This document shows positions 1 through 64,000 of a DNA stretch of 64,000 bases, one piece after another; the first letter of the stretch is position 1, and every line of letters starts with the position of its first letter. Origin of the DNA: Chlorokybus atmophyticus (taxonomy: Eukaryota > Plantae > Mesostigma and Chlorokybus algae); assembly GCA_009103225.1 (NCBI GenBank), contig RHPI01003366.1:1-64000 (forward strand). Reading direction: 5' to 3'. The position numbers and the translations under genes were made by a program. The notes below the pieces were generated by a model, which was not told where the DNA came from, ran no database searches, and saw only the letters and a program-made list of their open reading frames with translations.

Positions 1-3000
1 CGGCACAGCCTGGTTGTGCCGTCTGCGCCGAAGAAGTTGACTGCTTGTGCCGTGAACGGCACGCACTGCAGGCGCCATGTGCATGGTAGCCGCTCGTTTA
101 TGCCAGCTAAGGTGACTAGCTTTCCCATCGTCACGGTGCCATTGTTGCAAGTAGCAATAAAATATTCTTGAAGCTTGAGTTTTGCAGTCATGTGATGGAT
201 GTGTTGTCTTCAATTGCCTCAATTTGTGATAAGTCGATACGCATGATGGCACGGTGCGAATATTGACAATGGAATATGTGTGGCTTGTGGGAACGCCACC
301 TGCATGCCGAGCATGCTTAAATACAAAGGCAGTATGATTTTATGTGTTTGTGCAACGTGACGTAGTGACGTGACGTAGTGACAAGCACACGCACACGCAC
401 ATTAACATACAGCGTGAGTTATGGTGCTCAGCAACATGTGCTCATAATTATGCAACACATGTTTTTTCTTATTATATATCTTTTCACACATCATAATTGT
501 CATGGTTGAGTAGAATAATATCACAACAAAGTTATGTTATTAGTGTGGATACTACAATTCAGTTGCATTGGCATGGGTGTGCATAACAAACGCCATGAGC
601 GAACATAATGCATGCGGTTTGATATTGCAAAGCTTGCGCGCTTTGTGCATATAGATATTGAAATATGCTAAACATGCTTTATGCTTACTTATGGGTTTTG
701 GTTATTGCGCAAACACTTATATAGTAGGTGTAACAATAGTGCTTTCTTGTACATTTAGCGATTAAAAACCTGCATTGATCAAGTAAGGGTTAGTGGCCAA
801 AATGCGCACCTCTACCCTAACAACGGGCTCAAGTTTGGGGCAGTCACACTCAATTTGACCCAAGAATCACCGGTAGAGATGGGTTCGGTAATTCTGCCCG
901 GACCCCTAACTTCATGACAAATCCAGCGCACATTTCGCTAGGGATTTGCAAGAATCCTAACGAATGTATGGCTAGATCCCTATATAAGTTAGTGACTGTC
1001 ACAAACGGCCATCGGCCGGTCGCGTAATTTGCACCATATCTCTAAGAATGTTGAGACCGGGCGTCACAATTGACAAAAAATATGGTCACGACCAAAACCT
1101 GTACGAATGTTTATGCCAATGTTGACCACCTTCCATGACACCGTTGGGGACACAGTGGTTACATTACAATGCATAGGCTGAAAAGATAGCCGGTACGAAT
1201 CCTTATCACGTGCTTGACTGGTTCCGTTAATACTGCATGGATGTAGCCATTATAAAAAAGTTATAACGTCGGTCGTTACACCATTGTCTCAATCATTTTT
1301 TGCCTGATCATTAATACGCCGGTTCAAGTACCCGCGTGCCCGCGGCCTACCTTAACAATGTTATTAATGATCACGCAGCCACTCTATCAATAAAAACGCA
1401 CCGGCGCGACTTGGTAGGTGACAAAGGGAGTTTATGGCAACAGCTTGCCTTACAGTCAACGCTGTAGTTGGATACTTGGCGCCGCTTTACCAGGTTTGAG
1501 TCCCCAGGCACCCGCAACTGGACAACTTATCTAAGAACACCTACCGGTGCCTAGCTGTTAATCTAGGTGTCTATATTGGTATAGGATGCATGAGTATGTA
1601 TATATATATACATGTACATATGTATATATACATAAAACATGTCCCTTATCATGTTGTTATGTATATAGTAATAATATCTGACAATGATACACTATTACTA
1701 TGTATCCTTACAATATGTATATATACATTGTATTGTACATTAATTGAATATAGTCAATATATTACAACTAATAGTATAAATATACACATATATATATACA
1801 CACCTGTCAGTATTGTTTACCGATTATGGTAGCCTAGTCTTGTTTTATGCAGGTGTTGCTACATGCATTGCGTACCGATTATACATGAATGCAATACACC
1901 TGGCATGCATGCATTGCGGCACGTTAGACAATTGAAGCAGCCGCTGTAGAGGTTATACTTTATGGTACCGCATTGAAGGGTGTCTCGTGTTGTCGTGGAT
2001 TAGTTGGTCGGTACTTAGGTCGTAGATTTTCACTGGTGAACCTAACAAGTACGATTGTGAAGGCTCGAACCCCGGCCATGGAGAGGAGAGCTCCCCTGCG
2101 TATGACTTTTTGGTTGTTGGCCGCGAACTGCGGCCATAACATTTCTGCTTAGATCACGCGTTAAAATTAATCCTCCTAATACATGATCTGACCAAAGATA
2201 CGACTTTTTGGTTTGTGGGCGCAAACTGCGGCCATATCAATTTTAATTAGATTACGCAGTAAGATTAATCCCTTTGATACAGAATCAATGGGATTAATAT
2301 CTGACCAAAGATTAAGATAACATGTGGCCAATCAGCTCAAGCAAAGACGGATATCAAACTTAATGCACATCAACTACTTTTTTTTACTGGCAGCTGGATA
2401 CCAATCCAAGTTGTGGCTGCAGCAGGAAAAAGTGCAAAAATCGATATGTTGCTGACATGTGGATCCCTAATTATGTTATAGCTGAATTTCCATATAAGTT
2501 GTGGGCAAGGCAAAACTATTCGGGGGCCATTTCTACCAGTATATAGCCAGTTGGTAAATTCATAACTCTCAGCCTATTACCGGTAGGTAATATTATCGTA
2601 CGAGTTATCAGCCAAAACCCCCTATATGATGTAGGTTATCTCCCCAAATATAGTTAACCTCTCCATTCCCATTTACCCTAGTTTACTAGCTGACGCGACA
2701 AAGCCTAAAACATCATAAAACTCTTATGATAAGAGCCTACCCAAGGAGCTCCGGCTTGTGCAGGTCGCATGGTCGCCACGCAAATCCCGCACTTCAGCGA
2801 GCCCTCGTTGTACGCTCAGTGAAGTGTCGTCTAACACGGCATGCACCCGATATCAAGCTGTGAGCCCCAGTCACATTTTAAGCTTCTGGTATCCTGTCGA
2901 CATCGACAACCGCCTTGCACCATCCGAAGCTACACCGACAGTTCATAATTGCCGCCAGAGGCACCATTCGCGGGAAAACGTATGCATGCAGCCTCATAAA

Positions 3001-3065
3001 GAGGGGTGTTGCAGTACAGGCCTGTGAGAGTTCCGTGCACGTCTGCAGGGCTGGCGGCGGCGACC

Positions 3066-6000
3066 ATGCGGCTGGCGGTGGTGCTGCTAGTGTTGCTGGC
3101 GGCGGGGTTAATCAGCGCACTGCCCGTACAATGGTGCGCCATCAGCTGCGACAAGCTGGCGCAGTGCAATTGTCTCATGGACACGCTAGGCAACACCCCT
3201 GGCTTGGAGTGGTCATGCGTGCAGGTGTGTAATTAAGCTTCAATGACAGTGCATGCTTCATGTTGATGCTGTGCATGTATGTGAATGTGCGGTGTAAGCT
3301 CTGCCCAAAGGATGTGCGCATGCGCTGCGCTCGTAGGTTGAGAGCGCTGAAGAGTGCCTTGCAAAGGTGGAGGCCTTCCCGCCCGAAGACGACATCATCA
3401 CGCTGGACGGTGGCAATGCATATAGGGCATTCACCACCTTCGGCATGCAGGTGCACAGAGACACAGACACTCATGCATGCACCATAAGCACACACGTATT
3501 GATGCTCTCTCCACGTGCACTCATCCATGCATTGACACCATCGTCACATTGCAGGCCATCGTGGGTGAGGTTTACAATGGTTCGAGTACCGCAGAGTACA
3601 CTGCTGTAGCTGTGGTGAAGGAGTCCTTCTGCGCTGAAGAACATCGGCAGCGTGCTGCTGGCATCACTCGAGGGCAAGAAGTCCTGCCATACGGGCTACG
3701 GCCGCACCACGGGGTGGAACGTCCCCATGGACCTCATGATCAGCCAATCCGTACTCACCAAGAGCTCAAACGACGACACTGTCATCGATGCGGTGGAAAA
3801 CTTTTTCTCATCCTCGTGCGTACCCGGTGAAGGAGATGAGCGCATCTGCAGCGGCTGCGCTAATGACTGCTCTAAGTAAGCTTCCCGCATGGTCACACAC
3901 ATGCGTGCACTCGCACTACTATTGTGTCATACTGACTGTCAATCCTATCAATGTGCAGCACAGACGACTATGCTGTCTATGCTGGCGCCTTGCGGCGTCT
4001 GATGGAGGACGGTGATGTGGCGTTCGTAAAGCACACGACGCCGCTCGAGTTCTCCTCCGAACGAGTCCACCAGGATTAGTCCCCTCAAGACTGGGCTACC
4101 CTCTCCAAGGGCAAGCTCCGCCTGTTGTGCCTTGAGGGCGGATGCCAGGAAGTGGTAAACTGGGAGGAGTGCGGCCTTGCCGTTGTCCCCTCCCACACTG
4201 TCATGGTAATTTTATCTTACGTGTGCATATGTGCGTGCATGCGCGTGTATGCGCCCGCATGTGTGCCACAGTGTGTGGGTGCCCACATTTTTATTTCCGG
4301 TCTAAAATACAAACTTGCTTCCAACTGGTTTGTGTGATGTGTGCAGTTGAGGCGTGGGTACCCCGCGGCATACGTGGAGCAAGTCATGAGCACGCTCACA
4401 AACGCAGCGAAGTCCAACGCCAACTCCACCTTCCTGACGGGAACTTACGAGAACAGCCTCCTGTTCGACTCGGCTACCATCAACCTTGCGGCGGTGTCGG
4501 ACAACACTGAGACCCACCTCGGCTGGTCCGGCATTGCTTACGCGGCCGTGCAGGGCTTTAACCGTCCCGCAGTTGCTGTAAATACCGTCCGCCTTTGCCA
4601 CATTACCGAAGAGGCTGACTCGTGCGAGCAGCTTGCAGCCGCTCTCACTCGCTGTGGGAAGCACCAAGTGGTCAAGCGTTCAGTGGAAAGACACCCACGA
4701 GTGCATTGAGGTAAGCAGCAATAGCACCCTGCTGAAAAACGTGGCTACTTTCTCCTGTGTGCTTGTGCACAAGCGCGTGTGTGCGCGTGCTCTTGCATTG
4801 TTTTATGCATGTGTCTCAAGCTGTTGAAAAGGGTGCGGCTGATGTCATTGCCATCGATGCTGGTGAGGTCTGGGAGGTTGCCTTCGAGCACGGCCTGAAG
4901 GTGTGTTTACATAATTGTTGTTATCGCGCGCTCACCTGCACAGCTGCTGGTGATACCTTTGTATGTTGTGACTGACTTTGGCTTGTTGCACTGTCTACAA
5001 TCAAATGTACCAGAGTAGTACGGCAACCGCTTTGTTGAGTACTACGCCGTGGCCATTGTACGCAAGGAGGTCTGCGAAAACGAGTCCGTCACCTTTGAAG
5101 CTCTGCGGGCCAAGTTCATCACTTAGACACCTCTTAATGTTGGTCATACACAACAGTAGAAAAAGCGTCTGCGTGCATGTGCGTGCGCTCACGCTTAAAC
5201 AACCTGTCATTGCATGGCAAAAATGCGTGCCACACTAGTTACCGCCGCATTGCTGGCTAGATGGCGCCAGTGGGCAACTTGGCAAATGCTGGCTTCATTA
5301 CCGTAAGTACACAATCCAGAATCTGCAGCCGTGCTCGTCATCTCCATTTGCTGGGTTAGCGCAACTTCCTGTACAGCCTGTCAGCGAGGATGACAGCGTC
5401 CTCATGATACTGAGTCAGTTGACGCCTTGAACTCTGTTTGCGCCGGTGGCAGCGAAGAGGTAACAACTCGTAGACCTGTCTTCTGTGCGTGCGCACGTGT
5501 GTGCATCTGCATGTGTTGTTAACATACTCATCATCACAGATTGGGAGGATGTGCGATGGAGACTGCTCTTCCAAGGATTCTTTCTACGGCTACGCCGGTG
5601 CATTCCGGTGCCTCATGAGCGGCGCGGGCGACGTGGCTTTCCTCAAGGAGACTACCGTTGCCGAGCACTCCATCAATGGGTCAAGCCCGCAGGACTGGTC
5701 CTCAGAGCCTATTAAGAGTTTCCGGTGCGTTGACAAAGCAACTGTGACATGGGTAACAAGGATGATCTATGTAACGTGGGACACACACTTACCTGCTCGT
5801 GTATGTCACATACTTGTGCACAAGCACAAGAACTTCTTCACGACATACCACGGTGCAGCACCTTGTTGAAGGAATGACCAGCACTGCAACGGGATGGAGA
5901 GGATGCACAACAAACCCTCCACTCAGCTCACACACACTCACGCACACCCTACTCACATCCAAGGCTGCTACGGACACTACACCGCACTTGGGGATGAGAG

Positions 6001-7551
6001 GGAGAGCCCCTTGAACAACTGAACTAGGCACCCCACATACAAGAGTCGAGTATGCACATGCTGAGCTGCCTCAACACTTGTTGAGGCCGTTCATATACCC
6101 CCTCTTTGCTGCTCTCCGACCTAGAACAACCATGTCCAAGGCTACTTGCCTTGTCATGGCTGCGTTTACCTATACTCATGCCTAGGAGCTGCCACATCAG
6201 CCCTAGGACATCTTCAACGTCAACGCCCAAGACTGATCACACATCAGCATCGGACATTGTGAACGCCCAAGGCTGGTCACATCAGTCTAGGACCTCATAC
6301 ATATGCATACATATGCGGACATCACTCATATCCGCACATATGAACTCATATGCGGACACATGCATGCATATGCAACCATATGCATATACATGCGGACATA
6401 TGACACCGACCAGCTCTGTGCTTGCTAGTAGACAGTGCATATGTGTAGCTACAACGCCCTTGCACACTAAGTGCACAAGAACTAACTTCATGAGCACATA
6501 TGCCAAGTACTACACAACTCGACTATACGAGATCCTCACTTAGTTCTTCTTACTTACCACATAAGTAAGGAACATGAGAGTGACTTTTGCCAGCCCTTTG
6601 GGCGTGACAATCTATGCCTCATGCTCATATGTATGTGTGTGTATACAGGTACATGTGCCATGGTGGCGGGTGTGTGGACATTAATCAGTACGAGGAGTGC
6701 AACCTCGCGCTCGTGCCGGCTCACGCAATGGTCGTGGCCCGTGCCGTGCCGCAGGCGCACCTCAAGAAGTAAGCAACATCACAAGTATTGTCACTACCTT
6801 ATCTTAATTTTTCCTGCCTCATGCTGAACCAACTTGTTATTACCAGCATCAAGGCTTCCCTCGTCGCTGCTAACGACGCACCTGGGTTCTAAGCCTTCCT
6901 GACGGTAATGCCTGCTTCTGTGTGTGCACCTATCTGATTGAGATGGTGTCGCGCATTGCATCCGATTTGACACACACGCATGTGCAGGCTTATGCTGAAA
7001 ACAGCCACATCCTTTCTTCTTCAACAACCTCCCTGCGGGACGTCATCGACCAGACCATTGAGGAGTTCCTCGGCTCAGCTTGGGCTATATACGAGGGTGT
7101 CCAAAAGCTTGACGGTGCATCCACGCACTCACCCTCTCCCATATCACCCGCTGTTTCCCCACCTTCACCCACCCCCACACCACCTTCCACACCCTCACCC
7201 TCGGCCACGTCGTGAACGCTCCGCTGATGTGTGACACCTAAGGAGGAGAGCAAGTGCTCATCCATGGCAACAGAGCTTAACAAAGCCAGCGATGGGGTTA
7301 CGTTCAAGTGCGTAACGCAAGAAGACTTGGCTGCATGCGTGGAGGCTACTCGCAGCTTTGAAGCTAATATTGTTGTCCTCGATGGCGGCCGTGCATACAA
7401 TGCATGGACCAAAGCCAACATGGAGGCTGTTGTTGCTGAGGTGTACGAGGATGCACCCAATGCTGGATTAGAGTATTACTCTATGGCTGTTGTTCAAGAG
7501 CGAGACATGCGACGGCAAGACACAACCACATTCTCCCTCGTAGAACTAAAG
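3066..7551 (+). pseudogene. Transferrin-like gene segment 1: lobes 1 and 2, Pro/Ser/Thr linker, start of lobe 3
   Basis: ORF fragments 3367, 3477, 3652, 4341, 4757, 5489, 6922 and 7231 carry transferrin motifs (DGG.AY, YTAVAVVK, GDVAF). Linker SPSPISPAVSPPSPTPTPPSTPSPS at ~7125-7205. Confidence 0.88.
5864..6540. mobile_element. Possible degenerate solo LTR within a transferrin intron
   Basis: Starts TGTTGAAGG and ends ...GATCCTCAC, resembling the + strand reading of the reversed copia LTR ends (TATTGAAG...TCCTCAACA). No TSD found. Confidence 0.3.
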
Positions 7552-7664
7552 GTGGGTGGTCCGTACAAATAGCCAATTGGTGCTCATTGATGCTCTTTTA
7601 ATCCGTGCACGAATTGTTGTGTGCTCTTACCTGTGGATGTGATGTGCTCGTGCCTATTTTAATA

Positions 7665-10600
7665 ACTCCGGTCGAAGAGAAGGTTTCAGACGCGACTTCT
7701 AGGCGCGCAGAAGAACATTCATAACTTGGTGGCTAGGTTATTATTTGGCGTGCGGCTTAGCTTGTTAGCAAAGTAATGAAGTTAGCTACATTATGCGATT
7801 AAGTTTATGACGAAAGATGACGTGTAGCGTACACAGTTGCTGCTAGAGTAGACAGGTGTACTTGCAGCGGGTATAAAACCCCATGATGGAGTTGTAATGA
7901 AAAGAAAGTGTTGCTCTTGTGTATGCTCTCGCGGCTGTAGGAGTATGTGTGCCATGTCCAGCATCAGCCTTAGCTACACATGTTGTTAGCTTGTTCAATA
8001 GGTTATGGGCCCACACCACGTGTCAAGGGTGTGATAGAAGCAGACACTAGTGGATACTACACTATGGTAGCTTGTGAGTAGCAGACCCTTGTGTGCCAAC
8101 TGCTAGAGAGGAGCAGGCGACAAAGATGGAGACTAGCTTCGATGAGGGGTTGATCGCGAAGTTGGTCATTTTGCCACCACAGCACATGGTGTGTGGAGAT
8201 GAAGGCGCTTCTCATCTACAAGAAGATGTAGAAGTACGTGGATCCGAAGGCACCACCACCAATACCAGGGGAGAATACTGTGTGGTCTCGAGCGTTCGGC
8301 AAAAGCACACTCTTTCCTTGTGTTGAATTGCAAACCGCATCACTTTTCCATGCTCACCGCATGTGAAGATGGGAGGCAAGATTGGGAGAAGCTTGCATCC
8401 GTGTTCCAGGCCAAGAACAACGCCAGAAAGCTTACGCTTTGCAAGCAGCTAAGTGCGCTCAAAAAGGAGGGTGGCGAGCCCATCATCAAATATCTTGCGC
8501 GTGCAAAAGAGCTGTGGGCGGACCACACCAATGTCGGCCACTAGATGGGAGAGATGGAGGTCGTACTGGCTATCACGGCAGGACTACCAGCAGAGTACGA
8601 AGTCGTCATCACTCTGCCAGAGACATCGTCATTGGAGCTAACCTTGGACGATGTGTTGCCCAAGTTGTTGACTGTGGAGCAACGTGTGGTGAAGAAGGAC
8701 AAGCACGCGGACGCTGTCGCCTTCTACACAAGCAAGAACAAACCCTACAACCATGACGAGAAGAACAAAGGCTAAAGTGGCCTTCATTGCATCAAGGAGA
8801 TGTCTACCACATCATGGGTGATAGACTTTGGATGTAACCAGCACCTGCCACCACACATGAAGGTCATGGAGAACTACAGGAAGCTGCAAACCACAAGGAA
8901 GGTGGAGGGCTTCAGTGGTCACATGCTGTAGGCTGTAGGCGTGGGTGAAGTGCGGCTCGACTGCAAGATTAGCGATAGTGTGAGAGGTCTTGCTGAGAGA
9001 GCATCTGCACATTCCTGAAGCTGCTGCTAGTCAATTCTCTGTGAGGGTTGCTGAGCGCGTGGGAGCTGAAATCATCATCCGAGAGGGTCGATGCTCTGTG
9101 CTCATGGATGGGGTCGTGCATATGGTTGGCATCGCGCAAGGAGGGCTCTATCCATTGTGGAGCAGCCTCATAGCATCAAAGCCAACGTAGTGACGGAGAA
9201 GGAAACGGTTGAAATATGGCATAGGAGGTGCAGGCATCTTGGCTACAATAACCTCATACACCTGGTGGCTGAAGACATGGTCAAAGGCATCGACGCCAGC
9301 AAGGAAGACTTTTGGGCGTCTTCGGCGTGCTGTGTGAACCCTGTGCCATGGCCAAGCAGCATAAGATGCCGTTCCGGTCATCTTCTTCCAGCAATCAACA
9401 TCCAGGCACATTGGTGCACATGGATGTTTGCGGGCTTATGCGCGTTGTGGCGAAGGGAGGGGTAAGGTACTTTGCAACTTTCCTCGACGACTATAGCAAG
9501 CTGTCCATCATCTACCCTCTATCTCTGAAGTCCAAAGCTGAAGGAGCTGTGCGCAACGCTGTGGCATTGCTAAACACAATCAGGCAAGAAGTTGAAGGCA
9601 ATGCGCAGTGATCGAGGAGGGAAGTACATTAACGCCTAGCTTAAGGACTTCTTCGCCATCAAAGGCATAAGGCATGCGACGACGGCGCCCTACACTCCAC
9701 AGCAAAACGGAGCCGCTAAGCGCCTGAACCGGACCCTGTTGGAGCGCGTGCGGGCTATGCTTAACGATTGCAAGTTGGAGGCCCTTTTGTAGAAGGAGGC
9801 CGTCCCTGCTGCCAACCACATCCGCAATCGGTCACTTGTGAGTTCTTATTAAAGACACCTGGGGAGCTCTTCTATGGAGCTGCACCGAATGTGAGTGGTA
9901 TGCGTGTGTTTTTATGCATAGCATACGCACTAGTGCCCAAGCAGCTACGGCACAAGTTGGAGCCAGTCAGCGAGAAGGGAGTGTTTGTTGGCTATGAACC
10001 ATGCTCAAAGGCATACATGATTTGGATGGAGGAGAACCACAAGGTCATTATCAGCAGAGGTGGTGTTCCACGAGGGGGCACTACCAGAAGCGGGCTTCTT
10101 TCCAAAGGCTGAAGATGAGGCACATGCACAAGCCGTTCCTGAGAGAGTGGAGGCTTCAGACGAGGCAGACATCATCACAGAATACGTTCATGCACTGCCT
10201 GAAAGGTCTTTTGGTGAGCAGCAGTAGGCGCCTGTTTGTCGCTATTTTGAGAGGGAGAAAAAAGGTCATGACTTCTACCACAAGGCACTTGTAGGCGTGT
10301 GCCAGGAGGGAGACAGCACAGAGGAGCCAAGTACATACCAGGAGGCCCTGCAAGCACCTGATGCAGAGCAGTGGCAGCAAACCATGGATGAGGAGATCGC
10401 GTCACTCCATGCCAACAAAACATAGGTAACAGAGAACTTTCTTTCAGGCGAGAACCCAATTCCTGTCAGGTGGGTCTTCAAGGTGAAGAGAGACGGTCAA
10501 GGCAACACAGAGCGCTACAAGGCAAGACTGGTACTAAAGGGCTTCTTGCAACAAGAAGGTGTGGACTTTAATGAGGTCTTCGCGCCTGCAAGTAAGCATG

Positions 10601-12387
10601 CCACATTCCGCACATTGCTTGCCCTACTTGCGGCTGAAGACTCGGAGCTTCACCACCTTGACGTGAAGACTGCCTTCCTCTACGCGGAGCTTAAGCAAGA
10701 GATCTACATCCAGCAACCACCAGGATATGAAGAAGGGAGCCAGGCACTGTTTGCAAGCTCATCTAGGCGTTGTATGGGCTGAGACAGGCACCACGCATGT
10801 GGCACATCCGTCTCACCAAGGAGTTGGAGGACCTTGGCTTTCAGGCGTCTTCAGCAAACTCTGAACTCTTCTTCCACCCTGAGAAGAAGGTGTACCTGTT
10901 GGTGTACGTGCATGACATCATCATGACCGCTAAGCACATGAAGGACTTGGAGGAGACAAAGAAGGCACTGCAGCATGCGTTCTTAGTGCGTGATCTTGGA
11001 GAGGCCAAGTCGTTCCTTGGCATGGTGATTAAGCGCGACAGAGCGGTGCGCACCATCACGATCGTTCAGAAGCAGATGGTGATGAAACTTGTCACCAAGA
11101 TTGGGCTTAGGGTTAGGGAGGTAAAGACCAAATCTACTCCACTTGCACTCGGCACCCACCTCGTCAAAGTGAAGAATAAAGAGGTTCTTGACAAGGGCCA
11201 AGTACCCCTACGGTAAACTAGTAGGCAGCATGCTCCATTTACACTGTGCATTGCACACGTCCAGACCGTCTAGACATGTGCAATGTGGCATTGCACATGC
11301 TGTTGGAGCCCTTGCTCGCTACATGTCTGCACCGAGCATGGAGCATTGGAAGGTGGCAAAGAATGTACTTCGCTATGTTGCTTGGAGTGCAGCTATTGAC
11401 ATCAAGTTTGAGAGCGGGAGCTCAGAGTTGGAGTGCTACTGCGATTCACACTTTGCAGGCAACCTTGATAGCATGAGGTCCACCACCGGCTATGTCTTCA
11501 AGATAAATGGAGGCATCGTGAGCTGGAACAGCAAGCTGCAGCCAACTACAGCGGTATCCACTTTAGAGGCTGAGTACATGGCAGCAGCAGCAGCTACCAA
11601 GGAGGCATTATGGCTTTGCAAGCTGTTGGTGGATCTAGAGCACTCAAAGGCGTGCATCATAATCCACTGCGACAATCAAGGCGCCATTAAGTTGTTGAAG
11701 CATCCCATCGCCTCAGCAAGGACAAAGCACATTGATGTTATGCATCACTTTGTCCGTAACAAAGTCACAAAAAAGGAGGTCGAGTTCCAGTACTGCAACA
11801 CCAAGGCCATGCTTGCCAGACTTTATGATAAAAGCATTGCCACCACTCAAGTTTCAAGCGTGTTGTTCGGGACTTGGCATTTGCATGTGATCGTGCAGGA
11901 GCAGAGACTTAAGGCTTGAGGACAAGCTGCCCGCGTGGGAGTGTTATGGATATTTTTATATCCGGTCAGCCTTGCCCTCCATATAGTCACAGGCGTCAAC
12001 TCCGAAGGTTTGGCCGCTAAAAGATTCTAAGCAGAGACTCCAGTCGAAGAGAAGGTTCCCGGCGCGACTTCCAGGCGCGCAGAAGAATATTCATAACTTG
12101 GTGGCTAGGTTGTTATTTGGCAAGTGGCTTAGCTTGTCAGCAAGGTCTTAAAGTTAGCTACGTCATGCAATTAAGTTAATGACAAAAGATGGCGTGTAGC
12201 GTACACAGTTGCTTCTGGAGTAGACATGTGTACTTGCAGCGGGTGTACAAACCCATGACTGAATTGTAATAACTTATCTTTTTGAAAAAGAAAGTGTTGC
12301 TCTTGTGTATGCTCTCGCGGCTGTAGGAGTATGTGTGTGCATGTTCAGCACCAGCCTTAGCTACAGATGTTGCTAGCTTTTGCAATA
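7665..12387 (+). mobile_element. Degenerate Ty1/copia LTR retrotransposon (family A, old copy)
   Basis: 5'-truncated 5' LTR ~7665-8000 ending CAATA; PBS GGTTATGGGCCCA 8001-8013; 3' LTR 11942-12387. Fragmented gag, integrase (VHMDVCG), RT (RYKARLV, LHHLDVKTAF) and RNaseH (RTKHIDV), clearly paralogous to the intact 21880-26864 copy. Confidence 0.93.
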
Positions 12388-12412
12388 CTTACTCAGCCGT
12401 GTCATATGTTAT

Positions 12413-12868
12413 GATGTACGGCAAGAAGGCTTGCAGCACCGGTTGCGGTCGATCTGCGGGTTAGACCATGCTCGCTGGCCGCTTCATCTCCGCGGGTTTA
12501 ACCAACAGTAGCGCCGCATTTGACATCGAGGCGCTGCACGGCTTTTTTGACACCACCAGCGCTCCCGGCAGTGATTCAAAGAAGTGCATTTGCGAGCTCA
12601 GCGCCGGCGTCCGTGGCGGCACCAACGATCCTTACGCTGACTACTCTGGCTCCCTGCGGTAAGCATAGCATAGTGCTGTCATTCCTGTGCTTCCATGTCG
12701 AACACACATAATAGTTGGCTGATACCTGCGTGTATACTGCAGGTGCCTGACTGAGGGTGCTGGCGATGTGGCCTTCATGAAGCACCACTGTCACCGAGTA
12801 TGCCCAAGGAGGTGACACGGCCTAGGAATGGAGCTCGCTTCCCGCTCGCAATTACAGATACTTGTGGA
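12413..12868 (+). pseudogene. Transferrin-like gene segment 2 (lobe 3 middle), between the two copia elements
   Basis: GKKACSTGCGRSAG*TMLAG...DPYADYSGSLR|CLTEGAGDVAFMKH...EWSSLPARNYRYL. Confidence 0.8.
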
Positions 12869-12879
12869 TACACACACAC

Positions 12880-15800
12880 TGTTGAGAGTCATTCCTACAT
12901 ACGATCAGCATGGACCCTCCACACAGGAGTAGAAGGTCGTAAGGACGAGCACTAGGTCCGGACTTAGCAAGATGGCGTCGTCGGACCAGACTCCGGACTC
13001 CAGACAAGAGCCTTACTAACTGCTTCGTATCTCCGCGTATACTTACTCATATTAGGCGTGTAAGAGCTTGTTGGAAAGCGCCGGTTGTAAAAAAGACAAC
13101 GCAGCTTAGAGCGCGTCAAAAGGCTGAGTATAACTTACGCAGTGCTTGCAAACGTAGACGTGTGTGTAACTGGCTGGTATAAGAACCAGCGGACAACTTG
13201 TAATAGATGAATGTGATGTGACTTGTGTATGCTCTGGTGGCGGTACCTCTGTCTCTGTGTGTCTATGCTTGCCTCAACTACATGTGCATGCTAGTCCTTC
13301 AACAGGTTATGGGCCCACACTACGCTTGAGGAGTGTGAGACTAGCTTGTGTGCATAGTAGTTCTACAGTACGGTAGCTTGTTGGTAGCAGAGCCTTGGGT
13401 GTCAACTGCAAGAAAGGCAGGCTCGACAAAAATGGAGGCGACCTACGACAAGGGGCAGATTGCAAAGCTGGACACCAACAACTACAACACATGGTGCGTG
13501 GAGATGAAGGCCTTGCTCATCCACAAGAAGGTGTGGAAGTACGTTGATCCAAAGGCACCACCACCAACCCCAGGAGCGAACACTGTGTGGTCAGAGCATT
13601 CAGCAGAAGCACACTCTTTGCTTGTGTTGACCTGCAAACCGCATCACTTTCCCATGCTCACTGCATGTGAAGATGGTAGACAAGCTTGGGAAAAGCTATC
13701 AGCCGTTTTCAGAGCCAAGAACAATGCCAGAAAGTTGCATCTACGCAAGCAGCTTAGCGCACTCAGGAAGGAGGCAGCAGAACCCATCACAAAGTATGTT
13801 GCGCGCGCGAGAGAGCTGTGGGCGGACCTCATCAACGTCGGCCACAACATGGGGGAGACGGAGGTAGTGCTGGCCATTGTTGCAGGGCTACCAGCAGAGT
13901 ACGAGGTCGTCGCAACCCTGCTGGAGACGTCATCATCGGAGTTGACGTTGGACGATGTGCTACCGAAGCTGCTCACCGTGGAGCAGAGGGTTGTGAAGAA
14001 GGACGAGCAAGCGGATGCCGTCGCCTTCTACACCGGCAAGCACGCAAAGAAGAGCAACCATGAAGAGAAGTACAAGGGCAACAAGCCAGGCAATCCTCGT
14101 CACAAAGACCTCACATGCCACTGGTGTGGTTGGAAGGGGCACATTGTGAAGGACTGTAGGAAGAAACAACAGGGGCAACCTAGAGCAAGCACCAGCAACA
14201 GCGGCAACGAGCACCAACACAAGGAGAAACATGTCGCCTTCACTGCATCCAGTTCGAGGGCGGGCACAGCTTTCTGGGTGGTGGACTCTGGCTGCGATCG
14301 TCATCTCACACCAAACAAGGAGGTGATGGAGGGCTACAGGAAGCTGACGTCCACAATCAAGGTGGCGGGCTTCGGTGGCGAAGTACTTGTGGCTGAGGGA
14401 GTTGGCACAGTACGACTCCAGTGCAAGGTTGGTAACACACTACGCGAGGTGTTGTTACGCAACGTTCTGCATGTCCCTAAGGCTATTGCGAGTCTATTCT
14501 CTGTGAGGGTTGCGGAGCGCTTAAGCGCGGAGATCCTATTCCGGAAGGGTGGCTGCACAGTCATCCTTGATGGGGTCGTGCACATGGTTGGAATCACTGA
14601 TCCGGGAGGGCTCTACCACGTGGAGCAGCACCAAAGGACATTGACATTCAAGCCATGGTGGTGAAGGACAAGGAGTCGCCAACATTGTGGCATCGAAGGT
14701 TCGGGCATCTCAGCTACGTCAACCTCACTCGCCTTGTCGCTGAGAAGATGATCAAGGGCATCCATCTCAGCACTGAAGAACTCAAGAAAGCATTAGGTGC
14801 ACTTTGTGAACCATGCCTGGCAAAGCAGCATGCTATGCCATTCCCATCATCCTCTTCAAGCAATCAGCATCCTTGCGAGCTTGTGCACATGGATGTCTGT
14901 GGCCCTATGCGCATTGTGGCGAAGGGAGGGGTCAGGTACTTTGCTACATTCCTCGACGACTGCAGCAAGCTATCCGTCATCTTTCCGTTGACACTGATGT
15001 CAGAAGTTGCTGGAGCTGTGCGCACAGTTGTGGCCTTGTTGGAGATCCAGTCTGGCAACAAGATGAAGGCAACGAGGAGTGATCGAGGAGGGGAGTACAT
15101 CAACAAGGAGTTGAAGGAGTTCTTCGCCAGCAAGGGCATACGCCACGAGACAATGGCACCCTACACCCCGCAGCAGAATGGAGCAGCTGAACGCCTCAAC
15201 AGGACACTCTTGGAGCGTGTTCGAGCCATGCTCAACGACACAAAGATAGAAGACAGTTTGTGGAAGGAGGCGGTACTCACTGCCAACTACATCCGCAACA
15301 GGTCTCCGGTGAGCTCAGAGCAGAAGACTCCGTGGGAGCACTTCTATGGAGCCACACCAGATGTGAGTGGTATGCGTGTGTTTGGATGCACGGCATATGC
15401 ACTAGTGCCTAAACAGCTCAGGCATAAGCTGGAGCCGGTCAGCAAGAAGGGCATCTTCGTTGGCTATGAACCGGGTTCCAAGGCTTACAGGATCTTGCTC
15501 GAGGACACTCAGAAGATCATCGTGAGCAGAGAGGTGGTTTGCCACGAGGGAGAATCACAACCAGCAGCAGGCTTCTTTCCTGAAGATGAAGCACAGCCGG
15601 AGCATTCTGAAACAGTGGAGGCTATAGGCAAGGCCATCATCAACAACAAGGGTGAGCAGGACTCAGCTGTAGCAGGCCAAGAGGAGCCGTACCATTAGCA
15701 GGAGCACGCAGCTCGGAGATACCCAGTGAGGGAGAGAAAGGCACCTGACTTCTTACACAAGGCACACGTCGCCAGTGTGCACAATGAAGAGCCAAGCACC

Positions 15801-17798
15801 TATGAGGAGGCATTGTTAGCACCAGATGCGGAGCAATGTCATCGTGCTATGGACGAGGAGATTGCGTCACTCCATGCCAACAACACTTGGTCACTGGAGC
15901 AGTTACCGCAAGGAGTGAAGACCATTCCAGTGAAATGGGTCTTCAAGGTGAAGCGTGATGGTCAGGGCAACATTGAGCGCTACAAGGCAAGACTGGTGGC
16001 AAAGGGCTTTTTGCAGCAGGAAGGTGTGGACTTCAACGAAGTGTTTGCACCTGCAAGTAAGCATACCACCTTCCGTGCACTGCTAGCTATGGTTGCTGCT
16101 GAAGACCAGCAGCTACATCACCTGGATGTGAAGACTGCCTTCCTCTACGGAGAGCTAGAGGAGGAGATCTTCATCGAGCAACCACCTGGATATGAAGAAG
16201 GGGAGAGAGGCACAGCGTGCAAGCTGATCAAGGCACTGTACGGGCTGCGACAGGCACCGCGTATGTGGCACATCAAGCTCACCAAGGAGCTGGAGGCACT
16301 TGGCTTCACCGCATCCTCTGCAGACCCTGGGCTATTCATCCATGCAGACAATAAGGTCTGGCCGCTCGTGTATGTGGATGATATTCTCATCGCCGCCAGG
16401 CAGGTGCACCACCTGCAGGAGACGAAACTTGCTCTACAGCAAGCATTCTCAGTTCGTGATCTTGGAGACGCCAAGTGGTTCCTTGGCATGGTAATTGAGC
16501 ACGACAGGGCTGCACGCACAATCAAGATCAGTCAGGAGCAGATGGTGAGAAGACTCGTCACCAAGTTTGGGCTCACTGAAGCGAAGACCAAGACCACACC
16601 GTTGGCACTTGGCACTGCCCTCATCAAGGCAAAGGATGAGGAGGTACTCGACAAGGCTCAGTATCCATATGGTGAGCTGGTAGGCAGCATGCTCTATCTG
16701 GCAGTGTGCACACGTCCCGATGTTGCACATGCTGTGGGAGTACTTGCTCGCTACATGTCTGCACCGAGCATGGAGCACTGGAGAGCAGCAAAGGGAGTAC
16801 TACGCTATGTTGCTGGGAGCGCAACAGTTGGCATCAAGTTTGGGAGCGGGAGCACTGAGTTGGAGGGCTACTGCGACTCGGACTTTGCTGGTGACCCCAA
16901 CAGCAGGAGGTCCACTACAGGCTACGTCTTCAAGCTAAACGGAAGCGTGGTGAGCTGGAACAGCAGGCTGCAGCCAACAACAGCAGCATCTACATCAGAG
17001 GCTCGGCAAGGACGAAGTACATGGCAGCGGCAGCAGCAGTGAAGGAGGCACTCTGGCTTCGCAAGCTCGTGGCAAACTTCGAGCACCCCATGTCGTGCAT
17101 CGTCATCAACTGTGACAACCAAGGAGCCATCAAGTTGTTGAAGCACCCTATCGCCTCAGCAAGGACGAAGCACATTGATGTCATGCATCACTTTGTGCGT
17201 GACAGAGTCACAAGGAAGGAGGTGGAGTTCCAGTACTGCAACACTGAGGGCATGCTGGCGGACTTCATGACAAAGCCATTGTCACCGCTCAAGTTCAAGA
17301 CTTGTTGCGCAGGACTTGGCATCTGTGTTTGACTACAGGAGCAAGCGTTGGAGGTCAAGCTGCTCGCGTGGGAGTGTTGAGAGTATTCCTACATACGATC
17401 AGCATCGACCCTCCACACAGGAGTAGAAGGTCGTAAGGACGAGCACTAGGTCCGGACTTAGCAAGATGGCATCGTCGGACCAGACTCCGGACTCCAGACA
17501 AGAGCCTTACTAACTGCTTCGTATCTCCGCGTATACTTACTCATATTAGGCGTGTAAGAGCTTGTTGGAAAGCGCCGGTTGTAAAAAAGACAACGCAGCT
17601 TAGAGCGCGTCAAAAGGCTGAGTATAACTTACGCAGTGCTTGCAAACGTAGACGTGTGTGTAACTGGCTGGTATAAGAACCAGCGGAAAACTTGTAATAG
17701 ATAAATGTGATGTGACTTGTGTATGCTCTGGTGGCGGTAGCTCTGTCTCTGTGTGTCTATGCTTGCCTCAACTACATGTGCATGCTAGTCCTTTAACA
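12880..17798 (+). mobile_element. Ty1/copia LTR retrotransposon (family B), full length, TSD CACAC
   Basis: LTRs 12880-13304 and 17375-17798 (TG...CA; about 6 substitutions plus 1 indel by eye). PBS GGTTATGGGCCCA at 13305. CACAC at 12875-12879 and 17799-17803. Confidence 0.95.
13432..17332 (+). pseudogene. Copia gag-pol polyprotein with three frameshifts
   Basis: ORFs 13348, 14655, 15726 and 17021 give a gag zinc knuckle (CHWCGWKGHIVKDC), protease (VVDSGC), integrase, RT (YVDD) and RNaseH in copia order. Frameshifts near 14660, 15700 and 17005. Confidence 0.93.
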
Positions 17799-18599
17799 CA
17801 CACATCCGACCGTCAGCTGGCAGCGCATGTTGTCAGGATGCATGTGATAGCACGTTTGGTATTCGCTGCCACTTGAACAGGCTTAACACGGAATTTTTTC
17901 CACGGACCAGCCCTGGTCCGCACGTATGGACCAGGGCCAAAACGCCCGAGCGGCTTGGGGTTCGGACCAGGGTCGCCCGCCTTGGTCTGCACACGCGGAC
18001 CAGGGTTGGTCCAAACAGTACGTAATTGTCCCACGGTCCCCCAAAAAACTGGGCCAGCCCTGGTTGCTGTTATCTTGACGAGCGCAATGGGACCAATGCT
18101 GGTCTGCCATGCGTGTTGCTGCATGCACCAAGGATGGTCCGCTCTTGGCACAGTTCTATAGAAAGCATCACCACTACTGGTCCCGAGTAGCAGAACCATC
18201 CTTGGTTCGCACTGTGGGACCATGCATGGTCTACTTGTATCTTAATGTCTAGCCCAGATGGTCTGCAAGGATGGTCCGGACTAGTGGGACCAACCATGGC
18301 TCTGCTGGCGGGACTATGCCTAGTCTACACCCAACCATTTTTTTGTACCAGCCGAATCTCACTGCATTGGTCCATGCTTGCATCCAGGGACCAGCATTGG
18401 TGCACGACACCCGCTGACATCTTGCACCAATGCTGGTCTATGACCCATGCACCAGCAATTCACGGTAACCCATTCTATTATATAGTGCGTGTCTGGCAAT
18501 CAGCGAGACCTGCAAAGTGTCAAACATCTATGCTAACTACAGCAGTGTTCTCATAGCTACTAACATCACCAGCACTCATAGCCTGCCTATGATGAGACT

Positions 18600-21450
18600 G
18601 AGCGCATGCTGCGCACACCACGTGATCTCGGCGCTGCACGCACACGTTCCTTCTGTTTCATACTTTGCTCCATACTTGCAATTATAGACGGCCTTTCAGA
18701 TGCACGAGTGCACGCCGCGCCTGCGCCAACAACAGATTGTCGTAGACACTGCGCGCGCACACTGCATATGAGCAACACCGCAACTGTAGAACACAATGTA
18801 CATTTCTTAAAGAATAGACACGTAACAGTAGCAACATGCAACAGTTGCAACTTTGCACATCTTTGATACCTATCATTTGGAGGATGCCGTTGTGCTCAGC
18901 TCCCATCGCCCCATGAAGCGGAACCTCTTGGGCTCAGGCGTTTCACTTTCATCCGACATGCCTGCATTCACAATGAGTGGCAAATGTGTACAATTACATA
19001 CACAGAGACCAGACTGCTCGTACATGGCACTATTAGCTTACAGCTTACCAGCTTACGAGCATACCCCATAGACTGCATTGTGACACTGTGCATTGGTCAC
19101 AGCTATCAAGCCTATGAGCGGTCTATAAGCTCAAAACATACCTGGCCGTTTCCTCGTGTTTATCCAGCCCAGCTGACCACCCTGCGTTGGGTCTTTGCCC
19201 AGCCACTTCTTTTTCATTGCAAACTGCACAACCGCTTGCATGATACGCTGTGTTGGAATGCTGTCCATCCGGGCCTGGTCTCGAAAGGGAAGAGGTGCCA
19301 CGCTCTCCACCAGCGCCACCTGCTTCTTCCGCCAGAATTCCCATTGGCCGGCCAACCTGCGCCCTAATAGGTGTTTGCTCAGTGCCACAGCACACAGCCG
19401 CCAGCATCTTCAGCTTCTCATCATCTACTGAAACCTCGCGGTCCTGCATGGGCACATCATCAGCACAACCAGCAAGCACTTGAAACAAGAGATTGCGAGC
19501 ACATAGCTGACAAACCTAATCGTCTTGCTGCGCATTGGTGTTCAGTTCTTCACATACTCTCGCCTGGCATTCCCCCATCCGGACGTGCCTATTGCAGCTG
19601 CATTCACCGTTTTCACAAACGCAGGTGCCCATCTGGCTCATGAACATAAGTGGCCACTCAACCGTCACGCTTTGCACTCCATCAGTTGTCAGTGTCATAG
19701 GCGGTTCACATGTGCACACTTTAGCCAACTACACGCGACGCACGTCTCGCACTTGATGACATGCAGTGACAAAAGCATAGACTGTGCGTGACTGACAATC
19801 ACCAACTTACCTCCAGCTCGGCGCGTGTGTAATGATCTGGTGTCTTGCCATGCATGAGCCTTTGTGACCTGATAGGTATGAACGGTCGCACGCTGTCGTC
19901 CTCCACGCAAAACATTGGCAGCCAATTAATGATCTGCACGCTGTATGTGCGGCAGGGCTCATCCACCTTGGCAATCTCAAGGATGGTGGCGATGGCCACG
20001 GGCACACATGGGTCTTCACGACTTGAGGATTGCATATCGATGTCAAAGACTTTGTCTCGATCGTAATCGTCTGCATGTTTGCACCTCATGAACAGGCATC
20101 TTGTTAGATAACACAACACAACAGCTGTACAATTAGCTTGCTTCACTTCTAGTGGAGTTGTCACAGTTTAGGGTTGCAATCATACATGCGCGCACACTGT
20201 CCTTACCTGAATTTGAGCCAAGTAGCCCGCAGCACGTCATCTGGAAGGGGCCCGTCGCTCAAGGGGCACCACAAAACGACTTTCTGCAAAGGGCTGTAAT
20301 CGTCAGGGCTGAAAACTCTGCCCCACCCTACAGACCGGCGACGAGCAGCTGTGCCGTGTTTGGCAGTTCGCTCTGCTTCTCGAGCATGCGCACGGAGCTG
20401 GACCCGCTGCTCCCTCGACTGTCCTTGGCGTTCACCTCGTTCTTCTTTAACGCCCCTCCGATAAGTCCATTGGCGTTGTATGAAATATGCCCAGATGTGC
20501 TCTGCCAAGCAAAAGTTATAAGGATGTCCACGTATTCAAAAAGCTGCTTTGGTCTCATAAGCTGGCACCGTCCAAGGCACTCTACGACTTATGCATTTCC
20601 ATAGCTGAGACCGTAGGACTCATAGGTACTGTCCAGTGTCTACGACTTATGCACTTCATTGCTGTGACCTAAAGACTCATAGGCACTGTCCAGTGTCTAC
20701 AAAATATGCAATCCATTACTTCTAGATGCTCATAGGCACTGTTGTCAGCGTCTACGACGTATGCATTCCATTGCTGAGACCAAAGGACTTATAGGCACTG
20801 TCCAGTGTCTACGACTTATGCAATCGATTGCTGAGACCTAAGGACTCATAGGCACTGTCCAGTGTTCCAGCTTGACAAACAGTAATTGACCAACAGTGGC
20901 ACCACTAACCAGTAGCAAAAACAGCTGGATATACATGAAGACTAGCTGAATTCAGCTGAACAGCAAGCCATCTATGTCAAGTAGCGTGACAACTCGGCAA
21001 GTAGCGTGATATTAACTGACTTGCAACAGTGGCAACACTGACCAGCAGCAACAACAGCTTGAGGGCTAGCAAAGCTGTATACATGAATACGGGCTAGTTT
21101 CACCTGAACAGTTACCGATCTACACACAAGGCATTCAGAGCAAACCTTCACAGAAAACAACTGACCTCTGGACATGCGGAGCTCTATGCCTTCCCCAAAC
21201 ACTAGAGGCTCCAGCTCCGGCTCCAACTCCTAACAGAACCTCTCCAGCTTGGCAATGCTGGCCTGCGCTGCATAATCCTTGCTCCGCTTGTCGAAATTCA
21301 CCTCCTTCCAACCTGGACCAGGGATTTGCTCCCACTGTTGAGCTTGTTGGTGAACTTGTCCATGTTTCGCACATGGGTGGGGTGCACAGAGGAAAAGTTG
21401 TCCCTCAGGAACCTGTCCCCAGTTTTCTGGCCGTTGTTGCCACTGCGGTC
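18600..21450 (-). pseudogene. Unknown multi-exon protein inside the CMC element (degenerate)
   Basis: Protein-like fragments: WQQRPENWGQVPEGQLFLCAPHPC...ERFC*ELEPELEPLVFG (21450-21160), EHIWAYFIQRQWTYRR... (20508-20203), KVFDIDMQ...IINWLPMF (~20050-19900) and GQWEFWRKKQVALVESVAPLPF (~19350). No family recognised; boundaries approximate. Confidence 0.4.
20575..20875 (+). repeat. Minisatellite of ~50-60 bp units (GACTCATAGGCACTGTCCAGTGTCTACGACTTATGCA), about 5 copies
   Basis: Direct reading of the tandem units. Reverse-complement arrays occur at 33860-34080, ~35570-35650 and 37020-37210. Confidence 0.9.
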
Positions 21451-21879
21451 ACCAATGTTACACTATGCACAAAGCACCTAAGCATCCAGGTAACAAAGCT
21501 CACACAGCAGTCTATAGCACGAGAGTCTATAGCACGCAACTTATTGCAGCTGCGATAACCAGTGCCGAAGTCATACTGCGCACAACACACAACGCACGAC
21601 ACATGCGCACAACGCACGCGCGAGCGAACAAAACTTCCAAATGACGGAATCTGACAACAAACACTTCCAAATGAATCAACTTCCAGTACCTGTGTGACCT
21701 AGGGTTCGTCGAAGCGGCCTATGCGGTCCCCTGTGACCTAGGGTTCATCGGAGCGGCCTATGCGCCTGTCTCGCCACCGGCAGCCTGATGTTTGGTGTGC
21801 CTAAGGTAGTTCTGGCGGTGCTGGCGGAGGTGTGGTAGCGGAGCGCTGGCTTGTGTTGCACAAGAGTGTTATCCAGTGC

Positions 21880-24800
21880 TATTGAAGAAGCTAGCAACAC
21901 ATGTAGCTAAGGCTGACGCCTGACATGCACACACACAACTCTACAGCTGCGAGAGCATACACAAGAGCAACACTTTCACTTGATTACAACTCAGTCATGG
22001 GTTTTTATACCCGCTGCTTGTACACCTGTCTACTCTAGAAGCAACTGTGTACGCTACACGTCATCTTTTATCATGAACTCAACTGCATGACGTAGCTAAC
22101 TTCAAGACCTTTCTAACAAGCTAAGCCACGCGCCAAACGGTGACGTTTTCACCAAGTTATGACTGTTCTTGTGCGCGCCTGAAAGTCGCGCCTGGAACCT
22201 TCTCTTCGACTGGAGTCTCCGCCTAGTACCTTCTCGAATGGTGTCCGCGCCTGGAACCTTCTGGCGGCCAAACCTTCGGAGTTGACGCCTATGCCTATAT
22301 GGAGGGCAAGGCTGACCGGATATAGAAAATATCCTCAACACTCCCACGCGGGCAGCTTGTCCTCAAGCCTTGAGTCTCTGCTCCTGCATGATCACATGCA
22401 AATGCCAAGTCTTGCACAACACGCCTGAAACTTGCTCGGTGACAACGCCTTTGTCATGAAGTCCGCAAGCATGGCCTCGGTGTTGCAATAGTGGAATACG
22501 GCCTCCTTCCTTGTGACTCTGTCACGGACAAAGTGATGCATGACATCAATGTGCTTTGTCCTTGCTGAGGCGATGGGATGCTTCAGCAACTTGATGGCGC
22601 CTTGGTTGTCGCAGTGGATTGGAATGCACGCCTTTGGGTGCTTCAGATCTGCCATCAGCTTGCGAAGCCATAATGCCTCCTTTGTAGCTGCTGCTGCTGC
22701 CATGTACTCAGCCTCTGAAGTGGATGCCGCTGTAGTTGGCTGCAGCCTGCTGTTCCAGCTCACAATGCCTCCGTTCAACTTGAAGACATAGCCAGTGGTG
22801 GACCTCCTGCTGTCGAGGTCGCCTGCAAAGTCTGAATCGCAGTAGCCCTCCAACTCTGAGCTCCCGTTCCCAAACTTGATGCCAATAGTTGCACTCCCAG
22901 CAACATAGCGAAGTACACCCTTTGCAGCCTTCCAATGCTCCATGCTCGGTGCAGACATGTAGCGAGCAAGGACTCCAACAGCATGTGCAATGTCTGGACG
23001 TGTGCACACTGCTAGATAGAGCATGCTGCCTACCAGTTCACCGTAGGGGTACTTGGCCTTGTCAAGAACCTCCTCATCCTTTGCCTTGACGAGGTGGGTG
23101 CCGAGTGCAAGTGGAGTAGACTTGGTCTTTGCCTCCTTGAGCCCGAACTTGGTGACAAGTTTCTTCACCATCTGCTCTTGACTGATCTTGATGGTGCGCG
23201 CCGTTCTGTCGCGCTCAATCACCATGCCAAGGAACCACTTGGCCTCTCCAAGATCACGCACTGAGAACGCCTGCTGCAGTGCCTTCTTTGTCTCTTCCAA
23301 GTCCTTCATGTGCTTGGCGGTCATGATGATGTCATCCACGTACACCAACAGGTACACCTTCTTCTCAGAGTGGAAGAAGAGTCCAGGGTCTGCTAAGGAC
23401 GCCTGAAAGCCAAGTGCCTCCAACTCCTTGGTGAGGCGGATGTGCCACATGCGTGGTGCCTGTCTCAGCCCATACAACGCCTTGATGAGCTTGCAAACAG
23501 TGCCTGGCTCCCCTTCTTCATATCCTGGTGGTTGTTGGATGTAGATCTCTTCCTCAAGCTCTCCGTAGAGGAAGGCAGTCTTCACGTCAAGGTGGTGAAG
23601 CTCCAAGTCTTCAGCCGCAACCATGGCAAGCAATGTGCGGAATGTGGCATGCTTACTTGCAGGCGCGAAGACCTCGTTGAAGTCCACGCCTTCTTGTTGC
23701 AAGAAGCCCTTTGCCACCAGCCTTGCCTTGTAGCGCTCTATGTTGCCTTGACCGTCTCTCTTCACCTTGAAGACCCACTTGACAGGGATTGGTTTCTCGC
23801 CTAAAGGTAGCTTCTCTAGTACCCAGGTCTGGTTGGCATGGAGTGACGCGATCTCCTCGTCCATGGCTTGCTGCCACTGCTCTGCATAAGGTGCTTGTAG
23901 TGCCTCCTGGTATGTACTTGGCTCCTCTGTGCTGTCTCCTTCTTGGCACACGCCTGCAAGTGCCTTGTGGTAGAAGTCAGGACGCTTTCTTTCTCTCTCA
24001 GGATAGCGACGAACAGGCGCCTGCTGCTGCTCGCCTGAAGACCTTTCAGGCGGCGCCTGAAAGTCCTCTGTGATGATGTCTGCCTCGCCTAAAGCCTCCA
24101 CTCTGTCAGGAACGGCTTGTGGCTGTGCCTCATCTTCATCTTTTGGAAAGAAGCCCGCTTCTGGTAGTGACCCCTCGTGGAACACCACCTCTCTGCTGGC
24201 GATGATCTTGTGGCTTTCCTCCAGCAAGATCCTGTACGCCTTTGAGCCTGGTTCGTAGCCAACAAAGACTCCCTTCTTGCTGACTGGCTCCAACTTGTGC
24301 CGTAGTTGCTTTGGCACTAGTGCATATGCCGTGCAACCAAACACACGCATACCACTCACATCTGGTGCAGCTCCATAGAAGAGCTCCCACGGTGTCTTCT
24401 GATCAGAGCTCACAGGTGACCGATTGCGGATGTAGTTGGCGGTAAGGACGGCCTCCTTCCACAGAGAGTCCTCCAACTTGCAATCGTTGAGCATAGCCCG
24501 CACGCGCTCCAACAGGGTCCGGTTCAGGCGTTCAGCCGCTCCGTTTTGCTGTGGAGTGTAGGGCGCCGTTGTCTCATGCCTTATGCCTTTGCTGGCGAAG
24601 AAGTCCTTGAGCTGGGCGTTGATGTACTCCCCTCCTCGATCACTGCGCATTGCCTTCATCTTCTTGCCTGATTGTGTCTCCAGCAATGCCACGACGTTGC
24701 GCACAGCTCCTTCAACTTCCGACTTCAGAGATAGCGGATAGATGATAGACAGCTTGCTGTAGTCGTCGAGGAAAGTTGCAAAGTACCTTACCCCTCCCTT

Positions 24801-26864
24801 CGCCACAACGCGCATAGGCCCGCAAACATCCATGTGCACCAACTGGCCTGAATGTTGACTGCTAGAAGAAGATGACGGGAACGGCATCCTATGCTGCTTG
24901 GCCATGACACAGGGTTCACACAGCACTCCTGAAGACGCCTGAAAGTCTTCCTTGCTGACGTGGATGCCCTTGACCATGTCTTCAGCCACCAGGCGTGTGA
25001 GGTTGTTGTAGCCAAGATGCCCGAACCTCCTATGCCAAAGTTCAGCCGTTTCCTTCTCCTTCACCACGTTGGCCTTGATGCTATGAGGCTGCTCCACGAT
25101 GTAGAGCCCTCCTTGCGCGATGCCAACCATATGCACGACCCCATCCATGAGCACAGAGCATTGACCCTCCCGGATGATGATCTCACCTCCCACGCGCTCA
25201 GCAACCCTCACAGAGAATAGACTAGCAGCAGCTCCAGGAACGTGCAGAACCTCTGTCAACAAGACCTCTCTCACACTATCACCAACCTTGCAGTTGAGCC
25301 GCACTTCACCCACGCCTACAGCCTCCAGCATGTGACCACTGAAGCCCTCCACCTTCTTTGTGGTTTGCAGCTTCCTGTAGTTCTCCATGATCTCCATGTG
25401 TGGTGTCAGGTGCTGGTTGCATCCAGAGTCTATCGCCCATGATGTGGTAGACATCTCCCTTGATGCAGTGAAGGCAACGTTCTTCTCCTTGCGTTGGTCG
25501 TTGCCGTTGTTGTTGGTGCTGGTGCTGGCTCCTTGTTCTCGTTGGCGCTTGCGACAGTCTCTCAAGATGTGACCCTTGAAGCCACAGTAGTTGCACGTAA
25601 GGTTCTTGTGTTTGTTGAGGTTGCCACCTCTGCCTTTGTTCTTCTCTTCATGGTTGTAGGGTTTCTTCTTGTTTGTGTAGAAGGCGACAGCGTCGGCGTG
25701 CTCGTCCTTCTTCACCACACGTTGCTCCACAGTCAGTAACTTGGGCAACACATCGTCCAGGGTCAGCTCCGATGACGATGTCTCTAGCAGAGTGGTGACG
25801 ACTTCATACTCTGCTGGTAGTCCTGCCATAATAGCCAATACGACCTCCGTCTCTCCCATATTGTGGCCGACGTTGTTGAGGTCCGCCCACAGCTCTCTTG
25901 CACGCGCAACGTACTTGGTGATGGGCTCGCCACCCTCCTTCTTGAGCGCACTCAGCTGCTTGCGAAGCGTAAGCTTTCTGGCGTTGTTCTTGGCCTGGAA
26001 CACGGATGCAAGCTTCTCCCAAGCCTGCCTCCCATCTTCACATGCGGTGAGCATGGGAAAGTGATGCGGTTTGCAATTCAACACAAGCAAAGAGTGTGCT
26101 TCTGCTGAACGCTCAGACCACACAGTATTCTCCCCTGGTATTGGTGGTGGTGCCTTCGGATCCACGTACTTCCACATCTTCTTGTGGATGAGAAGCGCCT
26201 TCATCTCCACACACCATGTGCTGTAGTTGTCGATGTCCAATTTCGCAATCAACCCCTTGTCGTAGCTAGTCTCCATCTTTGCCGCGCCTGCTCCTCTTTG
26301 GCAGTTGGCACCCAAGACTTTGCTACACACAAGCTACCGTAGTGTGGTAACTACTAGTGTCTGCTTCTATCACACCCTTGACACGTGGTGTGGGCCCATA
26401 ACCTATTGAAGAAGCTAGCAACACATGTAGCTAAGGCTGACGCCTGACATGCACACACACAACTCAACAGCTGCGAGAGCATACACAAGAGCAACACTTT
26501 CACTTGATTACAACTCAGTCATGGGTTTTTATACCCGCTGCTTGTACACCTGTCTACTCTAGAAGCAACTGTGTACGCTACACGTCATCTTTCATCATGA
26601 ACTCAACTGCATGACGTAGCTAACTTCAAGACCTTTCTAACAAGCTAAGCCACGCGCCAAACGGTGACGTTTTCACCAAGTTATGACTGTTCTTGTGCGC
26701 GCCTGAAAGTCGCGCCTGGAACCTTCTCTTCGACTGGAGTCTCCGCCTAGTACCTTCTCGAATGGTGTCCGCGCCTGGAACCTTCTGGCGGCCAAACCTT
26801 CGGAGTTGACGCCTATGCCTATATGGAGGGCAAGGCTGACCGGATATAGAAAATATCCTCAACA
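21880..26864 (-). mobile_element. Intact, young Ty1/copia LTR retrotransposon (family A), TSD AGTGC
   Basis: LTRs 21880-22340 and 26404-26864 (461 bp each, 2 differences seen). PBS GGTTATGGGCCCA at 26403-26391. AGTGC at 21875-21879 and 26865-26869. Confidence 0.97.
22392..26276 (-). CDS. Copia gag-pol polyprotein, uninterrupted, ~1294 aa from ATG 26276
   Basis: Single ORF with CNYCGFKGHILRDC, WAIDSGC, integrase (HMDVCG..DDYS..DRGGEY..ERLNRTL), RT (YVDD) and RNaseH (CDNQGA..KHIDV). Confidence 0.97.
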   Translation of the reverse strand: METSYDKGLIAKLDIDNYSTWCVEMKALLIHKKMWKYVDPKAPPPIPGENTVWSERSAEAHSLLVLNCKPHHFPMLTACEDGRQAWEKLASVFQAKNNARKLTLRKQLSALKKEGGEPITKYVARARELWADLNNVGHNMGETEVVLAIMAGLPAEYEVVTTLLETSSSELTLDDVLPKLLTVEQRVVKKDEHADAVAFYTNKKKPYNHEEKNKGRGGNLNKHKNLTCNYCGFKGHILRDCRKRQREQGASTSTNNNGNDQRKEKNVAFTASREMSTTSWAIDSGCNQHLTPHMEIMENYRKLQTTKKVEGFSGHMLEAVGVGEVRLNCKVGDSVREVLLTEVLHVPGAAASLFSVRVAERVGGEIIIREGQCSVLMDGVVHMVGIAQGGLYIVEQPHSIKANVVKEKETAELWHRRFGHLGYNNLTRLVAEDMVKGIHVSKEDFQASSGVLCEPCVMAKQHRMPFPSSSSSSQHSGQLVHMDVCGPMRVVAKGGVRYFATFLDDYSKLSIIYPLSLKSEVEGAVRNVVALLETQSGKKMKAMRSDRGGEYINAQLKDFFASKGIRHETTAPYTPQQNGAAERLNRTLLERVRAMLNDCKLEDSLWKEAVLTANYIRNRSPVSSDQKTPWELFYGAAPDVSGMRVFGCTAYALVPKQLRHKLEPVSKKGVFVGYEPGSKAYRILLEESHKIIASREVVFHEGSLPEAGFFPKDEDEAQPQAVPDRVEALGEADIITEDFQAPPERSSGEQQQAPVRRYPERERKRPDFYHKALAGVCQEGDSTEEPSTYQEALQAPYAEQWQQAMDEEIASLHANQTWVLEKLPLGEKPIPVKWVFKVKRDGQGNIERYKARLVAKGFLQQEGVDFNEVFAPASKHATFRTLLAMVAAEDLELHHLDVKTAFLYGELEEEIYIQQPPGYEEGEPGTVCKLIKALYGLRQAPRMWHIRLTKELEALGFQASLADPGLFFHSEKKVYLLVYVDDIIMTAKHMKDLEETKKALQQAFSVRDLGEAKWFLGMVIERDRTARTIKISQEQMVKKLVTKFGLKEAKTKSTPLALGTHLVKAKDEEVLDKAKYPYGELVGSMLYLAVCTRPDIAHAVGVLARYMSAPSMEHWKAAKGVLRYVAGSATIGIKFGNGSSELEGYCDSDFAGDLDSRRSTTGYVFKLNGGIVSWNSRLQPTTAASTSEAEYMAAAAATKEALWLRKLMADLKHPKACIPIHCDNQGAIKLLKHPIASARTKHIDVMHHFVRDRVTRKEAVFHYCNTEAMLADFMTKALSPSKFQACCARLGICM

Positions 26865-28356
26865 AGTGCAAGTTGTTGCAGAGATCAGCAAGCTGAGAAA
26901 CACCATGGATGATGACATCCCTACCGTGTCGGCGGCATCGTCGACTTCAGAGGAGACTCGGAGGCAGCCTTCACACCAGCGGACTTTCTATTGACATTGT
27001 CCCTACTGCAGAATAAACGTGAAGGCGGGCCATTTAAAGTCCAACGGGCTTCCAGAAACCACACGCACCAAGACTGCAAAGAACGCGCAGCACGTGCACA
27101 TCAGATATTGCAGATACATGCGCAGATGAACCAACCAGGGCGGCAGGAAGACAGCAGATGAGCTGAAGGGACGGATGGGGGATTCTCTCTCCAAAGCAGT
27201 ACGGGTGCGTGTGATGTTGTGAAAGTGCGTTTGTTTTTATAGACTTGTAGACTCGTAGACGTTGTATGCATGCTAAGGAACTGATATCTAGGCAAAAGAC
27301 TATGCAACAAAATTGACTTACGTAAAGCATATGTTGGCGTGCAGGCCCTAAAACATCCAAAACAGAGCAGAGTTTCCGTCGACAACGTGCGGAGAGTCAC
27401 CGAGGAGTATCTGCGAAAGCATCACACTGGAGCCTTTGCATCTATAAGCACATGCAGCATGCAACTGTTAGCGAAAAAAATGCCATTACAACGCCTTGGT
27501 TGCTAACCTTGTCGCTTGTTACACAGAACAAGGCATTCTGGGATGACGCTGAGCACAATTACAACAACATCCCCCTCTACCCGAAGGAGCAAACCACACC
27601 AAAGCGGACAAAGCGGCAGCGGCAGCAAGGTTCAGGTGTTGCCGCTGCAGGTTCAGCGGCAGCAGCGTCAACAGCGGAGGAAACCGAGTTCGACTTCACT
27701 GCGACAGAGAAGAGGGAGCCAGAGGAGCTTGAGGAACAACTTGAGGATGTGATGCAAGAGGGTTCGGAGGATTCAGCGCAGAAGGCTGCGGAGGAGGTGT
27801 TGTAATTGGAGCAGTCTGAGGAGGAAGAGGTGGTGCCAACTGCAAAGAAACCGAGGCATGCCAGCTGGCGAGGCATGAAAATAAGAACGTCATCGGCAGC
27901 CGGCTCTCCCAAAACTCCCAAACACCTGTGAGTATCCATGGAAATACTCATAGACTGCTCTGATCAGGACATGTGCGTGTTGTCTTATGTCATAGGCCGA
28001 GACAATCTGTGAGTCAATATATGTATATGATATCCTTACCATTATCTTACACACAGGGTGGCAGGGTGAACCAACCTGTAGCCGATGCCCCACAGGCTAC
28101 TAAGCCAAGGCAACACCGATCAGCGCAGGCCTGTGAACTGGCTGTGACCAATGCTGCAGCCGAGGTCAATCGATTCACCAAGACGGGGATGGACGCTGTG
28201 GAGTTGCCACTGCCATCAGAAGAACATCTGCGGGTGCGTCTTTGTTCGCATGGTATCATGCATGCTGATCACATGCGTTGGGCGCCATGCTGCATGCACT
28301 GCTCAGTCGCAGCTTATGACAATTCACACCAACTTACCGTCACTTGCTGTTTGCAG

Positions 28357-28899
28357 AGTGACAGAGAGCTTCCCAACCGCAAGCGCATACATAGAGCGAC
28401 CGGTGACCCATGGCAGCTGTGGACGAATGGTCCAATTCCCATAGGCAAACTCTTCCATTTTGATGGCAAAGAGTTCGTCATCAAGCCTTCCAATATCCCT
28501 GGCGCAGGGCTCGGCTTGTTCACCTGCCAGCCTATTAAGAAGGGTGACCGCATCATGGTCTTTGACGGCAAGTGGTACTCCTATCGGGAGATGCAGAAGA
28601 CATTCCCTCAGATGGAGCACCTGCACCACCAGCGATACCACCTGCAGGTCATCAGGGACGTGCCACGCCGTCAGAGCCCTGTCATCGATGGCCACCCTCG
28701 ATATGGGAACATAGCTGGCTTCCTCAACTCCAGCCGCGATACGCAGTACAAACCCAACTGCCACATCATGGACTTCGTTGATGAGGCTGCGGTGCAGGCA
28801 GCTGAGGTTAGGAGTCAGAGTGACATCGCCGCCGGGGAAGAGCTGCTCATGGAATACGATCCCTTCCCTCCACCTCCAGACGAGCAACCTACAGACAAT
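28357..28899 (+). CDS. SET-domain (lysine methyltransferase-like) exon
   Basis: IKPSNIPGAGLGLFTCQPIKKGDRIMVFDG...IDG...NIAGFLNSS...PNC...DIAAGEELLMEYD, bounded by AG and GT. The canonical NH of motif III appears as NS. Confidence 0.85.
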
Positions 28900-30138
28900 G
28901 TGAGTATATGCAGCATGTGGCTCATGCCTATAGACATCACTTGCTGTGCCAGACACTGTCACTTGCTGTTATAGACTGCATCTGTGAGAGCTGTGCGGTC
29001 TATGACCTTATCATTCAGCATTGCAAACAATGTGCTGATCACCATCTTACCTCCGGTCATGGAGTACTTTTTCGAGGCGGCCAAAGAAAAGTTTATCAAG
29101 GAGGCAACAGAGATGGCGACTCGCCATGGCGTCGCGCTCGAAGACGGCGCGTACCTCGCCGCTTGCACTGCACCGCGTCAAGCTGGTGAATCTTTAGGCG
29201 CCTACACATGGAGGGTGCTGAAACGACCACAAGTCGCCCGAAATTAAAGACAGAATGTAAGTGTTGAGAACGCTTCGTCAGTGCATGGTCGTACATGTCA
29301 TTTTGCATTCATAGACTGCACTTGTGTCACCAGAACGACACAGTCAATCACGCTGTTAGAGAGGCGTCTGTACGCTTTTGAAAAGGGATATTTGACTCAG
29401 CTGAAAGCAAGTACGCTGAGCTTACACGCGTGCTAGATAGACTATTCCTGCTATTAAGACAGATAGACTCCAGAATAGAACAAGAGAAAGAACAGAGGGT
29501 ATGTTTGTGTTGTTCAACATAAATGAGTTGTGTGTAATTCTTGTTATAACTGGTGGTTATGATTCGCAGAAACTTACCAAGGAAGTGTTCCGTAAGGCAG
29601 AGACTACATTTCGCAAAGGCCTCCAAGAGATTGCCGCTCAGGACGCCATGGTGACAAGGGCTGCAAATCAGCACAGGCTGAAAGAGCAGGATTATCAGTC
29701 AAAAATCGAGAAGACCATTTTGTCCATGGTGCGCAATGGTCTGAATGAAAGCAGGCGACATTGGTTGACTGAGGAGCGGATAGCTGCCGTGCGCACCAAT
29801 GTTTGAAACGCCCAAAATACGACTGCACAGTGGAAGGCTGAGCAAAAGCAATTGCAGCAATGCAACAAGGCGGAGTGGGAGACACGCCGGCTACGCATCA
29901 ACGCCATTGCTAATCGGAGGAAATAGAAGCGAGAATTTTGGCTAGAAGAGCAGATGAAGACCATCCATTTTCAGGATCCCGGATGGGCTGAGAATTACAA
30001 GTCCTTGCGCGCATTCCTCATCAACAAGTGGGAGTGCAACCATCCTTGGCCATCCATTTCTCCTGGTCCGACTTTTTCTAGTGCTGCTTCTGGTGCTACG
30101 GCTACCTCTAGCAATCCTTCTCAAGCTGCTGCTGATGC

Positions 30139-30595
30139 TGTTGAAGGTATTACATGGGTGATGCTTGTATCCGGTCAGCTTGCCCTTCATACAGGAGTCG
30201 AGGGTCGAAGGTACCAGGAAGAAGCGCGTGGACTCCAGACTTAGCAAGACGGTCGAGTCATGACGGACTCCGGACCAGGCTGCTTGGTAGAGCCTTGGGA
30301 GAAATCGTGTAGCTTTGTGGATACGTAAGCTTAGCAGGCGTGGCTTAGCTTGTTGGAAAGCTCTGGTTGTGAGCTAGACAGCGTAGCTTACAGGACAGCA
30401 ATCGGCTGAGTATAGCGCACGCGGTGCTTGCCAATGTAGACGTGTGTAGAGACTGGCGGGGTATAAAGCCCAGACTTGTTGCAATGAAGATAAGAGGTCA
30501 CGATATGGCATGTGTGCGGATGCTATGGCGGCAGTAGCAGTCATGCTCTTGTGTTGATGTTGTTGGCGTGTCACTTGCACGTGTGTATGTCAACA
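30139..30595 (+). mobile_element. Solo LTR (457 bp, related to the family B LTR), TSD GATGC
   Basis: TGTTGAAGG...TCAACA flanked by GATGC at 30134-30138 and 30596-30600. Shares blocks with the 12880-13304 LTR (ACTTAGCAAGA, AGCTTGTTGGAAAGC, TGTAGACGTGTGT). Confidence 0.92.
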
Positions 30596-30796
30596 GATGC
30601 TGCTTTTGCCTCTGCTGCTGCTGCTGCTGCTGCTGCACTTGCAGCATTGGGAGGGGTTTCGGGGCGACCTTCAGTTCCTCTAATGTTTCCGGACAGGCCA
30701 CCACAAGGAAGCGCAGAGAAGGATGCCATAGACCGTGGCCATCAAACTGTTGGAGGGACTCCAGGAGGTGCTGCTGAGGGTCAGCATGTCAGCGGT

Positions 30797-30935
30797 AATG
30801 AACCTGCTGGAGGTGATGAACCTGCTGGTGGTGATGAACCTGCTGGAGGTCGTGATGAACCTGCTGGAGGTGATCATCATGAACCTGCTGGAGGTGATCA
30901 TCATGAACCTGCTGGAGGTGATCATTATGGAGACG
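30797..30935 (+). repeat. Coding tandem repeat (EPAGGD/EPAGGDHH), 18-24 bp units, about 6 copies
   Basis: GATGAACCTGCTGGAGGT repeated; translation in ORF 30512. Confidence 0.9.
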
Positions 30936-32099
30936 GCAATGGTGATGAACCCAGCAATCATAAAAGCAACGATGATGACAGCAACGGCGACGGTGACGTT
31001 GATGCTCGTAAGAAGTTGGAAGACGGTATCGCTGCTGCACGTTCAGGAGTCGCCAATGCCAGCAACATAGCCAAGTTGGTTGAAGGCTTTGTCCAGAACC
31101 TTCAACAGCAAATGCCCCGTAACCTTTGGCCAAAGTCAGCATTAGTCAGTCCATGGCTACTTGTGCGTCACAGGCCGCACTGTCCATTTCGGTCTATGAC
31201 CCCGCTGTTTCGTGTTTATGCTCTAAGTTGGTGTGTCGATGCAGCAACACCCAGAAGAGGCGTCTACAACCACCCAGGCCGTTGCATCTGCCAACGCTGA
31301 TGTGAAGCGCATCCATGCAGCGGAGTTATCAGCCGCTGTTGAAGCAGCAGCCAAGGCTAGCCAACAGCATGCAGAGTTGCTGCAACAGGAGAAGAAGGCC
31401 AGAGAGGAGGCCGGGGGGCGCATACAGATGCTGGAGGTGGCTCTTGCAAAACAGGAGACGGAAAGAGAGGAGGCCGTGGGGCGCATACCACAGCTGCAGG
31501 CCGCTCTCGATGCAGCCAATGCTGAGCGACAAAGGCTGCAACAGCAGGATCATGCCAGCGCGGAAGACAGCCAGCGCGTACACAGCTACAACAAACTTTG
31601 CAAGAGCTTGGAGAAATCAATGCTCGGCGTTCAAAGCTGGCGAGGGAAGAAGCTGAACATCTGTGCGGTGAACGCCCTGCCTTGAAAGATCACCTCACCC
31701 GCTGCAAGCGCATTGAAGATGATGTCAAGGCCGCCTTTAACAGGATCAGCGAGTTGGATGAAGAGTTAGTGCTGGCCTTGCAGCGTGAGGATGCAGCGCA
31801 AGAGTTGGTTGCCACCACTGCTGACAGGGACCGCCTACGACAGCAGTTGGCGACAGCCGAGGAGGCCAGGAAAAAGCAGCAGAACCTTCTTGACCAGCTT
31901 CAGCAGCAGCCCTCCGCGCAAGCACAAAAGCTCCAAGCAGAGGTTGACGCCCTTAATGCAAGACTTCAGCGTCAGCAGTCACACCAAGACTCCATTCGGA
32001 AGCAGCAGGAAGACACGCTTCAGCACCAGTTGAGGTGGACCAATGCGGAGAGGCAACGCTTGGAAACAGAGAATGTGAGCCTACGGCAGGCGAGGAGCA

Positions 32100-32775
32100 G
32101 CTTCAAAGGATCAGCAGCAGCACGCTTGGAGGAGATCCAGAGCCTGCAGGAGCGCCTGCGCAAAGCCGAGGAGGCCTCGCAACAAGCGCGTGACGCTGCG
32201 CGCAAAGCCGAGGAGGCCTCTCAACTCCAANTAACTCCAAATTCAGCAAATGGCCTCCCTCCAGCGGTAGGCGCGTGAGGAGGCGGACCGCCTACAAAAG
32301 GAAAATGCAGAACTGAGTGAGTGCCTGTGCCAAGCTAAGGCGGTCAGGAAGAAGCAGCAGGAGATCGGCGGCCAGCAGCAGCAGGAGGCGTCCACGCAGC
32401 AGAGGCGCTTGAGGAGGCGGACCGTCTACGATAGCACAATGCAAGCCTGACTGAGCGACTGCGCCAAAGCGAGGAGGCCAGGAAGAAGCTGGAGGAGAGC
32501 AGCGGCCAGCAGCAGCAGCAGGAGTCCTCCGCTCAGCAGGTGCATGAAGAGGCGGACCTCTTACGAGAGGAGACCTTGCAACTGAGTGAGCGCTAGCGCC
32601 AAGCCGAGAAGGCCAGGAAGAAGCTAGAGGAGAGCAGCGGCCAGCAGCAGCAGCAGGAGTCCTCCGCTCAGCAGGCGCGTGAGGAGGCGGACCGCCTACA
32701 AAAGGAAAATGCAAAACTGAGTGAGCGCCTGCGCCAAGCCGAGGAGGCCAAGAAGAAGCTGCAGACGAGACCTAG
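32100..32775 (+). repeat. Coding tandem repeats of ~120 bp units (coiled coil), degenerate; single N at 32231
   Basis: Recurrent GCGCGTGAGGAGGCGGACCGCCTACAAAAGGAAAATGCA and GCGCCAAGCCGAGGAGGCCAGGAAGAAGC units. Confidence 0.85.
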
Positions 32776-33859
32776 TATGGCCTATAGACTGAGTCCGTAG
32801 CACCCAGGTACCTACTTCCGGTTGTAGGCTGGGCTCATAGTCCAGCTGCAGGCTGGGCTCATAGGCATCCATTCAGTGTACATAGCCTGCAGAACAGATG
32901 TGCATAAGTGTATACAGTAATATATTGCCATTACATGTTCATTGCTTGCCCTGCTTGCTCGGCCATCACACATGCAGTCGCATGCACACGCGCACAGTGC
33001 ACATAGTTGTTTGCAAGGCGCAGTTATCCGAACTAGTCTATGATGCAGACACACGCACTTCACAAACACGTGAATGCAAGTGCAAACACACTCACTTGTT
33101 GCCTGCTGTCCTGGCTTCCAATACATGCAATGTCGGTTGAATTTCATTCGCTGTCCATCACTTCTACCCCTCTCAGTCCACGCAAAGCTGCTTCTGCTGC
33201 TCCCTTGCCTTGGCCAGTCGAGCTTTGTTTTGGCTGAGAAAGGGTCCTCCACCTGGTCGCTCGCAGCTGTGTTAACCACCCAGACGCCTAGCCTCCTCCC
33301 CCCTGCCTTCTTCAGGTAGTCGACTACCATATGACCGTCGGACCGCACCTCTTTGTCCACAACAACCCTAGGGGGTGGGTCAGCAGGATCTTCATCTGGG
33401 GGCTCATGCGGAAGTCTTAAGTCGAAAATGGACTTGCTGTTAAGCCGCATCTCCGAGACATCGCCCTTTTCTAGCCACACCGGCAAGGGGATGTCGGCTG
33501 CAGTGACTCTCAACTCTGTGCTGTCATAGTCGAACGCCAATTGATGATTTGCTACATCACGGTTGAGCAACACCCAGAGCTTGCATTGCAACTGGTCTCC
33601 ACCGATGAGCGTAAACTCATCTGCCAAACGCCCAATGCACTGTGCACCAGTGTCTCTGTCAATCAGGTCATTGCCCATGGCATCACGCTTCTTGGTATAA
33701 GGCCGCACTTGCACATGGATAGTGGATTTCCGCCAATTGAACAGGTAGATCTCATCCACCCGGCATGGTGCGACAGTTGGGTCCGCCATCTTCATGTTAT
33801 CAACGCCTCTGCGTTTGCAAATACCAAAGGCTTTACTCACTCACTTTGTATCAAGAGAT

Positions 33860-34080
33860 GACAGTAGACAGTGCCTATGAGACTCTGGTAGACACTGCCC
33901 ATGAGACACCTGACAGTGTCTATGAGACTTTCGGGCAGAGCAATACAATGCGTAATTCGTAGACACTGAACAGTGCCTATGAGACTTTTGGTCAGAGCAA
34001 TAGCTTACATAATTCGTAGACACTGGACAGTGCCTATGAGACTTTAGGTTAGAGCAACAGATTTCATAATTCGTAGACTG
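33860..34080 (-). repeat. Intronic minisatellite, same family as 20575-20875, inverted
   Basis: GTAGACACTGGACAGTGCCTATGAGACTTT units. Confidence 0.88.
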
Positions 34081-37019
34081 AACCACACCTGTAGATGACC
34101 CCGTTACGCGGATATGCGCGGAACTTGCGTATGCCTCCGGGCAAGTTGCCAGTGATGTTCTCAACGCGCTTGATTTCCAAGGCCAAGGGTCCCTGAAGAG
34201 GGACAGGCTTCCTGGTGCTGCCAATAAGAATGCCCTTTTCTCTGATCAGTCGCGCATGCTCCAAGTCTGGGAAATTCTCAGCGAGGGTCCAGAGCTCCAT
34301 GGCGTGCTTCTGAGTGCGCACTTCGTATTGACAGTCATTACATGCTCCACTCAAAGGCTGGTAAACCTGCTGAGAGTGCGCCATTATATCATTAGCTCGG
34401 TGGCACAACAGCTTTCCAGTCCTCTGATCTTCTCGCATGACGCTGAACGTCCTCAGAAACCATCTCCTTAGTGTACGCCGCATGTAGCTAATCTCAACTG
34501 CTTCCCATTGGTGAAGGTGTTGACATAGTTGGACACAGTGCGCTCTTGCACAAAACACCAGTACACATCATGACTCCCGTGCCAGATGATGTCCTTCAGA
34601 ATGTGATTGGCACCGGGCACATGCTCGTTGGGCCTTTTGTTGGTGCCAAACAGGTCCTCCGAGTAGACCCTCCAATATTACAAACGAGCGTCAGCAAGTT
34701 CCAACAGCTCCGCAGTCCAGCCATGTAGGCGAGAGTTGTAGAAGAAGATGCGAAAGTGAAGCGCAAAGCTGACGTCTCTGGTTGCTTCGTCTACCAGATC
34801 GGACACAGCGTATGGCACAGCATACTGCACGAACGTCTGCAAGTCCTGGGCCTTGAACCAAGCCAGGTGCTTGCTGATGCCTCTTGGGAAACGTTTGCTC
34901 TTCAAGTCCATGGGGCGTGATATGCGCATTTGAGACAGCCTGCGCTCCACCTTGGCAATGTCTTCGACATGCTTTGAACTGTCTGCACCCAGCGTACTGT
35001 GCACGAAACTCTTGCAAAGCCCCTCCAGCAACAGGTGCATCGTGTCATAGACCAAGTCACGGCAAGGGTTAAACTCATACAGATGCCACAGCCGCCAGAG
35101 TGGAGATTTCCCTGTGATGCCGCACTCCATTGATTTTTCTTTCCGGTTTTGGCCATCGAGTGAGTCCACCATCCACGCGTTGTCGAACGCATCCTTTGCT
35201 GCTCTCTCTGCTGGGGAATGGCGGCAGTAGTAGCGATTGTCACCATTAAAATGGTCTGTACGTGTCCTCGTAGTATCTTCACCCTGCTCAGCACGCCGGG
35301 GCACTTGGTGCTGAGTGGCTTTGAGGAGATAACGCCGGCAGGGGACGAGGCCTCCATTCTTAAACTGGCCTATCTCACATTGCGCTGGCTGGTCACCCGT
35401 CCATGCCCACAGCACTACCCGCAGCGTCGTCTCTTGACCTGCAATGAAGTCAACATTAGTATCTCACAACCAGTATGATAGACTGTAATAGGCCGTACTG
35501 GGCAATGCAGCCTATGACAGTCTCATAGACCGCAAGAAGGCAGATATGCTATAACCAAGTCGCAGCCACTGAACAGTGCCTATGAGACTTTAGCACACAC
35601 AAAAATGGACTGCTTAAGTTGTAGACTCTGGACAGTGCCTATGAGACTTTGGGTGATATAGGTGACAAAACATGTTATAACCCAGTCATTACCTCGTCGC
35701 CGATCAAGCTCGCGGTTGTCGACATGATTGGAATCGAGGCCATAACAAACAGTGAAGCCGTTCAAGTAGAGGTTCTCCAAGTCACGCACCAGCAGTTCCA
35801 CAAAGGGCTCCAGACTGTGCACACTGTTTGGGAGCTGATCATTGGGAACAAGAAGCAAAGGCATGACGGAAGACTCTTGTGAGGAAATGCGCTTTCCGCC
35901 ATTGAGCACAGAGGCACTGACAACGGTGCAGCTGTGCTTCACAGTGGTTGTTGAGCTGAAGCCATCGGCGTGGATTAGCAGGGCTATGTTGCGAGGGTCG
36001 CCAAGAGCTTGCTGTACAATCTGATGGTTGGTTTTGTGGCACCCTGAGCATTCAAATGTCACGTGATCGCCTGCGTTGTGATGCTCCAAATCGACATGCG
36101 GGATGTGGTGGCAGAATGCGCAGGACACAGGCAGCTTGATTTTGTGGCGAGGGTCCCAGAAGCTGCAGTGATGCTGCTTCTTCACACCATGCCAGTACTC
36201 AGTGTTTGCAGCAGGTACTTGTTCCACAGGGACGTGCAACCACTCATCTTTGTGGCGCCATTCCTCCAGATAGTCGTGAGCGATTGAAGGGATAGCTAAC
36301 TTGGCGCTGAGCCAGGCACCTATACGATTGTACAAGAAGTCGCAACATTCTTTGCGAACCCTGCCGCATCCCCCTCCACATGGTGTGTTGCGAAGGCGAT
36401 CAATCATTTTTTGTTTGGTGTCGCCCGTATCCGAGTCCTCGTCATCTTCATTAAGTGTGGGATAAGGTGCATCAAACAAGTACTTGCATGTGGGACAGAC
36501 GGTCAGGCGCTGAGGAATAGGCATGCCGAGCGCGGCCAACAGTTTATCCACGGCGGCAATGTTTGTCGGCAGCTCATCCGCGACAGGGCTGTGCGATATT
36601 GTGTCGCCTGTGAGGCTGACGATGTCCTCCCGCAACTGCTCCTGTTAAACAGGGACCTCCAAGGCCAGCTTGACCACAGATTATTATTTGGCCAAAGTTG
36701 AGCTTCATAATCTCGTTGACGAGTGCAACCAAGATACCAGAATCTTCCAGGGCTGTCACAATCTTGAGGTAGATATCCAGCCACTTCTTCGTAGCAGACT
36801 CTGTTGGCGGTTGGCTGGGCTCGAGAGGTTGACTATGGGGAATAGGTGGTGCCCACCTGCTTACGGCAACTGCCAGGTCAAGTGTACGGTGCGCCCTTGC
36901 AACTGCTTCGTCCACCATCTATAATGACAGATCTTGGTTAGCACGCCAGCGATTAACACCAATTCACATGACCACGCTATCAAGAATCGTAAGCAAGACA
37001 CACGCGTGCATGGCTGTGT

Positions 37020-37210
37020 CATAGACCAGACTGGCACTGTTCAGTGCCTATAAGTCCTTAGGTCTCAGCAAAGGAATGCATAAGTCGTAAACACTAGACA
37101 GTGCCTATGAGACTTTAGGTTAGAGCAATGGAGTGCATGACTCGTAGACACTGGGCAGTGCCTATGAGACTTTCGGTCAGAGCAATAGATTGCATAACTC
37201 ATAGACCGCA
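37020..37210 (-). repeat. Intronic minisatellite, same family, inverted
   Basis: CAGTGCCTATGAGACTTT...GAGCAA...TGCAT units, about 3 copies. Confidence 0.85.
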
Positions 37211-38679
37211 CTGCTTACCATGCCGCGGCATCCACTGGAACTGCAGTTGCAGATAACTTGACGATTCTGCTGCTGCTGCTGCTGCTGCTGCTAGTGCTGG
37301 CTCTCCACATGATCAGATGACTCGTCGGCGAATGAGCCACCTCCAGCTTCAGCAGCCGGTGACAAAGGGGAATGCGAAGTGGATGGCTGGCCAGCGGTTG
37401 CAGGGGGGTGAGCAGCAGGCTGAGTTGCTGAAGCTGGCCTGCAGGGAGTCATATTAGGCGCTTAACAACTGCTGTCATGAAAACTGTGCTGGTTGTGTCG
37501 CAATGAAGCTTGAAAGCTAGCTAGTGGGGGCAAGGATGTTACCTGAGTGAGGGGTCTGCCTGCCCATCCACCTCCATGGGGGACGCGTTGTCACCAGCGA
37601 GGCCGCTATCAGCCAAAAGTTGGGACACCTCAGCTTCTCTGCGGGCAAGAGCTTGCTCTCTTTGACTCAACTCCAAGTCCTTCTGACGTAGGAGACCTTG
37701 CGCTGCGTTGACAACCAACTTGGAACGCTGCTTTTGCTTGCGCAAAGCTGCAAGGTTGACTGCAGGTAGCTTGAGTCCGATGAACTGGTGGAGTCTTTCA
37801 GCAATATCAGCTGCTTTTCGGTCCGCCATGCTGGGTGCATGCGTAGTACCCACGAAACCAGCTGTTCCAAAGGTTTTCGCCACCGCCGCCGCCGCCGCCA
37901 CCGCCGCCGCCAAGATTGCAGCGCAAGCCCAAAACCCTAGCAAATGGACAGGGGACCATGCATGCCAAGTGCCTGCTACTCGTTTAGCATTTGCGCACGT
38001 GACCTTGGGAGCAACGGACCAGGTGAGATATGTCGTATGCTTCCGACGTCATTCTTCACCGTTGGTTATCATAATATATCAATGATCCAAAACAGCTCAG
38101 CGCTTGCGCATTATGAAAACATGAACAGTACAACAACAATTCTGTACCACACAGTTGTATGTGCCGAGGTAATCATATTTGTAGCATTTTTTATCGTGCC
38201 CAGGTTAGGTTCCTTATAATCCGGTCTAGGTTGCTGCCAATGTACCGCTCCAACCTTAGTCAGTGATCCTCATGAGCCAGTGTTGGACAGTTGTTGAGTG
38301 CTGTTTCGGAACCATGCATGGTCTAAAAGGGCGCTTGCAACCGTACCAGTGCAGCTTGGTCCCGCTAGTGAGAACATGATTGGTCCGTACAGTACATGCG
38401 TTCTGTACCAGTGCTGCCCTGGCTCATAGGCCGCTGGGCATGCGACTAGCCTTGGTCCTACTGCTCAGGCCGCGTGCTGACCAATGCTGTACCGGTCTAC
38501 AAGCCGCGGGACACGCCACCAGCCCTGGTCCGGTCATTTGGACCATATCGGCGGGCTCCGGGGCCGGACCACCGGTGGTCCGATCATGCCGGACCAGTCG
38601 CGGCACTGGTACGCTACTACATACCAGACGTGGTCTACGGGCTGCGTACGACTGGCCCGCGCGTAAAAAGCCCTGTGTG

Positions 38680-38956
38680 CATGACCGGTGGCTGCCGCCC
38701 CATTAAGGACTTTGAGCATTGCGTAATGGCGCTGATGCCAGCGCACGCCGTGATGGCCCGCAGCACGATGTCCGACGGTCTCCTGTCCAACATCAAGAAC
38801 ACCCTCACCCGCTTCGCTAACTCCAGCGCTTTCACCAATCTCTTTGGCGAAGCCATCAACGCCAACGGACACGTGTTCGATCAGATGTCCTCGGCCTCAC
38901 TTCTGTGGACACCTCGAGAGAGGAGTTCTTTAGCGAAGCTGCCATTGAGGCGTACT
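38680..38956 (+). pseudogene. Transferrin-like gene segment 3 (end of lobe 3), between the two DNA transposons
   Basis: MTGGCRPIKDFEHCVMALMPAHAVMAR...FTNLFG...HVFDQMSS, then after a frameshift LTSVDTSREEFFSEAAIEAYS. This matches the lobe-2 sequence YMCHGGGC...CNLALVPAHAMV. Confidence 0.85.
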
Positions 38957-39429
38957 CACACGGCTTAACGTTCGGGGACCAGGTATGGTCCTTCCCAGTC
39001 AGAAAGCCAGAGGCCTTCCCTATGGCAGATTGCAGGAAATGGTCGGTCGAGATGGATGCTCGCGTCGTATGTAGGCCATGAGTAACGTGTGAGCATGGGT
39101 GAACTGGGGTGATCGACGCCCGTGGTGTCTGTAAGTTTATCATTGATTGTCGGCGGTGTTGGTAAGGTGAACAGCGTAAGTTAACGCCCGTTTACGAGCG
39201 GTGTTGCATCAACGATTGACTGTGTGCGTTGTTGGTTGTCGTTTGCAGTCGCCGTTGCTCACGGCAAAGTATATCACTGTCGTCGATGCGGAGGCGCCGG
39301 TGTACCCTGACATCAGCTTATGCCAACGGTGGTGGTATTCGAATTTGCAAGTGCAGATGAGGCGGGGTGTTTGCAGTGTTGGCTGGGCTGTGTGTTGTGG
39401 GCGGCGGCGTCGATGGCGGATGATGCTAG

Positions 39430-41160
39430 TCTAGCGTCGCTTTTGGAGGAGCAACGATAGAAGCTCGAGTTGATAGAGGCGGCGAGGAAGGGTCGCAATA
39501 CAAGCCAGCGTGACTATGCCAGGCGTCGCCGTGAGGAAGATAAGAATTATATTCAGCAGCTGAAGGAAGAGTGTGGGCTGGTGAAGTCTCGGATGAGCGC
39601 AACTGGCGTGTTTCTGCATGCATTGACATGTGGGAAGACTTGGAGATGGCAAGGAGATAACCTTGTTTTGGTTCAGGTGCGTTTGGAGGGTGCAGCGTGT
39701 GTTCATGCGTGTGTATTGTGTGTATCGTGCATTGTCTCCACCTGTGACTGCGGTTTGATTTGGCAGCTGATATGGATGAGAAGTGTTTTGTGCTCGACAT
39801 ACTGACTCTGATGTATTGTGTGAGCAGGATACCTTGCCGACGCCTGGTGGCGCACCTCTTGGACTATGTGCGCAGGTGAGGTGCGGTTGCATGCTGCATG
39901 CTGCGTAGCACTGTAGTTGGCTGCAAACCCGTGCTCAATGGTGCATGTTGCAGGAGAATGATGTTGAATTGGCTCTGTCGTCGTCTGATGAGGAGGAAGA
40001 TCAGGAGAACATCCATCAAGTACTTTCGCAGCGTAGGAAGCAGAAGCAGCATCATACGCCTCATCAGCAGCAAGTGCCACCAGCCTCTGCACTGCACCAG
40101 ACACCGCATTGCCATGTGCGCCATGATCAGAATGGCAACCGTGTCGTGTTGGGACCGGCCATGTCTCGGTTGAACACAGCGAGAGGCGTACCTAAAACGC
40201 CCAAGACACCACTTGGCACCTTGCCAGGTGGGCGCTTAGCTTAGCCTGATTTGCTTTGCTAGGCGGTACCCTGAGAGACCATGAATCATGTGTAGTAGAT
40301 GAGACGATGTTGTATACCTATTGCCTAAATGTGGATTTGAGAACTAGTTTCCACAGCTTGATGCATGTGTTGTGTGCAGACCAGGTTCGTCGTGCCAGCG
40401 TGCATGCGGATGATGCGTACAGACAGACCCGTGTGTTCAGCCAGCTGGAGGTATAGTGGGAGTGGGGGGCATGCAAACAAGTAAACATGCTGTGTAGTTG
40501 ATCCTTCAATGCACAGTCATCTTGTCAGCAGCTTGTGTTAGGTTCGATGTATTGGCATTCGATGTAGAAAATGGGGATGTGGTCTGTAAATTTGCCAGGC
40601 ATCCATACTCAAGTCACCATGTGGAATGGCAGAGTGGTATAAACAGGTGTCATTATAGTCTACATCACTATGTATGTAAGCATTTTTTCAACAGTAGTCG
40701 GCAGATTGCGAAATAGGGGACTACAGCCATATGATAATATATGCTCTGGGCGCCCAACCACTGTGTCTACGCAGTCAGCGACTTTACAAGTTTAGAGTTT
40801 GAGGGCGGAGATGGCTTCAGTCAAGCAGGGGAGAGATCGTGTACAACGCGACTTGGATGCGGCGCTGGAGAGGCTGCGTGTCATGGAATCAAGCGGCAGC
40901 TCCAACACCAACACTGCCTTGCAGAATGCCTTGCAGGAGTTGCTGCAGTTGCGCACACAATGCGAGGTTGGTGTTTGCCTAATCCTGTTTGTATGGTGTA
41001 TATTTGGGTTTGACTTACCTCTGGCTTGCATGGTGTAGGACTTGCGAGATCAGCTCACACAGAATGTATGTCAAGATGACCAACGCCGCGCAGAGTTCGC
41101 ACGGGCTGTTGGGGAACTGGAAGAGGAGTTGGATGCAATGACCCTGCATGCCGAGGTGAG
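39430..41160 (+). CDS. Probable 5' exons (coiled-coil rich) of the Academ transposase gene
   Basis: Exon-like ORFs (ELIEAARKGRNTSQRDYARRRREED..., LQENDVELALSSSDEEED..., RAEMASVKQGRDRVQRDLD...) bounded by AG/GT and leading to the AG at 41235-41236. Exact structure uncertain. Confidence 0.45.
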
Positions 41161-41236
41161 TGGGTGCACAACAATGCATGCAATAATATATTGACTATCA
41201 GAGGCCTCTATGTCCTGAAGTCGAACATATCACCAG

Positions 41237-44200
41237 GTGTTGGAGACCAGGGTGGGCGAGGAAGTGGACGCTTATAACGCTGAGAGGAGACACCGGCTGC
41301 AGGTGGAGTGCAATCTGTCAGGATACCGTGGCAAGTTAGTGGAGCTGGAGGACGTGATCGCTGGTCTACGTGAGACTGTGCGCACAAACAGGGCGTGCCA
41401 TCCATCGCAGCACGATGCACGTGTGGCGGACGAGGTGCGCCAGCTCTATGCGGACGATGTGCAGCGAGCAGCCAATGAGGACTGTCATGAACTTGTGGCA
41501 TGTGCGGTGAGAGATGTTGCTTCCCAGTTGCTGCAGAGGGATGCCGTTGTATTCCTGACTGCAGTAGCAGTCGAGTACAATATTGCACCTGCGCGTGTAC
41601 TGCTGCGTGCTGTGAACCAGCGCTTACCGGAAGCGGGTGTGGTAGTGACCGGCGCCAGGCAACAGGGTACACTTATGATTGCTGCTTGGGCCGATCCTTT
41701 GGCATGCCTGTTGCGCCATGGGATGAGGGTTACTGAGGTGCCGGCCAGCACACAGCCAACTCGTACGGGGACCAGCGCGGTTGATGGCGACCAACTGCCT
41801 GCTGCTGTACTTCGTCACCTGAACAGGGTTATGGAGGCGGAGAGGCAACGGCATGTCGAGCGCAACAGACAGGACCCTGATCTGCGCTGCGTGAATTGGC
41901 AAGAGGAGTGGGAGAAATGCGGACCTGTAGTGCGACAGTTGATGGGCACACTGACTGGCTACAGTCAGATGGAGCGATTGCCATCTTCTGGTCCCAAACG
42001 GGCTCGTGCTTTAACAATCCTGCGCAATAAGACCGTGTTCCTGATGCACTGTGCATTGTATGCAGGGAGCAAGTTTGCATACTCTCCATTGCATCTGGCG
42101 GTCACGGACGAGGTGGACACACATTCTGAAGGGAACAAGTTACTCAGGACCCTCAACCGCCTGGGTGTGACAGTAAGCCGAAGCCACATCGACCGACACA
42201 TACACACCAGGGCGCTTCACAATCTGAACAGCATCGCTCGATTGCAGCCCCGACGTGGTATACATGTGCTGGCATCAATTGATAATCTAGACATAAAGGC
42301 AGGCCACCAGGCACGCTACAAAGGCAGGAAAGCAGGAGACATCCATGCCACTTCAACTCAGCTTGTCTCGACAGTCGCTCGGATGCCTCCAGAACAACTG
42401 ACTCTGCAGGTGAGTTGTCAGCCCATGGTGATCAGGGAGACCAATTACTGCGAGTACAGGTCAGTCAAACTAGCATCTTGTGGGCAATCCATGTACTCAT
42501 TGTTGGTGTTGTTGCAGCCATCGAGGAATCGCACGCTGGCAGAGTCACTGGTGGCTGAGCCGTGCGTCAACAATATGCCTCCTCCTGCGCCCATGCAGAG
42601 AGCACCAGTTGTTGTGCGGAGCGATCCAATCTTGAACTTAATGCCTGAGGAGGTTGCGGCACTCGAGAGTTTCCAGAAAACGTTACACAATGCCGTGTTG
42701 ATGCGCATGCAAGAGCCGGACCATACATGTTTGCCAACACTTAAGGAGGATTGGGCACGGTGGCTGCAACTGGCCACAGGTAGAAGCACTGAAGTTGCCA
42801 ACGACATTGAGTACCTGCCTGTGTTGCCTTTCTGCCCTGACAATATAGAGAACCTCAAGTCTGCGCTCTTGCAACTGCGCGCCAAGGTTGGCATCACGGA
42901 TTCAACAAGCAAGATCTGTGTTACTGGGGACGAGAAGACGTTTGCCCTGATGCAAGCACTAAAAAAGGCAGAGCCGGGCTACTGGGACTGGGTGGTGCCT
43001 TTCCCTGGCGATTTCCATGTCCTGATGAACATGCAGCCCGTCATTATAAAGATGGCCTGGGACGCTGGTCTCGATGCTATGTCCTTGGAAGCCGGTTTTT
43101 CTGCAGCCACGGCACGCAATCACTTAGCAGACGGCTCTCATTGGAAGAAGATACACAATTTTTTGTGTAAAGTCTTGGAGGCACTGTACAGACATATGTT
43201 CAAGTTGTGGCAGCAGGCAGAAACCGCAGAGATTAAGAACTTGTGCAGAGCTGACCTGGAGGAGAACGGGATCAATGCCTCAAACTCTGCTTCCTTCTTC
43301 CGCGAATGGTGCGAGGGTCAGTGCAAGACCGATCATACCTGGCAGTTCTGGTGGAACTTCGTGAGCCGTGATATGCTGCATTACTTTGGGCTATTTTGTG
43401 GTGTTCGCCAGAGGATCTTGCATCTCCGACTGGCCAGCTGGAAGGGTCTGAGCCCGCTTCCATTCGCCTGGGATCGCTACCATTATTAGAAAGTCATGAC
43501 GCTGCATCTTGCAGACCTGCAGAGCATGCCGCGCTCTTTGCTGGATATGCTAGCCGAAGGTGGCTTTGCAGTCAGTCTAACAGGATCGGCTGGCAGACTG
43601 GTTGCTCTTGATGAAGCCCATGAGTGCCAGGTCAACAGAGATATGAAGATGTCACTGTGCAGGCCCACCACCGAGCAGCTCCGTCAGAAGTCATTGTACT
43701 TGGGGGAGCGCAGTCAAGCACACAAGCAACTAGAGCGTCAGCTACTGCTTGACAACAACCTGGTCAACAACGAGCTGGATGATGACGCCGACGACGACCA
43801 CGAGAGGGTAATGCGGACACTGGCTACCTACGCCGCCAGGTGTGGCAGCGATTTAATGCATCTTGCTGAGCTGCTGGAGAATACACAAGCCTTGGCAAGG
43901 CCACACGCGCTGCACTTGACGCATCTTACCACCGGGGTACCAGCGGCGGCTGCTGCTTCAGCAGATCTTGCGCGACACTACCAGGTTGGTGTTGAGGCCA
44001 TAAAGTCCTTTGTGGAGGTTGACGTCTGCCGCGAGGCACCTGCGTGCAAAGTCAGTCGCAGGTTCAACTTGAAAACAATGGCACCTGCTAAGAAGCGCAT
44101 GAGCAAACAGGCCACCGTGATCAAGCAGTACCGTCAAGAGATGTTGGTGGCCAAGCGCCTGGCTGCCAATGGTGCTAGTCAGGAGACCGTCACAGCAAGA

Positions 44201-45910
44201 TACTGCGAGCATCCATGGGCGCTGTTTGAGGAGCTCACCGGCAAGATGCGGTCTGGCGACAAGGCCAAGTTTATGGCGGAGGTAGCTCCTCTCGACAACA
44301 CATGCTGGAGCCGCATGTCCCCGCAGGGCGTGGAGTGCATCATCCTGGAAGGCATGTTCCTGATTAATCAAGAATGCCACATGCTGCAAGGCACCATCAA
44401 GGACTATATCCAACACCTGATGCGCATCTGCGTGCTCAGCCGGCTCGCCAATCAGACCGTGCGCAGCGTGCAAGTTGTGTTTGACACTCCACGACTCCAA
44501 ACGGGGGTCAAGTCTTCACTGCAACGCGCACGTGACGGTGCGGCGCAATCATCTGGTGGTCGTCTAACTCTGGACACTGAGCTGCCGAGATTGTGGCGGG
44601 ATGTGCTAAGAGATCGTAGCTTGAAACGATTTCTGTGTGAACTGATAACAGAGCACATGCCCAACATGATTGCGGAGTACCTGCACCCCGACCAAGAGGT
44701 TGTATTCGCTGGCGGGTCAGATATAGACGAAGTTGGAGACCTTGCGCGTGTCGTGGCACGCGATTCGGACAGCCCTGCACGCGTATATTTTGTGAACGAC
44801 TATGTTTGTAACCATGGAGAAGCTGACTCTGGCGTCTGGGTGCATGCGCACAAATGCCCCTACAACAACATCCTCATATACTCACCTGATACCGATGTGA
44901 CCATGATTGGCCTGGCGATCACCGACGGGTGGGATGCAGTGTTGAAGGACGTCACAGTACAGGTGGCACAGCACTCCAGTGGCTCCACTCGACCACCCTT
45001 CCTGCACTTGTCTACACTGCAACAACAAGTCAACAGCATGCACCAGGTGCAGAGCATCGCCACCGGGTTGCGTGGCTGGTGGCTTCTTCTAGTGTATGCA
45101 GCAACTGGTTGCGACTACACCTCATTCATTGGCGGCATCTCGAAACAGTTCATCTGGCGCACGGTCCTGGCACAGCATGCAACATTCATCACTAGCAATG
45201 TTAGTGTAGTGGAACATGAGATGTGTTTCGCTATACTGCGCCTCATTGGGTGCTCTTACTTCGAGAAGTACAGGTCCACCTTCGACAGCGGCACTCCTGC
45301 ATCTATGTACTTCGAGTTGCACGGGCCTGAATCAACCACCAGCGATAAGGGACGATTGGCAGACTGGTTAGAGGCGATCCACAAAACAGTGTGGAAGAAG
45401 ATTGCCACGCCACGAGATACCATGCCCACAGTCGATGCACTATGGCTGCATGCACTTCGCTCGGTGTATGCAGTGCAGATGTGGATGCAGAGCTGCAATG
45501 GTGACATGCACATGCCTGACTTGTCTGATTATGGTTTCACTGAGGTCGATGGGTTATGGACTGCTGTCCAAGATCTGCCAGAAAACATGGTGGAGGCGAA
45601 AGCTAGGAGGCAATTGCTGATGAAGGGTTGTGGATGCAAGACTGGACGATGTATCAGCAAGAGATGCAAGTGTCGCAAGGCAGGACAAGCATGCACCGAC
45701 AGCTGTTCTTGTTTGGGATGTGACAACCACGGCAATCACGTGGACGAGGACGCTAGTGCAGCTTCTTGTTGCCACATAACAACCCCCCCGCCCATGGTCA
45801 ACCCAACAGCCGAACAGTCAACACAGGCAATGGACAACGATTATCCAAATTCTGTCAACTCAGACAGTGATGAGGAAGACCTCACCATGATGGATATGGA
45901 CGACGTCTAG
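41237..45910 (+). pseudogene. Academ-like transposase + XPG/FEN1-type nuclease + CXC domain; one in-frame TAG
   Basis: ORFs 41237-43489 and 43496-45910 share a frame, separated by TAG 43487-43489. Motifs: SIDNLD, TGDEKTF, PGDFHVLMN and ALDEAHECQVN (candidate DDE set); NHGEADS, SPDTDV and TGCDYTSFIGGISK (XPG-I/H3TH-like); CGCKTGRCISKRCKCRKAGQACTDSCSCLGC (CXC). Confidence 0.82.
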
Positions 45911-46345
45911 GGCGGCCTGCTACTCTCGCAGAAGGCGCCGCGAGCAGCAAGTTCTACCATAGCCACCACGCCCCACTGCACCTCACCCGACCCGCCCAAC
46001 CTCCGGCAACCCAATCTACTGCACCTGTCAACGCCGCCGCCACCGGCAGCATCCTCATCCGCAACCGCCGCCGCAACCGCCGCCGCCTCCGCCGGATGCC
46101 CAAACCGCAGACACACAACCACCTCAACAGAAGGTGCCGGCACCGCCGCCGCCACCGGCAGCTTGCTCCCCCGCCTCTGCCTACACCCCCGCCCCCGCCA
46201 GCCTCGAGCAGAGATCTGTGCTGGCTGGTATGCAGCAAGCGCATGTTTTTAGGGTTTGCAACGCGTGTTTTTAGGGTAGTGCAGCTCAGCAACATGTGTG
46301 TTACATTGCAAGGCGGCGGAGTTGGCGGAGTGCAGTGGCACCAAC

Positions 46346-48106
46346 ATGGAGACGGCGGGCACGGTCAAGAAGGTCATGGTGTGTGACGTGTGCCATTCCT
46401 ATGTCGTCAACAACGGTCAGCGTTTGCGCCTTCAGAAACATCAGGCTCAGTGCAAGGCGTACCAGGAGCGCTTTGGATACACTGCCGCATGCTGGCATCA
46501 CCACGATGCAGGTCATCACATCCTGCACTGCCGAGTGAAGCTTAGGTGTGCGCAACCAGAGTTTTTTAATATGCAGTGCGCATGCCATCAGTGCGAAAGC
46601 TCTCTGTTTGAATGGCACGGCCTACCCATGCGATACATGCCTTACGTCCGCCCCACCACCATGATCGAAGGGATGCAATGCCGCCTGCTGGCGGTGAGTG
46701 GCACAGATGGCACTGATGATACTGCACGCATTTGTGCCAACACTAATACTGTATAAACAACTTGTGCGCCAGGGCCAGCGCGTGCGCTGCGGACGCGGTG
46801 ACGCGCAGACCGTTGTCATGCTGCCAGAGATAACGGCTGTTGCATCAGATTTCCTCGAGGTTGGTGTTTCAACGTAAACGTGCATCACACCTAGTGCATT
46901 ACACAACAGCATTGTAATTGTGGACAACCAGACTGAACGAGAAGGAACCGATGCCGCCAGCGTGCTGCGCCAGCGTTGCGCGCGCGGGGGTAATGCATTG
47001 GAGGGCCTCGATGTACTGGTGTACTGGCCGATGGACGAGACTTGTTATACCGGAGTCGTCTACATTCACAACCCACGCAATGGTGAGTTATGCACTGTCA
47101 AGAGCATTCACACGTGACACCGGCCATGGACTCAACGTAGCGCACTGCAATTGCAGGGCGCCACAGTGTGCGCTTTGTTGACGGCGACAAGCAGCATATG
47201 AAAATCGACAAGCACAACATGGTGGTTGTGTTCTGGCACCAAGGAGGTCAGTGTTGCCACCGCGTTGGTGGTCAGCGCGTACCCACTCACCGCAAGATCC
47301 CTCCGCCTCTGCCGTGTCTCCCGCTGTGGTCGTCATCAGCGACATTGCTGATGACACACACTCCTGTCAGAATGGAGGGCACACCGCACCGTCCCAAGGT
47401 CCTTGACCTGTGCTGCGGCGGGGGAGGTGCTGGGATGGGGTTGTACCGAGCAGGGTTCGACGTTACCGGCGTTGACATCAATCCACAGCCCGACCCGTTC
47501 CCCTTCATACAAGTTGATGCCCTGGTAGTCGACCTGGCGCCATACGACCTGATTTGGGCTAGCCCCCCTTGCCAGGCATATGCCCGATGCATTCCAGATT
47601 CACAACGTCACCAGCATTCCATACAATGGAAGCACAGCACACTGCTGCCATCGCTGCGATTGCGCCTTCATGAGTCAGGGAAGAACTACATCCTGGAGAA
47701 CATACCAAATGCTGCATGTCACATGCAGCACAACATGGTGCTGTGCGGCACCATGTTTGGACTGCCAATCTTCCGGCACAAGCTTTTTGAGACACATCCC
47801 AAGATGGTAGCCGACCTGGTGTGCGACCATACGTCCAAGAGTCTAGGTCCACTGTCGGGTCATGTGTCCAGCACTGCCAGCCGCACACTGACCAGCACTA
47901 CCCAGCAGATGTACCCCGTGTATGGCTCCGCTGCATCGCGCGGTACCATATCCGGCTGGTAGCAAGCATTAGGCATTGACTGGATTGATGCTGATGCCAC
48001 ACTCGTCGAATGCATTCCGCCTGCATACTCTGAGTATATTGGGCGGTGCATGTTGCAGGCAATGGGATACACATTGAACAGCGGCCCCATATCATGGGGC
48101 CGCTGA
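46346..48106 (+). pseudogene. Spliced Zn-finger-like - Tudor - C5 cytosine DNA methyltransferase fusion; one in-frame TAG
   Basis: N-terminal CDVC...LQKHQAQC. Tudor-like LEGLDVLVYWPMDETCYTGVVYIHNPRNG|RHSVRFVDGDKQHM across intron 47083-47156. MTase motifs KVLDLCCGGGG (I), GVDIN, WASPPCQAY (IV), ILENI (VI), LCGTMFGLPIFRHKLFE (VIII); after TAG 47960-47962, QALGIDW...ECIPPAYSEYIG (X), ending TGA 48106. Confidence 0.85.
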
Positions 48107-48429
48107 GTATCAATCCGCATGCCTATTTGTATTTGTTTACAAGTCAATTTGTACACTGGTGCACATTGATTCTCAATGCACATTTCCTGGTCAATATATG
48201 GTTGCAACCTTGCATGACCACAACATTGCATTCGCGCTCACACATCAACGTCAGTTTTCCACTGCCGCTCACACACAGCACCAGACATCCTATCTGCACG
48301 CCCATGCCGGTCTAACTACACAACGTCACCGTCCAGTTGATGCGGAATAGGGGACATGCATACACTGCGCGCAGTCACCTAGCGAGCAGACACACGTGTG
48401 ATGTACAAGTAGCTTGTTGCGTACAGTGC

Positions 48430-49720
48430 ACACTGCCTAAGAAACCACAGCTGCACTGGCATCATCACTGCCCTCCTAGCTGGTGTCACACTCTGCCTGC
48501 GATGGAGTCTCTTTGTCGTATGCACCAAACCACTGAGCCCCATACTCGGACTGGTCAGAGTCAGTGTCGTTGTCCATGTCTCTGAACATCTGGGTGAGGT
48601 CGTCGTGAGCAAGCATCCATTCCACAGGCTTGAGTACATGTGACCCAGGCACACAATACCATGATCAACATCACCCATTTGGAAGCGTCTACCTGTATCA
48701 TACCCTACCTGTCAAGCACCCTGATCCATATGCCTGGCAGACTGAATCACCACTGTAGCCGCAGCTTGCACATCGCATGCGACTCGCAACCCAGGCCACG
48801 CGCACGAGACAGATCACAACCCAGCTGGTCGGCATTCCAGTGCATATGCATACATCGATAAGGGGCAGAATACAACTGAGTCTCGTGACACAACACACAC
48901 CCAATCAATATATACACTCACCACATTAATTACAGTTGCAACACACATACGTGCGCACATACCAGGGTCTGCAGGCACGACAAGATCCCAACCTCCACCG
49001 ACAACTGCAAGGGGCGGGTGGGGCAAGCCAGGATTATCTGATTGGGCATCGTCGCCACCCTGCAGTGGATGCATGCTCCACTGACCGATCTCAAACGGGC
49101 TCCAATCAGTGTCATGCCACTGCTCAAGCCAATGCCGTCGCCTTCCAGGTTCCACATCACAATCAGTGGCGATCACCCAACGTGCCAGCACCATCCCACC
49201 CACCACATGCTCCAACACCAGCAGATCACTACTCAAATGCATTGGCCTGCCGCCTGCTCATCGAACCCTATGCAAGCTGTACCTAAACCCAAACCCACCC
49301 AAAAGCTCCACGTGCAGCTCCTTGACACCATCGCCAGACTGCACCCCTGACCCAGCAACCTGCAACGGCCAGCCTAGCGAAACCTACACAAGACCGGGGG
49401 ACAATATCACATGCCACGCATCCGCCTATACAGAGACCAAAGCAGCACGAAGCTGCACAACGACAAATCATGCACATTACTTAACGCTGACTCACCTGCT
49501 CGTATGCAGACTGGTAGAATGTGCTACTCCGATGTATGTGAGGGAGTGCCCTGCTGTCAGCAATAGTAACTGCCAAGGGGTTGTCGCCGCCCCCGCCGTC
49601 GACATCCATCACACCCACCCACCCAACACAATCGCCGCCCATCAGCACCCCGCCGCCCACCAGCACCACCCGCCAAGCAATGCCCCCATTCACGACCGAT
49701 ATATCAACACCAAACAAAAG
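48430..49720 (-). pseudogene. Third, unknown gene in the Academ element (degenerate)
   Basis: Exon-like frames NPLAVTIADSRALPHIHRSSTFYQSAYEQ|gt; LRAALVSV*ADAWHVILSPGLV*VSLGWPL...WLEQWHDTDWSPFEIGQW; LKPVEWMLAHDDLTQMFRDMDND. No family recognised. Confidence 0.4.
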
Positions 49721-52700
49721 TCAGCACGCTGATATCCACCGGACGGCGGCAACATTCACATCCGACCAACAGCGTCAACCGCCGTTTACTTAACAGAACC
49801 ACACGCACCTTCCACCATGCAACAGCGTTAAACATCGCATGACCATGCGTGGACAACAGCGTTGTGTCGACCACTCAACACGCTCAGCCGACGCTGATCG
49901 ATCAGCGCAGACACTAGACAATGCACCGTTGATCACCCGATCAACTACAACCAGGTCAGCGGTGTCAATAAACGTTGCAACACCGCCATCCCACGCGTTT
50001 CAGCAGACCAACACCAACAGCAGCCGCGCGCACAGCGCTGCCAGGCCTGGCCTAAGCTTTGCCCGGCGAGAGGCCTCTGGCTTTCTGACTGTTCCACGGA
50101 CCCCGCGGACCATACATGGTCCGTCCTCCGCGGGCCAGGATTGCCTGGTCCGCGAGGGACGGACCGTTCCTGGTCTGATCGGGGCCCCGAATCCTGGTGC
50201 GCAGTCGCGCACTAGACATGGTGCGCGGCCGGACCAGGTTTGAAACCGGTCTGAATTATCGCGAAAAATCGGACCATGCATGGTCCACAGCCGGACCAGG
50301 CATATTACCGGTCCGACTGTCAATGGGTGTACGGACCTTGCGTGGTCCGCACTCCGTTATTGAAGAGACCGTGCATGGCGCCTTTTGGTCCGTGGTGCGG
50401 CTAAGCAAACCCTGATGTACGAACCATGCATGGTGAGCTCCCCTCGTCCCTTGCTCCATCGTGACACGCTGCTACTCGTACTGATCACATGGATCAGTAC
50501 GAGTAGCCAACTGTACACGTCAGCAATGCACAGTGCTTGGACTCATCAGGGGAGACAATCAGCTGGCTGCTTGTGACTGCACCCACATGCTACCGCCGAC
50601 AGCGGAGGTGCTGGAGCAGCCTGCTGCCCTGAGGGAGGCGGCGCTGGAGGCGGCGGTGTTGCGTAAAGGTGTTCAGTTGTTCACTGCATGCCCCATTGTG
50701 GACGCTGTGCTGTTAAGTTTGAAGAGCTAATGTGTAACCTGTAACAGCAGCTACTACTTTGCAGCAACAGCGGCTCCTGCTGCTGCCGCTATCAGAGTGT
50801 GCTTGTTGTCGTTGATGTCGCTATTGTTGACCATGCTGTGATTGAAGCTGTTGCTGCAGCCTGTCATAGCATTAAAAACGGTTAGCAACAATTGCAGCTG
50901 CAATGTTGACAGTCGCACTGTTGACAGCCCTCGACTGTCACTTGGGAAGGTTAGCTACTCTAGTGAATGACTGTTGACAGCAAGAACTGCTGCTGGAGTG
51001 TCCGCTCCTTAAAACCTTCAGCCGGTAAGCTTGCTTGCTTGCTCTTATGCTTTGCTGCTGACTTGTTGCCAAGTCAACGGAGGTATGCAGCATACTCATG
51101 CTGTCCAGCCGTTGTTGAACTGCATGCATTCAGCTTAGTGTGCACTCGGCGAGCTAGCTTGCTTGCTTGCACAAAGTAGAGCTTATACACACCTCGTGCA
51201 AGCAGTCACACATGTGTTTGCTTGTCTATTGTTATGCTGTGCATTGCTTGCATACATTAAGCTGAACGGTATTGCAATGCTAATGCAATAGTCAAGTTTA
51301 AGTGCGCCAACTACTACTCCCATTGCATGAAAAAATCAGCGACTGAGTGTGCTTATAAGCTTTGTAAGCTAGAGGTAATCCATGCTCGCCTAATCATGCT
51401 CACCCCCTCTGCGTTTCATTCCGTAGGTGTATATGCTGGGCGCGCAGGGCAGGCTCACCCGGCTGCGCAGGCTGCTCACCCCCTTTACGTTTCATTCCGT
51501 AGGTGTATATGCAGGGCGCGCAAGGCAGGCTCACCCGGCTGCGCAGGCTGAGCAGCGGGGTGATAAATGCTGCTGGCGAGGCGTATGCACATACACTTCC
51601 GGCGTGAGGGCATATGTGCAAGGAGGACGACTCAGTAATGGCGATAAGCGTGAAGGTACTTGTACAAACACGTATGCACGCACACACACGCAGAGACACG
51701 CATGCACACATGCGCATGGGTGTGATTGCATGTGTCTGCGTGGCACTGCATGGCATGCAAGTACATGCACGCGCACACTCGCTGAAGCACAAGTAGTGTG
51801 GCATCTGCATGCGTATTCTCTATGTTTTGCTCCCCTCTCCCACCCTCGTTCCCCCTGTTATTGTACTTACCTTCCTCCCTGCCCCTCCAACACAGCCGTT
51901 CCCACGAAATCTGCAGCCTTCCACTGTTGGCTGCCGACAGTCGGAGACTGTTATTCATCTATCCCACAGCACTTCCCTCGACAGCCCTCCGCTGTTGTCG
52001 ACAGTCCTTCCAACAGCACTAACAACAACCGACAGTCTACGACTGTTGGTGGTTGACAGTCGTTCCAAGCATCCAGCGCCTTGAAGGTGCGCGCAAAGGT
52101 CTGTACTCTGGTTGGCGTTTGCGCATCATGCACGGCAAATGCGCAGGCCAAGGAGGCTTCATCGCACACTGTCGCAGGTGAGTACTGTGCTCCTACTCAT
52201 GCACACACAAGCCTACGCACAGTACCGCGCGTGCATACAAACAGTGACAGTCCCACTCCCTCGCGCACGCACGCACGCTTACTTGCATGTACATACGCGT
52301 GCAGGCCCTACAATATACTGCATCTATGCTTGCCACTTCTACGCTTTTGGGATAGCCGAGCTCTCGGAAAGCACACAAAGTGCACCGGTAGGGTGTATTG
52401 TCGCTCCCTCGCTCTACCGAACCTCGGCTACAACATCAACAGGTAATGCGTGTGTATGCATGCGTGGTGTACATGTGGTTTGCGTGCACGTTTGTAAGTG
52501 TGTTATTGCACAAGTGCCTAGTATGTATTGGTTTGCACAATGTGCACAACACGGTACCTCAAGTGAGGGTTATCACCAGCACTTTCAACAACAGCAATAG
52601 CTACCAACAACAACCATCACAACAACACGCGCTCAACCTTGACAGCCGAGGGCTGTGGGAAGGGCTGTCCTTTCGACAGTCCTTAGCTGTCAATGACAGC

Positions 52701-53822
52701 CCTCGGCTGTCAATGACAGTCGAGGCCTGTCAACAGGACTGTTGGTTGCGGACTGTCGAGGAATGTCAGGTGGCCAACCATCCAGCAGCCCAGTCGAATG
52801 GTTGCTAGGCACGCACACACATGTTTACGCACGCATCTGTGCAGGCTGTGCACATGCGTGTGCGTTAGCAATCAATTCAGTTGTTCAACAGCCATGTAGA
52901 CGGTCAAACACATGCCAAAAGCATGCACACACATACACATACTCACACATGCGCGTGTGCAGTGTAGCTGCAGACAGTTTTCAGCAGGTGCACTCGAGTG
53001 ATGTGTCATCGTGGCTTGCTCACCGGCCAGCTGTGGAGAAGCACGAGGCCACAAATCCAACTTGTGAGTCACCGCCAACAAGGTGCGGGCAACGCAAGGT
53101 CTGCATTGTCTCTCATGCATGAAATGTCGCGTGCCCACGCACATGAATGCATAGTAGCAAACCATTGCACAGCTCTGCACACACGAATACATACCATGCA
53201 ACATACGCCAACAGTTCCACATCATATGCACGCATGCGCGCGCACGCACGCACATGTGTACAGTCCTGCACAATGACAGTCACATTTGCGCAGACCTTTC
53301 AAGTGCTCTACAACGATGGCGCAAGCTCGGCATCCGAAGGACGGGGCTGTAGTGTAGTTAGCCTCGATAGGCATAGAGTGTTGCGTTGTTTGATGATTAT
53401 ATATGCAACGAAAATATGCATTTGCGTTTCTCTTCTTGCAAACATAGTTGGCTGGTGCGGACCAGACCTGGTCTACTTCGCATGCAGATTCACTCACATG
53501 CAAGAACCATCCTTAGTCCACGATTGCATGTAAATTTCGGGCCATGCATGGTCCATACATAATCACTCACATGCATGGACCTTGGTCCTCGTTTACATGT
53601 TCAGTTCAGACCACGCATGGTCTATACAACTTGGTGGAATCGCGCACCATACATGGTGCGACCCCAAAAAAACATGGGACCGTTCACGTGAACTTCAGAC
53701 CATGTATGGTCGGACTGTCAATGACAGTCCGACCATACATGGTCCACGGATTTCATTTGGCAGGGGAAAATCCCGGTTCGAGGGTACAGACCATTCATGG
53801 TCCTTTCACGTCAATCGGTGTG

Positions 53823-55465
53823 ACTCCGGTGTGCGTGCATTGGGAGCGATCGAGTCCACCGAGCGCGTGCGTTGGTGCATTGATTGACCAAAGATGATGA
53901 GAAGAAGTGCGAGGATTCGTTCGTACCTGCGTTGAAGCACATTGTTCACCAGCTGCACTAGAGCTGCACCAAGCGTGATAGCATTGATGAGTGTATCACA
54001 GCTGTGTCTAAAGGCAATGCTAAAGTGTTTGCTGTTAATGGTGGGAAGCTGTACCTCGCAGCCAACCACTATAACATGAAGGTAACATGTGACACACTGC
54101 CGCACTTGCTGTGTGTTGGAACTGTACGCACATGCACACAGAGCCTTCACGTGCGAGTGCGCACAGACACACACTTACAAATGCGCACACCTTGCAAGCA
54201 CGAGTGTGTCGGTGTAATGGACTTTGATGTTCGTCTCACATGAATTGTGTGAACAGGCGATTGCGGCTGAGGAATACGGTTCATTTAGCCCCGAGTACTA
54301 TGGCGTGGTTGTGGTGAATGCCGACTTCTGTTCCGACAACATTTCCATGCTCGACCTGAAGGGCAAGAATAATTGCCACACCGGTTACGGCCGCACCGCT
54401 GGCTGGCTTGTCCCTGTGGGCATCCTCGACACCATCGGCGTGCTCAACAGCAACGCCGCCGCAGATATTAAAGCCATCGATAGCTTCTTTGCCGAGTCAT
54501 GTGCGCCGGAAAGTGAGGCCAAGCGTCTGTGTAATTTCTGCCAAAGTAATTGCACTTTTGAGGATGCGTTCTATGACGATTATGGAGCATTCCAATGCCT
54601 CATGAACAGTGGCGGAGATGTCGCGTTTATTAAGCACACAATGGTTGAGGATTATGCCGCTGATGGCAACACGCCTGCTGAGTGGGCATTCAAGTCCAAG
54701 TCTAAGTTTAAGTCATTACACAAGCTATCATAGTAACAATGCATCATGCATGGATGTGCTCTGCTCGTGCTTATACAACATGCTTACCTGACACACAGGT
54801 ACCCGTGCCCCTCTGGAGACTGCGCCAATATTGGTGACTACAGAGACAGCAACTTGGCTGCGGTAAGCACTTGTAAATAGTGCACGCGCGTGTGTGTGCA
54901 ACTTGTTCAATCAAAGAAACTATTGCATGCAAAGTAGTGGAAGCTGGCCTGAACACGTGATGTTGCTAGGTGCCTGCGCATGCTGTGGCTGTTTCCCGTC
55001 TCCTTCCATCCTCCATGTCTTCCGTCGTCACCTCCGCCCTTCTGGCCGCCAATGACAACGACGAATTTCGCGCCGCCTTCTTTGAGGGCAACAATCCGGA
55101 CGGCCACGTCTTCACTGCCTCCACCATAAGGCTGGTGGCGGTCACCAACACAGAGGCCTTCCTTGGCTCAGCCTGTAAGTTTGTCATCTTGTTGGTCACA
55201 CACCAACAATAGTGTCTTTGCATGCACATGCTTGTGCATGCAAAGACAAGGACTGAGCTCATTCTTGCTTGCAGCGCGTGCGTTTGACGGCGTGTATGCT
55301 TTGGCCAACACCTCCCCTAAAGTGGCTGAGGATAAAGGTGAGGAGTGCAGTGGGCTTGGCGGCGGTGCCATCGCTGGCATTATTATTGGCTCGCTCGCTG
55401 GTATGTTGATCCTAGCAGCCTTTGTCTTTCTCTGCGAGAGGAGGGGCGCAGCCTACAAGAGCTAA
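53823..55465 (+). pseudogene. Transferrin-like gene segment 4 (lobe 4 and TM anchor)
   Basis: SGVRALGAIESTERVRWCI... then ORF 54224 (YYGVVVV...KGKNNCHTGYGRTAGW...GAFQCL..GDVAFIKH), ORF 54970 (PAHAVAV) and the TM exon ending in TAA at 55465. Confidence 0.85.
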
Positions 55466-56418
55466 AGTTGGTTCAAGATCGCGAGCGCATGCAAGATGGT
55501 GCGATGATGAGTGCTTTGGCTGCAGGGGGGAGTATTATGATGCTGCCACCGCTGTTTAGAAATGGTGTGCCTAGTTGATTTTTGTTGTAAAAGTCCGGCA
55601 ATTTTGTCCGGGGTAATTACGTAGCCTAGCTGCTCTCATCTGCGGGCCCTTAAGATGGTTTCGGTGAAGGGGCTGTAAATAAGCTTTACATACACTCCTA
55701 GCTTATTGAGACGTCACTTATATATGCGTGCAATTGTTGAGGGGTAGGGGTGGTTGCCGTGCGTCTTCATTCAGGTGGAGGCGCTGCTGCTGCTGCTGCT
55801 GCTGCTGCTGCCGCTTTTTGAGTTGGCAAGCATGCAGCTTAGAAGCCAAGCGCACTGCTACCTGCTTGTCGTTGGTGCTGACGCCAAGTTGCTACCTCCA
55901 AACATCGGCTTCAGCACCTCTGCCCTGCTCTTAATGTACCACTAGTATACTCGTAGTATTGGCGTAACACTATACGCTGTACACTATACGGTATATGGTG
56001 CTTGTATGAGGTAATTGAGATTGGTGTGTGTCATGTGTCACCCTCTGATGTATGTAAAGATATACTGCTTGTTGACTTGACTAGTAAAAGTGTTTACATC
56101 CGTATGTGCGCAGGCGTGGCACAGCTTGTTAGCTGAATGCGCATCCGAGTCTTGCACGAATGCGCACCCACGCACACCCACGCACACCCACCCCTGCAAG
56201 AAAGCCTCAAAGTGAACAAGTTTCTATACTGCAACACCCAACAGGAGCCTTCGTCAACTTATAAAAAGGACCTGACCCCATCAATTTATTGGTTGATGCG
56301 TGCTGAGCATAAACAAAGGCGTGAGCAGCCGCGATGGGCTTAAGCTGCCAGGCTTTGGCAGCGCAAGTAGAGGGTGTAGAGGGTCTCATTTTCTACTCTG
56401 TTTTATAGCAAAAGGATA

Positions 56419-56560
56419 CCGCTTGTACGAGCCCCCGTCAATTCCTTTGAGTTTCAGTCTTGCGACCGTACTCCCCAGGCGGAGTGGTTAACGCGTTAGC
56501 TTCGCCCCCGACTGAAGCCGAGAGCTGCCACTCATCGTTTACGGCATGGACTACCAGGGT
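56419..56560 (-). rRNA. Fragment of a mitochondrial-type SSU rRNA gene (probable NUMT), non-functional
   Basis: Reverse complement reads CCCTGGTAGTCCATGCCGTAAACGATGAGTG...GCTAACGCGTTAACCACTCCGCCTGGGGAGTACGGTCGCAAGACTGAAACTCAAAGGAATTGACGGGGGCTCGTACAAGCGG, universal 16S-type motifs with plant-mitochondrial-like variants. Confidence 0.85.
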
Positions 56561-57558
56561 CATTTTGAAATAAAGAAAATTTCCGACCTTTCAAGAAACC
56601 CTTTCAAGAAACGAAAATTCCCCACCTTTCAAAAATGGACTATATCATTCTCTGAGTTTTTGTTTAGATTCCAATATTAAATCAATCTCTTCCGAAAATT
56701 TAGGATTCAATAACTTCATCTCAGAGATCCAGCGTTGTTGAAGTTCAGCATGTACATTAAGATTGTTCTTCCATCTTCTGTTGGCGCATTTTGCCCAAAA
56801 CCGACTCAAATTTGTCTATATGAAAAAGCATTGCACTCCCGGCAGATAATAGATTTCGATTACCCCGCATCCATCCATCCTCTCACGCTGCTGCTGGTAG
56901 CTTCCTTAGATTACTCTCTATCACAGATCAGCTATTGATTACCCACCTACCTGCAGTGCAGCCCTTAAATCAATGCAACGCGCAGCGCAGCCTATTGATC
57001 GGCAAACTGCTGCAAACGATGTTTCTACTGCCAGAGTTAAATTGTGCCAAATAAGCAGAATAATTACCTAAAGTTACTCCTTTTTCTTAAATAAAATAGT
57101 TTACAGTTGCTGCAAACAGACCAACAGCCCATTAACCGGCAAAACCTCAATTTACGCTGAGTTGGGGTATTCATTTTGAACAAAGTCTCTTAGCGCTTGT
57201 AGACTGTATACGGCGATCGTATTTTTACGTATTACAGCGAACTACATTTATAAGGGTAATTGAAAGTATGAGACATATTTTGTGATCGTGCTGCAATTCT
57301 GTCTCGATATGCATGCTGATTGTGCACTCTTTTTGATTCGTCAACTACTCGGATACACAACGTTTGATAAATGTTTTGGAGGTGTGGTCTTGTGTGTTCC
57401 TGAAAGCTATGCACCATTGGAGATATAACGCTAATATTCATTATTGTTTGTGCTTGTAAAATATGCACTTAAAGCAATCAAATTGTAAGCTCCATCTGCG
57501 AGAGCTTCCTTCTATTATATAATATGCAAGATTGGTATTGAAGTTAAATTATTTTTTA

Positions 57559-57603
57559 GAGAGGATGGGTGTGTGCATGTTCCGTGCACACACCCATCCT
57601 CTC
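57559..57603. repeat. Perfect 19-bp inverted repeat with a 7-nt loop
   Basis: GAGAGGATGGGTGTGTGCA-TGTTCCG-TGCACACACCCATCCTCTC. Confidence 0.9.
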
Positions 57604-57743
57604 AATAACGTATTGTTTCATTTGCGTAATGTGGCCTTCGATGTCGTTAACAAAAATCCCAGTGACTGACACCAATGCCTTAATATTGCGTGTTTATAAT
57701 GAGATTTGCTAGTGCATGATCTTTAATGCATAAAATGCGATCA

Positions 57744-58135
57744 GATTGTAAGTCTCTTGAAAGAGACCTTCCCCCCAATATGCTATGCAACACATTAGAT
57801 TGTAAGTCCCTTAAAGAGACCTTCCATCCAATGCGCTATGCAACACATTAGATTGTAAGTCCCCTTAAAGAGACCTTCCATCCAATGCGCTATGCAACAC
57901 AACCAAATAGTGCGTGACTTTATTTGCATGTAATGAAAAAGAGTCATGATGTAATGCAGATGGTGGTGGCCGGCAAGCATGTCGATGCCACAGTAGCAAA
58001 GAGACCTTCCCTCCAATGTGCTATGCAACACAAATAAATAGTGCGTGATTTTATTTGCATGTAATGAAAAAGAGTCATGATGTAATAATGCAGATGGTGG
58101 TGGCCGGCAAGCATGTCGATGCCACAGTAGCAAAG
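57744..58135. repeat. Compound tandem repeat: ~52-bp unit x3 overlapping a ~130-bp unit x2
   Basis: GATTGTAAGTCCCTTAAAGAGACCTTCCATCCAATGCGCTATGCAACAC repeated, then two copies of ...AAATAGTGCGTGA...GATGCCACAGTAGCAAAG. Confidence 0.9.
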
Positions 58136-58217
58136 TCAACTCTAGCCCGAGGGGCGGCACTCAGTCGAAGCCCATGGCAACACACAAAAGGGTGCCGGTA
58201 AAGGTGCCTCAACTCGC

Positions 58218-58290
58218 TGCGGACTATGTGGATCGAACACATGACCTTTAGATCTTCAGTCTAACGCTCTCCCAACTGAGCTAAGTCCGC
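58218..58290 (-). tRNA. trnF-GAA: tRNA-Phe (GAA), cytosolic type, intact
   Basis: GCGGACTTAGCTCAGTTGGGAGAGCGTTAGACTGAAGATCTAAAGGTCATGTGTTCGATCCACATAGTCCGCA; acceptor, anticodon and T stems pair. Confidence 0.97.
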
Positions 58291-58957
58291 CGAACTGGCG
58301 GACAGCGACTGACACCCGGGACGGCAATCGGAGCAGATAGTAATACTATCAATGTTGTTAATACACAAACGAATGTCTCGTCTCAAACTAGAGTAATACT
58401 CCCTTCTTTTGGTGGGCCGGCAAAGCCGCGCACGTGCAGCGGCGGTCGCGATGCCCGAGCGCAGTGTTGCCAGCGCTTCAACACGGTGGCGGACCAAGCC
58501 CGCTTCGGCTCGGCCTTATCGTCCTGTGGGCAGCGTATGTCGACATCCCGCGCCGACATCGCACCCGGCGGCATCCTGGCGATATCGCGCAGCACATGGC
58601 ATCTGCAAGCGCTCCCCCGCACAAGCCCTTGTGCGGCATGCATGTCGTCACGGATCTCGTCGATATCGATACCATCCACCGCAGACCTATGCTTGGCCAC
58701 CTACGCCGTCGCCGCCGCCGCCGCCGCCGCCGTGTGGTCTAGAACGCTGGCAGCGGCGGTTGCCGGGTGGCTCTCTCTCTGTCACTTCTCTGCTAGGAGC
58801 GCAGCTCAGAACCGCCCGGTTGCCGTACTCTTGCATATAAGAGCAGAGGCTTAAAGTTTTGGGTTGGGGCGGCGGCGGCGGTGGGTCGGCCGCGGAGGTG
58901 GAGGAGGAGGAGGAGGGGGAGGAGGTGGTGCGTGTGTGACATTTGCTAGTCCATAGC

Positions 58958-60375
58958 ATGGCGGCGGGGCAGGGCGTTGTCGACGAGTGCGCGTTGGAGT
59001 TTGAGGGCAGTCAGTATGACATCGGCCTGCACGTTGGTGGGGTGAGCGACTTGTTGGGGTGGGGGCAGGAGACTTCAAACCCTAGCCTGTTTGCGTTGTT
59101 GGGGGAGTGGGATGTTGATTGTGGGTGATGATGTTGAGCGGTTGTTGTTGGTTCGGTGCAGCTGTTCATCATCCTGGCAGCGTCTCTGCTGGGCTGCCTG
59201 ATTCCAGTGTTGGGGGCACGTTGGCCATCCCTGAGGCTGCCCAGATGGCTATTTGATTATGGGCGCAATTTTGGCACTGGCGTCATCCTCGCCACCGCCT
59301 TTGTGCACATGCTCGAGCCTTCTTTCAGCGCGCTGAGCTCCCCTTGCCTCTCCTCGTTGTGGTGCGCTCGGGGTGCATGCATGCACGCCACATGCACATG
59401 CATACGCTTTGTTGATTTCATGTACGCAACCCAACTGTGTGTGATCCACGATGTCTGCAGGAATCAGACGTATACAGCTTTTGCTGGCGTGTTTGCATTG
59501 ACGGCAGCGCTTGCGGTGCAGCTGGTGGAATTTCTGCTCACGATGAAGCTAGAGCAGCTTGACCGTGAGACGCAGCGTTCTAGCGAGATGGCCATGAAGG
59601 ATCTCGCCATCGATGTTGCCGAGACGCCACTGAATGCGCATGAGACGCAGACCGAGAAGCCCTCCACATACGGCCCCGTGCCACATCAGCACTCTCACCA
59701 CGGTGTTGACAGTCATTCACTCCGCCATGATGCAGAGCACGGCAAGCCCGGTGTCGGCGCGATAACCCTCCGTCGCCGCCAGAGCGTCACTCTCGTGTTG
59801 GAGGCGGGCATTGCCTTCCACTCTGTCATCATCGGCATTGCACTGGGCGTGTCCACTGCGGAGTTCAAGACGCTACTAGCCGCCCTGTGCGTGCACCAGT
59901 TCTTTGAGGGCTTTGCGCTTGGTGCCACCGTCATTGACGCCAAGTTTGACTCAGTGACTCAGATCCTGTCCATGGTCATTGGATACGCCCTCACTACCCC
60001 AATTGGCGTAGGTAAGTCTCCATGCACCATCAATGTGCTATGCAGCACTGCCATGTGCTGCGGTGCTTGTTGAGGATCGATTACTTATGCATATGGCTTT
60101 GTTCTGATTGTTGGTTGCTTTATGTACTTGCAGCCATTGGTATTGCGGCACGTACCTCTTATAACGAGAATTCCAGGACAGCTCTCATTGTCCAGGGCAC
60201 TTTTGATGCCGTGTCTGCTGGCATCCTTATTTACACCGGGCTTGTTGAGCTGCTGACATATAACGTCACTCTCAACCCGGAGTTCAGGGCTTCCAGTGCA
60301 AAGAATAAGCTCGGCGGCTTCCTTTCACTCTATTTGGGTGCTGGCATCATGGCACTCATTGGCCGCTGGGCATGA
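58958..60375 (+). CDS. ZIP (ZRT/IRT-like) zinc/iron transporter, 4 exons, intact
   Basis: Exons 58958-59041, 59162-59361, 59461-60011 and 60134-60375 join in frame. Motifs FGTGVILATAFVHML, His-rich loop HQHSHHG, LEAGIAFHSVIIG, HQFFEG, GILIYTGLVELL and C-terminal IGRWA. Confidence 0.95.
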
Positions 60376-60503
60376 ACAGATAATGATGGATATATATGAT
60401 CATGTGCTTGTACATTTTGGCAACATTGTGGATAGTAGCAGATGTTCTCTAGGACATGTTGAATCTGTCTGCTAGCAGCGCTAGCTGCATGCCAGCACCG
60501 CGC

Positions 60504-63500
60504 TTAGCTAGCCGGCAACAAAGTGCGCAGTTTGCTGTCTTCGACAGCAGTGGTAGCATTGCAGACAGTCGGAGAGCCTGGCAAACCATGTGATTGAGTG
60601 TGGGACCAAGGAGAGCTAAGCAGCAACAAAGGCAAATCAAACACCGACACACCAGATGCACTCTGGTGGATGTGTACCAGGTGCGCCGGGTACTCCGCTG
60701 ATCGAGCTCACACACATTTGCATGCAGTCTGTGTCAAGCCACATGACATCATTCATACGTCTACGCAAGGACACCGGAGTGATGCAGTTGTACTATGCAT
60801 CTTTTCGATATATTCACAATCACCTCACAATAACCACCGCAAGGCTATGAGCTGCACCTACCCGGCCTACCCTCACGCGCTCAGCCCCCTAACAGCAGGT
60901 ACAGTCACAGTACCTGCCAAACCGGCGGTAGCATCAGCTCTGACCATGATGATGATGACCATGACAACGACAAGCAAACTTCCCACCACTGCTCCCAACA
61001 CCCCTCCACCTATACCCGCCGCTACAGCAACCGCTAGTGTACTTCCAATATACTGTAGCCGCTAGCGCTGCACCCATTCTGTCGGTCAGTTGTCAGTCTA
61101 GACAGTCAGCACGATACCAGCCAGGGTGGCAGGTGTCGTCAGCTTGTGTGCAAACAATACTAACAAGGGCGCTTGCGTGCGCGCGTGCGTGCGTGCGGCT
61201 GCATTGTTGTGCACTACAGTGACATACCAATGTTTTTTTGCACAGTCTGTGCCTAAGGGTGGTCCGAGACATGCCTGACATGACAGCAACGTGAAGCGTG
61301 CTCATCTTCAACAATGGCTATTATACAACAAGCAGAGCATCTACACTTCAAATCTGTCAAACTTGAATGGGAATTTTGCCGACCCCAGCAGCGGCCACAG
61401 TCCTCGCATTGGGATTGCTAGCTCCACGGCCGGGCATGCTTGATCCATGTGAACAAAGCACAACAGGAGGTGAGTCCATATTGGACGTCAAGGAGGGAGA
61501 GTCACTCTCGCTGTGCGTGCTGCCATCAACAGAAGGTGCGGCCGGGCAGTCAAGATGGTGCTCGCTGAAGGTTACACTACTGCATGGCAATGGGCTGTGG
61601 ATCGCTGTGGTCATGTTGTCATCTAGAGCAGACAAGTCCGGGAAAGGTCGTATTGGGGTTACTGAGGGTTTGTCAGGTTGGGATGGATTTCTGAAGAAGC
61701 TTGATATGGGCTTCTGCACACTAGGAGACAGCCTGGCCTTCTGCAAGCTGGGTGAGAGCCTTGACTCTGTTTTCTGACCTGAGTACGCCTCAATCACGTC
61801 TTTCTTGACCTGCAATAGCGCTTATCAGGGCAAGTAGTTTGACCAACCCGGCTGTAGAACATGAACCTATTCTGACCTGGTAGCGTCCGTCAGCCAGCTC
61901 GCACAGGTCCCGTACGCGCCATCTTAACTGCTGCTTGCTGATGCGGCAATCGGGATGTTGTAAGACGAAGTCATCTACACTTCTGTCCACGCCTTTTGTT
62001 GCACCAACCAGGAAAGCGACCTGCAAGACAGTGTGTTTGCAACTGTTGGACACGACTGCCTAAGCAAGTATGATGATTAGTTGCAATATCCAAAGTACTC
62101 TCACCAGCTTTGTCATCCATTCCTCTGCGATGGGCTTCAATTTCCGCTTCTGTGCAGGGCCTTCCTCATCGTGAGTTTCAGTGGCAGTGTTAGGAAGGGG
62201 TGGTGGTTGTATCACAATGCTCGGCGCTAGCACGTGCATGGAAAATGCCTCCAGGAAAGCTTGCTCCTTGGGCGGTAGAGGTGCCTCCGCTCCATCGCGC
62301 GGTTGAAAATTGCATATGACCAGCTGGTGGTTGGATCGGCGCACACGGTCGGCTAGTGTTGCAAAGCGCTCTCTGGTTCTTGCCCGCTTGGACCAAAGCT
62401 GGTCGTCATCTGCAATGCCACTTGTTGCGGGTTCTGCCACTGCATCCTGGTTCAATTCTGCCTCTACTAGATCTTCATCGCAGTTTGTCAATACGGCAGC
62501 GCGCTGCAAATGTACTGTCAGTGAAGCTGGTAGGTGAACCAATCAGCGGATCAAACCAAAACTGCCGCTCACTTCATCTTCTGACAAGTAGCCATCTTCT
62601 ACAACAAAACCATCATCCACATCGTCCGTTGCATCCTCCTCATCTTTCTCATTGTCACTGTCCGCCAGGCTTTCACCTGGTTCTTCCTATGAGGCACCAG
62701 TAGTGTTGTGAGAGGCAAGTCTTGACATGCATGCATGCACAACAGCGGGCCCTAAGCTTTGCTACTGCACTGACCTCTTCCCACTCGTCATCACTTTCAA
62801 ACTCGTAGTCGAGGTCGTGATCCTGCTTGAAGGGATGCCTGCCTGATACTGTGGAGCTGCAAAATGCATGCTGGTAAGGCACAGCCAGTTCCATCATGGT
62901 CTGAATGATTGCAGGTCCTGCTTACCTTGTCTTTGTGCCGGTGCCGTAAAACGCAGGGCGGTTGCTGCCAGAAAACTGCAGCAACTTTCGCCGATGCATG
63001 CATCTGCTGCTGGTGGGCTGCTCAGACGATGAGGGAGCCATGTCCCACTCGTCATCAACATCAACCATGATGACATCTGCAACCTTGCCAGTGCTTTGTT
63101 GCTTCTGAGACCAGCTTTGGAGACGTCGGATGTTCCATCCTCCATTTGTAAACTTGGGCTGTTCCTCAGCTGTGAGTGCATGCCATCGGCGGTGGTGCCA
63201 CCTGTTGGAAGTTCAATGCTCAATGCAAGCTGCGTGCATGTCAACAAGAATGCATGCCTGTCTTGAAAAATTCTGCTGCCAAGTCAGAGCGCCAATATAC
63301 GGTCGCTGGTACCATACCTTAATAGAGCAGCAGCGTCAACATCATCAACCACTGCCAATGCCTTGTCAATGAGCGTAGTCGTGGGTTTCTTAGAGACAGG
63401 TGAAGCAAGCATTGTGTCCACTGGGAGTATGTACGGCAAGAATTTTGGCTCTGCCGGAGCGGACTCAGGTTGCCTGTCTGATGTACCTGCTGTACCAGAA

Positions 63501-64000
63501 AGGGGACCATGCTCGTATTGCCAGTCACAACACTATACAATGACACAGCAACCACCACACAGCGAGTCCCAGATGAGTGTACCAGCTGTGGTTGGCGTCT
63601 TGCTTGATCGCTTCAAGAAGCGTTCCATAATGCTTGCCTGCTGTTTGAGTTCCAGCTGCTGCTTACGCTCGGCAGCCTCGCGTGCATGTTGTTTCTCCTG
63701 CTCTTTCAACTGCTTGTGAGCCTCTTTGGCCTGCACTAGCAAGCAGATAGTGTGTTAAGTCGTCTGATAATTAGATGGTGCTGTAAGTGCCTTCGCCAAA
63801 TGTAGAGTGACTCACCGCACGCTGCGCTTCGTGCTCGGCAGCCTTCACCACACGCTGCTTTTCCTTCTCAACCTCTTTAACCTGACGCTCAAGCGCCTTT
63901 GCCGCTTGCTTTTGCACTTTCGCCTCCCCTTTCACGGCATTTGTCTTTCTGCTCTTTCTGTCACCCTTTGGCTGTGATGTACTCGTGCTCGTGCTTGCAG
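60504..64000 (-). CDS. FAS1: Chromatin assembly factor 1 large subunit (FAS1/CAF-1 p150-like), multi-exon, 5' end outside the window
   Basis: KER-rich region with KQQASIMERFLKR; PFKQDHDLDYEFESDDEWEE; C-terminal winged-helix-like FVLQHPDCRISKQQLRWRVRDLC..ADGRYQV. The 3' end position is uncertain. Confidence 0.85.

Follow-up and report, generated by a model that had tools for sequence, protein, structure and literature searches.

Transposons carrying epigenetic enzymes are already known; what is new here is a predicted Tudor-methylase fusion borne by a transposon. Several algal retrotransposons (SymbioLINE-Dnmt, SymbioDIRS-Dnmt3 and the Dnmt3-bearing elements of Klebsormidium; de Mendoza et al. 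2018, PMC5890265) have their own C5 methyltransferase, which lies inside the retroelement coding region and is mostly of the eukaryotic Dnmt3 type; one of the hosts is, like the alga studied here, a charophyte. The giant-virus-resident DNA transposons Mariner-1_OLpv and Mariner-2_PGv (Bao and Jurka 2013, PMC3627910) are cut-and-paste elements of the Mariner superfamily, and their C5 methylase cargo is paired with a restriction-type endonuclease and has no chromatin reader. TET/JBP dioxygenases are encoded by fungal DNA transposons belonging to 11 lineages (Kojima 2025, PMC12730594). There, the gene of a DNA-modification enzyme travels with, and moves between, unrelated DNA transposon lineages, and the enzyme removes or oxidises 5-methylcytosine (5mC), an activity interpreted as a means of evading silencing. 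On the reader side, Arabidopsis RDM15/PDS5C (PDB 7DE9; PMC8184781), kin of the plant MSH6 Tudor, connects H3K4me1 to DNA methylation and recruits the RdDM machinery without having a catalytic domain of its own. On the writer side, the methylase of prophage CP-933R (PDB 3G7U) and the phage methylases of PHROG 363 have the same catalytic core as the algal methylase described below, but they come from bacteria or phages and lack reader domains of eukaryotic type, and 3G7U is longer (376 aa).

The window analysed here is a 64-kb stretch (64,000 nucleotides) of Chlorokybus atmophyticus contig RHPI01003366.1. It contains an 11.1-kb element at 38996-50091, bounded by perfect 21-bp terminal inverted repeats (TIRs) and a TTCC target-site duplication (TSD). 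The TIR, CAGTCAGAAAGCCAGAGGCCT, occurs exactly twice in the window, in inverted orientation (38996-39016 and 50071-50091), against a chance expectation of 0.01 matches. The clean TIRs and TSD that a preliminary description of this DNA had placed around the gene are thus real. A second copy of the element was looked for within the 64-kb window and not found. In contrast to the algal retroelements, this is a TIR/TSD-bounded cut-and-paste element, and its methylase is a separate gene of phage/giant-virus type that is fused to a Tudor domain. It differs from the two viral Mariner elements in being Academ-like, in having the Tudor fusion but no endonuclease partner, and in residing in a cellular genome. 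Transposon-borne methyltransferases had been said to occur mainly in retrotransposons; the giant-virus Mariner elements are a precedent among DNA transposons. Unlike the fungal TET/JBP enzymes, the algal enzyme would write 5mC, and the host is a streptophyte alga rather than a fungus.

We read the element as a decayed AcademX-like cut-and-paste copy whose second gene is a reader-writer cargo (Cys/His-rich region, Tudor domain and C5 methylase) with the targeting and origins proposed below, and we put the probability of this reading at roughly 0.6. The features are as follows, X1 being the sole public run that contains this stretch.

38992-38995, no strand: left copy of the TSD, TTCC (the same four bases directly abut both TIRs)
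38996-39016, plus strand: left TIR, 21 bp (100% complementary to 50071-50091)
41237-45910, plus strand: transposase of about 1555 codons, made up of two ORFs that share one frame, with DUF6589, a putative PIN/XPG-like nuclease region and a tesmin-type CXC region
46346-46693, plus strand: exon 1, start codon and Cys/His-rich N-terminus of 116 aa with 10 Cys and 10 His (gene model)
46773-46859, plus strand: exon 2, 29 codons, phase 0/0 (prediction only; the frame survives its skipping too)
46932-47082, plus strand: exon 3, N-terminal half of the Tudor domain, with homology from about 46986 (gene model and 7DE9 alignment)
47157-47246, plus strand: exon 4, C-terminal half of the Tudor domain with the F-x-D-G-D pocket residues (7DE9/RDM15 alignment)
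47247-47339, plus strand: 'intron 4', 93 nt, in frame and stop-free (read-through preserves the frame)
47340-48106, plus strand: exon 5 (gene model)
47372-48103, plus strand: compact C5 DNA methyltransferase domain (PHROG, homologues, motif alignment and AF2 model)
47960-47962, plus strand: in-frame TAG (X1 reads CAG, Gln)
48107-50070, no strand: element-internal stretch of about 2 kb without a recognisable gene (strongly negative GC skew, -0.24; Pfam search)
50071-50091, minus strand: right TIR (inverted match to the left TIR)
50092-50095, no strand: right copy of the TSD, TTCC (equals the left copy)

The transposase matches DUF6589 (E 5.9e-9) and TCR, the tesmin-type CXC family (8.8e-6), in Pfam and nothing else, and a KDZ/Plavaka reading was rejected on this ground. 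Additional transposase exons likely lie upstream, within 39017-41236. An in-frame nonsense codon at 43487-43489 aligns with a Gln of the homologue P0291. The motifs EAD, ILIYSPDTDV and TGCDY are kept in homologues, and we take EAD, SPDTDV and TGCDY to resemble the active-site motifs of FEN/XPG nucleases. The XPG family itself gave no match when the transposase was searched with Pfam. The AF2 model of the nuclease region is poor (pLDDT 51), and its fold matches to Xrn1, FEN1, GEN1, Exo1 and XPG are weak (Foldseek E 6e-3), with Z scores of 4.6-6.2 that are level with those of unrelated folds. As quoted in PMC10045372, AcademX elements are characterised by TIRs with a 3-4 bp target-site duplication; the present element has 21-bp TIRs and the 4-bp TTCC. 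The AcademX assignment, which fits both the 4-bp duplication and the nuclease-like motifs, is plausible but not proven, and the earlier label 'Academ-type' is to be taken at the same strength.

The Tudor-methylase gene lies on the strand of the transposase and directly downstream of it, in the interval from the transposase stop (45910) to the right TIR. Within 46346-48106, predicted exons with GT..AG borders join into one frame of 480 codons with a single TAG. The 7DE9 alignment crosses the exon 3/4 junction ungapped, and intron 3 is the only intron with homology support. At 47247 the X1 sister sequence has a C, which destroys the GT donor of 'intron 4', and this segment is probably a Pro-rich coding linker rather than an intron. 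The X1 contigs span the introns too, show no joints and behave as DNA. The spliced gene of the preliminary description therefore stands as a GT-AG model that gives one frame and has intron 3 backed by homology, while 'intron 4' is doubtful and the remainder is predicted; joining of Tudor and methylase in one spliced transcript is a prediction of this gene model. The N-terminus encoded by exon 1 consists of 17% Cys plus His. Searches in Pfam, PHROG and NCBIfam returned no family for it, no homologue sharing words with it was found, and no Atlas relative scored above 0.87, at low recognition. It is therefore a Cys/His-rich orphan, and its earlier description as Zn-finger-like is unconfirmed.

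The Tudor part (residues 19-67 of the spliced peptide) matches 7DE9 with an E value of 1.9e-6, whereas Pfam Tudor models give only weak matches (0.04). In the alignment, the RDM15 cage residues W616, Y623 and Y641 correspond to Trp, Tyr and Phe of the algal domain, and D643 and D645, the two aspartates that select monomethyl-lysine, are both Asp. The single Tudor is hence of the same sequence type as that of RDM15, and the Tudor-like domain noted before is borne out by both the structural match and the conserved pocket. With the methyl-lysine pocket residues retained, we predict that this PDS5C/RDM15/MSH6-type Tudor reads H3K4me1. It differs from RDM15 in two respects: it is fused directly to the methylase, and a Gln occupies the position of the H3R2-contacting Glu647. 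To find such fusions elsewhere, half of the Tudor, the linker and the methylase were used as a query against 50%-identity cluster representatives. None was present in the best 150 of 3518 matches, and no match exceeded 50% identity.

The methylase domain displays the C5 motifs. Motif I, DLCCGGGG (47405-47428), aligns as DLCCGGGGAG with the family pattern DLFCGxGG, and G18 and G19 are invariant in 37 sequences. Motif IV is ASPPCQ, in which the catalytic Cys is encoded at 47570-47572 and P65 and C67 are invariant in the same sequences. Motif VI is ENI, with E-N at 47696-47701 (E109 and N110 invariant in the alignment). Motif VIII reads RHK.FE in the window copy (RHK, 47774-47782) and has the family-like RHR in the X1 sister. 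The C-terminal GIDW...IPPAYSEYIG is also present, with the IPPAY motif downstream of the TAG. The motifs I, IV, VI and VIII and the C-terminal signature reported before were thus found both in the translated frame and in the 37-sequence alignment.

The domain matches phrog_363 (E 1.7e-19) and has 3393 homologues, and viral contigs of phage size carry many members of the family. PF00145 is matched by 35 of the 37 aligned sequences (alignment A1); the Pfam DNA_methylase score of the window copy itself is below threshold (E 0.033), and Pfam and NCBIfam searches of the window pieces alone gave only sub-threshold methyltransferase matches. The family profile matches 3G7U (5e-7), DNMT2, HaeIII and HhaI. 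C5 methylases also head the fold-search list of the AF2 model (pLDDT 79), in which the best match is 3G7U, a prophage DNA modification methylase (4e-6). All of the 3393 and 3518 sequence matches are small phage/virus-type proteins and none is a large DNMT; DNMT1 matches the family profile over motif I only (E 0.009 or worse). As first described, the sequence comparisons support a small (about 210 aa) phage/prophage-type C5 family rather than DNMT1, DNMT3 or CMT.

The window copy is dead, as both its transposase and its methylase gene are broken. Besides the TAG, the methylase gene lacks a conserved Tyr and shows an R-to-K change in motif VIII, and the 47 codons past the TAG are 52% identical to the C-terminus of P0001 (2e-14). 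The X1 contigs read CAG for TAG, RHR for RHK and PQPEYPF for PQPDPF, and so match the conserved state at each of the three lesions of the methylase, in this one public run. The preliminary description had recorded one TAG and proposed to look for a sense codon at 47960 in other copies; the TAG is there and the sister sequence has the sense codon, but the damage is greater, with the lost Tyr, the R-to-K change and the transposase nonsense codon. The listed changes between window and X1 amount to about 8 non-synonymous to 4 synonymous in the methylase gene and 6 to 6 in the transposase, both small samples, and the former ratio suggests weak constraint.

Such decay would be expected if the gene were a passive passenger, captured by transposons (by transduplication or capture) and rendering no service, with most copies decaying. 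Three or more lesions break the window copy, non-synonymous changes outnumber synonymous ones by about 2:1 in the listed differences from X1, and Kojima (2025, PMC12730594) applies the word 'passive' to the way TET/JBP has spread among transposons. In X1, however, each conserved catalytic residue and an open frame are retained at the sites visible, and the combination of reader and writer looks like a construction rather than an accident. We consider a passenger without function unlikely.

To place the methylase, we used a tree of it and its homologues; being unrooted, this tree gives no direction for the transfer between virus and transposon. The window methylase groups with P0001, P0123 and P0124 (support 97/86) within a seven-member clade (97/90). 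The identity of these three to the window methylase is 46-51%, and they share with it an insertion between motifs IV and VI and a C-terminal tail. They also share its reader-plus-writer logic, but their reader is a methyl-CpG-binding domain (MBD), which P0001 and P0123 contain and an ORF beside P0124 encodes, and they have neither introns nor a Tudor domain. The window protein, in contrast, has no MBD and carries an N-terminal Tudor instead. We found no description of these MBD-associated small C5 methylases in the literature searched. P0124 and P0138 are the two clade members whose surroundings were read; their contigs are giant-virus-like and carry RNA polymerase, DNA polymerase B, topoisomerase II and mRNA triphosphatase. 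None of the viral hallmarks checked lies on the contigs of P0001 and P0123. Because the nearest kin are not bacterial and the two readable members lie on giant-virus-type contigs, acquisition via a virus appears likelier than direct capture from a prokaryote. Of the proposed prokaryote-derived, transposon-borne methyltransferase with a chromatin reader, the small phage/prophage-like family, the position inside the TIRs and, in the gene model, the Tudor fusion are retained; the nearest kin belong to a giant-virus-associated clade, and the viral route replaces the direct prokaryotic one as the likelier.

The viral kinship might also mean that the methylase gene belongs to another unit, mobile or viral, which inserted into the Academ-like element, and the roughly 2 kb of unexplained sequence 3' of the gene would agree with this. 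An OTU or other cargo in that stretch (48107-50070) was rejected, with 0 Pfam families in its 10 ORFs. Against a nested unit, the gene has no inverted-repeat pair or duplication of its own inside the element, where no further bracketing pair or duplication was found. Its predicted spliceosomal introns and host-type Tudor contrast with the intron-less viral relatives, and the X1 contigs cover transposase and methylase at similar divergence. An independent unit is hence quite improbable. That the methylase domain acts on RNA like DNMT2, or is an inactive scaffold bringing the Tudor to chromatin, is very improbable: DNMT2 scores about equal to DNA methylases in profile and fold searches, no target-recognition domain can be recognised in the stretch from motif VIII to the C-terminal motif, and the substrate of orphan DNMTs is not assignable from sequence (PMC12344493), but the catalytic motifs are conserved, the family is common on phage-size viral contigs and has a prophage DNA modification methylase as its best structural match, and three of the nearest relatives embed or adjoin an MBD, which makes sense only in the context of 5mC in DNA.

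In plants, H3K4me1 marks transcribed gene bodies. For the preferred reading, a reader-writer cargo of an AcademX-like element, we propose that in intact copies the Tudor would dock the enzyme onto H3K4me1-marked nucleosomes, as the same pocket in RDM15 ties this mark to DNA methylation. The methylase would then write 5mC nearby by means of the PPCQ cysteine, the ENV glutamate and the RxR motif. Its methylase module may derive from a giant-virus lineage whose version of the enzyme has an MBD, and its Tudor from the streptophyte host. The transposon could gain by tuning its own expression or transposition or, alternatively, by dressing its insertion sites like methylated host genes. A broader version, in which a giant-virus-derived reader-writer cassette passes between DNA transposons of three or more superfamilies in the streptophyte alga and intact copies write 5mC at H3K4me1 chromatin, is possible but doubtful.

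One DNMT survey used a PF00145 cut-off of E below 1e-4 (PMC12344493), and such surveys may miss the family because it scores below PF00145 cut-offs (0.033 for the N-terminal piece of the broken copy). The predicted protein would be a natural, compact fusion of H3K4me1 reader and 5mC writer and is directly testable. A giant-virus-to-transposon route would be added for 'orphan' DNMTs. Cytosine methylation is usually regarded as a weapon of the host against transposons, and cut-and-paste elements with their own writer, aimed by a reader of a histone mark, would reverse this picture. If the broader version holds, the algal enzyme would stand as a writer opposite the TET/JBP erasers that fungal transposons carry, and transposons themselves would shape the host methylome, for example through gene-body-like insertions or timed transposition.

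The 11.1-kb element at 38996–50091 is real and well delimited. The window contains exactly two matches to its 21-base terminal inverted repeat (TIR), inverted relative to each other, 38996–39016 and 50071–50091 (0.01 matches expected in shuffled sequence), and TTCC directly outside each end forms a 4-bp target-site duplication. The clean repeats and the duplication hence define the element, in agreement with the preliminary description. No further copy was found within the 64-kb window. The insertion patch (38970–38995 and 50096–50190) consists of short palindromic units, GGACC...GGTCC, and could represent a further repeat or a favoured target. Inside the element, the 5' 2.2 kb (39017–41236) contains short ORFs, in which some stretches are basic, acidic-Ser-rich or coiled-coil-like; the transposase gene probably has its upstream exons here. 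GC skew is strongly negative (−0.24) in the ca. 2 kb from the methylase gene to the right TIR (48107–50070), which hold several ORFs of 46–207 aa on both strands; no Pfam family was found in ten ORFs scanned there. The coding features are as follows.

41237–43489, first transposase ORF
43496–45910, second transposase ORF, in the same frame
46346–46693, exon 1 of the Tudor-methylase gene, GT..AG borders
46773–46859, exon 2, GT..AG borders
46932–47082, exon 3, GT..AG borders
47157–47246, exon 4, GT..AG borders
47340–48106, exon 5, GT..AG borders

The first transposase ORF matches DUF6589 (5.9e-9), and its C-terminal 199 residues are 39% identical to the homologue P0291. The stop at 43487–43489 aligns to a Gln of P0291 with equal spacing on either side (DRYHY*KVMTLHLADLQ versus DRVHYQKLIPHHLADLQ), so the two ORFs are parts of a single transposase, ca. 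1555 residues long, that a nonsense codon splits; the element is therefore also non-autonomous. Atlas neighbours of the transposase are eukaryotic, mostly from arthropods, and include one 1555-aa DUF6589 cluster. The second ORF matches a tesmin-type CXC domain, and the second half of the transposase shares the motifs EAD, ILIYSPDTDV and TGCDY with both homologues. A low-confidence model gave weak matches to Xrn1, FEN1, GEN1, Exo1 and XPG, tied with unrelated folds; a nuclease is plausible. The AcademX description gives 3–4 bp duplications and an encoded nuclease (PMC10045372), and the 4-bp TTCC duplication agrees with it.

The exon coordinates proposed earlier were reproduced exactly by the five GT..AG exons, and the predicted model is a single 480-codon frame with a sole TAG at 47960–47962. 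Introns 1–3 disrupt the frame, so their removal is required for the protein. Intron 3 is further backed by homology, because the Tudor alignment to PDB 7DE9 is gapless over the exon 3/4 junction. Exon 2 is a prediction, and the frame is also kept if it is skipped. "Intron 4" (47247–47339) comprises 93 nt, is in frame and stop-free, and its GT donor reads CT in the sister sequence from X1, a public sequencing run; we read it as a putative Pro-rich coding linker rather than an intron. Among public runs, X1 alone matched this stretch and no RNA run did; the X1 contigs include the introns, and splicing of the gene is a prediction. Just 5' of the start codon, 22 bases (46244–46265) are absent from X1; the window has a short tandem duplication there, with ...gtttttagggt... 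occurring twice. The 116-residue N-terminus encoded by exon 1 is 17% Cys+His; no family or homologue was found for it, and none of its Atlas neighbours is convincing, so the zinc-finger label is a guess.

For the peptide encoded by spliced exons 3 and 4, the match to the Tudor domain of Arabidopsis RDM15/PDS5C solved with H3K4me1 (7DE9) has an E value of 1.9e-6, and Pfam Tudor models match weakly. The 7DE9 cage is formed by Trp616, Tyr623 and Tyr641, and monomethyl-lysine is selected by Asp643 and Asp645 (PMC8184781). The corresponding residues in the window protein are W, Y, F, D and D, respectively, while Glu647, which contacts H3R2, is replaced by Gln. The same Tudor type has been reported from charophyte PDS5 and plant MSH6 (bioRxiv 10.1101/2025.05.08.652912), an occurrence that fits a putative capture of the domain from a streptophyte host.

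The methylase piece alone scores poorly against Pfam DNA_methylase (E 0.033) and matches PHROG 363 "DNA methyltransferase" at 1.7e-19. A word-indexed search found 3393 homologues, and most among the matches listed are ca. 210 aa, 45–55% identical and PF00145-flagged. An alignment of 37 sequences (35 with a PF00145 match) conserves motifs I DLFCGxGG, IV SPPCQ, VI ENV and VIII RHRxFE, and a C-terminal block AMGIDW...AIPPAYSE, all contained in the window protein. The family profile matches the solved C5 methylases 3G7U, DNMT2, M.HaeIII and M.HhaI, and DNMT1 matches it in motif I only. With PHROG 363, these results bear out the proposal of a phage/bacterial-type enzyme distinct from DNMT1/3/CMT. 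An AlphaFold model of the part 5' of the stop (pLDDT 79) retrieved C5 methylases at the head of the Foldseek list, the prophage enzyme 3G7U first. As the 47 codons past the TAG resemble the C-terminus of the database relative P0001 (52% identity, 2e-14), the methylase would run on unbroken but for the TAG.

When 1.84 billion cluster representatives were searched exhaustively with HMMER, 3518 matched, and none of the best 150 had more than 50% identity or covered the Tudor domain. The best-scoring relatives and the window protein have a C-terminal tail in common, as well as an insertion that separates motifs IV and VI. In a careful, unrooted maximum-likelihood tree, the window methylase clusters with P0001, P0123 and P0124 (ultrafast bootstrap 97, SH-aLRT 86), and a seven-member clade adds P0138, P0129 and P0241 (97/90); a quick tree gave a consistent placement. 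P0138 adjoins a DNA polymerase B gene on a 245-kb contig that also encodes, ca. 9 kb away, an RNA polymerase large subunit bearing an intein, and P0124 neighbours mRNA triphosphatase, protein kinase, topoisomerase II and YqaJ genes. We take these gene sets to be typical of giant viruses. The wider family is common on viral contigs (258 confirmed relatives in IMG/VR, many on contigs of 40–60 kb). A giant-virus lineage would be the more likely immediate source of the methylase, with the direction of transfer left unfixed by the unrooted tree. The preliminary description had suggested a prokaryote-derived enzyme; the phage/bacterial type stands, but the nearest clade, with two members on giant-virus-type contigs, makes direct prokaryotic ancestry the less likely. 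In P0001 and P0123, a methyl-CpG-binding domain is inserted within the methylase, and at L004 9239–10534 the ORF adjoining P0124 is such a domain, as if the gene had split; we found no description in the literature of a viral 5mC writer with a built-in 5mC reader. Separately, the top scores of the exhaustive search belong to P0121 and P0122 (Logan and JGI contigs; 441–471 aa, a 19-member cluster), which consist of two tandem copies of the small methylase; the halves of these proteins group in separate regions of the tree.

X1 contigs over the region are mostly 95–99% or more identical to the window. At each of the three places where the window methylase differs from its family, X1 has the family state.

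47960, CAG (Gln) in X1 versus TAG in the window
47781, AGG (Arg) in X1 versus AAG in the window, restoring RHR
after 47492, three extra bases in X1, consensus PQPEYPF versus PQPDPF in the window

An intact-looking version therefore exists, as another copy or strain, with the sense codon at 47960 that had been sought in sister copies. The single TAG noted earlier is present, but decay goes further, to RHK, PQPDPF and the transposase nonsense codon. Both genes of the window copy, methylase and transposase, are dead. Over 43400–49300, 10 of the 24 listed C/T-type differences from X1 lie at CG sites, versus 20% of cytosines there, and CpG observed/expected is ca. 0.7 over the whole window; both are consistent with genome CG methylation and deamination, not specific to the element.

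Transposon-borne C5 methylases are known in algal retrotransposons (PMC5890265) and in Mariner DNA transposons resident in giant viruses (PMC3627910), and TET/JBP dioxygenases ride on fungal DNA transposons in 11 lineages, moving between lineages (PMC12730594). Virus-acquired "orphan" DNMTs reportedly lack companion domains (PMC12344493). We found no description in the literature of a cut-and-paste transposon whose small C5 methylase is fused to a Tudor domain. The original interpretation is largely right, with three corrections: the enzyme more likely descends from a giant-virus lineage than straight from a prokaryote, decay extends past the one TAG, and both the splicing and the Academ-type assignment are putative. 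We infer that the intact protein would write 5mC on the transposon's behalf, guided by H3K4me1.
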